A DNA stretch of 64,000 nucleotides from Vicinamibacteria bacterium (lineage in GTDB: Bacteria; Acidobacteriota; Vicinamibacteria; Marinacidobacterales; Marinacidobacteraceae): positions 1,024,001 through 1,088,000 of the forward strand of contig OZ219815.1 of NCBI GenBank assembly GCA_964291235.2, read 5' to 3'. A program made the translations under genes and the position numbers. The notes below the pieces were generated by a model. That model saw only the letters and a program-made list of their open reading frames with translations, searched no databases and was not told the origin of the DNA. Shown here one piece after another: positions 1 through 64,000 of the stretch; position 1 is the stretch's first letter, and each line of letters starts with the position of its first letter.

Positions 1-3000
1 GCCTGGCCGGGAAGCCCCAGCGCTCGCCGGTAGGCGGCCAGTTGATCCAGGAATGCGTTGGCGGCGGCATGGTTTGCCTGTCCCGGGTTCCCCAGGGTGC
101 CGGCAACGCTGGAGAAGAGCACGAACAGGTCCAGATCCCGGTCCGCGGTCGCCCGGTGCAGGTGCCAGCTACCGAGAACCTTGGGCCAGAGAACTCGTTC
201 GAAGTCGGCCCAGGTCTGATTCCCGAGGGCGCGGTCCGACAGCACGCCGACACTGTGGATCACGCCTGCCAGGGGCGGCAGGTTGGCGTCGATGCGAGTC
301 AGCATCGCGTCCACGGCGGCTGCGTCGGTGACGTCGGCGATTTCGACCCGAATGTCCACTCCTCGCCGCCCAAGCTGGCCGATCACCCGTTTGGCCGCGG
401 GGTCTGGAACCCGGCGGCCGTTGAGCACGATCGCTCCGGCGCCCTTGTCCGCCAGCCAACCGGCGAGCGCGCAGCCGATTCCGCCGAGCCCGCCAGTCAC
501 CAGGTAGGTCCTGTCGCTCCTCAGCCGGCCGCCCCTCAAAGAGGGGGCGGTGAACACGATCTTGCCCAGGTGACGCGCCGCCTGCATGAATCGCATTCCG
601 GCGCGTGCTTCCGCGAGGGGCCAACGGCTGTGGATCAGAGGGGTGATCTCGCCGGCCGCGAACTGCCGCATCACGCGCCGGAGAGCGTCTCCGGGTATCG
701 CCGGGCGGTTCTCCTTCAGGTCATCCAGTTCCAGGATGGAATAGGCGACGTCCGGCCGGGCGGCGGCCATTTCCTCCTCGGTCAGGATGCCGCGCCGGGA
801 GAGCTCGACGAACCGGCCGCCTTCGGCCAGACACAACAGGCTGGCTTCGACAAAGCCCTCCCCGGTCAGGCTGTTCACCACCACCTGGACCCCCTGGCCG
901 CCGGTGGCTTCCAGAGTCTCGCTGCCGAAGTCGGTTCGGCGGCTGTCGAACACGTGTTCCACTCCGAGCAACCGCAGAAAATCCTGCTTGGGCGCGCTGG
1001 CAGTGGCAAAGACCTCGGCTCCGGCAGCCTGTGCCAGCTGGATCGCGGCGAGACCGACGCCGCCGGCTCCGGCATGAATCAGGACGCGTTCGCCGGCCTT
1101 CAGTTCGGCAAGGTCATAGGACAGCTGCGCCGATACGAATGCGGTTGGCAGGGTGGCGAGTTCGGAGGCCGGCACGTCCGGCGGCGCCGGCGTCACCATT
1201 TCCTCATGGGTAGTGACCTCGGCACCGAAAGTGCCGAAGGCCAGTCCCACGATCCGGTCCCCCGCTGATACCGCGGAGACATCCTCGCCAACTTCGAGAA
1301 CCCGGCCGCACATCTCTCCGCCCAGGAGCCCCTCCGGAATGAAGCCGATCGAGCGGAAGACGTCCCAGAAATTGAGCCCGGTGGCATCGATCGCGACGCG
1401 AACGTCCCGCGGTCCCAGGGATCGCCGCGGCATCGGTTCGGGATGGAGTTTTTCGAGTGCGCCGCCCGGATCGGGAGTGAGTAGCCAGTCCGGTCCCTCG
1501 GGCACCGGCAGCCGCTCCTCACCGGCGCCGGCCCGGACGAGACGCGCCACCCGCCGGCGCGCTTCCCGGTAGGCAACCTGGGTTTCCGGGTCGGGGAAGA
1601 GCAGCTCTTCCGCAAGGTCCGGCATCGGGACCGGACGTTCGGGATCGAGGTCGAGCATCCGGGGTAGGAGGTGGGGCGCTTCCCGGGCCACCACCTTGCC
1701 GAGTCCCCAAAGGGTTGCGCCGACCACTTGACCGCCGCGTTCCTTTTCCAGGACCTGGGCGCCGCGGGTGATGAACCACACGCCCTTGGCGGGCCTCAGG
1801 TCGGCGTCCACGAGCGCCTGCGCGAGGGCGAGGGCGCTGCCCGTGACGTGGCGGACGGCCTTGGCCATCGCATCCGTCGGGGCGTCCGGTCCGTCCAGCG
1901 CCGCGAGATGCACGATTCCGTTCAGCGGCAGGTCTCCCGGTAGGGTCGCGAGCAGGGAACCCCATGATTCCCGTTCCCGGAAGTCCACGGATCTCCTCTC
2001 GATCCCGGACTTTCCGGTTTCCCCGGCGGCGCCTTGCTCGGCGAGGACGACGGTCTGGTTCCGGCCCGTGAGTTCGATGGCGAGCTCCGCCGCCACGCCG
2101 CCGCAGTCAGCCGCCACCACCCAGACGCCGCCCGGCAGGGTCACCTCCGCCGGGCCCGCCGCCATGATGATCCCCCGGTCGGGTGGGCGGGCGCCTTCCG
2201 AATCGTCCACGCCGAGAAACTCGATCGCTCCGAAGCCGGCGTCCCCAAGCGCCCGGCGCCAGATCGGGGGGCCCGACAACGCGTGGCGCGGGCGGTACCG
2301 GTCGGCAAACCGCCACCAGCCATCGAGTTGTCCGAACGTCAGATCCAGCCAACCCTGACCGCGCAGATTCTCGAGCGCCACAAGTTGTCCCGACGGCGCT
2401 AGCAGCGCCCCGCAATGGGCGAGCGTTTCGTCGAGGTACCGGGTGGCGTGCAACACGTTGGACGCGATCAGCAGGTCGTAGCCGTGAGGGTCGAAGCCCT
2501 GCGCGACGGGTTCTTTTTCGATGTCGAGCACCCGGTACTCGATTGCACCGTTGCCGTCTCCGAAGCGCGCCTCCGCCTCCGCGAAGAAGCCCGCGGAGAT
2601 GTCCGTGTACACGTAGCGGAGACGACCCCCGGGCAACTCCGGCAGGACCGACGCCGTCGCGGATCCGGTGCCGGCCCCGACTTCGATCACCCGAAGATCT
2701 CGGTCGTCCGGCAACCCGGCCACGAGTGCCCGGATGGCATCTCCGAGCATCCGGTTGGCGGCTCGTGCTACCGGCGCCTTCAGATAGAGGTCGGCGGCGG
2801 TCGGCTCGCCGCTGCTGAATAGCAGGGTCAGCGGGTCAGCGCGCCCACGCAGTACTTCGGGAAGAGCTTCGGCGCTGCGCCGGAACAGTCCGATTTCCGT
2901 CGTCCCGTGCGCGTAGGCGCCGGCCATGTGTGTAGCGAACTCCCCCGGATCGGCCGGAAGATCCACCGGCAGCGGATCTCCCGATTCCAGGGTCACCCGA

Positions 3001-6000
3001 AAACCGTCACCGCATTCCTCGACAAGTCCGGACCGGGCAAGCATTTCCAGCATCCGCCGAAAGAGGCGGGTGTGATTCGGAGTGACCTTGAGCCTTTGCC
3101 GCAGGTCTTCCGGGTCCACCACCGCGCCCGTCCGGCGCTCCCAGCCGAGCTGATCCAGCGTCCGGACGGCGTACGACCCGGCCAGCCGTTCCAGATCGTC
3201 GAGGAGCGCCGCTCTGGAGTCCGCCCCGACGTCTTCGGCGGCCAGGTACTGCACGAACGTCTTCGATCCTGCCCGCACGGCCCGCGGGTCCGGCAGGAAG
3301 TCCGCGGCCGGCATGGCCGGGGTCCTGGTGCCGTCGCGCCAGACAACTTCGTAGAGGAGGTCGTCCAGCCCTTCGACGGCGGCCAGCAGGCTGGCTCGCG
3401 TCGCCCGTTTGATCGTGTACCCGTCGAGGCCGCCGAGCGGGACCCCGTTCCTGTCGTAGATGCGCAGATCCGCGCTCAGGACTTCAGGGAGATCGCCAAG
3501 TTCACTGCCCGGCCGGCCTCCGTCGGATTGCCTCGAGCGGACGTGACACCAGACGCTCTCCGGCCAATCTCCCGTGCGCCAGAGCCGCTCCCAGGCAAAC
3601 GGCAGATAGGTAACGCCGTCTTCGCTCGCCGCCGTTCGGCGGGCGGCGGCCATCGCCTGGAAGCACCCGTCCAGCAGCAGCGGGTGCATCTCGATTCCAG
3701 CGAGATCGATGTCCGCTGGCAGCGTAATCTCGGCGAGGGCCTCATTCGGCCCGGACCACAGCCCCCGAAGCGTCCGAAACGACGAACCCAGGCCGATCCC
3801 GATTGCCGCCTTCCCGCGGTAGAAGGCGGAGATGTCCTCGAGCGCCAGCCGGTTCTTGAGGTCTTCGGGATCGATGCGCGGCGCCGCGGACGCACCAGCC
3901 TCACCGGGGGTCGCCACGCCCTCGGCGTGCAGGGTCCACTCGCCGCCGTCCGCTCGGCTCAGGACGCGAACCCGCCGAGACGTCCCCTCCGCGGCCTGAT
4001 CGAGGACCACTTGAAGCCGGCGGGAATCGTCGTCGCCCTCTGCCAGGATCAGCGGGTTGTGGAGCTGGAAGTCCCCGATCCCCAGCATTTCTTGCATTCT
4101 TGAAGACGATGCCGAGACCGCCATGGCCCCGTAAAGGGCCCCCGGCGCGACCAGTCGGTCGAAGACCCGGTGATCGCCCAGCCACGGGGGATTGGTTGCC
4201 GCGACCTCCGTCTCGAAGCCCAGTTCGCCGCTGGCCGACTGGTGGCGGGTTCCCAACAGGGGGTGGCTATCCCGGAGTCGGCGGCGTTTGGCCGGCTTGA
4301 TCCAATGGCGTTCGCGCTGGAACGGATACCCGGGGAGCGGGACCCGACGTCGGGATTCACCCGCGAAGAGCCCCGGAAAGGAGATGGGCAAGCCTGCCTC
4401 GTAAGCGGTCGCCACCGCCCGGACAAAGGAACCTTCAGCGTCTTTCGGCGTTTCGCGTGAGGGCCGCCGCAGGCTGGAGACCACGACCGGAGCTCCATCG
4501 CCCCCCGTTGATTCCGGCCACGCCAGGGACGCCATGGGACCGAGCACGGCGTGGGGGCCGATCTCCACGACGGCGCGGACGCCCATTGCGGCCAGCGTCT
4601 CCACACAGCGCCGAAACTCCACCGGTTCCCGGGTCTGTCGGCGCCAATACCTTCCGTCCAGCGGCCGGTCGGGAGCCCGGACCCGGCCGTCCAGGTTGCT
4701 CACGAACGGAATCGATGGCGGTGCGATGGGAATCTTCGCGAGCGCGGCCTCCAGATCGTCGAGCGCCGGGTCCAGCATCGCGCTGTGGTAGGCGGGGCTC
4801 TTCCTGAGCCGCCGCACCCGGATGTTCCGACGGTCGAAGCGTTCGAGGATTGCCTCGACCTCGTCCGCCGGGCCGCTCACGATCTGGTGTGCACCGTTGT
4901 CCGCGGCGACGCTCAGCCCGAATCCCGAGATCCGGGCGTTTTGTTCCGCGACGGCCGCGGCCACTTCGGACCGGGGCGCGAAGATCGCACCCATGCGGCC
5001 TGCACCGGGTACTGCTCCGATCAACTCGCCCCGGACGGCCGCGAACCGGAGTCCGTCCGCCAACGAGAAGACCCCGGCGGCCTGTGCGGCCGCAAGTTCT
5101 CCGAGGCTGTGGCCAAGGACTACCCCGGGCCGGATTCCCAGGCTCGACCACAGCCCCGTCAGCGCGCACTCCAGCGCGTAGATCGCCGGCTGCTTCCACG
5201 CCGGGTCGTCCAGCTCCGGAGGCGGATCCCCCCGGCCGAACATGGCGTCGAGCAGGGACGCTCCCCTTCGTTCCTCAAAAAGCCTGTCGCAGTGGTGCAG
5301 GATGGCCCGAAACACCGGCTCGGTCCGGTAGAGATCCTCACCCATCCCCACCCACTGGCTCGCCTGTCCGGTGTAGAGGAACGCGACCTTGGGGACTGTC
5401 TGGCCGGGAGCATCAGGCCCGGTTGACCCGCCCGCCCCGGCGATCTCCGCAAGGCGCTGCCGCAGCGACGCCGCATCGCGGAACACCACCCCCGCACGGC
5501 GGCTGAAATGGTTGCGCCCGACTCCCGCCGTCCACGCCAGATCGGCGAGCGGCCCGTCGCCGTCGTTATCGCGTCCACTCTGATCATCCAACCAGGCCAG
5601 AAACCCCTCGGCAATTTCACGGAGGGAGTCTTCCGACTTCCCTGACAGGGGCAGAAGGCGCATGATCCGCGGCTGTAGTGCGGGGCCGGCAGGCAACGGA
5701 TCCGGCACCGATTCCGGCTTTTGGACCGCGATGCGGCGCGCGGCGCCGGAGGGCCAACCGGCGTTCCCGGGACCGCCGGTGGTGCCGTTCGGCGGTGGGT
5801 ATCCCTCAACCACCAGATGGGCGTTGGTGCCGGACCACCCGAACCCACTGACACCCGCGCGCGGTGGGCGATCCAGATGGACCGGCCAGTCCGTTTCCGC
5901 CGCCGTCACCCGGAGGGGCAGGCGCTCCCAATCCATCGTCGGGTTCGGATTTCGGAAATGCAGGTGCCTCGGGATGACGCCATGCCGCATCGCCAGCACG

Positions 6001-7127
6001 ACCTTGATCAATCCGGCGACCCCCGCCGCCGATTCGAGATGACCGAAGTTGGTCTTCACGGAACCGATCAGGAGCGGCCGGTCGGCGGGGCGGCCCGTTC
6101 CGTAAGCCGCCCCAGCCGCCTCGATCTCGATCGGGTCGCCGACCTCGGTCCCCGTTCCGTGGGCTTCGAGGTAGTCCACGTCGATCGGCTGGATCCCGGC
6201 TTGAGCCAGGGCCTCCCCGATCACGCTCTCCTGCGCTTTGGGATTGGGCACCGTGAGCCCCGCGCTCGCTCCATCCTGATTTACCGCCGAGCCGCGGATC
6301 ACGCCCCAGATCCGGTCACCGTCGGCCTCCGCGTCCCGAAGTCGTTTGAGTACCACGATGCCGCAGCCTTCGCCCCGGACGTAGCCGTTGGCCGAGGCGT
6401 CGAAGGTCTTGCAGCGTCCGTCCGGAGACAGCATCCCGGCGTTGCCGCGCAGTTCGAGCAACCGACCGGACAGGATCGTGTGCACCCCTCCGGCAAGGGC
6501 GAGATCGGCGTCACCCCGCTGGAGGTCGGCGATGGCCTGGTGGGCTGCGACCAGGGAGGAGGAGCACGCCGTGTCGAGCGCCAGCGCCGGCCCCTGAAGG
6601 CCTAGTGCGAAAGCAACCCGGCCAATGGCGGTGTTAAAGGAGGTGCCGGTGACGCTGTAGAGGCTCGCCGCGGGCTCCGCCGTCTCGTCCGCCTCCAGAA
6701 TCAGGCCGCGGTACTCGTTGTTGCTGATTCCGGCATAGACGCCCGTGCGGGAGCCCTCCAGCCGATCGGGGGCGATCCCGGCGTCTTCCAGCGCCTGCCA
6801 ACTGACCTCCAGCATGAGACGCTGCTGCGGATCCAACCGTTCGGCCTCGGCCGGGGAGATGCGGAAGAAGGCGGCATCGAACCGGTCCAGATCGTCCAGG
6901 TAGGCGCCGAACCGGCAGGCCTCGTTCTGGACCCCGCCGTCGGGGAAGAGCTGCCCTACCCGCCCAACGTCGGACCCCGGAACGCCCTCGGTGACCGCGT
7001 CGGTGCCCGTTGCCAGCAGCCGCCAGAAGGAGGGAATGTCCGGTGCGCCGGGGAACCGGCACGCCACGCCGATGATGGCGATGGGTTCGCGCAGGCGTGA
7101 CGCCGGACCGGGGGTTGTCCTGGGAAT
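1..7127 (-). CDS. Highly reducing type I polyketide synthase (KS-AT-DH-cMT-ER-KR...), SupA-like; runs off the left edge of the window
   Basis: Not in the ORF track, apparently because no stop falls in the window. Motifs read by hand on the minus strand: EPIAIIG (~7085), DTACSSS (~6570), HGTGT (~6155), KTNFGHLESAAG (~6045), AT GHSLG (~5110) and AYHS (~4790), DH WLGDHRVF (~4175), cMT VIEVGAGTGS (~2680), ER LIHAGAGGVG (~1070), KR YLVTGGLGGIG (~500). The start, KS, ER and KR positions were checked and share one frame. Start placed at ATT 7127 behind a perfect AAGGAGGT. Confidence 0.95.
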   Translation of the reverse strand, partial: MPRTTPGPASRLREPIAIIGVACRFPGAPDIPSFWRLLATGTDAVTEGVPGSDVGRVGQLFPDGGVQNEACRFGAYLDDLDRFDAAFFRISPAEAERLDPQQRLMLEVSWQALEDAGIAPDRLEGSRTGVYAGISNNEYRGLILEADETAEPAASLYSVTGTSFNTAIGRVAFALGLQGPALALDTACSSSLVAAHQAIADLQRGDADLALAGGVHTILSGRLLELRGNAGMLSPDGRCKTFDASANGYVRGEGCGIVVLKRLRDAEADGDRIWGVIRGSAVNQDGASAGLTVPNPKAQESVIGEALAQAGIQPIDVDYLEAHGTGTEVGDPIEIEAAGAAYGTGRPADRPLLIGSVKTNFGHLESAAGVAGLIKVVLAMRHGVIPRHLHFRNPNPTMDWERLPLRVTAAETDWPVHLDRPPRAGVSGFGWSGTNAHLVVEGYPPPNGTTGGPGNAGWPSGAARRIAVQKPESVPDPLPAGPALQPRIMRLLPLSGKSEDSLREIAEGFLAWLDDQSGRDNDGDGPLADLAWTAGVGRNHFSRRAGVVFRDAASLRQRLAEIAGAGGSTGPDAPGQTVPKVAFLYTGQASQWVGMGEDLYRTEPVFRAILHHCDRLFEERRGASLLDAMFGRGDPPPELDDPAWKQPAIYALECALTGLWSSLGIRPGVVLGHSLGELAAAQAAGVFSLADGLRFAAVRGELIGAVPGAGRMGAIFAPRSEVAAAVAEQNARISGFGLSVAADNGAHQIVSGPADEVEAILERFDRRNIRVRRLRKSPAYHSAMLDPALDDLEAALAKIPIAPPSIPFVSNLDGRVRAPDRPLDGRYWRRQTREPVEFRRCVETLAAMGVRAVVEIGPHAVLGPMASLAWPESTGGDGAPVVVSSLRRPSRETPKDAEGSFVRAVATAYEAGLPISFPGLFAGESRRRVPLPGYPFQRERHWIKPAKRRRLRDSHPLLGTRHQSASGELGFETEVAATNPPWLGDHRVFDRLVAPGALYGAMAVSASSSRMQEMLGIGDFQLHNPLILAEGDDDSRRLQVVLDQAAEGTSRRVRVLSRADGGEWTLHAEGVATPGEAGASAAPRIDPEDLKNRLALEDISAFYRGKAAIGIGLGSSFRTLRGLWSGPNEALAEITLPADIDLAGIEMHPLLLDGCFQAMAAARRTAASEDGVTYLPFAWERLWRTGDWPESVWCHVRSRQSDGGRPGSELGDLPEVLSADLRIYDRNGVPLGGLDGYTIKRATRASLLAAVEGLDDLLYEVVWRDGTRTPAMPAADFLPDPRAVRAGSKTFVQYLAAEDVGADSRAALLDDLERLAGSYAVRTLDQLGWERRTGAVVDPEDLRQRLKVTPNHTRLFRRMLEMLARSGLVEECGDGFRVTLESGDPLPVDLPADPGEFATHMAGAYAHGTTEIGLFRRSAEALPEVLRGRADPLTLLFSSGEPTAADLYLKAPVARAANRMLGDAIRALVAGLPDDRDLRVIEVGAGTGSATASVLPELPGGRLRYVYTDISAGFFAEAEARFGDGNGAIEYRVLDIEKEPVAQGFDPHGYDLLIASNVLHATRYLDETLAHCGALLAPSGQLVALENLRGQGWLDLTFGQLDGWWRFADRYRPRHALSGPPIWRRALGDAGFGAIEFLGVDDSEGARPPDRGIIMAAGPAEVTLPGGVWVVAADCGGVAAELAIELTGRNQTVVLAEQGAAGETGKSGIERRSVDFRERESWGSLLATLPGDLPLNGIVHLAALDGPDAPTDAMAKAVRHVTGSALALAQALVDADLRPAKGVWFITRGAQVLEKERGGQVVGATLWGLGKVVAREAPHLLPRMLDLDPERPVPMPDLAEELLFPDPETQVAYREARRRVARLVRAGAGEERLPVPEGPDWLLTPDPGGALEKLHPEPMPRRSLGPRDVRVAIDATGLNFWDVFRSIGFIPEGLLGGEMCGRVLEVGEDVSAVSAGDRIVGLAFGTFGAEVTTHEEMVTPAPPDVPASELATLPTAFVSAQLSYDLAELKAGERVLIHAGAGGVGLAAIQLAQAAGAEVFATASAPKQDFLRLLGVEHVFDSRRTDFGSETLEATGGQGVQVVVNSLTGEGFVEASLLCLAEGGRFVELSRRGILTEEEMAAARPDVAYSILELDDLKENRPAIPGDALRRVMRQFAAGEITPLIHSRWPLAEARAGMRFMQAARHLGKIVFTAPSLRGGRLRSDRTYLVTGGLGGIGCALAGWLADKGAGAIVLNGRRVPDPAAKRVIGQLGRRGVDIRVEIADVTDAAAVDAMLTRIDANLPPLAGVIHSVGVLSDRALGNQTWADFERVLWPKVLGSWHLHRATADRDLDLFVLFSSVAGTLGNPGQANHAAANAFLDQLAAYRRALGLPGQ

Positions 7128-7154
7128 AGCGTGTACCTCCTTGTTCGACGCGAT

Positions 7155-8586
7155 TCAGGGCGGGATTGTCGTCGAAGTATTCCCGACCCCGGAATTCGGG
7201 TTCGACCTGGAGACGATCAGGAATCGCTCGGCGACGAGCCAGGAAAGCGCCGCCCGCACCGCCGGTTCCGGGGGCCGGGAACACCTCCAGCGCTCGGCGG
7301 ATGCCGCCCAGGGCAACAGCGGTGCGGAACAGTTCCGCCAGGGCGATACCCGCGACCTTGTGCGCCGGCCGGAAGCGGCCGGGCCGGACCACCACCTCGG
7401 CGGGAACGATCCAGTCGCGCCGCAGGACTCCCCGGGTTTCGACTCGGGATCCGGAGGCCGGGGAAAGCCGGCCGTCCGCGGGGAGTCGCGCGGGTGCGGC
7501 CGGCGGGTCCGCCGGTCGGGCGCGACGCCGCCAGAACTCCCGCTCCCCGAACCGCGCTTCCTCGGCGTAGAAGCCGGCGATCCGCTCTTCGGTTTCGAGC
7601 GCCAGGCCCCTCTCTTTCGCGGCGTGAAATGAAAGGGCCGAACCGGCGTCCGAGGGGCGGGTGAGCGCCGTGCGCAGCACCACTGCCCCGGTCAGTCCGG
7701 AATCCATGGCCTTCATGGTTCCGAGGCCCGAAAGGGGATCGAGCGCGCTGGCGGCGTCGCCGACTGCCAGGACCAGCGGTGACTTCGCCATTGCCCCGCT
7801 TCTCAGCGCGTACGGGGTTACGTCCGCGGCCCGGACCGGGGTGAGCCGGTCCCCCGACACGAATCCGGCAAGGTCCACGCTGCGCATGGCCTCCCGGAAA
7901 CGCTCCTCCGGCTGGCCGGTGGCGTCCTCGGCGTCGAGCATGACCGTCACGTCCCGTCGGCCTCCGACCACCGGAGCGCTCCAGACCCAGCCATCGGGGA
8001 AGGACTGGATCAGGGTTCCCTCCCGTTTGCCGGGAGCGAAGTGCGCGGTCAGCGCGGTCGTCCTCCAGGCGGGCCATTCGCGATCCTGCCGGGTGAGGAG
8101 GCCGCTTCTCCCGGACGCATCGACGAGGGCTCGGGCGTTGATCCGCAGATCGTCTTCGTCTGGTCGCCGAACCGCCAGCGCCGTTTCCCCATCTAGCGGG
8201 CCGGCGGTAGCGGACCCTTCGACAATCCGCGCTCCGGCGGCGCGGGCTTCGGAAAGCGCCCAGTCGTCGAGTCGGTCCCGCCGGACCAGCCGCTGTCCCT
8301 CGCCCGCGCCGGCCTCCGGCTGGGCGGCGAGCCGTTCTTCGCGGCCCCCCCAGCGGACGAAGTGGTCCCGCGGGCGCGCCGCGTACACGGATTCCGGGAT
8401 TTCGAGTCCGTAGGAGCCGAGGAGGCGCGGGGCGGACGCCGAGAGGCTCTCGCCGAGATGCTGCCGGTTCCGCCGGGGCTGGTGGATGACCACCACCCGC
8501 AGGCCGAAGACGGACAGCTGGCGGGCGGCCAGCGCGCCGGCGGGACCCCCGCCGATGACCGCTACCTCGGCAACCAGGGGGGACAC
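7155..8586 (-). CDS. FAD-dependent oxidoreductase (halogenase/QhpG/LodB-like flavoprotein); apparent 1-nt frameshift near 7272
   Basis: VAVIGGGPAG, GESL, LVDASGR, WVWSAP and VGDAASALDPLSGLG motifs. Removing one base from the G5 run at ~7270-7274 gives a natural end (PEPAVRAALSWLVAERFLI...) with a stop at 7155, instead of reading about 490 nt into the PKS. Confidence 0.8.
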
Positions 8587-8603
8587 GGTGTCCCGGGATC
8601 TGG

Positions 8604-11126
8604 CTAGCGTGGTCTCTGGCCGCGTGAGCGGAGCGCTTCCGCGACGCCGCCGAGCACGACTTCGCGTTGCGCTTCGTTCAGCCAGTCATCCCGGCGTCGC
8701 ATGGCGTCACCGAAGTCCTCGATCATCCGCTGCATGTACTCGCGGTCGGCCTCGACCACGATCTCGGCTCCGTCCAGCACCGCGTACACCGGGGTGGAAT
8801 GGGCGAAGAGCGAGCTGTCGGTAGTCCAGACGGACCGGGGCCCCTCGGCGCGCACCGCGATCCAGGCGCTGCCGGGGAGTTCGAGGTCCCCCGAGAGCTC
8901 CAGCGCGAAGGGGGAACCGGCCACCGGATCGGCGTCCGGGTCGCCCGTCGTTTCCTGCCACACCTCGCCGTTCACCAGCACCGTGAGTCGTCCCATCGGC
9001 ACCGCGGAGACGGCTCTTGCCCGGACAGCAAGAACGGCGGGACCGCTGCGCTCGATTTCGTCGCCCATCCCGGAACCGTCCACGTCCAGTTCCAGCAGCG
9101 GTCCGTTGGTGGAAAAGCTCCGGCCTTCGCGGAGGGCGAGAGCCCAGTCCTCGGGGCCGGCGTCTTCCGGAAGGCGCACGTAGGTCCGGCCGGTGCCGAG
9201 GGGCGGATCGCGGGAGGTGTCCGAGAAGGTGTCCGAGCCGCCGGCGGCCGCGAGGCGGAAGCCGGCGTTCTGCAGGCGTGCGTAGATCGCCGCCGACCCG
9301 GTCTCCGAACTGGGAATGCAGTTGATGTCGAAAAAATCAACAACGCCCAGAGCAGCATCCAGCGGGATCTCGGAGGGCGAAGCTCCGGTGAACGGCGCTC
9401 CCTCGGCCAGATAGGCGAAATAGGGGTGCGGCATCCCCACCACCACCTGGTCCCCCTGTTCCGCCCGGAGACGCCGGATGTACTCGAACAGCGGCGGGAA
9501 GGGCGCCTCCCGCGCCGTGCCTCGCACGCCGGTCGCCAGTGGATAGAAGAGCCGGTCGGGATTCAGGAAGGTCCGGTGGCCGAAGGGCATCCGGTATTCC
9601 TGGCCGTAGCGCAGGAACACGCTGTCGGTGGAGGCCGGATGGCGGCCGGCCACGAAGCGCGCCGGATCCCCCATGGTGCGCGAGCCGTCCACGTGGATGA
9701 GCGCGTGCACCACCTCGACCGCCTCGGCTTCCGCCTGGGCGACCAGGTCTTCCGGGGTGATCCGGAGATCGCCGGCGTGGAGGTCGTGCACGTGGGTGTC
9801 CCCGGAGATCCAACCGCGCTCCCGGAGGTTGGCGAACCGTTCGAGTTCCGCCTCGACGGCGGTCTCTTCTCCGGAACGCACCTCTACTTGATGCTCCCAC
9901 GGCAGGTACTCCACCCCGCGCTTCAGGCGAACGGTCGCCGGGCCCGGGGGCACCTCCAGCGAGAACTCGCCGGCCGCGTGGAAGTAGTGGGTTTCGGTAT
10001 AAGAGACGATGCGCCGGAAGACGCCGCGCGGAGCGTGACTCCTCCCGTCCGCGCCCAGGACCGTCGCTCGGGCCGGCTCGCTGAGCCGGACGCGGAGACG
10101 TCCCCAGGCCGGGCCCTCCCGGTTCAGACCGGTGACCTCGAGCGGCCGGGCGGCGCCGCCGTGCACCCCGATCACCTCGAGCGCCGGATTCCCGTCCCGA
10201 TTCGTGGTGAAGACGATCTCCTGCCCGTCGGGCGACCACGCCGGGTCCTTCTCGTCCCAGTCGTCGTCGCGCGTCAGCCGGAAAGGCAATCCTCCCTCGG
10301 CGGGCAGCAGAAACAGGTCGTAACTGCCCCGGATATCCGACGCGAAGGCGATCAGGCTCCCGTCGGGGGACACCGCGGGGCGGGTCCGGAACGTGGTCTC
10401 CTCGACGTGGAGTTCCTGGTAGTCGCCCGCTCCCTCGATCCGGAAGATTCCTCCGGTCCCGGGGTAATCCGACCGGTTGGAGACCGCCACCAGGAAACCG
10501 CCCGGCAGGTCTCCAGGGTCCGGGCCGTCAGCGAAGTCCGGACTCGGATCCGGTTGGATTTCGTTCGAATCGCCGCCCCAGACGAGAGTGTCCGTCCCGT
10601 CTCCATCGACCGCGCGGATGTCGAAGGTGCCGGACTGGGCCGAGGAATAGACGACTCGGCCGCCCGCTGCGGCGCGCGGATGGAAATCCATGGTCGAATG
10701 GCTCGTGAGACGCTCGGGCAACCCTCCCGCGCTGTCCACGCGCCAGATATCGAGGTTCCCCTCCACGTCCCGGGAAAACACCACGAAACGGCCGTCGGGG
10801 GACCAGTCGGGTTCGAAGTCGTAGGTCGCGGCCGGATCCTCCGGCCCGCCGGTGAGTTGGCGGGCCTCCCCGCCGTCGGCCGGCACCGCCCAGAGGCGGC
10901 CGTCGAGCGCGAACGCGATCTCGCTACCGTCGGGCGACCAGGCCGGATACGCGGGCCACGAGGTGACCCGGGGGACCAGGTAGTTCTCGATCCGGATCTG
11001 TCCGCCGGCCACCGCCGGGTAGCGCAGGGTGCTCATCTGCGCCGCGGCGCCGGGCCCCGCCCAGAACAGAGCCGCCAGCACGGCGGCGAGGGACAACCCC
11101 CCCGTCAGGTGGCGAGGATCTGGCAC
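8604..11126 (-). CDS. Secreted TolB/PD40 beta-propeller fused to a CehA/McbA-type (PHP-like) metallohydrolase
   Basis: Signal peptide, repeated PAWSPDG/PDWSPDG/PAVSPDG motifs, and GWISGDTHVH and AAAGGSD motifs. Confidence 0.85.
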   Translation of the reverse strand: MPDPRHLTGGLSLAAVLAALFWAGPGAAAQMSTLRYPAVAGGQIRIENYLVPRVTSWPAYPAWSPDGSEIAFALDGRLWAVPADGGEARQLTGGPEDPAATYDFEPDWSPDGRFVVFSRDVEGNLDIWRVDSAGGLPERLTSHSTMDFHPRAAAGGRVVYSSAQSGTFDIRAVDGDGTDTLVWGGDSNEIQPDPSPDFADGPDPGDLPGGFLVAVSNRSDYPGTGGIFRIEGAGDYQELHVEETTFRTRPAVSPDGSLIAFASDIRGSYDLFLLPAEGGLPFRLTRDDDWDEKDPAWSPDGQEIVFTTNRDGNPALEVIGVHGGAARPLEVTGLNREGPAWGRLRVRLSEPARATVLGADGRSHAPRGVFRRIVSYTETHYFHAAGEFSLEVPPGPATVRLKRGVEYLPWEHQVEVRSGEETAVEAELERFANLRERGWISGDTHVHDLHAGDLRITPEDLVAQAEAEAVEVVHALIHVDGSRTMGDPARFVAGRHPASTDSVFLRYGQEYRMPFGHRTFLNPDRLFYPLATGVRGTAREAPFPPLFEYIRRLRAEQGDQVVVGMPHPYFAYLAEGAPFTGASPSEIPLDAALGVVDFFDINCIPSSETGSAAIYARLQNAGFRLAAAGGSDTFSDTSRDPPLGTGRTYVRLPEDAGPEDWALALREGRSFSTNGPLLELDVDGSGMGDEIERSGPAVLAVRARAVSAVPMGRLTVLVNGEVWQETTGDPDADPVAGSPFALELSGDLELPGSAWIAVRAEGPRSVWTTDSSLFAHSTPVYAVLDGAEIVVEADREYMQRMIEDFGDAMRRRDDWLNEAQREVVLGGVAEALRSRGQRPR

Positions 11127-12030
11127 GAATCGGCGTCCCCGTGAGCCCGGGTGATCTCCGGCTGAATGGTCACGTGACGGATGCCGAAGCGCTCGCGCAG
11201 CAGGGTGGTGGCGCTCTTCAGGATGGCGTCCGGTGGGGTATTTGCCTCGATGTCGGCGTGGCAGCTCAGCGAGACGAAACCGCTGTTCACGGTCCAGATG
11301 TGGAGGTCATGGATCCCGCGGACGCCCGGGAGGGAGAGCAGGCCGGAGCGCACCGCCTCGCCGTCCACGGAGGCGGGGGTGGCGAGCATCAGCACGGAGA
11401 TGCTGTCCTTCAGCAGCCGGACGCCCGAAATCACCAGCAGGCACGCAATTCCGATCGAGACGATCGCATCGATGGTGTTCCAGCCGGTGAACTGGATGAT
11501 GATGGCCGAGACGATCACTCCGCCGAACCGAGCGTGTCGCCGAGCACGTGCAGGAAGGCGCCCCGGATATTCAGGTTGCTGTGCTGGTGATGGCCCAGGA
11601 TCTTGAGCGCAACCAGATTCACGATGAGCCCGATGATCGCGATGATCAGAACCGGAATCGCGGCCACTTCGACCGGGTCACCGAGCCGCGCGATCGCGCG
11701 GGTCCCCACCCAGGCCGCGATCGCGAGGAGGAACAGCGAGTTGAGGAGCGCCGCCAGCACCTCGGCCCGGTGAAATCCGAAGGTGCGCCTGGCCGTCATG
11801 GGCCGGGTTGCGAGCCAGGCGGCCAGGAAGGACACGCCGAGCGCGGCGGCGTCGCTCAGCATGTGGCCAGCGTCGCCCTGGAGAGCGAGGCTGTTCGCCA
11901 GGATTCCTCCCACGAACTCCGCGACCGCGATCGTCAGCGTGCAGACGAGAGCGGCGGCCAGCGCCCACCGCGAAGGCAATTTCCCACCGTGTGCAGGGGC
12001 CAGCGCGTCGTGATGATGGTGATGCGACAT
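11105..12030 (-). pseudogene. Cation diffusion facilitator (CzcD/ZitB-like), split by a 1-nt frameshift at ~11521
   Basis: His-rich N-terminus, [14 protein letters not shown] and [12 protein letters not shown] in ORF 11515-12030. It continues as VIVSAII...IHDLHIW...HVTIQPE in ORF 11105-11518. This could be a sequencing error. Confidence 0.85.
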
Positions 12031-12151
12031 AACCCTGTGTTTCGTTACTGGTCCATCGGTAAGTATTGCTCACCCCACCCGCTAGAATGGACCTCAACCC
12101 ACGAATTGACCGCCGCCGGTGGCGGGCCCATCCCCCGGAGTAATGCTGAGT

Positions 12152-12481
12152 ATGGCCGATGGTAAAGCGCTTGAGCTGACAAGCGACAATTTCGACACGA
12201 CGGTTGGCGGCGACCAGCCGAGCCTGGTGGACTTCTGGGCCGAGTGGTGCGGCCCGTGCCGGATGATCGCCCCCGCGATCTCGGAGCTGGCCGACGACTT
12301 CGACGGCCGCGCGGTGATCGGCAAGGTCAACGTGGATGACGAACCGCGGATTGCCGAGAAGTTCCGGGTCCGCTCCATTCCCACGCTGCTGTTCTTCCAG
12401 AAGGGCGAAGTGGTCGGCCAGATCGTGGGAGTCCAGTCGAAGGCCAATCTGGCGGCCCGGCTGGAAGCGCTGATCGGCTGA
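12152..12481 (+). CDS. trxA: Thioredoxin
   Basis: LVDFWAEWCGPCRMIAP and SIPTL motifs; about 109 aa. Confidence 0.95.
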   Translation: MADGKALELTSDNFDTTVGGDQPSLVDFWAEWCGPCRMIAPAISELADDFDGRAVIGKVNVDDEPRIAEKFRVRSIPTLLFFQKGEVVGQIVGVQSKANLAARLEALIG

Positions 12482-12550
12482 TCCAGCCCCCGGGCAGCCA
12501 CCGGGAGACTCGTCTGGTACCGTCCCTCCGGCGGAGTCGGGAGGCGAGAG

Positions 12551-14101
12551 ATGATCCGTTCAGGGCGCGCCGGCGCGTCGTTGTTGGCAGGATTGGCGCT
12601 GGTCCTTTCCGGGTGCGGCGGCGGTGAACCCGCCAGTGGATCCGCCGGCCTCGCCATCACGGGCGCCCGGATCGTGGACGGCGCGGGCTCTCCGGAATTC
12701 GCCGGGACCGTCCGCATCGTGGCGGGGCGCGTTGCCGAGGTGGGCGCCGACATCGCACCGCGGTCCGGAGACACCGTTCTGGATGCGGGAGGCCTGGTGC
12801 TCGCGCCGGGATTCATCGACACCCACAGCCACGCCGATTTCGATCTCCTGGAGCGGCTGGACGCCACCGCCGCGGTGAGCCAGGGAATCACCACGCTGGT
12901 GGTGGGGCAGGATGGGGGGTCGCCCCATCCGCTCGCCGATTTCCGGCGCCGGCTCGAGGCGGCGCCCGCGACGGTGAACGTCGCGAGCTACGCCGGGCAC
13001 AACACGTTCCGCGGGCTGGTGATGGGCGAGGACTTCCGCCGCGAGGCGACCGCGGAAGAGATCGCCGAGATGGCGCGGCTCCTCGAAGCGGACCTGGCCG
13101 CGGGAGCCCTGGGCCTGAGCACCGGTCTCGAGTACGACCCGGGGATCTATTCCGCAACGGAGGAGGTGTTGCAGCTCGCGCAGGTGGCTGCCGCTGCGGG
13201 CGGGCGGTACATCAGCCACCTGCGGAGCGAGGACCGCTGGTTCTGGGACGCCGTGGAGGAGATCATCCGGATCGGTGCGGAGACCGGGATGCCGGTGCAG
13301 CTCACCCATGCGAAGCTCGCGCTCCAGAGCCTCTGGGGCGAAACGCCGCGCCTCCTCGCCCGCCTGGAGGAAGCGCGCGCCGAGGGAGTGGACATCACGC
13401 TGGACGTCTATCCCTATCCGTACTGGCAGTCCACCCTTACGGTGATGTTCCCGGAGCGGGACTTCACCGACCTGGAGGAGTCACGTTTCGTGGTCTCCGA
13501 AATGGCCCTGCCCGACGGCATCCTGATCCCTACCTACGCCCCCGAGCCCTCCTACGCCGGCCGGACGCTGGCCAGCATCGCCGAGGAGCTTGGTGAAGAG
13601 CCGGCCGCGGTCCTGCTGGATCTGATTCAGCGGGCGGAGGCCATGCGCGCGGCGCCGGACCTGTCGCACGGGACCCGGGTGGAAACGGTGATCGCCACCA
13701 GCATGGCCGAAGACGACATCGCCGCCCTCTTTGCCTGGGAGCACGCCAATCTGTCCACCGACGGCGCGCTCTTCGGCGCCCATCCCCGCGGCTTCGGGTC
13801 CTTCCCGCGGGCGATCCGGCAGTTCGTCCGGGAGCGGGGAATCCTCAGTCTCGAAGAAGCCGTCCGGCGCATGACCTCGCTCGCCGCCGATCACATGGGT
13901 TTCAGCGACCGCGGCCGGATCGCTCCCGGGATGGTCGCGGACCTGGTCCTCTTCGACCCGGAGACGGTCTCCGACCGGGCCACCCCGGAGGCCCCCCACG
14001 AACTTTCCGTCGGGATCCATCGGGTGCTGGTGGCCGGAGAAACCGTATTTGCGGACGGCCGGGTGACCGATGCGCGCCCCGGCGTCTTTCTTGCACGGTG
14101 A
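12551..14101 (+). CDS. N-acyl-D-amino-acid deacylase family amidohydrolase, lipoprotein
   Basis: LSGC lipobox, APGFIDTHSH, GLSTGLEY, YISHLRSE, HPRGFGSFPR and ADLVLFD motifs. Confidence 0.9.
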   Translation: MIRSGRAGASLLAGLALVLSGCGGGEPASGSAGLAITGARIVDGAGSPEFAGTVRIVAGRVAEVGADIAPRSGDTVLDAGGLVLAPGFIDTHSHADFDLLERLDATAAVSQGITTLVVGQDGGSPHPLADFRRRLEAAPATVNVASYAGHNTFRGLVMGEDFRREATAEEIAEMARLLEADLAAGALGLSTGLEYDPGIYSATEEVLQLAQVAAAAGGRYISHLRSEDRWFWDAVEEIIRIGAETGMPVQLTHAKLALQSLWGETPRLLARLEEARAEGVDITLDVYPYPYWQSTLTVMFPERDFTDLEESRFVVSEMALPDGILIPTYAPEPSYAGRTLASIAEELGEEPAAVLLDLIQRAEAMRAAPDLSHGTRVETVIATSMAEDDIAALFAWEHANLSTDGALFGAHPRGFGSFPRAIRQFVRERGILSLEEAVRRMTSLAADHMGFSDRGRIAPGMVADLVLFDPETVSDRATPEAPHELSVGIHRVLVAGETVFADGRVTDARPGVFLAR

Positions 14102-14108
14102 ACGCCGG

Positions 14109-14930
14109 ATGACGGAGACCGATTTGGCACGGCAGCGAGTCTTTCGGCCGGGGGCGCTGCTGCTCGCCGGCCTGCTCCTGGGCGGTTGCGGTGGTGACGG
14201 AGCCGGCCCGACCACCCCCGAGCCACCGGCGCCGCCACCGGCACTCGACGTTCCGTTCAGCGTCGAAGAATTGACGGTTGGTGACGGGAACGAAGCAATC
14301 AGCGGGTACATGGTCGCGGTCTCCTACACCGCTTGGATGTATGAGCCGAATGCCAGCGAAAACAAGGGCGCCGAGCTGTTCACCGTCTCGCCCGATGTGC
14401 CGTGGGTCTTCCGGGTGGGGCTTGGCGAGGCGATCCCCGGAGTAGACCAGGCGCTTGAGGGCATGCGGGTCGGGGGCGTGCGCCGGGCGGTGATCCCGCC
14501 CGACCTCGGGTTCGGCTCCTCCGGCACCGCGGTTGTTCCCGCGAACGCCACCCTGCTGGTCGAGCTCGAACTGCTGATCAGTGAGGAGGTGCCCTTCGGG
14601 AATACGGACCTCGAGATCGGGACCGGCGCGGAAGCGACCGCCGGGGCGAGCGTTTCCATGCTCTACCAGGGCTGGCTGTTCGACCTGACGGCTTCCGATC
14701 ACAAGGGCTCCCTCTTCGATTCGAACACTGCGGCCACCCCGTTCTCCTTCACCCTCGGAGCGGGAGAAGTGATCGTCGGCTGGGATCTCGGGATCCCCGG
14801 CATGCGGGTCGGTGGACGCCGCCAGATCATCATTCCCCACCAGCTCGCCTATGGCGCCTCCGGCCGGGGGAGCACGATTCCCGGCTTCGCCACGCTGCTG
14901 TTCGAGGTCGAACTGCTGGCCGTCGAGTGA
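14109..14930 (+). CDS. Double-domain FKBP-type peptidyl-prolyl isomerase, lipoprotein
   Basis: Two FKBP repeats (AIPGVDQALEGMRVGGVRRAVIPPDLGFG; VIVGWDLGIPGMRVGGRRQIIIPHQLAYG...LLFEVEL) and an LGGC lipobox. Confidence 0.92.
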   Translation: MTETDLARQRVFRPGALLLAGLLLGGCGGDGAGPTTPEPPAPPPALDVPFSVEELTVGDGNEAISGYMVAVSYTAWMYEPNASENKGAELFTVSPDVPWVFRVGLGEAIPGVDQALEGMRVGGVRRAVIPPDLGFGSSGTAVVPANATLLVELELLISEEVPFGNTDLEIGTGAEATAGASVSMLYQGWLFDLTASDHKGSLFDSNTAATPFSFTLGAGEVIVGWDLGIPGMRVGGRRQIIIPHQLAYGASGRGSTIPGFATLLFEVELLAVE

Positions 14931-14976
14931 CGATCTCCGGCGTCGGGAGGCGCCGGGTAGTAGGCTGTATCGCTTC

Positions 14977-16017
14977 GTGTCGTCCCCGTCAGCCCCCGTT
15001 CTCGACCGGTTTGGCCGGCCGCTCGGAAGCCTGCGTCTCTCGGTCACCGACCGGTGCAATCTCCGGTGCCAGTACTGCATGCCGGAGGAGGAGTACGTCT
15101 GGCTCCCGCGGAAGGACCTCCTCAGCTTCGACGAGACCGCCTTCGTCGTCGAGCGCTTCGCGGCCCTCGGGGTGCGGAAGCTGCGAATCACCGGCGGCGA
15201 GCCGCTGATTCGCCGCCATCTTCCCGAACTCGTCCGATTGGTCTCGGCCGTGCCGGAAATCGAAGACGTCGCCCTGACCACCAACGGGGTCCTGCTCGCC
15301 GATCAGGCCGAAACGCTCAAGGCATCCGGCCTCCACCGGATCACCGTGAGCCTCGACACGCTCCGGCCGGATCGGTTCCGCTCCCTCACCCGGCGGGACG
15401 GACTGGACTCGGTGCGGGAAGGGATCGCGGCGGCTGACGCCGCGGAGCTGCGGCCGCTCAAGCTGGATACGGTCGTGATGCGCGGGTTCAACGACGACGA
15501 ATTGGTCGAACTTTTCGAGTTCGCGTCGGAGCGGCGCGCCGAGATCCGCTTCATCGAGTACATGGATGTGGGCGGCGCCACCGGCTGGCGTCCGGACCTG
15601 GTGTTCCCCGCGGAAGCCATCCGTGAAGTCATGGCCCGCCACTTCGGAGGCGTGGAAAAGGTGCCGGTGGAAGACCCCACGGCGCCGGCGCGCCGCTACC
15701 GGATTCCGGACGGACGCGTCTTCGGCATCATCGCTTCGGTTTCCGAACCGTTCTGCCGCACCTGCGATCGCAGCCGGGTCACGGCGGACGGCCGCTGGTT
15801 CCGCTGCCTCTACGCCCCCGAGGGGCTGGATCTGAGGACTCCACTGCGCGCCGGAGCCACCGCCGCCGAGATGGACGCGCTGATCGCCTCCACCTGGTCA
15901 GGCCGGGTCGATCGGGGCGCCGAGGAGCGGGCCGCCCTCGATCAGCGGAGCCCGCTGCTGGCCGCGGGGGACCTCCGCAAGAACCCGCACCTCGAGATGC
16001 ACACCCGGGGAGGCTGA
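14977..16017 (+). CDS. moaA: GTP 3',8-cyclase MoaA
   Basis: LRLSVTDRCNLRCQYCMP, ITGGEPL, FCRTCDR and C-terminal MHTRGG. Start is approximate. Confidence 0.95.
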   Translation: MSSPSAPVLDRFGRPLGSLRLSVTDRCNLRCQYCMPEEEYVWLPRKDLLSFDETAFVVERFAALGVRKLRITGGEPLIRRHLPELVRLVSAVPEIEDVALTTNGVLLADQAETLKASGLHRITVSLDTLRPDRFRSLTRRDGLDSVREGIAAADAAELRPLKLDTVVMRGFNDDELVELFEFASERRAEIRFIEYMDVGGATGWRPDLVFPAEAIREVMARHFGGVEKVPVEDPTAPARRYRIPDGRVFGIIASVSEPFCRTCDRSRVTADGRWFRCLYAPEGLDLRTPLRAGATAAEMDALIASTWSGRVDRGAEERAALDQRSPLLAAGDLRKNPHLEMHTRGG

Positions 16018-16036
16018 AACCGGCGCCCGGAGGCTG

Positions 16037-17062
16037 CTAGCTGGAGGGCGACTCCGTCGCGGTGTCCGCCCCGTCGAGACGAATCTCGACGATCGCGTTC
16101 TCCCGCAGGTTGCGCACGAAATTCTGCATTTCGCTCGCCATCTTTTCGGTGTAGAGCGACTCCGCGATCTGGTTTCGCACCTCGTCGAGCGGGGTCGTGG
16201 ACTCCTCGGTCCGCTCGTCCACCTTCAACAGGTAGAGGGACTCTCCGATGCGGATGGCTTCGGAAACCGTCCCGGTCTCGAGGCCGGCGACCACGGTCTG
16301 GAACGATTCGTCCAGCTCGCTGACCTGGAACAGGCCGAGGTCGCCCCCGCTCTCCGCCGACCCTGATTCCGAGCGCACCTTCGCGACCTCGCCGAAGTCG
16401 GTAACCGATTCGATCAACTGTCGCGCCTCGGCGAGGCGTTCCTGCGCCTCCGCTTCACCGGCCTCGGTGACGTGGATGACCAGCTCCCGCAGCCGGACCT
16501 GCGGTGGACGGATGAAGTCATCCACGTTCTCCCGGTAGCGCTGCTCGATTTCCGGTTCGCTGATGTTCACCCGCTCTTCGATGTCCTGGCGGCGGATTTC
16601 CTGAATGAGGACGCCCTCGAGGAACTGCTTCTTCAGTTCGTCGATGTTCGATCCCTGAAGCTCGACCTGCCGGATGAACTCCTCCTCGTTGGGGAGGTTC
16701 ATCTCCTCGATGGTTGCGTCCTTCCATTCGTCGAAGTAGCGGTCGGGAACCCGGAGCCCGCGCTGGTCGGCGACCTGGAGGATCAGGGTGTTGTCCACCA
16801 TCCCCTCGAGCACCTGACGGCGGAACTCGCCCTGGATTTCCGGATCTTCGGGAACTCCCAGCCGTTCTCCCTGAATGACGACCTGTCGCTGGAGTTCGCT
16901 GAAGGTGATCATGTCGCCGTTGACGAGGGCCACCACCCGGTCGACCACTTCGGCTCCGCCAGGCACTTCGACTCCGCCGGGTCCGGTCTCCTGCGCGGAG
17001 GCTGCCCCGCCGGCCGCGAAGAGCGTGGCGGCCAGAAAAGCACGGAAGAGGTGACGCCGCAT
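16037..17062 (-). CDS. SurA-type chaperone/parvulin PPIase
   Basis: Signal peptide, VDRVVALVNGDMIT and FGEVAKVRSE...SGGDLG motifs; lies downstream of mfd. Confidence 0.88.
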   Translation of the reverse strand: MRRHLFRAFLAATLFAAGGAASAQETGPGGVEVPGGAEVVDRVVALVNGDMITFSELQRQVVIQGERLGVPEDPEIQGEFRRQVLEGMVDNTLILQVADQRGLRVPDRYFDEWKDATIEEMNLPNEEEFIRQVELQGSNIDELKKQFLEGVLIQEIRRQDIEERVNISEPEIEQRYRENVDDFIRPPQVRLRELVIHVTEAGEAEAQERLAEARQLIESVTDFGEVAKVRSESGSAESGGDLGLFQVSELDESFQTVVAGLETGTVSEAIRIGESLYLLKVDERTEESTTPLDEVRNQIAESLYTEKMASEMQNFVRNLRENAIVEIRLDGADTATESPSS

Positions 17063-17107
17063 GATCAGACCTCGGATTCTAGTGTGGCCGGCGAGACGAG
17101 GAGGGCA

Positions 17108-18094
17108 TCACTCCGCCCTCTCCAGCGTCCCGATATAGGGGAAGGACAGGTTGTCGGTGTGGATGCGAACGGGGTGGCGCCGCTGAAGTTCCTCCACGAG
17201 CGCCTGCACCCGGGCGTCCGCCTCCCGCCGCAAGACCGTGAGGCGGACCACATCCACGACATCCTCGAACTCGAGCGCCGCCGCGGGGAGCCGCTCGTCC
17301 ACCCGAAAGACCCGGAATCCCGCTGCCGTCTCTACCGCTTCGGTGAAGTCCCCGGGTTCGAGCCGGAAGACAGCCTGGTCCACGGCGTCCGGTAGTTCAC
17401 CCCGCCGAAACGTGCCGATCGGCGCGAACGGCTCGGCGGCCTCCTCCTGGTCCTCGGATCCGGCCCCCTCTCGCAGGACCCGCGCCGCCGCCTCGGCCGT
17501 CTGCCGGTCGTCGAACCTTCGCTCCGCGAGCGTGACGGTTTCGGGACGGGCATAGAACGGGCGGTTGGCTTCGAACTCAAGCTGCATGGCTTCCTCCGTC
17601 GCCTCGAGTCCGTCGAGCACCACGGTGTTCATCAGCCGGTCCACCAGGAGGCGCTGCCGCACCCGGGAGCGCAATCCGTCGTCTCCTTCCGGGTCTTCGT
17701 CCCCGCCGTCGGGACTCTCCGGGCCGTCGGCCGCGCCGTCGGACCCGGCCGGGCTCTCGGCCCGGACCACATCGATCCCCGGTCCGCGCCGCAAGGCGCC
17801 GATCTCGTTCAGAAGCTGGATCTCGGAGACTTCGACTCCCTCTTCTTCCGCGGCGATCACCAGGAGTTGCTCCCGGACGAACTCCTCGAGCAGGGCGCTC
17901 AGCAGGGGGGCGTCGAGCGTTCCTCCGAGACCCGTTCGAGACTGGATGAACCGGTTGAGATCCGCCTGGGATGCTTCGTACTCCCCGAGAGAGACCACCA
18001 CCCGTTCGTTCTCGTCGGCGAGCCGGTCGCAGCTCGCCCCGGTGAGCGCCAGGAGGCCGGCGATCGCCCCCTCCACGACGCGGAAGCGGCTCAC
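17108..18094 (-). CDS. SurA/PrsA-like parvulin-domain protein
   Basis: GTG start overlaps the mfd stop (GTGA). FRRGELPDAVDQAVFRLEPGDFTEAVETAAGFRVF is a parvulin-like segment. Confidence 0.78.
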   Translation of the reverse strand: MSRFRVVEGAIAGLLALTGASCDRLADENERVVVSLGEYEASQADLNRFIQSRTGLGGTLDAPLLSALLEEFVREQLLVIAAEEEGVEVSEIQLLNEIGALRRGPGIDVVRAESPAGSDGAADGPESPDGGDEDPEGDDGLRSRVRQRLLVDRLMNTVVLDGLEATEEAMQLEFEANRPFYARPETVTLAERRFDDRQTAEAAARVLREGAGSEDQEEAAEPFAPIGTFRRGELPDAVDQAVFRLEPGDFTEAVETAAGFRVFRVDERLPAAALEFEDVVDVVRLTVLRREADARVQALVEELQRRHPVRIHTDNLSFPYIGTLERAE

Positions 18095-21000
18095 GAGGGG
18101 TTGACCCTCCGGTCCTCCGGGGCGTTGCCTTCCCGGCTGAGCGCGACGGCCTCCAGCGCTGAAAGAGCCATCTGGAGGGATCCCAGCACTTCGGCCGGTC
18201 CGGCTCCGGGCGCCAGGGGAGAGCGGAAGGACCGGTCCTTCGACTCCGATTCGAAGCGCAGCGAGTCTCCCTCGCGGCTGACCGCGGTGTAGCCGAGAGC
18301 CTCGGCGCGGATCCGCAGGCGCACGTGCTGGAAGAGGAGCTCCACCTCCGCGGGCAGCGCCCCGAATCGGTCGCGCACTTCGTCGCGCAACCGGTCCAGG
18401 GTGTCGAGGTCCGCGGCGGAAGAGCATCGCTTGTAGAGCCACATGCGGCGCCGGACGTCTTCCAGCCAACGACCGGGAATGCGGAACTGGAAGCGGAGGT
18501 TCATCGTGCAGCGGGATCTGGGACGGTCGCCGCGGGCCTCGGCGACCGCTTCCTCGAGGAGCCGGTAGTAGAGGTCGAACCCTACCGCCTCCAGATGGCC
18601 GTGTTGCGCCGCGCCCAGCAGATTGCCGGCGCCGCGCAGTTCCATGTCGAGCGCGGCGATCCGGAAGCCGGCGCCCAGCTCGCTGAACTCGCGCAGCGCC
18701 GCGAGCCGTGGCTGCGCGGTGCCCGACAGGGGCGCGCCCTGGGGCACGAGCAGGTAGGCGTAGGCGCGCCGGGAGGATCGGCCGACGCGCCCCCGGATCT
18801 GGTAGAGCTGGGCGAGGCCGAACGCGTCGGCCCGGTTGACGAGCAGCGTGTTCACCCGCGGCAGGTCAATGCCGTTTTCGATGATCGTGGTGGTGAGCAG
18901 AATGTCCGCTTCGTGGTCCTGGAAGCGGATCAGGGTGCGCTCGAGGGTCGCTTCGCGCATCTGGCCGTGGGCGATGAGGATGCGAGCCTCGGGAACCAGG
19001 TTGTGAAGGAGTTTTTCCATCGCCGGCAGCGAGCGGACCCGGTTGTGAACGAAGTACACCTGCCCCTCGCGGGCGAGTTCGTGCCGGATGGCTTCCGCGA
19101 TGCGCTCCGCCTCGAACGGCAGCACGTGGGTCTGGATGGCCATCCGGTCCCGCGGGGCCGTTTCGATCACCGACATGTCGCGAATGCCGGAGAGCGACAT
19201 GTTGAGGGTCCGCGGGATCGGGGTGGCGGTCATCGCGAGGTGATCCACCTGTGGAGCCATCGCCTTCAGGCGCTCCTTGGCGGAAACGCCGAAGCGCTGT
19301 TCTTCGTCCACGATCAGCAGCCCGAGATCGCGGAAACCAACGTCCTTCGACAGGAGGCGATGGGTTCCGATGACGATGTCCACGGTTCCGTTCCGGATTC
19401 CGGCCACCACTTCCTTCTGCCGCTTGGGCGTGCGGAAGCGCGACAGCAGCGCCACCCGAATCGGGAACGGAGCGAATCGCTGTTCGAAGACGCGCGCGTG
19501 CTGGGCGGCCAGGACGGTCGTCGGCACCAGAACGGCGACCTGTTTCCCGTCCATCGCCGCCTTGAAGGCCGCGCGCAGCGCCACTTCGGTCTTCCCGAAT
19601 CCGACATCGCCCGCCAGCAACCGGTCCATCGGGGCGTCGGCCTCCATGTCCTCGAACACGTCGCGGATCGCCCTGGCCTGGTCGTCGGTCTCGGTCCATT
19701 CGAAGGTGTCCTCGAACTCCTCCATGCCGGGGATGTCGCGGGAAAACGCGTATCCGGCCACCCGCCGGCGTTCTGCATAGAGGCGGATGAGTTCTCCGGC
19801 GATGTCCCGCATCGCCTTCGCGACGCGCTTCCGCCGCCGGATCCAGCTCGTGCCGCCCAGCCGGTCGAGTGGCGGCGCTCCCGCCGCCGAGCCGGCCGTG
19901 TACTTCTCGAGCAGATCCAGCCGATCGACCGGCAGGAAGAGCTTCCCGCCCTTGGCATAGTGAATTTCCACGAGTTCGGGGGCGCTCTCTCCCTCCCCGA
20001 GACGCGTCATCCGTACGAACCGGCCGACGCCGTGATCGGTGTGGACCACCGGATCTCCCGGTTTCAGATCCCGGAAATCCGAAAGGAAACTCCCGGAGCC
20101 CGACCGGCGCCGGGGCGCCCGCGGCGGCGCGGCCACCATCGCGGCTCCGCTGATCACCTGGAGGTGAAGGTCCGGAACCTCGAAACCGGCGCTCAGGCGC
20201 CCGGCGTGGACGAAGACGCGGGGCGCCGCCGGCAGGGCGCCCGGCGTCGCGTCCGGCGCGGGGATCCCCGGGGCTTCGCCGGAATCCTGAATGCGGGCTC
20301 CCGCCTCTCGGGCGCGGGTGGCGAATCGCTCGGCGGCGCCCGTTCCGGGAACGAACACGTGCACCGAGCGGCGCGGATCGCCCGGCTGGCGCAACACCTC
20401 GAGAAACTCTCCGGTGCGGTTCCGGAAGGAATCGGTGGGCCGGGCCGGCAGGTCCCGGTTGTCCGCGGCGTCCGGCGCGGACGTTTCCAGTTCCCGGAGT
20501 TCGACCGCCCCGTGAGGAGGCGGCTCCTCCAGCCGGCGGCGGAGATCCTCCAACCCGATCAGGAGGGCCTCCGGCGGAGCCGCGGCGCGAGCCCGGAATT
20601 CCTTGGCCGCGAGCCGCGCATCCACGACGCGCGCCGTCTCCGCCTCGGCGGCCTCCCAGAACCGGTCCGGCTCGTCGAGCAAGAGTTCGGCGCCCTCGAG
20701 GTAGTCACCGATCCCGCTCTCGAATCCGGGAGAGCCCGGAACCCGGAACGCGGGATGGGGCCCTTGCTCGAGATCGGCCGCGATCCACTCCCACGAAGGG
20801 GGAGCCGCCACCGCTTCCGGCTGCGCCAGATGGTCGCCTCCTCGCTGGGTCTCCACCTCGAACTCCCGGATGCCCTCGATCCCCTCGAAGCCGAACTCGA
20901 CGCGCACGGGAAGGTCGCGGTTCACCGGAAAGAAGTCCACGATGCCGCCGCGGCGGGCGAAGTCCCCGGGACCGCTCACCGGATCCTCGTAGCGGTAGCC

Positions 21001-21510
21001 GGACGCGGTGAGTTGCGCGGCGATTCCCGCCGGCGAGGCGTCCATGCCCTGCCGAACCCGGATTTCCGCCTGGCGGAGACGGTCGGGTGCGGCAGTCCGG
21101 CAGAGCGCCCCGGCGGCCGAAGCGATGACGAGCGGCGGAACCTCGGGCGCCGCGCCGGCAAGCGCCGACAGGGCGGTGGCGCGCAGGGCCACCACCTCGG
21201 CGTGGGGAGCAACTTCCGCGTATGGATTCACCGCGGGACCGGGGAGGCGCAGAACCGGACGCGTTGCGCCGAGGGCCGCCAGGAGTACTTCGAGGTCGGC
21301 GGCGCTCGTGAGGAGGTCCTGGTTGTTCGCGGTCAGGAAGACCAGGGGTTTGGGGGATTCGCGCGCCCAGGCCGCCACCACCGCCAATCGGGCCGGGCCG
21401 AAAAGCCGCCCGATCCGGCGGACCCCGGCCGCCCGGCGCGTCCGGATGGCCGCGAGGAGGGTTTCGAAGCCCGGGGGTTCCTCCGTCACCCCCGAAAGGT
21501 CAGCGCTCAC
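18091..21510 (-). CDS. mfd: Transcription-repair coupling factor
   Basis: GDPVVHTDHGVGRF, MDRLLAGDVGFGKTEVA, DEEQRFGV, TATPIPRTL, QLYQIRGRVGRS and DMELRGAGNLLG motifs. GTG 21510 overlaps the upstream stop. Confidence 0.97.
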   Translation of the reverse strand: MSADLSGVTEEPPGFETLLAAIRTRRAAGVRRIGRLFGPARLAVVAAWARESPKPLVFLTANNQDLLTSAADLEVLLAALGATRPVLRLPGPAVNPYAEVAPHAEVVALRATALSALAGAAPEVPPLVIASAAGALCRTAAPDRLRQAEIRVRQGMDASPAGIAAQLTASGYRYEDPVSGPGDFARRGGIVDFFPVNRDLPVRVEFGFEGIEGIREFEVETQRGGDHLAQPEAVAAPPSWEWIAADLEQGPHPAFRVPGSPGFESGIGDYLEGAELLLDEPDRFWEAAEAETARVVDARLAAKEFRARAAAPPEALLIGLEDLRRRLEEPPPHGAVELRELETSAPDAADNRDLPARPTDSFRNRTGEFLEVLRQPGDPRRSVHVFVPGTGAAERFATRAREAGARIQDSGEAPGIPAPDATPGALPAAPRVFVHAGRLSAGFEVPDLHLQVISGAAMVAAPPRAPRRRSGSGSFLSDFRDLKPGDPVVHTDHGVGRFVRMTRLGEGESAPELVEIHYAKGGKLFLPVDRLDLLEKYTAGSAAGAPPLDRLGGTSWIRRRKRVAKAMRDIAGELIRLYAERRRVAGYAFSRDIPGMEEFEDTFEWTETDDQARAIRDVFEDMEADAPMDRLLAGDVGFGKTEVALRAAFKAAMDGKQVAVLVPTTVLAAQHARVFEQRFAPFPIRVALLSRFRTPKRQKEVVAGIRNGTVDIVIGTHRLLSKDVGFRDLGLLIVDEEQRFGVSAKERLKAMAPQVDHLAMTATPIPRTLNMSLSGIRDMSVIETAPRDRMAIQTHVLPFEAERIAEAIRHELAREGQVYFVHNRVRSLPAMEKLLHNLVPEARILIAHGQMREATLERTLIRFQDHEADILLTTTIIENGIDLPRVNTLLVNRADAFGLAQLYQIRGRVGRSSRRAYAYLLVPQGAPLSGTAQPRLAALREFSELGAGFRIAALDMELRGAGNLLGAAQHGHLEAVGFDLYYRLLEEAVAEARGDRPRSRCTMNLRFQFRIPGRWLEDVRRRMWLYKRCSSAADLDTLDRLRDEVRDRFGALPAEVELLFQHVRLRIRAEALGYTAVSREGDSLRFESESKDRSFRSPLAPGAGPAEVLGSLQMALSALEAVALSREGNAPEDRRVNPS

Positions 21511-22019
21511 CGGGGTCGTTCTTCCGCGGGGTCGGCGTCGTTTGTCAGTTCGAGGACCAGGCGAACGGCCTCGGCGGGCGAATCGGCGGCGACGGCTCCG
21601 GGCACGTTCCACCCTCCGGGAGGCTGCAGGACGGTGACCACCGGCTTGCCCAGCGTTTTCGCCATGGCGGCTTCGGAGAGGGTGCCGCTGGCCCCCGGCA
21701 GCGCGATGACGCCGTCCGCGGCCCGGACGACCAGAAAGTTGCGGAAGTGGCCGAGTCCGGTCGGAATGGCGCAGGTCACCCAGCGGTTCGCCTCCCGCCG
21801 GTCCTCTCCCGGGAGAATCCCGACCGTCAGGCCCCCCGCCCCCTGAGCGCCCCGGCAGGCGGCTTCCATCACGCCCCCGAGGCCGCCGCAGACCAGGCTC
21901 GCCCCGGCGAGAGCCAGCGCGCTTCCCACCGCTTCCGCCGCGCGAAGAGCCTCGGGAGCGGCCTCGGATCCCCCGATCACCGCGATCTGGCGGGCGAACG
22001 GACTCAGGCGGCGGCTCAC
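21507..22019 (-). CDS. TIGR00725/LOG(SLOG)-family protein
   Basis: IAVIGG, LVCGGLGGVMEAACRGA, TVGILPG, PTGLGHFRN and GTLSE motifs. Confidence 0.9.
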   Translation of the reverse strand: MSRRLSPFARQIAVIGGSEAAPEALRAAEAVGSALALAGASLVCGGLGGVMEAACRGAQGAGGLTVGILPGEDRREANRWVTCAIPTGLGHFRNFLVVRAADGVIALPGASGTLSEAAMAKTLGKPVVTVLQPPGGWNVPGAVAADSPAEAVRLVLELTNDADPAEERPR

Positions 22020-22090
22020 GATCTTTCCTCTGCTCCGGAAGGCGCCCGATCCTAACCGCGATCCCGCGGACCGCGCATCGCCCGACGAAC

Positions 22091-22395
22091 GCCCAGGAGC
22101 GCCCGCCCAGGAGCGCCAGCCAGGAGCGCCAGCCAGGAGCGCCAGCCAGGAGCGCCAGCCTCCGGCTGGCATCGCCGAGCAAAGCGAGGCGAAACTCCCA
22201 AACCCGTTCGCTCCCCACGGCCCGGACCCAGTCGGTGACGCGAAGACCTCCAATCTGCGAGAGGATGGCGCAGCGCTGCGTGTGCGGCGGTGTGACGATG
22301 CGCCGTCCCCGTTTGGATGGGTGCGGAGCGGCGGATTAAGGGGGGAGTTTCGCGGCCTGCGGCCGCGATGCCGGCCGGAGGCCGGCGCTCCTGGC
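22091..22395. repeat. Inverted pair of REP-like palindromes enclosing a long hairpin (REPIN-like), preceded by a 13-14 bp tandem repeat
   Basis: GCCAGGAGCGCCAGCCTCCGGCTGGCATCGC at 22145-22175 has an inverted counterpart at 22365-22395. (GC)CCAGGAGCGCC(A/C) occurs five times from 22091. Confidence 0.8.
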
Positions 22396-22455
22396 CTGGC
22401 GCCATTGCGGTTGCGCCGCCCTGACGGCTCATTTGCTGAGCGCGAACAAGAAATG

Positions 22456-22695
22456 GCGGCGAACCGCAGGTTCGTCGCCGGCGTGACCGGGGGGTTGGCG
22501 TGGAAGGGGGAACTCCCCCTTCCACAAGAAGGCAACCACGAATCGGAACTCGCCGCAGTGCGCGGCAGCGCACCAGGGAGTTGCGATTCCGGGCACGCAG
22601 TGCCCGGCGGTTGGGGACCGGGGCGCACTTCTGTCGGCCCCGATCTACGTTGCCTACAAGCACTTCGGCGCGCCCCGGTCCCCAACCGCTCCGGG
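22456..22695. repeat. Cluster of five consecutive inverted repeats in a divergent intergenic region
   Basis: Examples: GTGGAAGGGGG-aact-CCCCCTTCCAC, CCGGGCAC-gca-GTGCCCGG, and a 20-bp GCGGTTGGGGACCGGGGCGC stem with a perfect complement. Confidence 0.7.
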
Positions 22696-22720
22696 TCCCT
22701 TGCCTGCTAATCTGCCGTCG

Positions 22721-23824
22721 ATGCCCCCTCGCGCCCGTCCTCCCGTGCGGCGCGCCGAACGGCCGAAGCGTCCGCGCCTCGCCATCGAACGGATCTGGCC
22801 GCGACACGCCATCCCCGGGGGGCGGGTGGACATCAGCGGCCGCGGTTTCGCGGTGGATCAGGCTCTGCGCCTCCGGGTGTTCTTCGGCGATGAGGAAGCG
22901 CACCTGTTCCGCGTGTCTTCGACCCGTCTGGGGGTCCGGGTGCCCGAAGGGGCAGGCGATGACGTTCGCGTGTGCCTCAACGATCGGGAAACGGAGCCTC
23001 ATGGCGTCACCATCGGCCGCCTGTTCGCCGAGGACCTCCACATCGTGGCGAATCCGGTGTACGACCCGCGGGGCAATCTGTATTCGACGGTCAGCGGCCG
23101 GCGCGGCGAAAAGGTCCCTCATCCCATCTACCGATTGAGCGACGACGGCGATCCCGAGCCGATGGGCGAGGGCATCGTGAATCCCACCGGCCTGGCGTGG
23201 GGACCCGACGACACGCTGTATGTGTCCTCCCGCGAGGACGGGTGCGTCTATCGGATGGATGACGACGGCGAGTTCCAGGTTCTCGCCGAGGATCTCGGCT
23301 GCGCGACCGGGCTCGGGTTCTCTCCGACGGGCGACCTGGTGATCGGCGACCGCGACGGGACCCTGTACCGGGTTGACAGCGAAAACGACGTGAGCGTGTT
23401 CTCCCATCTGCGGGCCTCGGTCTCCGCCTATCACCTGGCCTTCAATTCGTCCGGTTACCTGTTCGTCTCCGGGCCCACCCTCTCCTCGCGCGACCAGATC
23501 GTCGAGTTTCGCCCGGACGGAGCGCCGTGCCGGGTGCATTCGGGCTTTGGCCGGCCCCAGGGCATCGCGTTCGATGACCGCGACCGCTGTTTCGTGGCCG
23601 AGGGGCTCGCCGGCGACGCCGGTCTCTTCCTTTTTACTCCGACCGGAGCGCGGCGGGTGATCGCTGCGCCGCCGCTCGTGGGGGTGGCCCTCAACGCGGA
23701 CCGCACGCTGGCGGTTGCGACCTCCGACGCCATCTATGAATTCGATCTGGATTCACCTTTTCTGCGCGGGTTCGCAGACGAGGAACCGGAGGACCGGGCA
23801 TGGAGCGAAGGACGAACCCAGTGA
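22721..23824 (+). CDS. IPT/TIG domain plus SMP-30/gluconolactonase/NHL-like beta-propeller protein
   Basis: IERIWPRHAIPGGRVDISGRGF (IPT-like), followed by NPTGLAWGPDDTLYVS and RPQGIAFD blades. Confidence 0.75.
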   Translation: MPPRARPPVRRAERPKRPRLAIERIWPRHAIPGGRVDISGRGFAVDQALRLRVFFGDEEAHLFRVSSTRLGVRVPEGAGDDVRVCLNDRETEPHGVTIGRLFAEDLHIVANPVYDPRGNLYSTVSGRRGEKVPHPIYRLSDDGDPEPMGEGIVNPTGLAWGPDDTLYVSSREDGCVYRMDDDGEFQVLAEDLGCATGLGFSPTGDLVIGDRDGTLYRVDSENDVSVFSHLRASVSAYHLAFNSSGYLFVSGPTLSSRDQIVEFRPDGAPCRVHSGFGRPQGIAFDDRDRCFVAEGLAGDAGLFLFTPTGARRVIAAPPLVGVALNADRTLAVATSDAIYEFDLDSPFLRGFADEEPEDRAWSEGRTQ

Positions 23825-25338
23825 TGCGGCGGTCAGCCGGAGCGGGCCTGCTGGCCGCGGGGCTGGCTCTGGCCGCGCCCGCGGCCGCACAGGACCTTCG
23901 CACCACCGTCGAGGGCCACGTGGACGAAAACCAGCAGGCGCTGGTGGCCGAGCTGGTCGAGGCGGTCTCCATCCCGTCGGTTGCCGCCGATACGCAGAAC
24001 ATCCGGAGGAAAGCGGAGTTTCTGGAGGCCGCGCTCGAGCGCCGCGGTTTCGCGGCCGAGCTTCTCGAGACCGACGGCAATCCGCTGGTCTTCGGCGAGC
24101 GCGCGGCCCCCGATGCGGAGCGCACGCTGCTCATCTATTTCCACTACGACGGCCAACCGGTGGACCCGGCCCGTTGGCAACAGGACGATCCGTTCGAACC
24201 GATTCTGCGTGAGGGCAGTCTTGCCGACGGCGCCGGACGCCTCGACCTCGGCGCCAGCGAGGTGTTCCGGCCCGACGACCGCATCTATGCGCGCTCCGTC
24301 GCCGACGACACCGCGCCGATCATCGCCTTCCTCGGCGCTCTGGACGCGCTCGATGCAGCGGCGGTAGCGGTCACCAGCAACCTGAAGGTGATCCTCGACG
24401 GCGAGGAGGAGGCCGGTTCGCCGAACCTGGTCCCCGCGATCGCCCGCTACGGAAGCCGGTTCGCCGCCGATTCGATGCTGATTCTGGACGGCCCGCTCCA
24501 CCAGAGCGGCCGGCCGACGGTCAGCTTCGGCGCCCGGGGGATCCTGACCCTGGAACTCGTCGTGTACGGGCCGCGCGTCCCGCTCCATAGCGGCCACTAC
24601 GGCAACTGGGCTCCGAATCCGGCGGTTCGCCTGGCGCAGCTCATCGCCTCGATGAAGGATGAGGGCGGCCGGGTCACGATCCCCGGGTTCTACGACGGCA
24701 TCGACTTCAGCTCCGAAGAGCGGCGCGCGCTGGCGGCAGTGCCGGACGATCTGCCGGCGCTGATGCAGTCGCTCGGGTTCGCGGAGGCCGATCGGGTGGG
24801 CGATTCGCTGCAGGAAGCGATCCAGTTCCCGTCTCTCAATGTGCGTGGGTTGTCGAGCGCGTGGGTGGGCGGCGATGCCCGCACCATCGTGCCGGCCACC
24901 GCGACGGCCGCTATCGACGTGCGGCTGGTGGCGGAAACACCCGCCGACGCGATGTTCGACAAGGTCCGCGACTTCATCGAGGGACAGGGCTGGTTCCTTC
25001 TGGATCGGGATCCGACCGACGCCGAGCGGCAGGAGCATGGCCGGCTCCTGCGCCTGACCCGCAGCGCCGGCACCAATGCCTTCCGGACCCCGCTCGACCA
25101 TCCGGTGGCGGCGCGGCTCATCGGGAGCCTCACCGAGATCTGGGGAGAGGAGCCGGTCCGGAAGCGGACGAGCGGCGGGACGGTGCCCATCGCCCCGTTT
25201 GTGGAGGCGCTCGGCGTTCCGGCGCTGATGGTTCCCACCGTGAACCACGACAACAACCAGCACAGCCCGAACGAGAACCTGCGCCTGGGGCACTTCTTTC
25301 GCTCCATCGTCAGCTTCGCCGCGATCCTCACGATGTGA
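23821..25338 (+). CDS. M20/M25/M40 family metallopeptidase, secreted
   Basis: YFHYDGQP, IYARSVADD, DGEEEAGSP, LHSGHYG and QHSPNEN motifs. Confidence 0.92.
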   Translation: MMRRSAGAGLLAAGLALAAPAAAQDLRTTVEGHVDENQQALVAELVEAVSIPSVAADTQNIRRKAEFLEAALERRGFAAELLETDGNPLVFGERAAPDAERTLLIYFHYDGQPVDPARWQQDDPFEPILREGSLADGAGRLDLGASEVFRPDDRIYARSVADDTAPIIAFLGALDALDAAAVAVTSNLKVILDGEEEAGSPNLVPAIARYGSRFAADSMLILDGPLHQSGRPTVSFGARGILTLELVVYGPRVPLHSGHYGNWAPNPAVRLAQLIASMKDEGGRVTIPGFYDGIDFSSEERRALAAVPDDLPALMQSLGFAEADRVGDSLQEAIQFPSLNVRGLSSAWVGGDARTIVPATATAAIDVRLVAETPADAMFDKVRDFIEGQGWFLLDRDPTDAERQEHGRLLRLTRSAGTNAFRTPLDHPVAARLIGSLTEIWGEEPVRKRTSGGTVPIAPFVEALGVPALMVPTVNHDNNQHSPNENLRLGHFFRSIVSFAAILTM

Positions 25339-25365
25339 CCGCCCGGCGGTAGTGCGCGTAAGCGG

Positions 25366-26475
25366 ATGACGGCCGGCCGCTCCTCCGGCGGGGAACCGAT
25401 TCCCCGAGGACTCCAGACGCCGGGGCCTACCCCGCTCCATCCCGAAGTAGCGGCGGCGATGGCCCAGCCGCTGATCTCCTACCGCGGGCCGGAGGCGCGG
25501 GCGTTGCTTCGCCGCATTGCCGAAGGGTTTTGCGAGTACCTCGGGACCGAGAGGCCGCCCGTATTGCTCACCGCGTCGGGAACGGGCGCCATGGAGGCGA
25601 CCGTCGCCAATCTGCTCTCCCCTGGCGATCCGGTGCTCGGAATCGGGGGCGGCCAGTTCGCGGAACGCTTCCTGGGCGTGGCGGAGGCCTTCGGGCTCGA
25701 TACCCGCAGCCTCGACACCCCGTGGGGCGAGGCTGCCGCACCGGAACGCCTCCGGGTAGCGCTCCGGGCCCACCCCGAGACGCGGGCGGTGCTGCTCACC
25801 CACTGTGAGACTTCCACGGGAGTGCTGCACCCGCTTCCCGAGCTGATCCGGGTCGTCCGCGAGGAGGGGGAGGCGCTGGTGCTGGTGGACGCCGTGTCCA
25901 GCCTGGGCGCGGTGCCACTCGCGCTCGATTCCTGCGACGCGGCCTTCACCGCCTCCCAAAAAGCGTGGGGGTTACCTCCCGGAATGGCCATGGTCTGGAC
26001 CTCCGGGCGCGCCGAGGCGGCGGAGCGGAAAGCCACGCTGCCCCGCTTCTACTGGAGCTTTTCCCGCTATCGGGAGTCGCTGGTCCGGGGCTCGGCGCCG
26101 TTCACCCCGGCGGTTCCGGTGCTGTTCGCGATGGAGGCCGGCCTCCGCCTGATGCTCCGCGAAGGACGCGAGGCGGTCGTCCGCCGTCACGCCGCCGCGG
26201 CGGCGGCTGCCCGCACCCGTTTGCAGAAGATGGGACTCCTCCTCGTCGCGGGCGACCAGACGGCGTCCAACACGGTCACCGCCGCCTGGCTGCCGGCGGG
26301 CGTCGCCTGGCCCGATCTCGCGCGGGACCTCCGGGAACGCCACGGCGTCGTCCTCGCGGGAGGCCTGGGACGCCTCGCCGGGAAGATCCTCCGCCTCGGC
26401 CACCTCGGCTGGACCACCGAGCGGGATGTCCACCGCGCCGCCGACGCCCTGGAGTCCTGCCTGCGCGGCACCTAG
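25366..26475 (+). CDS. Class V PLP aminotransferase (alanine/serine-glyoxylate type)
   Basis: TPGPT, ASGTGAME, HCETSTG, VDAVSSLG, TASQKA and LRLGHLG motifs. Confidence 0.93.
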   Translation: MTAGRSSGGEPIPRGLQTPGPTPLHPEVAAAMAQPLISYRGPEARALLRRIAEGFCEYLGTERPPVLLTASGTGAMEATVANLLSPGDPVLGIGGGQFAERFLGVAEAFGLDTRSLDTPWGEAAAPERLRVALRAHPETRAVLLTHCETSTGVLHPLPELIRVVREEGEALVLVDAVSSLGAVPLALDSCDAAFTASQKAWGLPPGMAMVWTSGRAEAAERKATLPRFYWSFSRYRESLVRGSAPFTPAVPVLFAMEAGLRLMLREGREAVVRRHAAAAAAARTRLQKMGLLLVAGDQTASNTVTAAWLPAGVAWPDLARDLRERHGVVLAGGLGRLAGKILRLGHLGWTTERDVHRAADALESCLRGT

Positions 26476-26658
26476 CAGCCTGTGGCAAAACCCCCGCGGC
26501 GTTCGACCGGCGATGCATCCCGGCTGAGCCACTCCGCTTCGCTTCGTTCTGCGTTGCGTTTCGGTCGAAATACACCCGGTATTCCTCCCTCACGCGCCTT
26601 GTCAGCCGGGCGCCTCACCCGTCTCGGCGCTCGCGCGGGTTTCACCACAGGCTGCTAG
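26472..26658. mobile_element. MITE (about 180 bp) with terminal inverted repeats, flanked by CTAG
   Basis: CTAG-CAGCCTGTGGCAAAACCC ... GGGTTTCACCACAGGCTG-CTAG; 20 of 22 positions are complementary, counting the CTAG. No transposase inside. Confidence 0.85.
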
Positions 26659-26671
26659 CGACCTGCGTTCC

Positions 26672-27031
26672 GTGTCAGGCCGGCTTTCCCCCTGTGCTTT
26701 CTTCGCGACCTGCGTCTGCAGCCGGGACGACGCGCGGGCGCGCCATCGCGTCGAGCCGTTTCAGGCATCAGAGGACCCGAACGCCGCGTTCGCCCGGCTG
26801 AAGCAGCTCGTGGCGAGCGCTCCGCGAACCGTGGTCGTTACCGCCGCGGACGACTATCTCCACGCCAGGTGCCGAACCCGGCTGGGGTTCGTGGACGACC
26901 TCGAGTTCCTGTTGTGTCCCGCCGAGCGGGTGATTCACGTCCGCAGCGCCTCGTACATCTCGCTTTTCACGGATTTCGGCGCGAACCGGCGGCGCGTCGA
27001 ACGGCTCCGCCGGCGCTTCGAGGGCCGTTAG
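26672..27031 (+). CDS. DUF1499-family protein (short N-terminus)
   Basis: GRLSPC...CVCS, YLHARCRTRLGFVDDLEF, IHVRSAS and DFGANRRRVE motifs. Confidence 0.8.
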   Translation: MSGRLSPCAFFATCVCSRDDARARHRVEPFQASEDPNAAFARLKQLVASAPRTVVVTAADDYLHARCRTRLGFVDDLEFLLCPAERVIHVRSASYISLFTDFGANRRRVERLRRRFEGR

Positions 27032-27044
27032 CTGCTCGGGAGCT

Positions 27045-28337
27045 TCAGCGCCAACCCCAGCGCGCCAGGTGGGTCTCGTCCTTGACCAGGAAACCGTCCC
27101 CCAGCGGAACGGGCTGGGCCCATGTCGGGCTGGGCGCCACCTCGTAGCGGCGTAGCGGGTCGAACGTCGAAGCGCCCGGGTCGAGGACGAGGAGTTCGGC
27201 CCGGTCGGTGAGCGCCAGGACGGTGTTCCCGGCCACCAGGAGCGCGGCGTTTTCTCCCGCACGCGGTGGGGATCGCCAGATGTCCGCTCCTGTCCCGGTG
27301 TCCATCGCGACGAACTGTCCACTGTTGCGCTCGGAGAACCCGATCAGACGGTCGCCGGCGAGGACGGGATTGCTCATGTAGAAGGGGCTGTCGGCGGCCT
27401 CCCAGACGGTGTCTCCGGAAAGCGTGCCGTCCGGCGAGCTACGGAAACGGACGGCGAAGGTCGGGTTTCCGAGTCCCGCGAAGATCACGACCTCGGCCCC
27501 CGGTAGAACGACCGGGTTGACGATGTTCTGGTCGTAAGGGGTGGTGAAGGGCATCTCCCAGAGGATTCGGCCGTCTTCGGGGGCGACCAGGAGGATCCGC
27601 TCCTCGGTCATGGTCGGGATCGTCCGCACGCCGGCCACTACCGCCGGCGTCGGTGAGACGTACGCGGGACCGTCGCCGGCGATTTCCCAGACGGTTTCGC
27701 CGGTCGCGGCGTCGAACGCGGCAAGCGTCCCGTCGTTCGGTCCTCCCAGGTGGACGAGGACCCGCTCCCCATCCGCGATCGCACCGGGGGAGCTGCCGGC
27801 GCCGTAGAGCGGAGACTCGTTGCCGGAGAACCGGGGATCCGGAAGGCGGCGCCAGAGCAGCGACCCGTCGGTTGCGTTCCACGCCGACAGGATCCCGGAT
27901 ATCCCAAGCGTGAAGATCCTTCCGGCAGCCACCTCCGGAGTCGACTTCGGCCCCGGCCCGTGCCCCAGCGCGGAGCGGTTCATGGTGTACGGCGCCGGGT
28001 AGGAGGCGCTCCAGACGGCCTCCCCGTCGGTGGGTCGCAGGGCGCGCAGCACTTCCTCCTCACCCTCCCGGACGAAGACGACGACGGTCCCGTCCTGGAC
28101 CACGGGGCTGGCGTGACCGAGCCCGACCGGGATCCGCCAGCGCCGTTCCAGCGATTCCGGCCACTGGTGGGGTTCGTGCATCGCTTCGGGCCATCCGGTG
28201 ACCCGGCCATCCCGGTTCACCCCCCGGAAACCGGGCCACTCTTCCTGCCCGGCGCCCGTCGCGGCCAGCGCCAGCGCGGCGGCGGCGAACCCGAAAACGA
28301 ACTGGCGGCAGCGGCTGGTGGGCGGAGGGCGTGTCAT
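27045..28337 (-). CDS. PQQ-like (BamB-type) beta-propeller protein, secreted
   Basis: EWPGFRGVNRDG, GLGHASPVV, GPGPKSTP, repeated AxDxxTGxxxW blades and PTWAQPV. Confidence 0.85.
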   Translation of the reverse strand: MTRPPPTSRCRQFVFGFAAAALALAATGAGQEEWPGFRGVNRDGRVTGWPEAMHEPHQWPESLERRWRIPVGLGHASPVVQDGTVVVFVREGEEEVLRALRPTDGEAVWSASYPAPYTMNRSALGHGPGPKSTPEVAAGRIFTLGISGILSAWNATDGSLLWRRLPDPRFSGNESPLYGAGSSPGAIADGERVLVHLGGPNDGTLAAFDAATGETVWEIAGDGPAYVSPTPAVVAGVRTIPTMTEERILLVAPEDGRILWEMPFTTPYDQNIVNPVVLPGAEVVIFAGLGNPTFAVRFRSSPDGTLSGDTVWEAADSPFYMSNPVLAGDRLIGFSERNSGQFVAMDTGTGADIWRSPPRAGENAALLVAGNTVLALTDRAELLVLDPGASTFDPLRRYEVAPSPTWAQPVPLGDGFLVKDETHLARWGWR

Positions 28338-28420
28338 GGCGGCAAATCTACGGTGCGTCGGGACGGCGCATACTGTATTTGGCAAACATAGACGGAAGTC
28401 ACCCTTTGGAAACCGGGCCC

Positions 28421-29719
28421 CTACGGAAGGAGCTCCGTACGGTGGACGGCGCCGATCCGGCGCAGCGAATCCTCCGGCACTCCCGCTGCTTCCGCGAACT
28501 CGCGCCAGCCTGACACGGCTTCCTGAACCTCGCGCAGGATCGCGGTGGCGCGGCCGCGCCTCAGGCTGGCGCTCCGGGAGCAGGCCACGAAGTCGTCCAC
28601 CTCGAAACCGTCGCGCTTGCCGTTCAGGGTCATCTGGTGCGCGCCGGTCCAGCCCTCCGGGTTGTAGCTGTAGGTGACGTCGAACGCGGGAGAGAGCCAC
28701 CAGCGGCCCGAGCGATCCATCAGGAAGGCGATGTTCTTGACGTGATCGTCCTGGTTGCGGGCGACGATGTTGAAGGCCATGCGCCGGAACTGCTCTTCCG
28801 CCGCGTCCTTGCCCAGCCCGAGTCGGTCGATGACACGCAGGGCCTGTTCGTAGGAATACGCGCCCGGTTGGTTGAAGTCGTAGTGGGCCAGAGCACCCAA
28901 TGACTGCATGTGGATCTTGCGGCCCGCGTCGGTGCGATCGAAGCGCCTGGTCACGAAGTGGTGCCGGCCGGCCTCATGCAGGATCCGGCATTCGGTCATC
29001 TGGATGCCGGCAGCTCGCGCCATGAGGTGATACGCGTATTCGATCAGCCCGTAACCCTGGGGATCTTCCAACTCCCTGGCGCTGTTGCCGGCCACGCCGT
29101 CGAACTTGAGCAGCCAATGGGCAAAACCGTCGCCGGCCTTGATCTGTCCGGAACGGACCTCCTCGGTCTCGGGATTCCAGGCGATGACCGCCTTCGCCCG
29201 GGCGCCGCCCGCCGAGGTGCCGACGCGCAGGATGTCCTGCATGGCCCGCTCCCGGCCGGCCGGGGCCAGGGAGCCTTCAAGAGCCGTACGCCCGGTGAGG
29301 ATGTCGCTGGCGAGTTCGACGAGCGCGGCGACATCGAGGCGCGCAGACCGGTGCCTCGGACCCGTGGCGGGGAGGAACTCGAGCGCGCCCATGCCGCGCG
29401 ATCCGACGTAGCAGAGGCGTTCGACGGCGTTGAAGTCGCCCGGGTCGCGTCCCTCCCTGGCGAGCCATGCATCGATGAGCGCGTTGCCGAATCGGTCGGG
29501 GAGGGAGTCCGCGAGGAGGCCCGGCAAGCCGTGGAAGGTCTGCCGGGGCAACGCTGGAAACGAGTAGATCTCGCTTGCCAGCGGCATCGTGAGCGGCGCC
29601 ACTTCCCGGCCGCCGTGAACGAAGGCCGGGTCGTACTCGAAGAGGGCTGAGTCGCGGTCGTCGTTCCAGCTTACGGCCCCGATCGTCGTTCCCCATAGCC
29701 GGACGTTCGCTACGGTCAC
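28421..29719 (-). CDS. hipA: HipA-family kinase toxin
   Basis: LPGLLADSLPDRFG, GSRGMGALEF, GTSAGGARAK, WLLKFDG, RRFDR, RNQDDHVKN and LSPAFD motifs. Confidence 0.95.
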   Translation of the reverse strand: MTVANVRLWGTTIGAVSWNDDRDSALFEYDPAFVHGGREVAPLTMPLASEIYSFPALPRQTFHGLPGLLADSLPDRFGNALIDAWLAREGRDPGDFNAVERLCYVGSRGMGALEFLPATGPRHRSARLDVAALVELASDILTGRTALEGSLAPAGRERAMQDILRVGTSAGGARAKAVIAWNPETEEVRSGQIKAGDGFAHWLLKFDGVAGNSARELEDPQGYGLIEYAYHLMARAAGIQMTECRILHEAGRHHFVTRRFDRTDAGRKIHMQSLGALAHYDFNQPGAYSYEQALRVIDRLGLGKDAAEEQFRRMAFNIVARNQDDHVKNIAFLMDRSGRWWLSPAFDVTYSYNPEGWTGAHQMTLNGKRDGFEVDDFVACSRSASLRRGRATAILREVQEAVSGWREFAEAAGVPEDSLRRIGAVHRTELLP

Positions 29720-29760
29720 GGGGCAACAGTCACGGGGCGACGGTCACGGGCTGTCACGGT
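29710..29760 (-). repeat. Four stacked CCGTGAC units at the hipB/hipA junction
   Basis: The minus strand reads ccGTGAcagc ccGTGAccgtcgcc ccGTGActgttgcc ccGTGAccgtagcg, with GTGs at 29757, 29747, 29733 and 29719. Confidence 0.8.
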
Positions 29761-30104
29761 TCGTCGCCCCATGACCAGTCGGTGGGCGGCTCCGGCTTGT
29801 CGGACCGGGAAGAAGCGCGCTGCCGGATCCGGCCTCGCATCCTGGCCTGCTGGATCGGGCTGATGGCCGGCCCGGGAACGAGGGCGTCGAGAGTGTCCAG
29901 CAGCCCCAGGGCTCTCAGGATTCTGATGAGGTTCGTGGCCTGTAACGAATGCCCCTGCTCGATGCGCTGCACGGTCAGCGTGGAGACGCCTGCCTGCGTG
30001 GCCAACGCGGCCTGCGTGAGGTTCCGGTTCAGCCGATGGCGGGCAAGGCGTCGGCCAAGCGCTTGCAAGACTGCGCGATCCGATGTATCGGACGAGATCC
30101 TCAT
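29754..30104 (-). CDS. XRE-family HTH antitoxin (HipB-like)
   Basis: LGRRLARHRLNRNLTQAALATQAGVSTLTVQRIEQG; immediately upstream of hipA. Confidence 0.9.
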   Translation of the reverse strand: MRISSDTSDRAVLQALGRRLARHRLNRNLTQAALATQAGVSTLTVQRIEQGHSLQATNLIRILRALGLLDTLDALVPGPAISPIQQARMRGRIRQRASSRSDKPEPPTDWSWGDEP

Positions 30105-30148
30105 AACATATCGATAGAGAGTTGCTATCGCATCTTCAGGGTCATAAT

Positions 30149-30164
30149 ACATCAAAGATGATGT
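30149..30164. promoter_or_regulatory. Candidate hipBA operator palindrome
   Basis: ACATCA-N4-TGATGT in the AT-rich region upstream of the XRE gene. Confidence 0.45.
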
Positions 30165-30251
30165 AACCAATGCCATTCAAGGGATGCTACGCAGTTGGGA
30201 TCGGCTTGGATTGTCGGTCTCGGAGACCGAACGAACCGGAGAGTTGTCCTG

Positions 30252-30683
30252 CTAATCCCTCGGCAGCGCGAACGCGAGGGTCGCGGACGCCACCGGGTTT
30301 CCCTCGCTGCTCGCCGAGGTCCGCACCTCGGCAAACGGACCCCGGATGCGTCCGACTTCGGCGAAGAGGTCGAGCCGGCGCCCGAAACCCACCGTCCTCT
30401 CCATGGTGAAGTCGGCGACCGAGCGGAAGAGGGCCACCAGGTTCTCGTCGCGTCGCTCGTAGAGCACCGCGATGCCGCCCAGTTGGGCCATGGCCTCGAT
30501 GATGAGTCCCGCCGGGACGTGCGGTTGTCCGAAGGTGTAGGGATGGTCCGCCGGAACGCTGACGAAGCCGCGCGCGCTTTGTCCGGGCACCAGGTCCGTG
30601 ACCCCGTGCACGAACAGAAACGGCTCACGGTGCGGCAGGACCTCGAGGACACCCGCCTGGTCGAGGGTCAGAGGCTCGGACAC
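30252..30683 (-). CDS. FabZ-like 3-hydroxyacyl-ACP dehydratase (hot-dog fold)
   Basis: VLPHREPFLFV and PAGLIIEAMAQLGGI motifs. The canonical GHFP motif is degenerate (YTFGQPH). Confidence 0.75.
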   Translation of the reverse strand: MSEPLTLDQAGVLEVLPHREPFLFVHGVTDLVPGQSARGFVSVPADHPYTFGQPHVPAGLIIEAMAQLGGIAVLYERRDENLVALFRSVADFTMERTVGFGRRLDLFAEVGRIRGPFAEVRTSASSEGNPVASATLAFALPRD

Positions 30684-30706
30684 GGTTCGGGATGATCCGC
30701 CGGGGT

Positions 30707-32503
30707 TCAGCCGGCGGCGAGCACGGCCTCTTCCGCGAACTGCAGCTCGTAGAGCCTCCGGTAGATGCCTCCCTCGGCGAGCAGTTCCTCGTGGGTCCCG
30801 CTCTCGCGGATCGTCCCCCGGTGAAGCACCACGATCCGGTCGGCGCCCCGGACGGTGGAGAGCCGATGGGCGATCACCAGGCTGGTCCGATTCTCCAGCA
30901 CCCGCCCGAGCGCGGTCTGCACGGCGCGCTCGGTCTCGGTGTCCACGCTCGAGGTCGCCTCGTCGAGCACCAGCACGCGCGAGGTGCGGGCCATCGCCCG
31001 GGCGATGCCGACGAGCTGCCGCTGGCCCTGCGACAGGCCGCCGCCGCGTTCGCCGAGCTGGGTGTCGAGTCCGTCCGGCAGATTCCGGGCCCAGGCGGTC
31101 ACCTCGGCCGCCTCCGCGGCCCGCCGGGCATCGTCCTCGGTGATGGATTCGTCTCCCAGCCGGATGTTGTCGAGCACCGTCCCCGAGAAGAGGTGGACGT
31201 CCTGCTGGACCATGGAGAACTGGCGGCGAAGGTCCGGCACCCGCCACTCGCGGACATCCAGGCCGTCCACCACCACCCGGCCGCGCTGCACGTCGTAGAG
31301 CCGCAGCAAGAGCGCGGCGAGGGTCGTCTTGCCCGACCCGGTGTGGCCGACCAGGGCCACCGTTTCACCGGGCGCAATGTGGAAGTCGATGTCCTGAAGC
31401 ACCCATTCGTCTTTGTTGTATGCGAAGGAGACGCCTTCGAGCTGGAGTGCCCCGTGGCGGTGGCCGGGCAGGTGTGCGCCCGGCGCGTTCCCGATGGCGG
31501 GTTTCGTGTCGAGCAGCTCGACGATGCGCTCGGAGGCCGCCAGGGCGCCCTGCAGGATGTTGAACTTCTCCGTCAGGTCGCGGATCGGGCGGAAGAACAT
31601 CTCCGAGTACATGAGGAACGCCACCAGGGCCCCCACGGTGAGCGTTCCCGAGCCGATCCGGGAGCCTCCGTAACCCACGATCAGCGCGACGGTGATGGCG
31701 GTGATCATTTCCACCACCGGGTAGAAGACGGAAAAGCACATCACCGTGTCGAGATGGGCGCCCGTATGTTCCCGGTTCAGCTTCCGGTACTCCCAGGCCC
31801 GCCGCCGTTCCTGCCGGAACAGTTGCAGGACTTCCATTCCGGTCAGCGTCTCCTGGATGAAGGCGTTGACCGACGCGACGGCCGCTCGCACCCGGCGGAA
31901 GGCCGGCCGGATTCTGCGCCGGAAGATCCATCCCGCGATGAAGAGCGCCGGCACCGCGCCGAAGGTCACGAGGGCGAGCCCCGGGTTCATCCAGATGAGG
32001 ACCGCCATGATCCCGACCAGCAGGACCACGTCGGTGATGATCATGACCACCCCGGAACTGAGCAGCTCGTTCAGGGCGTCCACGTCGCTCGTCGCCCGGG
32101 TGACGACCTGTCCGATCGGGTGACGGTCGAACCAGCCGGTGTGGAGTTTCTGGATGTGGTCGAAGACGTCCCGGCGGATGTCCCGCATCACCCGCTGTCC
32201 GAACAGGTTCACTACCCAGGCCTGTCCGTAGGCTCCCGCGAAGCCAACCGCGAGAATGGCCCCGTAGAGACCCAGGATTCCGACGAGCCCCTCCATATCG
32301 CCGGCGGCGATGTAGTCGTCGAGGGCGACCCGGGTCAGATAGGGACCCGCGAGCTGGGCCGTGGTGCCGATCAGGACCAGCAGCACCGCGAGGGTGACGA
32401 ACGGCCAGTAGGGGACCAGGTAGGGCAGCATCCGCCGGAGCAGGCCGCGATTCACCTTCCGGTTGGGATTCGCCTTCCGGTTGGCGGTGCGCGCCTCGCT
32501 CAC
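30707..32503 (-). CDS. ABC exporter, permease plus ATPase (heterodimer subunit, MdlB/YheH-like)
   Basis: Transmembrane domain followed by GHTGSGKT, LSQGQRQ, LDEATS and IAHRLST. Confidence 0.95.
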   Translation of the reverse strand: MSEARTANRKANPNRKVNRGLLRRMLPYLVPYWPFVTLAVLLVLIGTTAQLAGPYLTRVALDDYIAAGDMEGLVGILGLYGAILAVGFAGAYGQAWVVNLFGQRVMRDIRRDVFDHIQKLHTGWFDRHPIGQVVTRATSDVDALNELLSSGVVMIITDVVLLVGIMAVLIWMNPGLALVTFGAVPALFIAGWIFRRRIRPAFRRVRAAVASVNAFIQETLTGMEVLQLFRQERRRAWEYRKLNREHTGAHLDTVMCFSVFYPVVEMITAITVALIVGYGGSRIGSGTLTVGALVAFLMYSEMFFRPIRDLTEKFNILQGALAASERIVELLDTKPAIGNAPGAHLPGHRHGALQLEGVSFAYNKDEWVLQDIDFHIAPGETVALVGHTGSGKTTLAALLLRLYDVQRGRVVVDGLDVREWRVPDLRRQFSMVQQDVHLFSGTVLDNIRLGDESITEDDARRAAEAAEVTAWARNLPDGLDTQLGERGGGLSQGQRQLVGIARAMARTSRVLVLDEATSSVDTETERAVQTALGRVLENRTSLVIAHRLSTVRGADRIVVLHRGTIRESGTHEELLAEGGIYRRLYELQFAEEAVLAAG

Positions 32504-34302
32504 AACCGGGAAAGCTCCTCTTCCAGCATCTGCCGGCGGTACATGCCCGCGTACAGCCCGCCCGCGGCAACCAGGTCGTCATGGCTGCCGCTTTCCACCA
32601 CCTGGGTGGCTCCGGTCTCGTCCGCGTCGAGCAGATAGATCACGTCCGCGTCCTTCACCGTGCTGAGCCGGTGGGCCACGATCACCGTGGTGCGCTCGCG
32701 CGACGCCCTCCGGACCGCCTCGAGGATGCGGGACTCGGTTTCCGAGTCCACCGCGCTCAGGACATCGTCGAACACCAGGATCCGGGTATCGAGGAGCAGC
32801 GCGCGGGCGATGGCGGCGCGCTGGCGCTGCCCGCCGGAAAGCGTGACCCCGCGTTCGCCCACCACGGTGTCGTAGCCCTCGGCGAAGTCCTCGATGTCGC
32901 CCGCGAGTCCGGCTTCCGCCGCGACCCGGCGCACTTCCTCCATCGGGGCCTCGTCGTCGCCGAACGCGAGGTTGTCCCGCAGGGTCATGGAGAACAGGAA
33001 GCTGTCCTGCGGGACGAAACCGATGTCGGTCCGCAGTTCGTGGAGCGGGATCTCGCGGACGTCGCGCCCGTCGATCCGGATCGAGCCCTCCTGAGCGTCG
33101 TAGATCCGGGGGATGAGCCGGGCCACGGTGCTCTTGCCGCTGCCGGTCCTGCCGACGAGCGCCACGGTCTGGCCGGGTTCGATGGCCAGGTTGAAATCGG
33201 CAAGGACCGGCCGGGCCCCCGTTCCGTTTCCGTTGGACAGGGCTCTGCCGCTCGCCGCCGCGGGGTAGGCGAAGCGGACTCCTTGGAATTCGATCGCGGC
33301 CGCCGGCCGCGGCGTTGCGGGCGCCGCGGCCAGGAGCGGCGGAGACGGAAGCGGCTCGGCGTCGAAGATCGCCGCCAGCCGTTTCATGGAGGCGGCGCCT
33401 CGCTGATGGATGTTGACCACCCAGCCGATGGCGATCATCGGCCAGGTCAGGTAGCCGTAGTAGAAGAGGAAGGCGACCAGTTCCCCGAGGGAAATCGCGC
33501 CCCCGATGACCATCCGTCCCCCGAGCACCAGGGACCCGGCGAGGCCCATGCCGATCAGCGCGAGCAGCAACGGGAAGAGCGCCGCGCTCACCGCGACGAG
33601 TTTCATGCTGAGCGCCGCGTAGTCCTCGTTCTCCTTGCCGAAGACCTTGCGCTGCGCGTCCTCCTGCACGAAGGCGCGGACGAGCCGCGACGCTGCCGCG
33701 TTCTCCTGGACCACCGCGGAGATGTCGGCCATCTTCGCCTGCACCGCCTCGGAGCGCCGGAAGATCCGCTCCCCGAGCACCTTCATCAGGATGGAGACGA
33801 CCGGCATCACCGCGAGCGCCACCAGCGTGAGGCGGGGACTGATCGCCAGCATGAACCCGAAACAGCCGACCGTGGTGATGACGGTCTCCACCGGGTACAT
33901 GAGCCCCGGGCCGAGCACCATGCGCACGGCGTTCATGTCCTGCGCGCCGCGGGACAGGATGTCCCCCACCCGGTAGCGCGCGTAGAAGGCCGCCGGCAGC
34001 CGTTGCAGATGGAGATAGAAGGCCCGCCGCATGTCGTACTCGGCGTACCGCGAGACCCCGATCAGGTACCACCGCATGAAGTAGCGGAAGACGGCGGACC
34101 CCGCGGCGGCGGCCACGATGTAGCCGCCATAGGTCCACATCTCGCTGGTCGCCCCGGCTTCGAGCGCGTTGACCGCCCGTTCCAGCACCTGCGGGACGAC
34201 CAGGTAGAACACCCGGCAGAGCACCAGCGCGGTGAACCCGAACGCAAGCCGGCCCTTGTAGGGTCGGAGGTACGGCAGCACCCGCCGCCACATATCCAGC
34301 AT
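32500..34302 (-). CDS. ABC exporter, permease plus ATPase (heterodimer subunit, MdlA/YheI-like)
   Basis: GRTGSGKS, LSGGQRQR and a degenerate Walker B (FDDVLSAVD) typical of heterodimeric exporters. Confidence 0.95.
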   Translation of the reverse strand: MLDMWRRVLPYLRPYKGRLAFGFTALVLCRVFYLVVPQVLERAVNALEAGATSEMWTYGGYIVAAAAGSAVFRYFMRWYLIGVSRYAEYDMRRAFYLHLQRLPAAFYARYRVGDILSRGAQDMNAVRMVLGPGLMYPVETVITTVGCFGFMLAISPRLTLVALAVMPVVSILMKVLGERIFRRSEAVQAKMADISAVVQENAAASRLVRAFVQEDAQRKVFGKENEDYAALSMKLVAVSAALFPLLLALIGMGLAGSLVLGGRMVIGGAISLGELVAFLFYYGYLTWPMIAIGWVVNIHQRGAASMKRLAAIFDAEPLPSPPLLAAAPATPRPAAAIEFQGVRFAYPAAASGRALSNGNGTGARPVLADFNLAIEPGQTVALVGRTGSGKSTVARLIPRIYDAQEGSIRIDGRDVREIPLHELRTDIGFVPQDSFLFSMTLRDNLAFGDDEAPMEEVRRVAAEAGLAGDIEDFAEGYDTVVGERGVTLSGGQRQRAAIARALLLDTRILVFDDVLSAVDSETESRILEAVRRASRERTTVIVAHRLSTVKDADVIYLLDADETGATQVVESGSHDDLVAAGGLYAGMYRRQMLEEELSRL

Positions 34303-34327
34303 CAGGTCGTTACACGGGCACGGAAGA

Positions 34328-34590
34328 GGGAACGCCGGCCTTCACGCCGGCACCGCCGCGCGGAGCGCGGGAAGCGGACAATGCTAATCCGCACGGGCGG
34401 CACACCGGCACGGGAACGCCGGCCTCCAGACCGGCACAGCCCCGCGCAGCGGGGCGGCGGGACGGCCCCCCACGAGCCCAAACAGCGGGCGACCGCCAGG
34501 GAACGCCGATCTCCAGATCGGCACAGCCCCGCGAAGCGGGGCGGCGGGACGGACCCCCCAGCGCCAGAGTGTTTCCCCTCTCGGCGTGGA
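34328..34590 (+). repeat. Composite REP-like cluster (3 units, one degenerate)
   Basis: GGGAACGCCGRYCTCCAGRYCGGCACAGCCCCGC-GNA-GCGGGGCG at 34412 and 34499 (87-bp period), with a partial copy at 34328. Confidence 0.85.
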
Positions 34591-34667
34591 CCACCGGCGG
34601 TTCCGCCCCCGGAATCCTCAACACCCGTGCCATCCCGCCAGTGGCGCGGCGCCGGCAGTGGAGCCGT

Positions 34668-34901
34668 TCAGGTGGTGAGCAGGACGACGAACATCCCGAA
34701 GAGCAAAACGTTCAGCATGGCCAGGGCGCCGAGCATGAAGGCCGTCAGCGCGATCAGCTCGTCCACGCGGGCGATGATGGCGTCCAGCTCGCCGCCTTGC
34801 TTGTCGAATCGTTGGTCAATTCGCCGCTCATGGTCAGCGAACATTTGGCGCACCTCGGCCAGCAGCGGCTGGAGCTTCGGGGTGACGGGTTCCGAAACCA
34901 T
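34668..34901 (-). CDS. Small hypothetical protein, coiled coil plus C-terminal transmembrane helix
   Basis: 77 aa with HERRIDQRFDKQ...IARVDEL followed by a hydrophobic tail; codon pattern looks coding. Confidence 0.6.
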   Translation of the reverse strand: MVSEPVTPKLQPLLAEVRQMFADHERRIDQRFDKQGGELDAIIARVDELIALTAFMLGALAMLNVLLFGMFVVLLTT

Positions 34902-34917
34902 GGTGCGCGTCCGCTGG

Positions 34918-34995
34918 TCAGTCCCCGTGCCGCGCCCGGAGGGGCGGCGCCAGCCGCGCCATCAGGATCATCCGCTCGACCGCATCCGGCCACTC
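34918..34995 (-). repeat. Duplicated 3' end of the thioredoxin-fold gene (copy of 35695-35772)
   Basis: 71/78 nt identical by hand alignment. Encodes EWPDAVERMILMARLAPPLRARHGD* versus EWLDVFERMILMARLAPPLRARHGD*. Confidence 0.92.
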
Positions 34996-35006
34996 GCGGG
35001 GCGTGG

Positions 35007-35411
35007 TCAGGCGCCGGAAGGCAGGCGCTGGATCCCGGGCGCCTCGTCGAAACCGCGATCGAACGACAGGATTCGCGAGATTCCGCACCGATCCATCACC
35101 GCGATGTGCATGGCGTCGCGCGACGAGACCGACGGGACGGAGAACAGCACTTCCCGAGCCCGGAGCGCATCGTCGAGAATGACGGGAAACACCTCGTCCA
35201 CGAGATCGAGCAGAGCCGAAAACGCCGGGTGAATGGCGTCCGGACGGCGGATCGCCGAATAGCGGTGCAGGATCTCCTGAAGCACCTCCACGCTCGTCAC
35301 CAGCCTTTCGCCGGTCAACGCCAGACCCTCCAGCGCTCGCCGCGCCTCGTCCCGGCAGGGATGGGGGCTCCCGATCAGATACATCGGGATGTTGGAGTCC
35401 ACGAATGTCAC
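35007..35411 (-). CDS. vapC: VapC PIN-domain toxin
   Basis: FVDSNIPMY, TSVEVLQEILH, SSRDAMHIA and ILSFDRGFD motifs. Confidence 0.93.
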   Translation of the reverse strand: MTFVDSNIPMYLIGSPHPCRDEARRALEGLALTGERLVTSVEVLQEILHRYSAIRRPDAIHPAFSALLDLVDEVFPVILDDALRAREVLFSVPSVSSRDAMHIAVMDRCGISRILSFDRGFDEAPGIQRLPSGA

Positions 35412-35656
35412 TCGGCGGTGCGCCCCGCTTCGATCTCGGCGAGCATCTGGTCAATGTCCCCGGTGGGGAAGGAATAGGAGGTGGCGATTCGAATCGCGCG
35501 GAGCTTTTGCTCCGCCTTCTTCGCCGGCCCGTCCTGTTTGGCCTCCCGGAGGCGCAGGCGAACCCACTCGGACAGTCGAAGTCCCTCGCGCTGGGCGGCG
35601 TCCCGATACCCCCGCAATTCGTCCGCGTCCATAACGACCTGGAGACGTGTACTCAT
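35408..35656 (-). CDS. VapB-type (RHH-like) antitoxin
   Basis: MSTRLQVVMD...LSEWVR...FPTGDIDQMLAEIE; 4-nt overlap with vapC. Confidence 0.82.
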   Translation of the reverse strand: MSTRLQVVMDADELRGYRDAAQREGLRLSEWVRLRLREAKQDGPAKKAEQKLRAIRIATSYSFPTGDIDQMLAEIEAGRTAE

Positions 35657-35681
35657 ACGATGAGTATATCCGCAGTATACA
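35650..35681 (-). promoter_or_regulatory. Probable leaderless promoter and operator of vapBC
   Basis: TATACT lies 6 nt before the ATG. The palindrome TACTCAT-N3-ATGAGTA (35650-35666) overlaps the start codon. Confidence 0.6.
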
Positions 35682-35694
35682 GGGGTCAGACTCG

Positions 35695-36282
35695 TCAATC
35701 CCCGTGCCGCGCCCGGAGCGGCGGCGCCAGCCGCGCCATCAGGATCATCCGCTCGAACACGTCGAGCCACTCGGCCGTCTCGGCGGCAAGGGCTCCGCCG
35801 TCCGCCGACCCGGGCAGCGGGCACGCGGCGCCGAGTTCCGTCGCAGCTTTCTCGCGGTACACCGCCAGCGGCCGGTCCCCGAACCGGCCGATCTCGTGGA
35901 AGTCCTCCGTCAGGAACACGACCATCGGAACCCGCATGGCGCCCAGTACGCGAAGCTCGTCCCGCAGTTCCGGGATGGCGTCCCGGTCCACGAGGCGCAG
36001 ATCGACGGATGGCCCCGCCGCCTCGGCGAGCCGCGCCACGATCGGGACCGAGCGGACGCAGTCCCCGCACCAGATTCCGCTGAGGCAGAGCACGTTCACG
36101 ATGCGGCCGGCGGCGTCGAGTCGGGTGGTGGCGTCTTCCGGCAGCGCCGGAAGCGCGGCCCCGGCCCGCGTCCAGGCCGCCTGTTCGCGGTCGTTTCCGG
36201 TGGCGACGTAGTCGGAGTACGGCAGGCCCTCCTCGAAGGCGTCGCGGAACAGGTCGGACCGGCGATCAAAGTACGCGCTCAT
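35695..36282 (-). CDS. Thioredoxin-fold protein (Thioredoxin_9-like)
   Basis: LSGIWCGDCVRSVP, RVPMVVFLTEDF and GAAC motifs. Confidence 0.85.
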   Translation of the reverse strand: MSAYFDRRSDLFRDAFEEGLPYSDYVATGNDREQAAWTRAGAALPALPEDATTRLDAAGRIVNVLCLSGIWCGDCVRSVPIVARLAEAAGPSVDLRLVDRDAIPELRDELRVLGAMRVPMVVFLTEDFHEIGRFGDRPLAVYREKAATELGAACPLPGSADGGALAAETAEWLDVFERMILMARLAPPLRARHGD

Positions 36283-36462
36283 GCAGGGGCTCCAGGGAAC
36301 ACGGGATTATCCGCCCTCCGCGCCGGGGCGCGGGTCACGGAGGCGGGCATCGTCCTGCCGTTTGCGCGATTGCCTGGGAACGCCATCCAGCGTCCGTGGA
36401 CGTACCATGTCGCCGGGGCTCAATCGCCGCTCGGCAGCGTCCCGTGCGGGCCCAATCGAACT

Positions 36463-38184
36463 TTGTCCGACGAGATCGCCTGGTACGACGCCCATGCCGA
36501 GATGCTGGCGGATCGCTACGAGGCTGTCTCTCCGGAGCGCGTTCATGGCTGGCTGACGGACTTATTGCCTTCGCAGCCCGCGACCATCCTCGACGTTGGT
36601 GCCGGCAGTGGTCGCGATGCGGCATGGTTGGCTTACAAGGGCTACGAAGTCGTCGCGGTCGAACCGTCCTCCGGACTTCGCACGATGGCGCGTGAACGGC
36701 ACGACGTTCCGCGCATTCAATGGATCTCCGACTCGCTGCCCGGCCTCAAACGTACGTTCCGGACCGGCCTCGCCTTCGACGTGATCCTGGTCAGCGCGGT
36801 CTGGATGCATGTCGCCCCATCGGACCGGGCGAGGGCGTTCAGAAAGCTGATCACACTCCTCAAGCCTGGCGGCGTCTTGGCCATCACGCTGCGCAGCGGC
36901 TCCGCCGAGGCGGGCCGCACGTTCCATCCTGTCTCTGCGGCGGAGATCAAGCGCCTCGCGCGGGATCACGGTGCGTTTGTCGAACGGGAGAACACCGCCG
37001 CCGACCAGCTCGGCCGCCGCGAGATCCGTTGGGAACAACTGGCGGTCCGGCTTCCAGACGACGGTACCGGCGCACTGCCGCTGCTGCGGCACGTCATTCT
37101 GAACGACGACAAGAGTTCCACGTACAAGCTCGGCCTGCTGCGCGTGCTCTGCCGCATCGCCGACAGCGCCGGCGGGTTCGCATCGCCGGTGGACGACGAG
37201 CACGTCGCGATTCCGATGGGCCTGGTGGCGCTGACCTGGATTCGGCTCTACAAGCCGCTGCTGGCGGCAGACTTGCCCCAGAACCGGAATAACCAGCAGG
37301 GTGGTCAGGGACTCGGTTTCGCCAAGGAGGCTTTCGGGCAGCTCGCATATCTGTCAGACCTTCGGATGGGCTCACGGCTCACCGGCGACAGCGGCCGGGC
37401 GCTCCACCACGCACTCAGGGACGTGGCGGGCACCATTCGTAGGATGCCGGCGCGCCACATGACGTATCCCAACGCGCCGGAACCCATTCTTCCCGCAGGG
37501 GCCGGTACGGCAGGCCGGTATCCGGGTGGGGTGCGGCTGGACGAGCCGTACCTCGCGAGCTTCGGCACGATGCGGGTACCGATCCACCTGTGGCAGGCGG
37601 CTCAACGTTTTGCCGTGTGGATCGAACCCGCGATCGTTGCTGAATGGAAGCGGATGACCCGATCCTACGCGGAGAGACAGGGACGCAGGCTTGAAGACGC
37701 CCAGCTCTCTGCGGCCATGACCTGGGAGGATCCCACTCGGGACGTAAGCCTTGCGCGGGAGCAGGCCGAGCGGTTGCTCGCCGAACAGCCTCTCCATTGC
37801 GTCTGGAGCGGTAAGCGTCTGTCCGTTGACAAACTCGACATGGATCACTGTTTCCCATGGGCCGTCTGGCCCTGCGGAGACCTCTGGAACCTGCTACCCA
37901 CGCACCGAACGGTCAATCAGCACGAGAAGCGCGACCTCCTGCCGTCGGACCGGCTGCTCAGGGCCGCGCAGGACCGGATTCTCGGCTGGTGGCACGATGC
38001 GTACCGGGCGCACCCGGACCACCCGCTGGCCGAGCGCTTCATGCTGGAAGCTGCGGTCAGCCTGCCGGGCATCCTCTCAACAGAGACCGATCTCGACGGC
38101 TGCTATTCCGCCCTCGAGCTGCAACGGTTGCGGCTGAGCCAGAACCAGCAGGCGCCGGAGTGGAGCGGAGCAAAGTACCTGTGA
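36463..38184 (+). CDS. Class I SAM methyltransferase fused to an HNH endonuclease domain
   Basis: ILDVGAGSGRDAAWL...VAVEPS and SAVWMH in the N-terminus, NDDKSSTYKLGLL in the middle, and CVWSG...DMDHCFPW...DLWNLLPT...VNQHEKRD at the end. Start (TTG) is approximate. Confidence 0.88.
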   Translation: MSDEIAWYDAHAEMLADRYEAVSPERVHGWLTDLLPSQPATILDVGAGSGRDAAWLAYKGYEVVAVEPSSGLRTMARERHDVPRIQWISDSLPGLKRTFRTGLAFDVILVSAVWMHVAPSDRARAFRKLITLLKPGGVLAITLRSGSAEAGRTFHPVSAAEIKRLARDHGAFVERENTAADQLGRREIRWEQLAVRLPDDGTGALPLLRHVILNDDKSSTYKLGLLRVLCRIADSAGGFASPVDDEHVAIPMGLVALTWIRLYKPLLAADLPQNRNNQQGGQGLGFAKEAFGQLAYLSDLRMGSRLTGDSGRALHHALRDVAGTIRRMPARHMTYPNAPEPILPAGAGTAGRYPGGVRLDEPYLASFGTMRVPIHLWQAAQRFAVWIEPAIVAEWKRMTRSYAERQGRRLEDAQLSAAMTWEDPTRDVSLAREQAERLLAEQPLHCVWSGKRLSVDKLDMDHCFPWAVWPCGDLWNLLPTHRTVNQHEKRDLLPSDRLLRAAQDRILGWWHDAYRAHPDHPLAERFMLEAAVSLPGILSTETDLDGCYSALELQRLRLSQNQQAPEWSGAKYL

Positions 38185-38295
38185 ATCAGCGCCGGATGGA
38201 CGGGCGCACGTTGCCCGCTGTCCGGGTCCGGGGGATCGTTTCCGAATCGGTGGGCGCTTGATATTGCCGACCCCGACCGGGATCAGCGACTCGAT

Positions 38296-38647
38296 ATCGA
38301 CCGGAGCTGCCTCCCGCGGCTGCCGTTATCGACCGGAGCTGCCGTTGCCGACCCCGGATATCGACCGGAGCTGTCTTCCGCGGATGCCGTTATCGACCGG
38401 AGCTGTCTCCCGCGGATGCCGTTATCGACCGGAGCTGCCTTTCGCGGACGCCGTTATCGACCGGAGCTGTCTCCCGCGGCTGCCGTCATCGACCGGAGCT
38501 GTCTCCCGCGGACGCCGTTATCGACCGGAGCTGTCTCCCGCGGCTGCCGTCATCGACCGGAGCTGGCGTCGCCGACCCCGGATATCGACCGGAGCTGGCG
38601 TCGCCGACCCTGTATATCGACCGGAGCTGCCGTCGCTGTGCCGGAGA
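38296..38647. repeat. Tandem array of 11 units with an exact 32-bp period
   Basis: Invariant ATCGACCGGAGCTG at 38296, 38328, 38360, 38392, 38424, 38456, 38488, 38520, 38552, 38584 and 38616. Confidence 0.95.
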
Positions 38648-38901
38648 AAAGAAAGCCGCCCGCAAGGACGGAATCTCCCACGGCCCTTGACCGAGCAATG
38701 GTCGCAAAAGGGTCACCACAGCGATCAGGGGCGGCGCGGGTCTCGGCGTCGTCTGCATGCCGGGTCTTGCGGGGCCAACGTCGCGGTGGCCCGCCGGTTG
38801 GCCGGCAACATGTCGCAGTAGCGGCCTGCGGTACTCTCGACCTGTGTCCGCCGGTTCGCGGCGGACGCGACTTCCGCTGAATCTCTGAAGCAGGATCTGC
38901 T

Positions 38902-40362
38902 GTGCGTGTCCCCGGCGCCGACGAGGCCACCGATCGGCTCGCCAGCTGGGCTAAGCGGAGCCCCTGGCAGGAGCGCCAGCAAGAGGTGTTTTCCGCCCAC
39001 CTCGGTCCCGTCGCGGACGTGCTGGAGCGCGAGCCGGCGGAGGTGGGCGAGCAGTTGGGTCCGCTCGCCAGACAGGTCTCCGTCGCCATCTTCGAGGACT
39101 TCCTGGCCGCCGGCTTCGGTGACGAGGAGGAAGAGAACGTGGTGGATGCCTACCTCGACCGGCGGGGTTGGACTCTTGGAGAGCCGGCGAAGGAATTCAT
39201 GCAGGGACTGCGGGACGCGTCGCCTTCGCTCTACGAAGTTGTTGCGCTCGACCGCGGCAGCACCCTCACCGTGCGCGATCTCGTCCGGGGCGGCGACCCG
39301 ATCGTCGTGTCGGAAGAACTGGGTTCCCAAACGCTGGCGCTGTGGGACTGCCTGATTGCCCGGATCCTCACGGTAGGCGGCGCGCGCTGTTTCGCCTCCG
39401 GCCTGCTGCACTGCCCCCGGGAGCTGGCCGACCGCTGCCTCAGCGACCTGACGCGGGAGATCAAGCGGATCAGGAAGGGACTCACGAAGATCGTGCGGAG
39501 AGCCGGCGGCAAGGGCACGGTGACCGAGCGCGAGGCCCAGGACTTCTACCTCGCGAGTCCCGCTGCTGGTCCTTTCTTCACGGTGCAGCTCGTCGTCTGG
39601 ACCGTCAGACAGAAGGAAGCCTTCTTCGAGTCGCTGGCCAACACCGACGGACAGCCGCTGCTGCTTTCCAACGTACGTTTTCCGATCGAAGGCGACGAGG
39701 CGGAGGTCGCGCGGGCTCTCGACGCCGTCGCGGAGCTCGACCGGATCCCCGAGGAAGGGCAGCTCTGGAATTGGACCGGCCCCGAATCTCCGGCCCACGC
39801 CGGTCCCCGCGATTCGCCGCGGGGTGGCGCGAAGGCCGGCGGTTTGCGGCTGAGCCTCGGACATCTCGAGATCGCGGACGGCGCCCTGCTGCTCCACACG
39901 AACTCCGTCGAGCGCGCCGAGCAGGGACGGGAACTCGTGGCCTCGGTGCTGGGTTCGCTGGTGGGAACGCCGCTCACCTCGCACGAAGATCCGCTCGCGC
40001 AGCTTCGGGCGCTTTCGGAGGGGACGACGGCTGAGGGGCCGTCACCCGCTGGACGGTTCCTGGACGGCCTTCCCGAGGAAGCGGACGCGGTGGTTCGTCC
40101 GACGGAAGAAATGCAGGCGCTGGCGGCCGCCTATATCGAAGATCACTACCGCCGCACCCTCGACGAACGGGTTCCGATGCTCGGCAACCGGACGCCGCGG
40201 CAGGCCGCCAAAACCCGGAAGGGGCGGGCCGAGGTGGTCGCGTGGCTGAAGGGAATCGAGAACGTGGAATCCCGGAGTGCCGTAAGGGAGGGGCGTGAGC
40301 CGATGGATACCGGCTGGCTCTGGGAGGAGTTGAAGATTCCGAGGCCCGGCGGCAAGTTGTAA
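38902..40362 (+). CDS. Conserved hypothetical protein with a C-terminal Xre/MbcA/ParS-like motif
   Basis: 486-aa ORF with SLYEVV...VRDLVRGG and C-terminal LDERVPMLGNRTPRQAA...VVAWLK. Confidence 0.7.
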   Translation: MRVPGADEATDRLASWAKRSPWQERQQEVFSAHLGPVADVLEREPAEVGEQLGPLARQVSVAIFEDFLAAGFGDEEEENVVDAYLDRRGWTLGEPAKEFMQGLRDASPSLYEVVALDRGSTLTVRDLVRGGDPIVVSEELGSQTLALWDCLIARILTVGGARCFASGLLHCPRELADRCLSDLTREIKRIRKGLTKIVRRAGGKGTVTEREAQDFYLASPAAGPFFTVQLVVWTVRQKEAFFESLANTDGQPLLLSNVRFPIEGDEAEVARALDAVAELDRIPEEGQLWNWTGPESPAHAGPRDSPRGGAKAGGLRLSLGHLEIADGALLLHTNSVERAEQGRELVASVLGSLVGTPLTSHEDPLAQLRALSEGTTAEGPSPAGRFLDGLPEEADAVVRPTEEMQALAAAYIEDHYRRTLDERVPMLGNRTPRQAAKTRKGRAEVVAWLKGIENVESRSAVREGREPMDTGWLWEELKIPRPGGKL

Positions 40363-40417
40363 AGAACGTGGCGGCCTGCCAGGCTGCGTGTGCCTCACCG
40401 GTGGGTCAGAGGGAGCT

Positions 40418-40521
40418 TTGTGGCTCACTTTCGGCGAAAAATGAGCCACAACGAGATTTGTCGCTCGCCTGTGCACCACAAACGGTGTTGTGTCTCACTC
40501 TTGGCCAAGAGTGAGACGCAA
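40418..40521. repeat. Two related 34-bp palindromes separated by 36 bp
   Basis: TTGTGGCTCACTTTCGGCGAAAAATGAGCCACAA (40418-40451) and TTGTGTCTCACTCTTGGCCAAGAGTGAGACGCAA (40488-40521). Confidence 0.75.
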
Positions 40522-40581
40522 ATGGGCTGGCCTGGATTGCCCACGCTCCGAGCAGACTGGGTCCGTTCCTGTGTGCCGCCA

Positions 40582-41025
40582 GGGCTGCTGGGGTTCCCGC
40601 CGAGACGGGAGCCGTCTTGACGGTTGGGGGGCTGTCCCGGCGCCCGCCTGCGGCGGGCTGTGCCGATCTGGAGATCGGCGTTCCATTGCGGTCGCCCGCC
40701 GACTGTGCTCGTGGGGGTCTGTCCCGGCGCCCCGCTTCGCGGGGCTGTGCCGATCTGGAGATCGGCGTTCCATTGCGGTCGCCCGCCGCCTGTGCTCGCG
40801 GGGTCCGTCCCGCCGCCCCGCTTCGCGGGGCTGTGCCGATCTGGAGATCGGCGTTCCCGTGCCGGTGGTGCTGTGGGGGCTGGAGGGCGATGTGCGTTTC
40901 GCTCCCCGGCGGGGAGCGGCCCCCACCGGGAGAACTGGGCCGGCCGGAGGCCGGCGCTCCGCTGTCGTGCGACGCCAAGGCTGGCCGGGGTACCCGCCGA
41001 GACACAGCCATCTTGACGGTGGGGC
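40582..41025 (-). repeat. Composite REP-like cluster (3 tandem units of about 87 bp plus flanking modules)
   Basis: GGGCTGTGCCGATCTGGAGATCGGCGTTCC occurs three times between ~40655 and 40858; GCCGGCCGGAGGCCGGCGCTCC at ~40940. Confidence 0.88.
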
Positions 41026-41185
41026 CGGCGCTCCTGAAGCCATCCGTCCCTTTGCGGCCGCCTTGTGCGAAGATTCCCGGTTGCCCAGAAACGGATGATT
41101 CGCCGTTCCGGCCTACCCGGGTTCTCAACCCCGCCAGCTCCTCCGACGGGGCTCGCTTCGCACTCCTTCTGAGCACAACGTCTTC

Positions 41186-42577
41186 ATGAGTCTTCATACC
41201 GTGCGCCGCGGGTTCGACGTACGCCTCCAGGGTGCCCCGGCGGCGGACGGGCGGGCGGACGAACTCCGCGTCCCGTCCCGGATCGCGCTGCTCGGTGCGG
41301 ACTACCCGGGGATGCGGCCCACCATGCGGGTCCGGGAGGGCGACTCGGTCTCCCGGGGCAGCGTCCTCTTCGAGGATAAGAAGACTCCCGGGATCCGCTT
41401 CACCGCGCCGCTCGGCGGGCGGGTGATCGCCGTGCACCGGGGCGAACGCCGCGCCTTCTTGTCACTGGTGATCGAGGTGAACCCCGGCGAGCGCGCCGGC
41501 GGCGGCAGTTCGGGACACGCCGCGGCAGCCTGGAGCGGGCGTCATCCGGACGCGCTCGGCGAGGACCCGGTCCAGGAGCTCCTGCTCGAATCGGGAGAGT
41601 GGACCGCGATCCGCACCCGGCCGTTCGGGCGGGTTGCGAACCCCGCGACCCGGCCGCAGGCAATCTTCGTGACGGCGACGGACACCGCTCCGCTCGCGCC
41701 CGACCCCGTCGCCGCGGTCGCCGGACGGGAGACGGACCTCGAGTGGGGACTCGCAGCCATAGCGCAGCTCACCTCCGGGCCGGTCTTCGTCTGTTCGCGT
41801 CCCGGGAAGCGACTCCCGGTGGACGGCGGGGAACGGATACGCCACGAAGAGTTCAGCGGCCCCCATCCCGCCGGGACCGCGGGCCTTCACATCCACCGGC
41901 TCGCGCCCGTGCGCCGCGACCGGGAGGCGTGGCACCTCGACGCCCAGGACCTGGCCTCCATCGGCAGTCTTTTCCGCACCGGCGCCGGAGACGCCCACCG
42001 GGTGGTCGCGCTGGGGGGACCGCCGGTTCGCCGCCCCACGCTCATGCGGACGCCCATCGGGGCTTCGCTGGCGGAGTTCGCGGCGCCGGAGCCGGCAGCG
42101 GGACGGGAGCCGGGGGAACGCCGGGTCGTTTCCGGGTCGCTCCTCTCCGGGCGGATCGCCGGGGACGAGGCGACCGGCTTCCTCGGCCGGTATCACCGGC
42201 AGGTCACGGTGCTCGAAGAGGACCGCCGCCGGCGTTTGCTGGGCTGGCTCGCACCGGGGGCAGGGGCGGTGTCGGCGAGCCGCGCGTTCCTCTCCGCCGC
42301 GCTGCCGGCCCGAGCCCACCCGATCGGCACCGGAACGCACGGTTCCCGCCGGGCCATCGTGCCCATCGCGAGCTACGACCGGGTGATGGCGTTCGATATT
42401 CCCGCGGTGATGCTGCTCCGCGCCCTCCTGATGGAGGACATCGAGCGGGCCGAAGAGCTCGGGGTGCTCGAACTCATCGAGGAAGACCTCGGCCTGCTGA
42501 CCTTCGCCTGCCCGGCGAAAAATGACTACGGCCCCGCCCTCCGGCGCGTCCTCGACACGCTCGAGAAAGAAGGCTAG
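41186..42577 (+). CDS. nqrA: Na(+)-translocating NADH:quinone reductase subunit A
   Basis: LFEDKKTPGIRF, IRTRPFG, FSGPHPAG, LGRYHRQV and EEDLGLLTFACPAK motifs; first gene of the operon. Confidence 0.95.
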   Translation: MSLHTVRRGFDVRLQGAPAADGRADELRVPSRIALLGADYPGMRPTMRVREGDSVSRGSVLFEDKKTPGIRFTAPLGGRVIAVHRGERRAFLSLVIEVNPGERAGGGSSGHAAAAWSGRHPDALGEDPVQELLLESGEWTAIRTRPFGRVANPATRPQAIFVTATDTAPLAPDPVAAVAGRETDLEWGLAAIAQLTSGPVFVCSRPGKRLPVDGGERIRHEEFSGPHPAGTAGLHIHRLAPVRRDREAWHLDAQDLASIGSLFRTGAGDAHRVVALGGPPVRRPTLMRTPIGASLAEFAAPEPAAGREPGERRVVSGSLLSGRIAGDEATGFLGRYHRQVTVLEEDRRRRLLGWLAPGAGAVSASRAFLSAALPARAHPIGTGTHGSRRAIVPIASYDRVMAFDIPAVMLLRALLMEDIERAEELGVLELIEEDLGLLTFACPAKNDYGPALRRVLDTLEKEG

Positions 42578-42583
42578 ATCGCG

Positions 42584-43840
42584 GTGCTGCGCAAGACCCT
42601 CGATCGCCTCGGCGCACCGTTCGAGCCGGGAGGCCGGCTCCACCGCCTGTGGCCGCTCTGGGACGCCCAGGACACCTTCCTCTACACCCCGGGGAAGACC
42701 ACTGCCGGGCCGTCGCACGGCCGCGACCGCCTGGACATGAAGCGGCTCATGTTCACGGTGGTCATCGCGCTCGCCGGCACCGTGGCGATGGCCTTTTACA
42801 ACACCGGCCTCCAGGCGAACCTCGCGATATCGCAGGGCGCCACGCCGCTCCCCGGCTGGCGGACGGCGGCGATCGAGGCGCTCGGGATCGGTTTCTCTCC
42901 CGACAGCGTGCTGGCGGCGGTCGTCCACGGCGGACTCTGGTACCTGCCGGTCCTGATCGTGACCTTCGCGGTCGGCGGCCTCTGGGAGGTGCTCTTCGCG
43001 GTGATCCGCCGCCACGAGGTGAGCGAGGGCTTCCTGGTCACCGGGATGCTCTTCCCGCTCATCCTGCCGCCCACGGTGCCGCTTTGGCAGGTGGCGCTCG
43101 GCATCAGTTTCGGGGTCGTGGTCGGCAAGGAAATCTTCGGGGGCAGCGGTTTCAACATCCTGAACCCCGCCCTGACTGCTCGGGCCTTCCTCTTCTTTGC
43201 CTACCCCAGCGACTTGACCGGCGACCGCATCTGGATCGCCGCCGACACCGCTCCGGACGCCGTCAGCGGGGCGACCTGGCTCGCCCGTTTCAGCCTCGTC
43301 GGTCCGGAAGCCCTTCCGGAGACCTTCCATCCGGCGGGCGGAGCCGGCATCTCCGCCTGGGACGCCTTCATCGGACTGCTCCCCGGCTCGATGGGAGAGA
43401 CCTCGGTGCTGGCCTGCCTCTTCGGCGCCGTGATCCTCGCGGCGACCGGGATCGGCTCGCTCCGGATCATGCTCGCGGTGGCGGCGGGAACCCTGGTGAT
43501 GGGCGGCCTCCTGAACCTCGTCGGCTCGGACACGAATCCGTTCTTCGCCATCCCCTTCTGGTGGCACTACCTGCTGGGCGGATGGGCTTTCGGCACCGTC
43601 TTCATGGCCACCGAGCCGGTGACCGCCCCCTCCACGAGCGGCGGCCGGCTGGTTTACGGCTTCCTGATCGGCGTGCTCGTGGTCCTGATTCGGGTCGTGA
43701 ATCCCGCCTATCCGGAGGGCATGATGCTCTCCATCCTGCTGATGAACGTCTTCGCGCCGCTCATCGATCACTTCGCCCTGCGGAGCAACATCCGCCGCCG
43801 GGCCGCCGCGTCGGCGCTCGTTACCGCAGGGCGCGGCTAA
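42584..43840 (+). CDS. nqrB: Na(+)-NQR subunit B
   Basis: DMKRLM, EGFLVT, KEIFGG, FMN site DAVSGAT, GSMGETS and NPAYPEG motifs. Confidence 0.97.
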   Translation: MLRKTLDRLGAPFEPGGRLHRLWPLWDAQDTFLYTPGKTTAGPSHGRDRLDMKRLMFTVVIALAGTVAMAFYNTGLQANLAISQGATPLPGWRTAAIEALGIGFSPDSVLAAVVHGGLWYLPVLIVTFAVGGLWEVLFAVIRRHEVSEGFLVTGMLFPLILPPTVPLWQVALGISFGVVVGKEIFGGSGFNILNPALTARAFLFFAYPSDLTGDRIWIAADTAPDAVSGATWLARFSLVGPEALPETFHPAGGAGISAWDAFIGLLPGSMGETSVLACLFGAVILAATGIGSLRIMLAVAAGTLVMGGLLNLVGSDTNPFFAIPFWWHYLLGGWAFGTVFMATEPVTAPSTSGGRLVYGFLIGVLVVLIRVVNPAYPEGMMLSILLMNVFAPLIDHFALRSNIRRRAAASALVTAGRG

Positions 43841-43860
43841 ATTCCGGTGGCCGTCCTCTC

Positions 43861-44634
43861 GTGAGCACCGCCCGCTACATCCTGGCGTTCGCGGGCGCCG
43901 TGTGCCTGGTCTGCGCCGTGATGGTTTCCGGCTCGGCGGTGGCCCTCCGGGACCTCCAGGCGGCGAACGCCGAACGGGAGCGCCAGCGCAACGTCCTTTT
44001 TGCCGCCGGACTCGCGAACCCGGACGAAGAACTCTCCGAAGCCGACATGGCCGAACGTTTCGCCGCGGTGCGCGCGGTGGTGGTGGATCTCGAGACCGGA
44101 GAGGAACTTCCGGACGTGGACCCCGCGACCGTGGACCCACTGGTGGAGGCCGGGATCACGGACTCATCGCGGGCGGCCCCCGACAATTTGGCCCGGATTC
44201 GACGGGTGGAGCGACGTTCGGTCGTCTACCTGGTGGAGGCGGAGGGCGATCTGGACGCTGTCGTGCTTCCGGTCCGGGGACAGGGGCTCTGGTCGGTGCT
44301 CTACGGGTACCTGGCCCTCGAGGCGGACCTCGACACGGTCCGTGGGCTCACCTTCTACGAACACAAGGAAACTCCCGGCCTCGGCGGCGAGGTGGACAAC
44401 CCCAGCTGGAAGGCCCTCTGGCCGGGCCGCCGGGTGTTCGGATCCGCCGGCGAGCCGATCATCGAGGTGGTGCGGGCGGCCGCCGGGCCGGTCGCCGAGG
44501 ACCCGCACCGCGTGGACGGGCTCGCCGGCGCCACCATGACCAGTCGCGGGGTGACGAACCTGCTGCGATTCTGGCTCGCCGAGAACGGGTTCGGCCCCTT
44601 CCTCGTGCGTCTGAGCGCGGCCGCGGGCGACTAG
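43861..44634 (+). CDS. nqrC: Na(+)-NQR subunit C
   Basis: GQGLWS, HKETPGLGGEV and FMN site VDGLAGATMTSRGV. Confidence 0.95.
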   Translation: MSTARYILAFAGAVCLVCAVMVSGSAVALRDLQAANAERERQRNVLFAAGLANPDEELSEADMAERFAAVRAVVVDLETGEELPDVDPATVDPLVEAGITDSSRAAPDNLARIRRVERRSVVYLVEAEGDLDAVVLPVRGQGLWSVLYGYLALEADLDTVRGLTFYEHKETPGLGGEVDNPSWKALWPGRRVFGSAGEPIIEVVRAAAGPVAEDPHRVDGLAGATMTSRGVTNLLRFWLAENGFGPFLVRLSAAAGD

Positions 44635-44640
44635 GCGGAA

Positions 44641-45264
44641 ATGGCGAGCGAAACCCGGCGGGTCCTGATGGATCCGCTCATCCACAACAACCCGATCGCA
44701 CTCCAGGTGCTCGGGATCTGTTCGGCCCTCGCGGTCACCACCGGGATGCAGACGTCGGTGGTGATGAGCGTCGCCGTGGTCGCGGTGATCGCGCTGTCCA
44801 ACCTGTCGGTGAGCCTGCTCCGGAACATGATCCCCACCAACATCCGGATCATCGTCCAGCTCACCATCATCGCCTCGCTGGTCATCGTCACCGACCAGAT
44901 CCTGAAGGCGTACGTCTATGAGATCTCGAAGCAGCTCAGCGTCTTCGTGGGCCTCATCATCACGAACTGCATCATCATGGGCCGGGCGGAGGCGTTCGCG
45001 ATGCAGAACCCGCCGCTCAAGAGCCTCATCGACGGGATCGGGAACGGGATGGGCTACGCGGCCATCCTGCTGGTGGTCGGGGCGTCGCGCGAGGTGCTCG
45101 GCGCCGGGACCTTCTGGGGCATCCCGGTGCTGCCGCTCGCTTCGGAGGGCGGCTGGTTCACTCCCAACGGGCTGATGAGCCTGTCGCCGGGCGCGTTCTT
45201 CGTCATCGGGTTCCTGATCTGGATCCTGCGGACCTTCCGGCCCGAGCAGAACGAGGCGGAGTGA
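44641..45264 (+). CDS. nqrD: Na(+)-NQR subunit D
   Basis: [18 protein letters not shown] and [14 protein letters not shown] motifs. Confidence 0.97.
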
Positions 45265-45881
45265 TGCTCCAGGACTACCTGAACATCGCGGTCAAGGCGA
45301 TCTTCGTGGAGAACATGGCCCTGACCTTCTTCCTCGGGATGTGCTCATTCCTCGCGGTCTCGAAGCGGGTCAGCACCGCCATCGGCCTGGGACTGGCGGT
45401 CGTCTTCGTCCTCACCGTGACGACCCCGCTGAACCACGCCATCAATGACTACCTGCTCCGACCCGGCGCGCTCGGCTGGGCGCATGCCTCGCTCTCGGGT
45501 CAGGACCTGTCCTTCCTGCGTTTCTTGACCTTCATCGGGACGATCGCGGCCACCGTGCAGGTGGTGGAGATGACGCTCGACCGGTTCTTCCCGACGCTCC
45601 ACGCCGCCCTCGGGGTGTTCCTGCCGCTCATCGCGGTGAACTGCGCGATCCTGGGGGCATCGCTGCTGATGGTCGAGCGGGGGCTCACCCTGCCGGAGTC
45701 CGCGGTGTTTGGCTTCGGGTCCGGGGTCGGCTGGCTGCTCGCCATCGCCGCCCTCGCCGGGATCCGGGAGCGATTGCGCTACCACCACATCCCGGCCGGG
45801 CTGCGCGGCCTCGGCATCACCTTCCTGCTCACCGGGCTGATGGCCATTGGCTTCATGGCCTTCGGCGGCATTCAGCTCTAG
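45261..45881 (+). CDS. nqrE: Na(+)-NQR subunit E
   Basis: [24 protein letters not shown] and GLRGLGITF motifs. Confidence 0.97.
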
Positions 45882-45892
45882 GGCAAATCCCC

Positions 45893-47122
45893 GTGACGAC
45901 GGTCCTCCTCGGAGTCGCCGGTTTCACCGGGGTCATCCTCGCCCTCGTGGTCGTGCTCCTCTACGCGCGGAAACGGCTGGTGGCCACCGGCGAGGTCACG
46001 ATCCGCATCAACGGCGACCCGGAGCACGACGTCTGCACCCCGGCGGGGGGCACGCTGCTCGGGACCCTGGCGGCGAACGGCCTCTTCATTCCTTCGGCAT
46101 GCGGCGGCAAGGGGAGCTGCGGGGTCTGCACCCTGCGGGTGCTCGACGGCGGGGGCGCCGTACTCCCGACCGAGCGCAGCCACCTGACCCGGGGCGAGGA
46201 ACGCGAGGGCGTCCGGCTCTCGTGCCAGGTCAAGGTGAAGCAGGACGTCAGCATCGAGGTGCCGCCGGAGCTTTTCAGCGTGCGCCAGTGGAAGTGCAGG
46301 GTCCGGTCGAACCACAACGTTGCCACCTTCATCAAGGAACTCGTGCTGGAGCTGCCCGCCGGCGAGGAGGTCCCCTTCCGGGCGGGTGGTTACATCCAGA
46401 TCGAGTGCCCGGCCTACGACCTGACCTATGGGGACTTCGACATCGAGGAGGAGTACCGCGACGACTGGGACCGTTTCAACATGTGGCAGTACAAGGCCAC
46501 CGTTGCCGAGAACGAGGAGGTCGTGCGGGCCTATTCGATGGCGAACTATCCCGAGGAGCGCGGGATCATCCTGCTGAATGTGCGCATCGCCTCGCCGCCG
46601 CCCCGGATGCCCGACGTCCCGCCAGGCAAGATGACGTCGTACCTGTTCGGGTTGAAACCCGGGGACGAAGTGACCATCTCGGGGCCCTTCGGCGAGTTCT
46701 TCGCCAAGGAGAGCGGCAACGAGATGGTCTTCGTGGGCGGCGGAGCGGGCATGGCGCCCATGCGTTCCCACATCTTCGACCAGTTCCGCCGGCTCAACAC
46801 GGACCGCAAGGTCTCCTTCTGGTACGGCGCGCGCAGCCTCCGGGAGGCCTTCTACCAGGAAGACTTCGACGCGATCGCCGCCGAGAACCCCAACTTCGAC
46901 TGGAAGCTGGCGCTCTCCGAGCCGCTCCCCGAGGACAACTGGACCGGCTACACCGGGTTCATCCACCAGGTCCTCTACGACAACTACCTGAAGGACCATC
47001 CCAATCCCGAAGACGCCGAGTACTACCTGTGCGGTCCGCCAATGATGCTGAAGGCTTGTCTCCAGATGCTCGACAGCCTGGGCGTGGAGCCCGAGAACAT
47101 CGCCTTCGACGACTTCGGATAG
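45893..47122 (+). CDS. nqrF: Na(+)-NQR subunit F
   Basis: [37 protein letters not shown] and terminal DDFG motifs. Confidence 0.97.
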
Positions 47123-47201
47123 CGCCGCCGTCGGATCCGGTGGCGTATAACTACGTCGCACCACGGCGACACCACGCCACTCTGGGCAAAGGGGAAACAG
47201 C

Positions 47202-47522
47202 ATGGCCAAGTACATGTTCCGGACCAACTACACGCAGTCGGGCCTCAAGGGACTGATCGCCGAGGGCGGCAGCGGCCGGGAAGCGGCGCTGCGCCAGACC
47301 GTCGAGAGCGCCGGAGGCACCCTGGAAGGGTTCTATTACGCCTTTGGCGACTGCGACCTCTATCTGATCGTTGACCTTCCCGACGAAACGGCAGCGACGA
47401 CGCTTTCCCTGAACATCGCCGCCGCGGGCGCTCTCACCGTTCAGGTGACCGTCCTGCTCACCCCGCAGGACATCGACGCGGCAGTCAAGAAGTCGGTCCA
47501 GTACCGGTTGCCCGGCGCCTGA
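47202..47522 (+). CDS. GYD-domain protein
   Basis: 106 aa: YTQSGLKGL...GGTLEGFYYAFGDCDLYLIVDLPD...YRLPG. Confidence 0.85.
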   Translation: MAKYMFRTNYTQSGLKGLIAEGGSGREAALRQTVESAGGTLEGFYYAFGDCDLYLIVDLPDETAATTLSLNIAAAGALTVQVTVLLTPQDIDAAVKKSVQYRLPGA

Positions 47523-48613
47523 CACCCGAAAGCGCCAAGGAGCGCCGGCCTCCGGCCGGCATCGCTCGCCGGAGGCGAGCGAAACGCGCACTGCCGCTCG
47601 CGCTCGCAGCGCTGGCAGGCGGTGCCGCGGCCGCCTGCGCCCCGCCGCCCGAACCGACCTGGACCCTCGACGGGGAAGCCTTCGGTACCCGCTGGACGGT
47701 CCGCATTCGCGGCCCGGAGACGGATTCCGAAACCGTGCGGGCGGCGATGGAAGCCGAACTCGACGCGGTGGACCGGAGCATGTCCAACTGGCGGGCGGAC
47801 TCCGAGCTCTCCCGCCTGAACGCGTCGGACTCCACGGGTCCCTTCCCGATTTCGGGTCCCCTCGCGGATGTCCTGGAAGCGGCGCTCCGGGTCCATGAGG
47901 AATCCGCCGGGGCGTTCGACATCACCGTCGGCCCCCTGCTCCGCTTGTTCGGCTTCGGCCCGGGGGGCGACCGGGACCTCGCCGCGCCCGATCCCGGAGC
48001 GGTTGCAGCCGCCCGCGCCCGGGTGGGGAGCGGCCTGCTTTCCCTGGAGCGGTCCGGCGGGCGGGCCCTGCTCGAGCGAGAGGTTCCCGGGGTCGAGATG
48101 GATCTCTCCGGAATCGCCAAGGGCTACGCGGTGGACCGGCTCGCCGCGGTGCTCGCGGACCTCGGTCTTGCCGAGCATCTTGTCGAGGTGGGTGGCGAGA
48201 TCCGGGCCACCGGAGACTGGACGGCGGGCATCCAGAATCCGGCGGTCGGTCTCGCGACCCAGGTGCACCGCGCGTTTCCGATCCGCGACCTGGGGATGGC
48301 CACCTCCGGCGGGTACCGCGATTTCCGGACGGCGGCGGACGGGGCGGACGGGGACGATCGCTACTGGACCCACATCCTGGACCCGCGCGCCGGACGGCCG
48401 GTCGAGCGCCGGACCGGTTCCGTCACGGTGCTCGCGGAGTCGTGTCTCGATGCCGACGCCTGGGCCACGGCCCTCTACGTGCTCGGGCCGGCCGAAGGGC
48501 TGGCCCTCGCGGAGGCGAAGGACATCGCCGCGCTCTTCCTGACCGCGGACCCGGCGGGACGCATTCAGGAACAGGCAACCAGCGCCTTCCGCACGGCTAC
48601 CGCCCCTCGCTGA
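47519..48613 (+). CDS. apbE: FAD:protein FMN transferase ApbE (lipoprotein); start codon uncertain
   Basis: GEAFGTRW, SELSRLN, GAFDITVGPL, DLSGIAKGYAVD, ATSGGYR, HILDPR and ADAWAT motifs. The signal/lipobox (...GAAAAC) lies upstream of the first GTG (47735). Confidence 0.9.
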   Translation: MTPESAKERRPPAGIARRRRAKRALPLALAALAGGAAAACAPPPEPTWTLDGEAFGTRWTVRIRGPETDSETVRAAMEAELDAVDRSMSNWRADSELSRLNASDSTGPFPISGPLADVLEAALRVHEESAGAFDITVGPLLRLFGFGPGGDRDLAAPDPGAVAAARARVGSGLLSLERSGGRALLEREVPGVEMDLSGIAKGYAVDRLAAVLADLGLAEHLVEVGGEIRATGDWTAGIQNPAVGLATQVHRAFPIRDLGMATSGGYRDFRTAADGADGDDRYWTHILDPRAGRPVERRTGSVTVLAESCLDADAWATALYVLGPAEGLALAEAKDIAALFLTADPAGRIQEQATSAFRTATAPR

Positions 48614-48756
48614 TCCGCCGTACGTGGCGCTGGCTCCCCCAACGCCAGGACGGCTCCCCCCTCGGCGCGGACCCCAACGGCCCCCACAGCACCGCCCGCA
48701 AGGGAACGCCGACCTCTGAGCTTGCCCCGGTTTCTCGGACCAGTGGGAGCGCCGGT

Positions 48757-49605
48757 TCATGGCGGCCCCCGGAGTTGTTGTTCGAAGTCTACGGGTGACA
48801 GGTAGCCGAGGGCGGAGTGCCGCCGATAAGGGTTGTACCAAGCCTCGATGAACTCGAAGACGGCTTCGCCGGCAGCTTTGGGGTTGGGGAACTGGGTCCG
48901 GTCGAGCACCTCGCACTCCAGGGTGGCGAAGAAGGACTCCGCCATCGCGTTGTCGTAGCAGTCCCCCACCGAACCCATGGAAGGCCGGACCCCGGTGGCC
49001 CGGCAGCGGCGCCCGAACGCCACCGAGGTGTATTGGCACCCCTGGTCCGAGTGGTGGATCACTCCCTGGGGCCGCCGCTGCTCGAGCGCCATGTCCAAGG
49101 CTTTCAGGACCAGGGTGGCCCGCGCATGCAGCGCCATCGCCCAGCCCACCACCCGCCGGCTGCAGGCGTCCACAACCACCGCCAGGTGCAACATTCGCGT
49201 CCGCGTCGGGATGTAGGTGATGTCGGCCACCCAGAGCTGGTCCAGAGCCGTGGCCTCGAAGTTCCGGTCCACCAGGTCCGGCGCCGGCCGCGCCTCGCCG
49301 TCCCGGATCGTGGTGCGGACGCGGCGTCGGCGGCTTACACCACAGATCCCCAACGCCCGCATCAGCCGCGCAACCCGCTTCCGGCTCGTCTGGTTTCCCC
49401 GCGCTGCCAACTCCGCCCGGATCCGCGGCGCCCCGTAGGTGCCTCGACTCGCCGCATGGGCCGCCGCGATCTCCACCTTCAGGCGCTCGTCCGCCTGAAC
49501 CCGCGCACTGGCCCCGCGGCCACGCCAGGCGTAATACCCACTGCGGGACACTCCCAGCAGGCGCCCCATCTCCCGCACGCTCATCACGGCCCGGCTCGCA
49601 TCCAT
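48757..49605 (-). CDS. IS3 transposase OrfB (DDE)
   Basis: YGAPRI, WVADITY, HHSDQGCQY, DNAMAESFF and YNPYRRHSALGYLSP motifs. Confidence 0.95.
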   Translation of the reverse strand: MDASRAVMSVREMGRLLGVSRSGYYAWRGRGASARVQADERLKVEIAAAHAASRGTYGAPRIRAELAARGNQTSRKRVARLMRALGICGVSRRRRVRTTIRDGEARPAPDLVDRNFEATALDQLWVADITYIPTRTRMLHLAVVVDACSRRVVGWAMALHARATLVLKALDMALEQRRPQGVIHHSDQGCQYTSVAFGRRCRATGVRPSMGSVGDCYDNAMAESFFATLECEVLDRTQFPNPKAAGEAVFEFIEAWYNPYRRHSALGYLSPVDFEQQLRGPP

Positions 49606-49907
49606 CAGTCGGTACCTCCCGACGATGTCTCCCGGGCGAACCAGGCCGCCGCTTTTTTTAGGAAGGCGTTCTCCCGCTGCAGCCGCCGGTTCTCACGTTC
49701 CAGCCGCTTCAACTCCTCCCGCTCCTCTTTCGTCCAGCCGTCGCCCCCGCGGCCCTCCGCCGCATCCGCGTCCATCACCCAACGCCGGATCGCTCGCGGA
49801 CTCGCCTCATACTCCTCTGCGACTTCCTCGGCGCTACGTCCCGAGCGAACCAGCGCAACCACCCGCTTTCGATACTCCGCCGTATATCGGCGGCCAGGAC
49901 TGCCCAT
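49605..49907 (-). CDS. IS3 transposase OrfA (HTH plus leucine zipper)
   Basis: RRYTAEYRKRVV...LKRLERENRRLQRENAFLKKAAAWFA. An A7G slippery site at ~49652-49659 leads into an open -1 frame continuous with OrfB. AAGGAGGT RBS. Confidence 0.93.
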   Translation of the reverse strand: MGSPGRRYTAEYRKRVVALVRSGRSAEEVAEEYEASPRAIRRWVMDADAAEGRGGDGWTKEEREELKRLERENRRLQRENAFLKKAAAWFARETSSGGTD

Positions 49908-50326
49908 CTCAGACCTCCTTTGTGCCACCGGCACTATGAGTGGTCCGTTTTCCCGGGGCAACTCCACTCCAGGCCGGCACAGCCCGCCGTAGGCGGGCGT
50001 CGGCACGTCCCCCCCAGCGCCCAGACGGCTCCCCTCTCGGCGCGGCCCCCAACAGCCCCCACAGCACCGCCCGCACGGGAACGCCGGCCTCCAGGCCGGC
50101 ACAGCCCGCCGTAGGCGGGCGGCAGCCCGTACCCCCCGGGGCCAGGGCGGCGCCGCTCTCGGCGTAAACCCCCGCAACCGTAATGTCGCACAGGCACGGG
50201 AACGCCGACCTCCAGGTCGGCACAGCCCGCCGTAGGCGGGCGTCGGCACGTCCCCCCCCAGCGTCCGGACGGTTCCGCTCTCGGCGGAAACTCCAGCAGC
50301 CCTAACGGCGATACGATCCCGGAGCG

Positions 50327-50521
50327 ATGTGGCAGGCCCTCGGAGTCATCCTCCTCTCCCTGGGCGTGGTCGTCCTTTCGATCTTCCTGCTGGGGCTCGG
50401 TTCCCTCCTCAAGGGCCGCTGCACCCTGCGCGGTTGCGGCCCCGAAGGGCCGGCGGGTGACACCTGCGACGGCTGTCCACGGGCCGGGCCGTCCGAATCG
50501 CATCCCCCAATCGAGGTCTGA
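50327..50521 (+). CDS. nqrM: Probable NqrM-like (DUF539) Na+-NQR maturation protein
   Basis: 64 aa with an N-terminal TM helix and four Cys (GRCTLRGCG...TCDGC); follows apbE once the IS/REP block is removed. Confidence 0.6.
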   Translation: MWQALGVILLSLGVVVLSIFLLGLGSLLKGRCTLRGCGPEGPAGDTCDGCPRAGPSESHPPIEV

Positions 50522-50542
50522 GCCTCCGGCTCTCCGAACGGA

Positions 50543-50656
50543 TCAGCGCCGTTCCACGATGGGAGCCAGGCTCTCATCGAGAGACACCCGATGCCTTCCT
50601 CTTGATTCGCGCTTGTAGTCCCGCTTGAACTGGCTGGTCCGCTCAATCGTCCGCAT
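50543..50656 (-). pseudogene. yafQ: Truncated YafQ-family toxin (N-terminal 37 aa)
   Basis: MRTIERTSQFKRDYKRESRGRHRVSLD...* overlaps the end of the antitoxin; the C-terminal catalytic part is absent. Confidence 0.75.
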
Positions 50657-50906
50657 GCAGATCGTCGAGCAGAGCCTGCGTGTTGTCGAACCGGGGAAGG
50701 TTCCCCTTGCGGGCTTCCTTCATCGCCTCAACCGTGGCCGCGTTGGGGACAAGGGGTGCGAACGGCAGTGCCTTCTCGTACGCCACGCGGGTCAGCAGAA
50801 GCCGAATGGCGTCGGAGACGGTCAGGCCCACGGCGGCCAGCACGGCGGCCGCCTCCTCCTTCACAGCGGGATCGATGCGAGCTTGGACGAGTTGATTCGC
50901 AGCCAT
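50643..50906 (-). CDS. dinJ: RelB/DinJ-family antitoxin
   Basis: MAANQLVQARIDPAVKEEAAAVLAAVGLTVSDAIRLLLTRVA...LPFAPLVPNAATVEAM. Confidence 0.92.
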   Translation of the reverse strand: MAANQLVQARIDPAVKEEAAAVLAAVGLTVSDAIRLLLTRVAYEKALPFAPLVPNAATVEAMKEARKGNLPRFDNTQALLDDLHADD

Positions 50907-50965
50907 AGGGATTCGAGCCCTCCTGTGACTGACATTATCGTTCATTTGAATACAGATGCGGAGTG

Positions 50966-51089
50966 CTCGGGCTCGGCCCGCTCTTGAAGGGCCGTTGCAT
51001 CCTCCGCCGCGGCTGGGTGGAAGGCCGGTCGCCGACTCCCGCGCGACGGCTGTCCCCGGGCGGAGCCGCCGCCAAAAATCGAGGTCTGA
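50966..51089 (+). repeat. Diverged, frameshifted duplicate of the 3' two-thirds of the nqrM-like gene (50390-50521)
   Basis: LGLGPLLKGRCILR...DGCPRAEPPPKIEV* versus LGLGSLLKGRCTLR...DGCPRAGPSESHPPIEV*; both end AATCGAGGTCTGAGCC. Confidence 0.88.
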
Positions 51090-51306
51090 GCCGGCGGCCT
51101 CCGGCGCGTTGTGTTTCCGTTCGTCCATGGGGATGTACCTCCAGGACCAATAGACGGAATTTCGACGCGTTTTGTCCCACCCCCGGCCTCGATGGGGAAA
51201 ACTCGAAGCGATGACGCTGCGCGTCCGGCCTGTTCCGCACGGAGCGTTCCGGCGTCGTCGTCCGGCCCCGCGCGGCCGTCCGCCGGCCGTCCGCCGGCCG
51301 CCCGGG

Positions 51307-52374
51307 CTACTGCGCCGGCGCGCCGGGGTAGATCCCCGACCCGAGGATCATCGGCGTATCGCCGACGGTCACGGGAACCACGTAGGCCAGCTTGGGAGAC
51401 CCGCTCTCCTCGTCGCCCTCGACCGCCGGGTTGTCCCAGAGGTACTCCGTGAACCCGCCGCCGGCCTGCGCCGCCCCGCGGATCCCGTCAAACAGCTTTA
51501 CGCCGTTCAGGTCCAGGAGTTCGGAAGTGTCCGTCCCTTCCCAGTCGCGGTTGGGCGCCTGGAAGACGTTGACCCCCTCCATGGTCAACACGAACACATA
51601 GACCTCGCCGTGCCGCCACTCGCCCTCGTCCCGGAAGTTCTCGTCGAGAAAGGCGTAGGCGGTCTCCCGGTCGGCCGTGTGCCCGGACAGGGCCTCCGCC
51701 GCCCGCTCCACGAACTGTTGCAGGTTCCCGCGGTTCAGGACATCGGCCGCCGTCACCGGCGGGTAGATCCCCGCCCCGAGCGACAGCTCCAGGTCGCCGA
51801 TGGTCAGCGGGGTGGCGTAGCTCACCTTCGGCGAGCCGGTGTCCTCGTCCCCCTCGACCACCGGATTGGGCCATCGGTACTCGACGTATCCCCCGCCGGC
51901 GGCGACGGCGGCGAGGACCTCCTCGATCAGCCTCACGCCGTTCACGTCCACGAGGTCCGAGCGGTCGAGCCCCTCGGTCTCCGGGGTCACGGCGTGGAAG
52001 AACTGGATCCCGTCCAGGTCGTGTGCGAACAGATAGACCTCCCCCTGACGCCACGGGCCCTCGGGCCGGAAGGTCGCGTCGAAGAACTCGTAGGCATCGT
52101 CCGCCGAGGCGATCTGCGCGACGGCCTCGCTGGCCGCCGCCTCCACGAACACCTTCAGCGTCTCGCGGTCCACGACCTCTCCCGCCTGAATCGGGGCCGG
52201 CTCGGGCTCCTCGGGCGGGGGCGCCGGGACTGGCGCGGGAGCGGGCGACGGCATCGGGGTCGCCGGGCTTGCATTGTCATCGCAGCCGGCGGCCAGGAGG
52301 GCGATCAATGCCGCAAGGAACGCCGCCCCGGCGGCGAACCGGGTGCGGGAGGAGTGGCGCATCGCGTTTCGCAT
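51307..52374 (-). CDS. Lipoprotein with two tandem Cache-like sensory domains and no output domain
   Basis: LAAGC lipobox, Pro-rich linker, and two repeats of WRxGEVYxF...DxNGVxL...GGGYVEYxWxNP.VEGDE.xGSPKxxY...GxGIYP. Confidence 0.85.
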   Translation of the reverse strand: MRNAMRHSSRTRFAAGAAFLAALIALLAAGCDDNASPATPMPSPAPAPVPAPPPEEPEPAPIQAGEVVDRETLKVFVEAAASEAVAQIASADDAYEFFDATFRPEGPWRQGEVYLFAHDLDGIQFFHAVTPETEGLDRSDLVDVNGVRLIEEVLAAVAAGGGYVEYRWPNPVVEGDEDTGSPKVSYATPLTIGDLELSLGAGIYPPVTAADVLNRGNLQQFVERAAEALSGHTADRETAYAFLDENFRDEGEWRHGEVYVFVLTMEGVNVFQAPNRDWEGTDTSELLDLNGVKLFDGIRGAAQAGGGFTEYLWDNPAVEGDEESGSPKLAYVVPVTVGDTPMILGSGIYPGAPAQ

Positions 52375-52616
52375 GGCCCCGATGGTAGCGCCCCGAGCGG
52401 CGCTTTCGGGGCGCCCCGCGGCCCAGATGTTCTGATCGCTGACATCTGCCAACCCCAGCCTCAAAATCCGTTTCCGGACAGTTTCCACGCGCCGCCCGTC
52501 CGGGTGATCGGCGTCCGGAGCTGCCCATCTGCGATGCCGTCAGTGCCATATCTGCTTGGTACCATGGCGAATGCACGGCGCGATTCCCGGCAACAAGCTG
52601 GGACACCGCCATCTCC

Positions 52617-53552
52617 GTGAACATGCCGGCCGACTTCGACGACCACGGGATCCGCGTGGCGGCCGGAAGCTGGCTGGAGGAGCAGATGGAACTCCTCGGT
52701 CCTGAACTTGATTGGAGCGGCCTGCTCGCCGGATTCACGTTCCGAGGCGAACGGATCGGCCTCGTCAACCAGCGGGGAATCTGGAAACCCCGACAGATGG
52801 AGTTGCCGCTCTCCATCCGGACCTCACCGGACAATCCCTATCAAGACAGCTTCGACCCCGACACCCAGTTGCTGCACTACCGCTACTTCGGGACGGATAC
52901 CGGCCACGCCGACAATGTGGGACTCCGGAGGGTCATGGAGGCGCAGCGGCCGGTCATCTACTTCCACCCCATTCGTCGCGGGCGCTACCTGCCCGTGTGG
53001 CCGGTGTTCATCGTCGGAGATGATCCATCCAGCCTGACCTTCACGGTCGCCGCGGACAGCCCCGCCTTTGCCGAGGATCAACTGCAGGCCGAGGGGGAAG
53101 GAATCTCGCTGGCCAGCGCCACCAATCGGGAACTCGAGCGACGGTATGCAACGCGGACTACGTTGGTGCGTATTCACCAGCGGGTCTTTCGGCATCGAGT
53201 GCTTCGCGCCTACCAGAGCCGCTGCGCCTTCTGCCGCTTGCGGCGGGAACCGCTTCTCGACGCGGCGCACATCATTCGGGACCGGGATCCGACCGGCGAT
53301 CCCGTGGTGCCGAACGGACTCTCGCTGTGCAAGATCCACCATGCGGCCTTCGACGAGATGTTTCTTGGGGTGACCCCGAAGGGCGTCATCCACGTCCGCC
53401 CCGACCTGCTGCGCGAAAAGGACGGGCCGATGTTGCAACACGGCCTGAAAGACCTCCACGAACAGCGCATCCACCGGCCCCGGCGTGCGGCAGACCACCC
53501 CGATCCGGATCGGCTGGAACTCCGCTACCAGGACTTCCGACGCGCCTCCTGA
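52617..53552 (+). CDS. HNH endonuclease with a putative SRA-like N-terminal domain (candidate modification-dependent restriction enzyme)
   Basis: RGIWKP...PYQDSF...YRYFGTD..HADNVGL in the N-terminus, then QRVFRHRVLRAYQSRCAFC, LLDAAHI and NGLSLCKIHHAAFD. Confidence 0.85.
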   Translation: MNMPADFDDHGIRVAAGSWLEEQMELLGPELDWSGLLAGFTFRGERIGLVNQRGIWKPRQMELPLSIRTSPDNPYQDSFDPDTQLLHYRYFGTDTGHADNVGLRRVMEAQRPVIYFHPIRRGRYLPVWPVFIVGDDPSSLTFTVAADSPAFAEDQLQAEGEGISLASATNRELERRYATRTTLVRIHQRVFRHRVLRAYQSRCAFCRLRREPLLDAAHIIRDRDPTGDPVVPNGLSLCKIHHAAFDEMFLGVTPKGVIHVRPDLLREKDGPMLQHGLKDLHEQRIHRPRRAADHPDPDRLELRYQDFRRAS

Positions 53553-53775
53553 TCGTCGCGCGGAGACGATTCCGGACCCGCGAAGGGGCGGGCGACCGTA
53601 CACCTATGTAGCGCGCGTCGCTGTGTTTACGCTGTGACGGCCTCGGAATATCGGCCTGCTTCCTGTTCTTGGCGACCAGGTCGGCACAGCGGTGCGGAGC
53701 GCGCCGCGGGTGGTTCCTCGCCGCTCGGGCTCACGGGGTCCCTCGGAAAGAGCGAACCATCCCGGCCAGCCAGGT

Positions 53776-53880
53776 CCGTCCCGCCGCCCGCCTACGGCGG
53801 GCTGTGCCGGCCTGGAGGCCGGCGTTCCCTTGCCTGTCCGACGTCAAGGCCGGGTGGGGTTCCCGCCGAGAGGGGAACCA
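53776..53880 (-). repeat. Single composite REP-like unit
   Basis: CGCCCGCCTACGGCGGGCTGTGCCGGCCTGGAGGCCGGCGTTCCC at ~53786-53830. Confidence 0.85.
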
Positions 53881-53928
53881 TCCGGCATCGATCTCTTGGG
53901 CGGAAGAAGAATCCGGGATAGGGGGGGC

Positions 53929-55599
53929 TCAGCGCTCGAAGACCGTCTCCCCGCCCACCACCGTCATCTCCACCTGAATCTCGTCCGCCGGAACGTCCCG
54001 GGGATCGGCCGACAGCACCACGAAGTCGGCCAGCTTGCCGGGTTCGAGGGTGCCCTTCAGGTCCTCCTCGAAGTTGAGATAGGCAACGTTGTGGGTGAGG
54101 AGCCGGAGGCCCTCCTCCACGCTCACCCGCTGGTCCTCGCCGAACACCCCGCCGCTGATGGTCTCCCGGGTGACGAAGTGATGCAGAACCCATAGCGGCG
54201 GGTAGGGGACTACCGGCGCATCGGTCCCCGCCGAGACCATGACCCCCGCGTCGAGATAGGCCCGCATCGGCGTCGTCCAGTCCGCGCGGTCCCGGCCCCA
54301 GTACTTCTCGAGGCTGGGACCGGCGAGGTACAGGTGATGCTGCCCGGCGACGAGCAGCCCCAGCCGGTTCATGGTCGGGAAATGGTCCTCCCGGGGAATG
54401 AACCCGTGCTCGATCGCCCAGCGCTTGCCCGCGAGCGGCACGACCTCGTTGGCCTTCTCGTAGCCCTCGAGCACCTGGTCGATCGCCAGATCGCCGACCG
54501 CGTGGGTGGCGGCCCGCCAACCCCGCTCGGCCAGACGCATCACGACCTCGTTGTAGGCGTCCTGCGGCATCGTGCGCAGCCCGTGGAAGGTCCCGCCCTG
54601 GCCCCACGGCTCCTCGTAGGGATCGCGCATCAGGCCCCCTTCGAAGCCCCCGTCCACTCCGAGCTTGATCCCCCCGAGGCGGAGCCGGTCGTCGCCCGCC
54701 TGCGGTTCCAGACCCCACTCCGCCAGCGCCGCGTCCACCTCCTCGGCGCTGCGGGCGCGGAGGCGCATCAGGAAGGTGACCCGCATGGTGAGCAGGCCCC
54801 GCCGCTTCATCTCTTCCAGCAGCCGGAACTGCTCGAGGCCGCTCCCCGGGTGGCGGACGCTGGTGAGCCCGACGGCGTGCAGCGTCCGGTATTGCTCGAC
54901 CTGGTCGCGGATGCGGGTTTCGAGGTCCCGGGGCGCTCGCTCCGGCATGGTGACCAGCCGCTTGGCGGTATCCACGAGTTCTCCGTTGAGTTCGCCGTCG
55001 GGGTAGCGGGTGATCCGGCCGCCGTCCGGAACCGGGGTGTCCGTGGTGATGCCCCACTTCTCGAGGGCCTGCGAGTTCAGGATGTATTCGTGCCCGCCCC
55101 GGACCACGACCACCGGGTTCCCCGGCGCCGCCCCGTCGAGGTCCCGCCGCAACGGGAGGCGCTGCTCCTGGAGCTGGCCCTCGTGCCAGTCCGAATTCGT
55201 GACCACCAGTTCCCCCGGGCCGGAGACCTCGGCGCGCTCGGTGATCGCCCCGAGCAGTTCCTTCATGGTGCGGACCCGGGAGAGATCCACCCCGTCGCCG
55301 CCGCCGGCACCGTGAAGATGGTTGTCGGCCAGGCCCGGGACGACCGTTTTGCCTGCTATTTCCAGGACTTGGGTATCGGAACCGACGTATTCCCGGATGT
55401 CCGCATCGGACCCCACCGCCTGGATCCGGCCGTCCCGGACGGCGAGCGCCTCGGCGACGCTGAAATCCGCGTCCACCGTCAGGACGGCGCCGCCGACCAC
55501 CACCAGATCGGCCGGCTCCGCGGGTCCCGACGAACACGACCACCCGGCCGCGGCCAACAGGCCGAAAAGGGAAGCGTGATGGGCGAGCGTGAGCCTCAT
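53929..55599 (-). CDS. Amidohydrolase 3 family (YtcJ-like) protein
   Basis: GKTVVPGLADNHLH, IKLGVDG, THAVGDLA, IEHG, GTDAPV and GTLEPGKLADFVVL motifs. Confidence 0.92.
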   Translation of the reverse strand: MRLTLAHHASLFGLLAAAGWSCSSGPAEPADLVVVGGAVLTVDADFSVAEALAVRDGRIQAVGSDADIREYVGSDTQVLEIAGKTVVPGLADNHLHGAGGGDGVDLSRVRTMKELLGAITERAEVSGPGELVVTNSDWHEGQLQEQRLPLRRDLDGAAPGNPVVVVRGGHEYILNSQALEKWGITTDTPVPDGGRITRYPDGELNGELVDTAKRLVTMPERAPRDLETRIRDQVEQYRTLHAVGLTSVRHPGSGLEQFRLLEEMKRRGLLTMRVTFLMRLRARSAEEVDAALAEWGLEPQAGDDRLRLGGIKLGVDGGFEGGLMRDPYEEPWGQGGTFHGLRTMPQDAYNEVVMRLAERGWRAATHAVGDLAIDQVLEGYEKANEVVPLAGKRWAIEHGFIPREDHFPTMNRLGLLVAGQHHLYLAGPSLEKYWGRDRADWTTPMRAYLDAGVMVSAGTDAPVVPYPPLWVLHHFVTRETISGGVFGEDQRVSVEEGLRLLTHNVAYLNFEEDLKGTLEPGKLADFVVLSADPRDVPADEIQVEMTVVGGETVFER

Positions 55600-55630
55600 G
55601 GAGCGGTAGTGAACCACGAGTGGAGTTCTC

Positions 55631-55954
55631 CTACTTCGGATCCTGGATGCGGGCGGAGACTTCGATCCCTTCGTACTCGGAAATCGCCCCGATCAGGGCG
55701 GCGAGGTGCACGGCGCGCGGGTTGCCGTTCGGGCCCAGCATGCGCATCAGGCTCTTTTCCGGAATCCCGGTGCGATCCGCCAGACCCGAAAAGCCCAGCG
55801 TGGCATTGACGTAGGTGCGGAGTCCGCTCCGGAACCCATCCAGGTCGCCGGTCAGCAGCGCGTCAAATCCGGACTCCAGCAGCGAGGACCGGAAGGCGGG
55901 ATCCCGGACGGCCCGGGCGCGGACTGCTTTGCGGAAGGTCCGCCGGAGCGGCAT
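55631..55954 (-). CDS. Orphan addiction-module antidote-like HTH regulator
   Basis: RDPAFRSSLL...YVNATLGFSGLADRTGIPEKSLMRMLGPNGNPRA; no toxin ORF upstream. Confidence 0.8.
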   Translation of the reverse strand: MPLRRTFRKAVRARAVRDPAFRSSLLESGFDALLTGDLDGFRSGLRTYVNATLGFSGLADRTGIPEKSLMRMLGPNGNPRAVHLAALIGAISEYEGIEVSARIQDPK

Positions 55955-55958
55955 CCGC

Positions 55959-56017
55959 GAATGGTAACGAATAAGTTACTTCGTGTGATAATTCAGAATG
56001 GTAACAAATACGTTACT
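55959..56017. promoter_or_regulatory. Two direct 22-bp repeats, each containing the palindrome GTAAC-N6-GTTAC (candidate operators)
   Basis: GAATGGTAACGAATAAGTTACT (55959-55980) and GAATGGTAACAAATACGTTACT (55996-56017). Confidence 0.7.
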
Positions 56018-56777
56018 GAATGAGTCGGCCGCCGTCGATGACAAGCGGTAGTCCCGTCACGAAGCTGGATTCGTCGCACGCCAGGAACAGCATCGCCTGC
56101 GCCACGTCGCGCGGCGTCCCGAGGCGCCCGAGTGGCGTCACCTCGAACCACGAGCGCCGCATCGCGTCGGGATCCTCGGTCCGCGCCAGATTGCGCTCGT
56201 TCATCGGGGTGTCGATGACCCCCGGGCACACGGCGTTCACCCGGATGCCGTAGGGCGCCCCCTCGAGCGCGAGTCCCCGGGCGAGCGCCATCATCCCCGC
56301 CTTCGACGCCCCGTAGGCGGAACTGCGGGTGGCCGCGATGAAGTTGCCGACCGAGGAATTCATCACGATCGCGCCCCGGCGGCGTTCCTTCATCCCCGGG
56401 ACGACCCGGCGGCACATCAAAAACGCCGACGTCAGGTTCGTGCGCAGGATCCGGTTCCACTCATCGAGGCTGGTGTCCTCGACCAGCTTCTTCAATTCGA
56501 CGCCGGCGTTGTTCACGAGCACGTCCACCGGGCCGAACCGGCGCTCCGCCGTCCCGATCACCGCCTCGACGCCTTCCTCGGTCGAAACGTCGGCCACCAC
56601 GGCCAGGGCGGACCCGCCCGCATCCCGAATTCCGGACGCGACGGTTTCGACGGCCTCCGCGGCGATGTCGGCCAACACCACCCGAGCGCCTTCCTCGGCG
56701 AAGAGTTCACCGGTGGCGCGGCCGATTCCGGCGGCGGCGCCGGTCACGACGGCGACCCGTCCTTCCAATCGGGTCAT
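56013..56777 (-). CDS. Short-chain dehydrogenase/reductase
   Basis: VTGAAAGIG, LVNNAG, YGASK, VNAVCPG and VIDGG motifs. Confidence 0.95.
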   Translation of the reverse strand: MTRLEGRVAVVTGAAAGIGRATGELFAEEGARVVLADIAAEAVETVASGIRDAGGSALAVVADVSTEEGVEAVIGTAERRFGPVDVLVNNAGVELKKLVEDTSLDEWNRILRTNLTSAFLMCRRVVPGMKERRRGAIVMNSSVGNFIAATRSSAYGASKAGMMALARGLALEGAPYGIRVNAVCPGVIDTPMNERNLARTEDPDAMRRSWFEVTPLGRLGTPRDVAQAMLFLACDESSFVTGLPLVIDGGRLIQ

Positions 56778-56831
56778 CCGCGACCCCCGTGTTCCGACCG
56801 GTTGGGCAACCCCATGCGGCCGATTGTAATG

Positions 56832-59777
56832 ATGCACAATGCGAGGGGGATGGGCCGCTCTCGTGCGTTGGTCGCCGCCGGCGTCCTGGCCGTTACGTTC
56901 GCCGGCCGGGCCTCGGTCGGGCAATCGCTTTCCTCCGTCCACGGCTTCGTCATCGACGCCACCGGGGCCGCCCTGCCCGGGGTGACGGTCCAACTTGCCG
57001 ACCGTGAACGGGGCAACCACCGGACGGCGGCCACCAACCGCCGGGGTTTTTTCGCCCTCCGGGCGGTCCCGAGTGGCGAGTACGACCTCACCGCCTCGCT
57101 CGCCGGGTTTCGCACCGTCCGCCGCGAACACATCCATCTTCACGTCGGGCAGAACCTCGAGCTGGATCTGCGGCTTGGCCTGGCCTCGGTCGAGGAGACC
57201 GTCCTGGTGACCGCCGAAGCGCCGCTCCTCGAAGTCGGCCGGGCCGGCGCCGCCGGCTACGTGGACGAGGAGGAGATCGCGGCGCTGCCGATCTCGGGGC
57301 GCGACTTCGTCCAGTTTGCCCTCCTCCAACCGACGGTCCAGGTGGATCCGGCCCGTGGCCGGCTCTCCTTGAGCGGCCAGCGCGGCGTCAACTCCGGGTT
57401 CACGATCGACGGGGCGGATGCGAAGAGCGCCTTCTTCGGCTTCGGCCGGGGTGGACTCGCCCGCGAGGGCGGGGGCGCCCTGGTGGCGCAGGAGTCGGTC
57501 CAGGAATTCCAGGTGGTGACCAGCGGCTACTCCGTCGAGGCGGGGCGTTCCGGCGGTGGTGGGATGAATGTGGTGACGAAGTCGGGGACGAACGACTTCG
57601 CCGGCTCGGGGTTCGTGTTCCTGCGCGACCACCACCTCGCCGCCCGACTGGCCCGGTCGCCGCTCGACGCGGCGCGCGGGGTACCCGCTTCCGACTCCCG
57701 CTACGACGTCGAGGAGTTCCGCCGGGCCAACTGGGGCGGCGCCTTCGGCGGGCCCCTCCGGCGGGACCGCACCCACTTCTTCCTCTCCTACGACCAGACC
57801 GCGCAGAACCAGCCCTTTCTCCGGGACATCCGGGGCCGCGGTCAGTACGACGCGGTCCGCGCCGCTTTTCCCGAACTGGTCGCGGGTTACCGGCCCAACG
57901 ACGACGGGACCGCCGCTCCCGACCCGGAGTTCGGCCGCACCGCCAGCGGCAGGTTCGTGCGCGAAACCGACAACCTCATCCTCTTCGCCAAGCTGAACCA
58001 CCGGCTGAACGACCGACATTCGGCAACCCTCCGCTACAACGTCACCGACTACGGGCGCGTTTCCGATTTCGTGGGCGAGGAGTCGCGGCGGTTCGTGGAA
58101 AGCCATTCGCTCGTGGGCTCACTCGTCTCCCTGGTCGGAAGCGCGGGAGTGAACGAGTTACGGATCCAGTACGCCTACGACCACTTCGACCGCAGCTCGC
58201 ACCTTCCGAACAGCGCCCTCCAGGCGAGCATCCGGATCTTCTCTCCCGCCGTCGGTTCCTTCGGGAAACCGTGGTGGCTGCCGGTCTTCAACCACGAACG
58301 GAAGTACGAGGTCCGGGACCGATTCTCGCTGCTGCTGGGGAACCACGAGCTGCGCGCGGGCTTCGCGCTCAACCACGACACCCTCAGCGAGTACTTCGTC
58401 GGGAATGCCGACGGCAGCTACGACTTCGACACCCTTGGGGACTTCGTCGCCGGAGAAGCCGCCCGCGCCGTCGTCTTCTTCGGCAGCAAGGCGAAGCCCA
58501 ACTTCCGGGTCGCCCAGCAGATCCTCGGCGTCTATGTCCAGGATTCGTGGAGCCCGGATCCGCGCCTCACCGTGAACCTCGGCGTGCGCTGGGACGGGAC
58601 CTTCAATCCCGACGGCATCGAGCATGTGTTGCCGGAAGGACGAAGCATTCCCGACGACTTCGACAACGTCTCGCTCCGGGGCGGCATCGTCCGCTCGCTC
58701 GGCCGTCACAGCGTCCTGCGCGCCGGCGGCGGGGTCTTCTACGCCCGCACACCCACCCTGCTGTTCTCGACCGCCCACGCCGACACCGGGATATTCCCCC
58801 GCTACGGCAACGCCATCCTGGCGCCGGGCGACACGGGTTTCGTCCCGCTGGGCGACCCGATCGACAACGAGAACCCGCCTGCCGGGTTGATCCCGGCGCT
58901 CAGCCACTTCGACCCGGCCTTCGAGGACCCGCGCACGGTGCGGTTCAACCTGGGCTACGAGCGGGAGGTCGGCCGGGGTCTCGCAGTCTCGCTCGATGCG
59001 CTCGCGGCGCGCGGCAGCGCGCTCCATTCGAACCTGGACGCAAACGTCCCGGCGCCCTCCCGCGACGCCTGGGGCCGCCCGGTGTACTCCGGCGAGCGGA
59101 TGCACCCCGCCTACGGACCCATCCTGGTGCGGACCTCGCGCGGCCGGTCCGACTACGCCGCGCTCATCGCCGCGGTGCGCCGCCGGTTCCGCAGCGGCGT
59201 CCAGTTCCAGGCGCACTACACCTGGTCCCGCGACCGCTCGAACGACGACAACGAGCGTTCCGGAAGCCTGACTCTCACCGACCCCTCCGACCCCGACTAC
59301 GACTGGGGCCCCTCCAGCCGGAGCATTCCTCACCGCTTGGTGGCGAGCGGCGTCTTCGGGCTCCCCTTCGGCGTGCGGGGGAGCGCCATCCTCACCGCGC
59401 AGTCCGGGTCCCCCTTCACCGTGCTCGACCCGCGGGTGGGCTACCACAACCATCCCGGCTTCGCCGTCGGTCCGAGCGGCCCCCAGACCCGCGCGGTCAT
59501 CGGCGGCGGACTCGCGCCGCCGAACGGCGAACGGAGCGACCCCTGGACAAACGTGGACATCCGGCTCACCCGGCGCCTCTCCCTCGGGGCCGCCCACGTC
59601 GAGGCGCTCTTCGAGGTCTTCAACCTCCTGAACGCGGCAGCCTTCCGGGTCGCAGGTCCCGACCAGCAGGAGTTCTTCCTCGACGACGGCGTGACCCCCA
59701 ACCCCGAATTCGGCCTGGCGGGCGCCCGGGTCGGGGCCCCGCGGCAGGCCCAGCTCGGTCTCCGCATCGTTTTCTGA
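56832..59777 (+). CDS. TonB-dependent receptor (carboxypeptidase-regulatory N-domain, Oar-like); start approximate
   Basis: GFVIDATGAALPGVTV, LPISGRDF, ESVQEFQV, NVVTKSGTN and C-terminal RQAQLGLRIVF. Confidence 0.92.
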   Translation: MHNARGMGRSRALVAAGVLAVTFAGRASVGQSLSSVHGFVIDATGAALPGVTVQLADRERGNHRTAATNRRGFFALRAVPSGEYDLTASLAGFRTVRREHIHLHVGQNLELDLRLGLASVEETVLVTAEAPLLEVGRAGAAGYVDEEEIAALPISGRDFVQFALLQPTVQVDPARGRLSLSGQRGVNSGFTIDGADAKSAFFGFGRGGLAREGGGALVAQESVQEFQVVTSGYSVEAGRSGGGGMNVVTKSGTNDFAGSGFVFLRDHHLAARLARSPLDAARGVPASDSRYDVEEFRRANWGGAFGGPLRRDRTHFFLSYDQTAQNQPFLRDIRGRGQYDAVRAAFPELVAGYRPNDDGTAAPDPEFGRTASGRFVRETDNLILFAKLNHRLNDRHSATLRYNVTDYGRVSDFVGEESRRFVESHSLVGSLVSLVGSAGVNELRIQYAYDHFDRSSHLPNSALQASIRIFSPAVGSFGKPWWLPVFNHERKYEVRDRFSLLLGNHELRAGFALNHDTLSEYFVGNADGSYDFDTLGDFVAGEAARAVVFFGSKAKPNFRVAQQILGVYVQDSWSPDPRLTVNLGVRWDGTFNPDGIEHVLPEGRSIPDDFDNVSLRGGIVRSLGRHSVLRAGGGVFYARTPTLLFSTAHADTGIFPRYGNAILAPGDTGFVPLGDPIDNENPPAGLIPALSHFDPAFEDPRTVRFNLGYEREVGRGLAVSLDALAARGSALHSNLDANVPAPSRDAWGRPVYSGERMHPAYGPILVRTSRGRSDYAALIAAVRRRFRSGVQFQAHYTWSRDRSNDDNERSGSLTLTDPSDPDYDWGPSSRSIPHRLVASGVFGLPFGVRGSAILTAQSGSPFTVLDPRVGYHNHPGFAVGPSGPQTRAVIGGGLAPPNGERSDPWTNVDIRLTRRLSLGAAHVEALFEVFNLLNAAAFRVAGPDQQEFFLDDGVTPNPEFGLAGARVGAPRQAQLGLRIVF

Positions 59778-59906
59778 ACGGCCGCCGGCCGGTCTCGCCG
59801 ACGGCCCGCGATTCGCCTTGACTCGCCCTGAATCCGGACCGAGGATACCGGCGCGAGGAGAGCCCCACGGCCCTCTTCACTTTTTTCTGGCGTCCTTTGG
59901 AGAGAA

Positions 59907-62807
59907 ATGATCGTGTCCCCTGCCAAATCCCTGCTTGCTGCCGTCCTGCTGGCCCTGGTCTTCGCGTCCACCGGGTCGGGCCAGTCACTTTCGACGGTGC
60001 AGGGTTTCATCACCGACGAGAGCGGCGCCGCCGTTCCCGACGTGAACGTCGAACTCGTGGACCTGGAGCGGGGTCAGAGCCGCACCGCCGTGACGAACCG
60101 CCAGGGCTTCTTCGCCCTCCGCGCCCTGCCCAGCGGCGAATACGACCTGGTGGCCTCGCTCGCGGGGTTCCAGACGACCCGGCAGGAGCACATTCACATC
60201 CACGTCGGGCAGGTTCTGGAAGTGGACGTTCAGCTCGGTCTTGCCTCGGTGGCCGAGACGGTGGTGGTCACCGCGGATGCGCCGCTTCTTGAAGTCGGCC
60301 GGGGCGGTGCGGCCGGCTACGTGGACGAGGAGGAGATCGCATCCCTGCCGATCTCCGGTCGCGACTTCGTCCAGTTCGCGCTCCTGAAGCCGACCGTGAA
60401 AGTGGAGCCGCAGCGCGGGGGCATCTCCCTCAGCGGGCAGCGCGGGATCAACTCCGGGCTCACGATCGACGGCGCCGACGCCAAGAGCGCCTTTTTCGGC
60501 TACGGCCGAGGCGGCGAGGCGACCGAGAACGGCGGCCTGGTGGTCGCCCAGGAATCCGTGAAGGAGTTCCAGGTGGTCACCAGCGGGTATTCGGCCGAGG
60601 CCGGCCGCTCCGGCGGCGGCTATATCAACGTGGTCACCAAGGCGGGGACGAACGACTTCGCCGGCACCGGGTTCTTCTTCTTCCGGGACCAGCGGATGGT
60701 CTCCCGGCTGTCCCAGTCCCCGCTGGACGCCCACCGCGGAATCGATGCCGGTGACGACCGCTACGAAGTGGACGAGTTCGAGCGCTACAACTGGGGAGCG
60801 TCCTTCGGGGGCCCGATCGTGCGCGACCGCACGCACTTCTTCCTGTCCTACGACCAGACCGCCCGCAGCCAGCCCTTCCTTCGGGACATCCGGGGAGCGG
60901 GTCAGTACGACGCGGTGCTCGCGCGCTATCCCGACCTGGTGGCGGGATTCAGCCCGAACGGGGACGGCACCGCCAGCGGGCAGTTCGTTCGCGAGACCGA
61001 CAACCTGATCCTGTTCGGCAAGCTGAATCACCGGGTGAACGAAGAGCACTCGCTCACCGTCCGCTACAACGTCACCGACTACGCCCGCAAATCGGACTAC
61101 GTAGCCGAGGAATCGCGCAAGCTGCAGCGGACGCACGCGCTGGTCGGTTCGGTGGTTTCGCTGCTCGGAGACACCGGCGTCAACGAGTTTCGGGTCCAGT
61201 ACGCCTACGACGACCTGGATCGGCTGGCGAATCTGCCCGACAGCGCGCTGCAGGCAAACTTCCGGATCTTCGAGCCCTCCTTCGGGTCGTTCGGCAAGCC
61301 GTGGTGGCTTCCGATCTACGTGGACGAGGCGAAGATCGAGATTCAGGAGCGGTTCTCGTTCCTTTCGGGAAACCATGAGATCCGGCTCGGCTTCGACTAC
61401 AGCCGCGACGACCTGACCGAGTACTTCGCCGGCAACGCGGACGGACGCTACGACTTCGACGGGGTTTCGGAGTTCATGAGCGGCGACGCCGCCCGGGCCC
61501 GCATCTTCTTCGGGGACGTGAGCAACCCGAACTTCGACATAACCCAGCAGACCCTCGGGTTCTACCTCCAGGACAACTGGAGTTCCAGCGCCCGGCTCAC
61601 GCTCAACGTCGGGGCCCGCTGGGACGGCACCTTCAACCCCGACGGGATCGAACACGTCCTCGCCGAGGGCACCCGGATCCCGGACGATCTGGACAACGTC
61701 TCACCCCGCGCCGGATTCGTCTATGCGCTCGACGCCGACAGCCTGGTTCGCGGCGGCGCCGGGATCTTCTACGGTCGGACGCCGACGCTGCTCTTCTTCT
61801 CTGCCTACAGCGACACCGGGGTGTTTCCGCGCTACGGGAACGCCGTCGTGTCTCCGGGACAGACCGGGTTCGTGCCGCTGGGCGCCGGCATCGACAACGC
61901 GAATCCGCCGGCCGGCCTGATCCCGGCGCTCAGCTACGTCCATCCGGACTTCGAGGATCCCAGAACCACCCGCTTCAACGTGGGATACGAGCGGGAGGTC
62001 GCGAACGACCTCGCCGCCTCGCTCGACCTCGTCTATGCCCGGGGCGATCTGCTCGCCTCCAACGTGGACGCGAACGCCCCGGCGCCGAGCCGCGACGCCT
62101 TCGGCCGGCCGGTGTACTCGGGGGAGCGCATCAACCCGAACTACGGCAGGATCCTGGTGCGGGAGGCGCTCGCGCGCTCCGACTACGTGGCGGTGACGGC
62201 AGCGCTGCGGCGGCGCTTCCGGGACGGAATCCAGTTCCAGGCGCACTACACCTGGTCGCGGGATCGCTCGAACGACGACAACGAGCGCTCGTCGGGGGGC
62301 CTGACCCTCACCGATCCATCCGACCCCGACTACGACTGGGGTCTCTCCAGCCGGGACATCCCGCACCGAGTCGTGGCGAGCGGCGTCTTCACCCTCCCCT
62401 TCGACATCCTGGCGAGCGGCATCCTGACCGCCCAGTCCGGCTCCCCCTACACCGCACTCGACCCGCGGGTGGGCTTCCACAACCACCCCGACTTCTACGT
62501 CGGCCCCTACGGGCCCCAGACCCGGGCGGTGCTCGGCGGCGAACTCGCCCCAGTGAACGGCGAGCGGAACGACGCGTGGACGAATCTCGACCTCCGGATC
62601 ACCAAGCGCTTCGCCTTCGCCGGCGCCCAGCTCGAGGCGCTCTTCGAGGTGTTCAACGTCATGAACGCCGCGACGTTCCGGGTGTCGGGCTCCGACCAGC
62701 AGGAGCCGGAGTTCGATGACGGCGCGCCCAACCCGGAGTTCGGGCTCGGGGCGGCCCGGGTGGGCACGCAGCGGCAGGCGCAGTTGGGCCTGCGGGTCAT
62801 TTTCTAG
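59907..62807 (+). CDS. TonB-dependent receptor, tandem paralogue of the preceding gene
   Basis: Same motifs, colinear with the previous gene; ends RQAQLGLRVIF. Confidence 0.93.
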   Translation: MIVSPAKSLLAAVLLALVFASTGSGQSLSTVQGFITDESGAAVPDVNVELVDLERGQSRTAVTNRQGFFALRALPSGEYDLVASLAGFQTTRQEHIHIHVGQVLEVDVQLGLASVAETVVVTADAPLLEVGRGGAAGYVDEEEIASLPISGRDFVQFALLKPTVKVEPQRGGISLSGQRGINSGLTIDGADAKSAFFGYGRGGEATENGGLVVAQESVKEFQVVTSGYSAEAGRSGGGYINVVTKAGTNDFAGTGFFFFRDQRMVSRLSQSPLDAHRGIDAGDDRYEVDEFERYNWGASFGGPIVRDRTHFFLSYDQTARSQPFLRDIRGAGQYDAVLARYPDLVAGFSPNGDGTASGQFVRETDNLILFGKLNHRVNEEHSLTVRYNVTDYARKSDYVAEESRKLQRTHALVGSVVSLLGDTGVNEFRVQYAYDDLDRLANLPDSALQANFRIFEPSFGSFGKPWWLPIYVDEAKIEIQERFSFLSGNHEIRLGFDYSRDDLTEYFAGNADGRYDFDGVSEFMSGDAARARIFFGDVSNPNFDITQQTLGFYLQDNWSSSARLTLNVGARWDGTFNPDGIEHVLAEGTRIPDDLDNVSPRAGFVYALDADSLVRGGAGIFYGRTPTLLFFSAYSDTGVFPRYGNAVVSPGQTGFVPLGAGIDNANPPAGLIPALSYVHPDFEDPRTTRFNVGYEREVANDLAASLDLVYARGDLLASNVDANAPAPSRDAFGRPVYSGERINPNYGRILVREALARSDYVAVTAALRRRFRDGIQFQAHYTWSRDRSNDDNERSSGGLTLTDPSDPDYDWGLSSRDIPHRVVASGVFTLPFDILASGILTAQSGSPYTALDPRVGFHNHPDFYVGPYGPQTRAVLGGELAPVNGERNDAWTNLDLRITKRFAFAGAQLEALFEVFNVMNAATFRVSGSDQQEPEFDDGAPNPEFGLGAARVGTQRQAQLGLRVIF

Positions 62808-63267
62808 CAGCGGTCTTCCCTCCGCCCGTAGGGCCGCCGGGCGCCGGTGACGGGACCGTCGGAACCCGCGAGACCCGGCGCCATTTGGTTCCGCGGCGCA
62901 TACCGCCAGGGACCTTGCGCTCGTGTGTACCGCACGCTAAACCTACGGATGACAACACAAGGAATAAAGACATTGCTTATTGAGGTTAGGGCTCCACGGT
63001 GGATGCTCCGTGACGGCGCGACGAACGACGTAGAGATGGTTCGTCGGGTGATTGCACGGAGGCATCAAACGGCGGCGCCGTTGCACTAAGAACGCGGACA
63101 ACGCACTCGTTCGTTCCAGGAACGCTCCTCTCGCTTCGAGAGCGGAGTGTCGGTCTTCGGTGCACCGCGGGCTGTGGTCGCAGCCCTGGCACACATGTGC
63201 GGTGAGGGATACCTGCATTCAGTCAACAAGAAGATTTCATGTGACCCAAAAGGAGAAAAGGGAAAGT

Positions 63268-63975
63268 ATGAGAAGAAAACAAATCGCGTGCGTCATCTAC
63301 GCAGTCATCGCGATCGGTATCGGCACGATGGTTGCCTGTAACGACGACGCGGCGGCACCCACGGTGCCGGTTCGCGAGACTCCGGGAGCGGGCATTCTCC
63401 CGGAGATGAGACAGCCGACCTCCCACCCCGACGGTGAAGCCCAGGGAGTGGAAGTTCAGCACAGTGCCGCCCATGCAGCGCAAATCCCGCAGGGTGAAGC
63501 GTATGGACCGGAAGTCCAGCACCACGACAGTCACCGCGTATGGCTCGAATGGGCGACCCCGGGAAGCACGCCGCACCTGTGCGAAGGCGACTCCGTTCCG
63601 GCCGCGGTGCTGAAGCGCGACGATGCGCAAGGAAATATCTACGCAATGGTCTACGTGTCGGATCCGGACCACGAGGGCGCTGCGGCCCACGCGGAAACGC
63701 GACACGTCGGGGAACACCTCCCGAGCGGAGAAGACATCGACTTCGCGGCGGGCGAGGTGAGCGTTCCGCTCTCGTACCTGGGGACGATCCACGACTGCGT
63801 GGGATGCGCCGACGTAAGGGACGTCACCGTAGGGATCGCAAGCGTTCACGACCGCGACGACGGACATAGCCATGCCGAGACCTATGGGATCGGGCCAGTG
63901 CTGACGCTCGCGGTCCACAAGAGCACTCACGCAGCGTGCCAGGAGCTGACAACGGCGCGTGTCCGCGGGAACTGA
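63268..63975 (+). CDS. Hypothetical His-rich lipoprotein, possibly with a divergent Calx-beta/Ig-like domain
   Basis: MRRK...MVAC lipobox, purine-rich RBS region, and a CEGDS...DFAAGEVSV..IHD...VTV pattern. Confidence 0.6.
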   Translation: MRRKQIACVIYAVIAIGIGTMVACNDDAAAPTVPVRETPGAGILPEMRQPTSHPDGEAQGVEVQHSAAHAAQIPQGEAYGPEVQHHDSHRVWLEWATPGSTPHLCEGDSVPAAVLKRDDAQGNIYAMVYVSDPDHEGAAAHAETRHVGEHLPSGEDIDFAAGEVSVPLSYLGTIHDCVGCADVRDVTVGIASVHDRDDGHSHAETYGIGPVLTLAVHKSTHAACQELTTARVRGN

Positions 63976-64000
63976 TCCGGCGGAGTCCGGCGGGCGCCGT

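Follow-up and report, generated by a model that had tools for sequence, protein, structure and literature searches.

Here we report a stack of small insertions behind a thioredoxin-fold gene in the genome of an uncultured acidobacterium (G000; 3.45 Mb, two contigs, metagenome-type assembly), in which the relics of that gene's 3′ end left behind the insertions are real. The initial annotation had described a series of small, recombinase-free insertions, each followed by a host-gene-end relic, and this description is borne out. We lean towards reading the locus as a scar stack of "insertion with long target duplication", formed by homologous recombination with DNA of a related lineage and without a dedicated recombinase; among known systems, the best fit is that the locus extends this class of insertion to toxin-antitoxin cargo. 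The window is the whole 64-kb stretch of DNA that was analysed, and coordinates refer to it. On the minus strand the order is the Thioredoxin_9 gene, an 82-aa ORF, a PIN-domain ORF, a first tail copy (T1), a 77-aa ORF, a weak second tail copy (T2), three REP-like repeats and an ABC-transporter gene; ORF calls and the sequence agree with the gene order given in the initial annotation. The features are as follows.

35695-36282, minus strand: host gene, thioredoxin-fold (Thioredoxin_9), 195 aa (Pfam PF14595, E 9.2e-21)
35691-35773, minus strand: T, the in-gene copy of the duplicated 3′ end, covering the final 26 codons, the stop codon and 4 further nt (direct-repeat search)
35650-35666, minus strand: 7-3-7 inverted repeat over the vapB start codon, a candidate operator (read from the sequence)
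35408-35656, minus strand: putative antitoxin gene (vapB-like), 82 aa (ORF call)
35007-35411, minus strand: vapC, PIN-domain toxin gene, 134 aa, intact (PF01850, E 9.4e-16)
34914-34996, minus strand: relic 1 (T1), an 83-nt copy of the host gene end (90% identity to 35691-35773)
34668-34901, minus strand: 77-aa ORF, the 3′ half left of a truncated gene for a coiled-coil protein (ORF call and longer homologues)
34618-34655, minus strand: relic 2 (T2), the host gene's final ~13 codons in decayed form (alignment with G002 and L096)
34328-34565, no strand given: three copies of a ~87-nt REP-like repeat, in the ancestral spacer before the ABC-transporter gene (repeat search)
32500-34302, minus strand: ABC-transporter gene, ancestrally next downstream of the host gene (ORF and synteny in relatives)

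The insert between T and T1 is 697 nt long and holds vapB and vapC alone. It encodes a PIN-domain toxin preceded by a small ORF in the same operon, the stop of the 82-aa ORF overlapping the vapC start (GTGA), and on this evidence 35007-35411 and 35408-35656 are read as a VapBC toxin-antitoxin pair with a putative antitoxin. The 82-aa ORF is named vapB from its position only; it has no Pfam or NCBIfam family above the cut-off, and is 44% identical to the ORF in the antitoxin position of L115, another Acidobacteria MAG, which itself gives a sub-threshold NikA-like match (PF21983). VapC has no match by sequence among solved structures, and no sigma-70-type consensus promoter was found in 34550-35800, where the initial annotation had proposed a leaderless promoter for the pair. 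The 7-3-7 palindrome is partially conserved in a related genome (G002) and in a metagenome contig (L096). The toxin gene is broken in relatives, by an inversion in G002, by an in-frame TAG and an altered 3′ end in L096, and by truncation at aa 85 in G013. The breakpoints in G002 and G013 lie at a 14-nt tail-like motif in vapC, which was considered as a recombination site and dropped because a 6-nt microhomology explains the inversion joint in G002.

T1 begins 10 nt past the vapC stop and matches T over 83 nt at 90% identity with a spacing of 777 nt; the two are the only copies in the 3.45-Mb genome. The T1 stop (34918-34920) aligns with that of the host gene. Over the last 20 codons the copies differ only by CCG/CCC and GAT/GAC, both synonymous, so that the first tail copy behind vapBC stands as initially described, including its synonymous-only end. 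Over the 26 codons compared there are three synonymous and four non-synonymous codon differences, the latter all at the 5′ edge in our reading of the alignment; five differences fall in the 5′ 23 nt and three in the 3′ 60 nt (Fisher p 0.034). Taken alone, the synonymous signal in the last 20 codons of T1 (2/2) is not significant.

The 77-aa ORF starts 16 nt past the T1 stop, at an ATG that corresponds to an internal Met of a longer form. Its homologue in G013 has 184 aa, and the gene is likewise longer at its 5′ end in L096. The "77-aa membrane protein" of the initial annotation is thus a small ORF following T1, as claimed, yet it represents the 3′ half of a longer gene and not a complete cassette gene. 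We read the product as a coiled coil with a hydrophobic stretch at the end. Neither Pfam nor NCBIfam holds a family above the cut-off for the 77-aa ORF, nor NCBIfam for the 184-aa homologue or for ORF126 of G013, and in the protein atlas the ORF falls in unnamed coiled-coil clusters only. In L096, vapBC and the longer form of the coiled-coil gene are both present, and no tail copy 1 separates them.

In G000 alone the second relic does not stand out from chance: its score was reached by 365 of 5000 dinucleotide shuffles, by 349 of 6392 windows of real sequence and, with a longer query, by 437 of 3000 shuffles. The homologous stretches in G002 and L096 score 87 and 69, each beating all 3000 shuffles, and continue into the sequence found past the stop codon where the site is empty. 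On these two grounds we regard T2 as real, although the match first noted in this genome was not significant against shuffles. Small indels are common to the three T2 relics (G000, G002 and L096) in our reading of the alignment. T2 is more decayed than T1, in agreement with the claim that relic decay increases with distance from the host gene.

The host gene is kept in 23 of 24 same-family genomes searched, and its tail peptide is conserved across all 20 loci aligned. The empty sites anticipated in related genomes were found: at 12 of 19 relatives' loci the host gene adjoins the ABC-transporter gene, 3-296 nt from its stop, and one further locus has only REP-like repeats in the gap. A tail match within the host-transporter gap occurs only in G000 and G002, while related arrangements were seen in G002, G013 and L093-L096. 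G013 has two fragments of the host gene between the same cargo genes, one internal (aa 42-133) and one from the 5′ part (~aa 1-70), which suggests whole-gene tandem copies. This genome also has the largest insert at the locus among the relatives, ~2.6 kb, in which no PF00589-type ORF was noticed. No integrase-bearing island occupies the host-gene site in 16 of the 19 relatives' loci (one genome per species), the remaining three being cut by contig ends.

The same architecture recurs elsewhere in the genome. Behind an FGE-sulfatase gene, a nucleotidyltransferase (NTP_transf_2) gene is followed by a 163-nt relic, with empty sites in relatives. All seven differences between gene and relic in G000 are synonymous over 54 codons (P 1e-4 if changes are random, 0.0026 if only the gene copy was constrained), and at least three of these changes arose on the relic lineage. 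The relic in another relative, G004, has three derived changes, all synonymous, and four of four differences synonymous overall; relic length varies by species, 163 versus 79 nt. Behind a GntP permease gene, DUF2442/DUF4160 cargo is followed by a 128-nt relic and the native 22-nt spacer. This site is empty in 10 of 16 genus genomes and holds cargo without a relic in three, so that the relic is 128 nt or none according to species. Four of its eight differing codons are non-synonymous, and gene tail and relic look like each other's closest relatives in the alignment. On the left, collinearity breaks down between the GntP cassette of G000 and those of cassette-bearing relatives (~6 versus ~115 nt after the stop). 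The duplicated ends at the three loci (thioredoxin-fold, FGE-sulfatase and GntP permease) are mutually unrelated. Alignment A3 was read without the G002 row.

A genome-wide scan of ORF tails found the excess of gene-end relics that the initial annotation had proposed looking for. Relic-type matches numbered 12 downstream versus 4 upstream, and at a score of at least 50, 63 tails matched downstream on the same strand versus one on the opposite strand. The FGE locus is absent from the scan list, as a repeat longer than 120 nt fails the "no upstream extension" filter. The apparent relic of the candidate at C1 stop 1112643 proved to be the end of a neighbouring paralogue, and five candidates of low identity were set aside (C1 stops 1203868, 1216013 and 1216532; C2 stops 430351 and 1925913).

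Beyond this genome, a homologous vapBC pair lies behind an S9 peptidase gene in L115 (VapC 61% and VapB 44% identical) and is followed by a 90-nt relic of the end of that gene, in which all differences are non-synonymous in our reading of the alignment. Neither vapBC nor a relic lies within 1.5 kb of the peptidase orthologue in the 11 relatives that have it; since downstream synteny is not conserved, no exact empty site could be defined for L115. No direct repeat flanks seven vapC-homologue loci in relatives, and in a wider genome scan nine of ten such loci lack a flanking tail repeat, L115 being the exception; these loci count against the explanation that we prefer.

To our knowledge, insertion with long target duplication has for 25 years been known from restriction-modification genes without a mechanism. 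It is said to go back to Nobusato et al. 2000 (Gene 259:99). As far as the available text of Furuta, Abe & Kobayashi 2010 (PMC2853133) describes them, such inserts have a long, variable direct target duplication (>30 bp, of the order of 100 bp) and contain no transposase or integrase, and the repeat is single at the related empty site, is unique in the genome and may overlap the 3′ end of a neighbouring gene; those authors suggest double-strand breakage as the route. Compared with that description, the locus has a repeat above 30 bp (83 nt) that is single at 12 of 19 loci, which are empty, and is not multicopy, and an insert below 20 kb (697 nt) with no mobility gene. The requirement for R and M cargo in the same text belongs to the published screen and not to the mechanism; here the cargo is a PIN toxin and a small upstream ORF. 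The published cargo is restriction-modification, although the supplementary cases of that paper may include others, whereas the cargo found here is VapBC, a nucleotidyltransferase and DUF2442/DUF4160. Relative to the cases in the available text, we also find serial relics at one gene, a synonymous-only relic at one locus and an uncultured acidobacterium as host.

On the preferred reading, a vapBC pair and a now-truncated coiled-coil gene would have been added between the host gene and its ABC-transporter neighbour. Every addition would have duplicated part of the host gene, which is why the gene stayed whole, and the old copy would have been displaced downstream and then decayed. Incoming DNA of a related lineage would carry the conserved gene end together with adjacent cargo. 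Ordinary homology inside the gene end could let a circularised fragment enter by one crossover, or could support a one-ended invasion, and illegitimate joining would seal the other side; the genome has a gene for Ku. The product would be gene, cargo, old gene end and native flank. Later deletions might trim the redundant copy differently in each lineage, and the direct repeats would permit loop-out back to an empty site, against which a toxin-antitoxin pair may favour retention. We infer that the mechanism most likely operates without a dedicated recombinase. The all-synonymous differences of the FGE relic suggest that alleles of related lineages recombined, and this pattern appears hard to reconcile with duplication of a resident target followed by decay. 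The earlier claim that the tails are alleles and not a fresh slippage duplicate is accordingly weak for T1 alone and strong at the FGE locus. Cargo genes at three loci have both ends within 10-38 nt of the repeats, which is tidier than random fragment ends predict and counts against the preferred reading. It also counts against that reading that relics with synonymous differences alone could have come from later allelic replacement of either copy.

Four other explanations have to be weighed. A chimera of two strains might be suspected in a two-contig metagenome-type assembly, and the initial annotation had named this as a danger, but the contigs speak against it and we give it almost no credence. 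Contigs of three samples from one study reproduce every junction piecewise with no differences, and a 1950-nt contig from a run of another study covers 34637-36219 at ~93% identity, spanning the T2 edge, the 77-aa ORF, T1, vapBC, T and the host gene; the related arrangements in relatives point the same way, and the array stands. A 417-nt low-depth contig in X1 (~91% identical) that joins 34305 to 35693 was attributed to a relative with an empty-type site and not to excision. The integron-like capture proposed in the initial annotation, with a specialised recombinase, the coding 3′ end as attachment site and time-ordered stacking, shares with integron cassettes small serial cargo units, some of which are toxin-antitoxin pairs, and could draw on the compact cargo, the serial order and the increase of relic decay with distance. 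It is nevertheless not supported and we consider it very improbable. IntI, attI and attC are absent here and the repeat is host coding sequence, with no recombinase gene in or near the array; none of the 14 PF00589 hits in the genome lies in the window, the nearest being 49.5 kb from the locus. Neither T nor T1, on either strand, folds into an attC-like single long hairpin (z -1.64, -1.52, +1.19 and +1.11). The duplicated ends differ in sequence between loci and their boundaries vary, G013 holds other pieces of the gene, no relic separates the cargo genes in L096, and what was taken for a second cassette is a truncated gene.

The remaining two are more serious, although we judge each of them unlikely. 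The e14 prophage and phage 21 at icd carry their own integrase and a replacement gene end, leaving the old end downstream with mostly synonymous differences. The present locus resembles them in having a replacement end with the insert and the old end downstream, and differs in its cargo of 0.6-0.7 kb without an integrase. The stack might be what is left of integrase-bearing elements (CIME-type accretion) that carried a replacement end, integrated serially at the 3′ end and then lost all but the toxin-antitoxin pair and one further gene, or it might consist of small elements without an integrase that are moved in trans by one encoded elsewhere. Such elements are classically recognised by direct repeats that contain the target gene 3′ end (attL/attR-type) and diverge at synonymous sites, allele-like FGE relics would fit an element-borne gene end, and the PF00589 hits show that candidate integrases exist in the genome. 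Tandem arrays by accretion are documented for CIMEs and ICEs/IMEs (ICESt1/ICESt3-type), with site-specific integrases and fixed att cores, in the available text of PMC5704250. In contrast, no integrase element lies at the site in the 16 assembled relatives' loci (one genome per species), nor within 1.5 kb at the FGE and GntP sites where these are assembled, and three unrelated gene ends would require three integrase specificities. The tail core has no match in viral contigs and matches just once at every one of 15 genome and 3 metagenome loci. There is also no fixed boundary, since T1 measures 83 nt and T2 ~40 nt, the pieces in G013 span aa 42-133 and 1-70, and the FGE relic is 163 or 79 nt long, differing between species at one locus. 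It is about equally improbable, in our view, that the loci arose by rearrangement in situ, with replication template switching or a tandem duplication copying the gene end around DNA that was resident or had been captured, and later homologous exchange with relatives putting another allele in the place of one copy. The mixed changes at GntP, whose copies look like each other's closest relatives, and the non-synonymous changes in L115 mean that duplication in situ followed by decay fits those loci, and the pieces in G013 hint at tandem copies. The lack of collinearity on the left of the GntP cassette means that a simple copy from a donor like the cassette-bearing relatives fails to explain it, which counts against the preferred reading. 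However, a second process would be needed for the FGE differences in G000 and G004, and the source of the cargo would be left unexplained, most relatives' sites being empty.

A more ambitious and tentative extension of recombination with related-lineage DNA, which we consider rather unlikely, is that toxin-antitoxin cassettes are "homology-addressed" mobile units that carry a host gene's end, circle out and re-enter the same gene by RecA alone. If so, conserved gene ends would serve as recombinase-free attachment sites at which repeated rounds build time-ordered stacks, and the presence of one vapBC family behind two unrelated genes (in the window and in L115) would be a property of the cassette and not chance. 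More generally, the genome provides several clear examples whose sites are empty in relatives, and toxin-antitoxin pairs are another addictive gene class. Were gene ends to act as homology landing pads, this would explain the entry of accessory genes into streamlined genomes without mobile-element machinery, and relics could reveal the order of acquisition. Separately, the REP-like repeat that fills the spacer before the ABC-transporter gene has 193 blastn matches of at least 45 nt genome-wide, and copies of it lie in the same spacer of several relatives.

The locus behind the Thioredoxin_9 gene (the host gene) of this genome (3.45 Mb in two contigs, G+C 68%) is best read as an insertion with long target duplication. 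The order proposed in the initial annotation, with a copy of the gene's end behind vapBC, was confirmed, and its elements lie as follows.

Features of the host-gene locus in the window
35695–36282, minus strand: Thioredoxin_9 gene
35408–35656, minus strand: 82-aa ORF, putative vapB, so named from its position
35007–35411, minus strand: PIN-domain gene (vapC), its start overlapping the stop of the 82-aa ORF
34914–34996, minus strand: relic 1, an 83-nt copy of the host-gene end, sharing 90% identity with the copy inside the gene (35691–35773)
34668–34901, minus strand: 77-aa ORF
about 34618–34655, minus strand: relic 2, a weak tail-like stretch
34328–34565: three REP-like repeats, between relic 2 and the ABC-transporter gene
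past the REP-like repeats, at the end of the minus-strand order: ABC-transporter gene

The 83-nt repeat has two copies in the whole genome, one in the gene and the other relic 1. A chimeric assembly is contradicted by contigs from three samples of one study, which matched every junction piecewise with 0 differences, and by a 1950-nt contig from a run of another study, which covers 34637–36219 at about 93% identity and, on our reading of its loose end, runs on into a better-preserved relic 2. Relic 1 is thus real and common to a diverged population.

The host gene is present in 23 of the 24 same-family genomes searched, and its surroundings were compared at 19 loci from relatives. The empty site anticipated by the initial annotation was found at 12 of them, with 3–296 nt between the host and transporter genes, and a further locus has a 607-nt gap containing REP-like repeats only. 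Three loci are broken off at contig ends, and two (in G002 and G013) hold decayed versions of the window's cargo. At the remaining locus, in a genome of another genus (G020), the identical slot is filled by a different pair, Phd/YefM-like plus PIN (L023:4316–5020), without a tail copy; in G024, of the same genus as G020, the gap between the two genes is 3 nt. A match of the gap to the gene's own tail was seen in the genome under study and G002 only. The cargo also occurs on four more contigs (L093–L096), of which L096 carries vapB, a vapC interrupted by an in-frame TAG and changed at its 3′ end, an extended version of the 77-aa gene and relic 2, in this order and with relic 1 missing. In a tree of the transporter gene G013 falls among empty-site genomes, in a well-supported clade apart from the genome under study, L096 and the G002-like contigs, which implies that the cargo was either repeatedly lost or swapped between lineages. 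G013 also has a long 53-nt tandem-repeat array upstream of a second vapC copy (80% identical, with an in-frame TAG; L028:6–1158).

The possible second tail copy of the initial annotation is at chance level in this genome when compared with shuffled sequence, but is upheld by its counterparts in G002 and L096, which scored 87 and 69 against a query made of the gene's final 45 nt and 30 nt of flanking sequence from the empty site, values reached by 0 of 3000 shuffles each. Because these matches extend into the empty-site flank, and small indels are, as we read the alignments, common to all three versions, relic 2 is a copy, inherited along with its native flank, of the gene's original end. Two clean cassettes are too simple a description of the stack: L096 is without relic 1, and the 77-aa ORF is a truncated gene, aligning with the 3′ half of a gene that in G013 encodes a 184-aa coiled-coil protein with a hydrophobic end. 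Its counterpart in L096 is likewise longer at the 5′ side, and the ATG of the 77-aa ORF, 16 nt past the stop of relic 1, corresponds to a Met inside the G013 and L096 proteins. The vapC 3′ end in the genome under study is authentic, since paralogues align up to residue 132–133, and L096 retains the 5′ half of the 77-aa-type gene; both arrangements therefore go back, via different deletions, to an ancestor in which both genes were whole.

The order in G013 is intact host gene, vapB fragment, vapC residues 1–85, a host-gene pseudogene piece (aa 42–133), a 126-aa ORF, the 184-aa gene, a decayed relic 2, a host-gene piece of about aa 1–70, and the transporter gene. A model in which the gene's 3′ end serves as an att site is not supported for the stack, as the internal and 5′ host-gene pieces are not predicted by it; large or whole-gene duplicates, whittled down afterwards, do predict them. 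Integron-like capture, as originally proposed, is not supported either: the tails did not form attC-like hairpins in a folding test, and the nearest of the 14 PF00589 matches in the genome lies 49.5 kb off. What holds of that proposal is a series of recombinase-free insertions with gene-end relics, with two relics present and no PF00589 match found in the window by profile search of the genome. Ku is encoded in this genome (domain at C2:94555–95091), inside a 1394-aa open frame that may reflect either fusion to a ligase-type gene or read-through into one.

The recurrence expected from the initial annotation was borne out by two scans of the genome, a k-mer search for isolated direct repeats of low copy number (40 nt or longer, 78% identity or higher, 60–8000 nt apart) and a comparison of 2707 ORF tails with 6 kb downstream, upstream and on the opposite strand, both of which gave additional relic cases. 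Of the tail matches scoring at least 50, 63 lay downstream and 59 upstream, with a single one on the opposite strand, both same-strand counts being inflated by tandem paralogues; matches aligned to the stop and free of homology further upstream numbered 12 downstream versus 4 upstream. Cargo at the other candidate loci ranges from 115 nt to 2.6 kb. Two sister loci were compared with relatives and are listed with one from another Acidobacteria MAG (L115).

Further loci with gene-end relics
L057:2157–3038, this genome: FGE-sulfatase gene, REP-like element, 114-aa nucleotidyltransferase gene, 163-nt relic with stop aligned
L058:2433–3309, this genome: GntP permease gene, DUF2442/DUF4160 pair, 128-nt relic, 22-nt spacer resembling the empty-site spacer
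L115:2048–3213: S9 dipeptidyl-peptidase gene, vapBC homologous to that of the window (VapC 61%, VapB 44% identical), 90-nt relic of the peptidase-gene end

The same nucleotidyltransferase cargo is found in G004 (L067) with a 79-nt FGE relic, and in G009 the FGE gene lies about 90 nt from a convergent downstream gene. The GntP site is empty in 10 of 16 genus genomes, and three have the DUF pair in the same spacer, lack the relic and show about 115 nt of additional sequence on the left.

The suggestion that the tails are allelic coding ends fits the FGE locus, where relic and live gene differ at seven sites over 54 codons, each a synonymous third-position change (P about 1e-4, given a synonymous chance of 0.272 for a random change at this tail; P = 0.0026 under a model of constrained gene and neutral relic). 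Polarisation with 13 orthologues places at least 3 changes on the relic lineage. In G004 too, the relic departs from the live gene at synonymous sites only, and 3 of its changes are derived. The FGE relics were still functional gene ends in the recent past, originating either from another lineage at insertion or through later replacement of one copy by a foreign allele. For relic 1, however, the signal is weak, as 3 of the codons that differ from the gene tail do so synonymously and 4 non-synonymously; of its nucleotide differences, 5 fall within the first 23 nt at the 5′ side and 3 within the remaining 60 nt (Fisher p 0.034). The GntP tail and relic differ by mixed synonymous and non-synonymous changes, and at L115 we read every difference as non-synonymous, patterns that are consistent with decay in situ.

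Insertion with long target duplication was described by Furuta, Abe and Kobayashi for small restriction-modification (RM) units lying between direct repeats of more than 30 bp and variable length, the repeat being single at the empty site and in some cases overlapping the neighbour's 3′ end; the units are, in the excerpted text, without mobility genes, double-strand breakage is offered as a cause, and a virus-like cycle is put forward as a hypothesis (PMC2853133). Mruk and Kobayashi restate the same scheme, in the excerpted text for RM systems only (PMC3874152), and a limited literature search did not find insertion with target duplication or direct repeats described for toxin-antitoxin cassettes. 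CIME and accretion arrays look similar but, as excerpted, need integrases (PMC5704250). For the window, insertion with long target duplication would most likely have involved homologous recombination with related-lineage DNA inside the conserved gene end, an illegitimate join closing the other side, and subsequent decay through deletions.

The REP-like unit (~87 nt, often tandem) gave 193 blastn matches of at least 45 nt genome-wide (100 and 93 on the two contigs), including further window sites at 40625–40858, 49967–50257 and 53773–53829, and copies occupy the thioredoxin-transporter spacer in several relatives. At 38258–38880 a short peptide motif recurs many times in ORF translations, which suggests a further tandem DNA repeat family distinct from the REP-like unit. 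The divergent neighbour (about 36487–38184, plus strand) is a single ORF in which a SAM-methyltransferase domain is combined with a C-terminal HNH_4 match below threshold (20.9 bits, cut-off 22), and shows 75–83% identity across several relatives; its distance from the thioredoxin gene is 155 nt in some relatives and about 1.3 kb in others, so that the host gene's upstream side is also variable. One of the other candidate loci from the genome scans (L059 about 2028–3154; C1:847027–848154) has a putative Phd/ParE-like pair, as we read the ORF translations, lying in opposite orientation behind an amidohydrolase-like gene and followed by a 53-nt copy of that gene's interior, about 330 nt before its stop on our reading of the frames.
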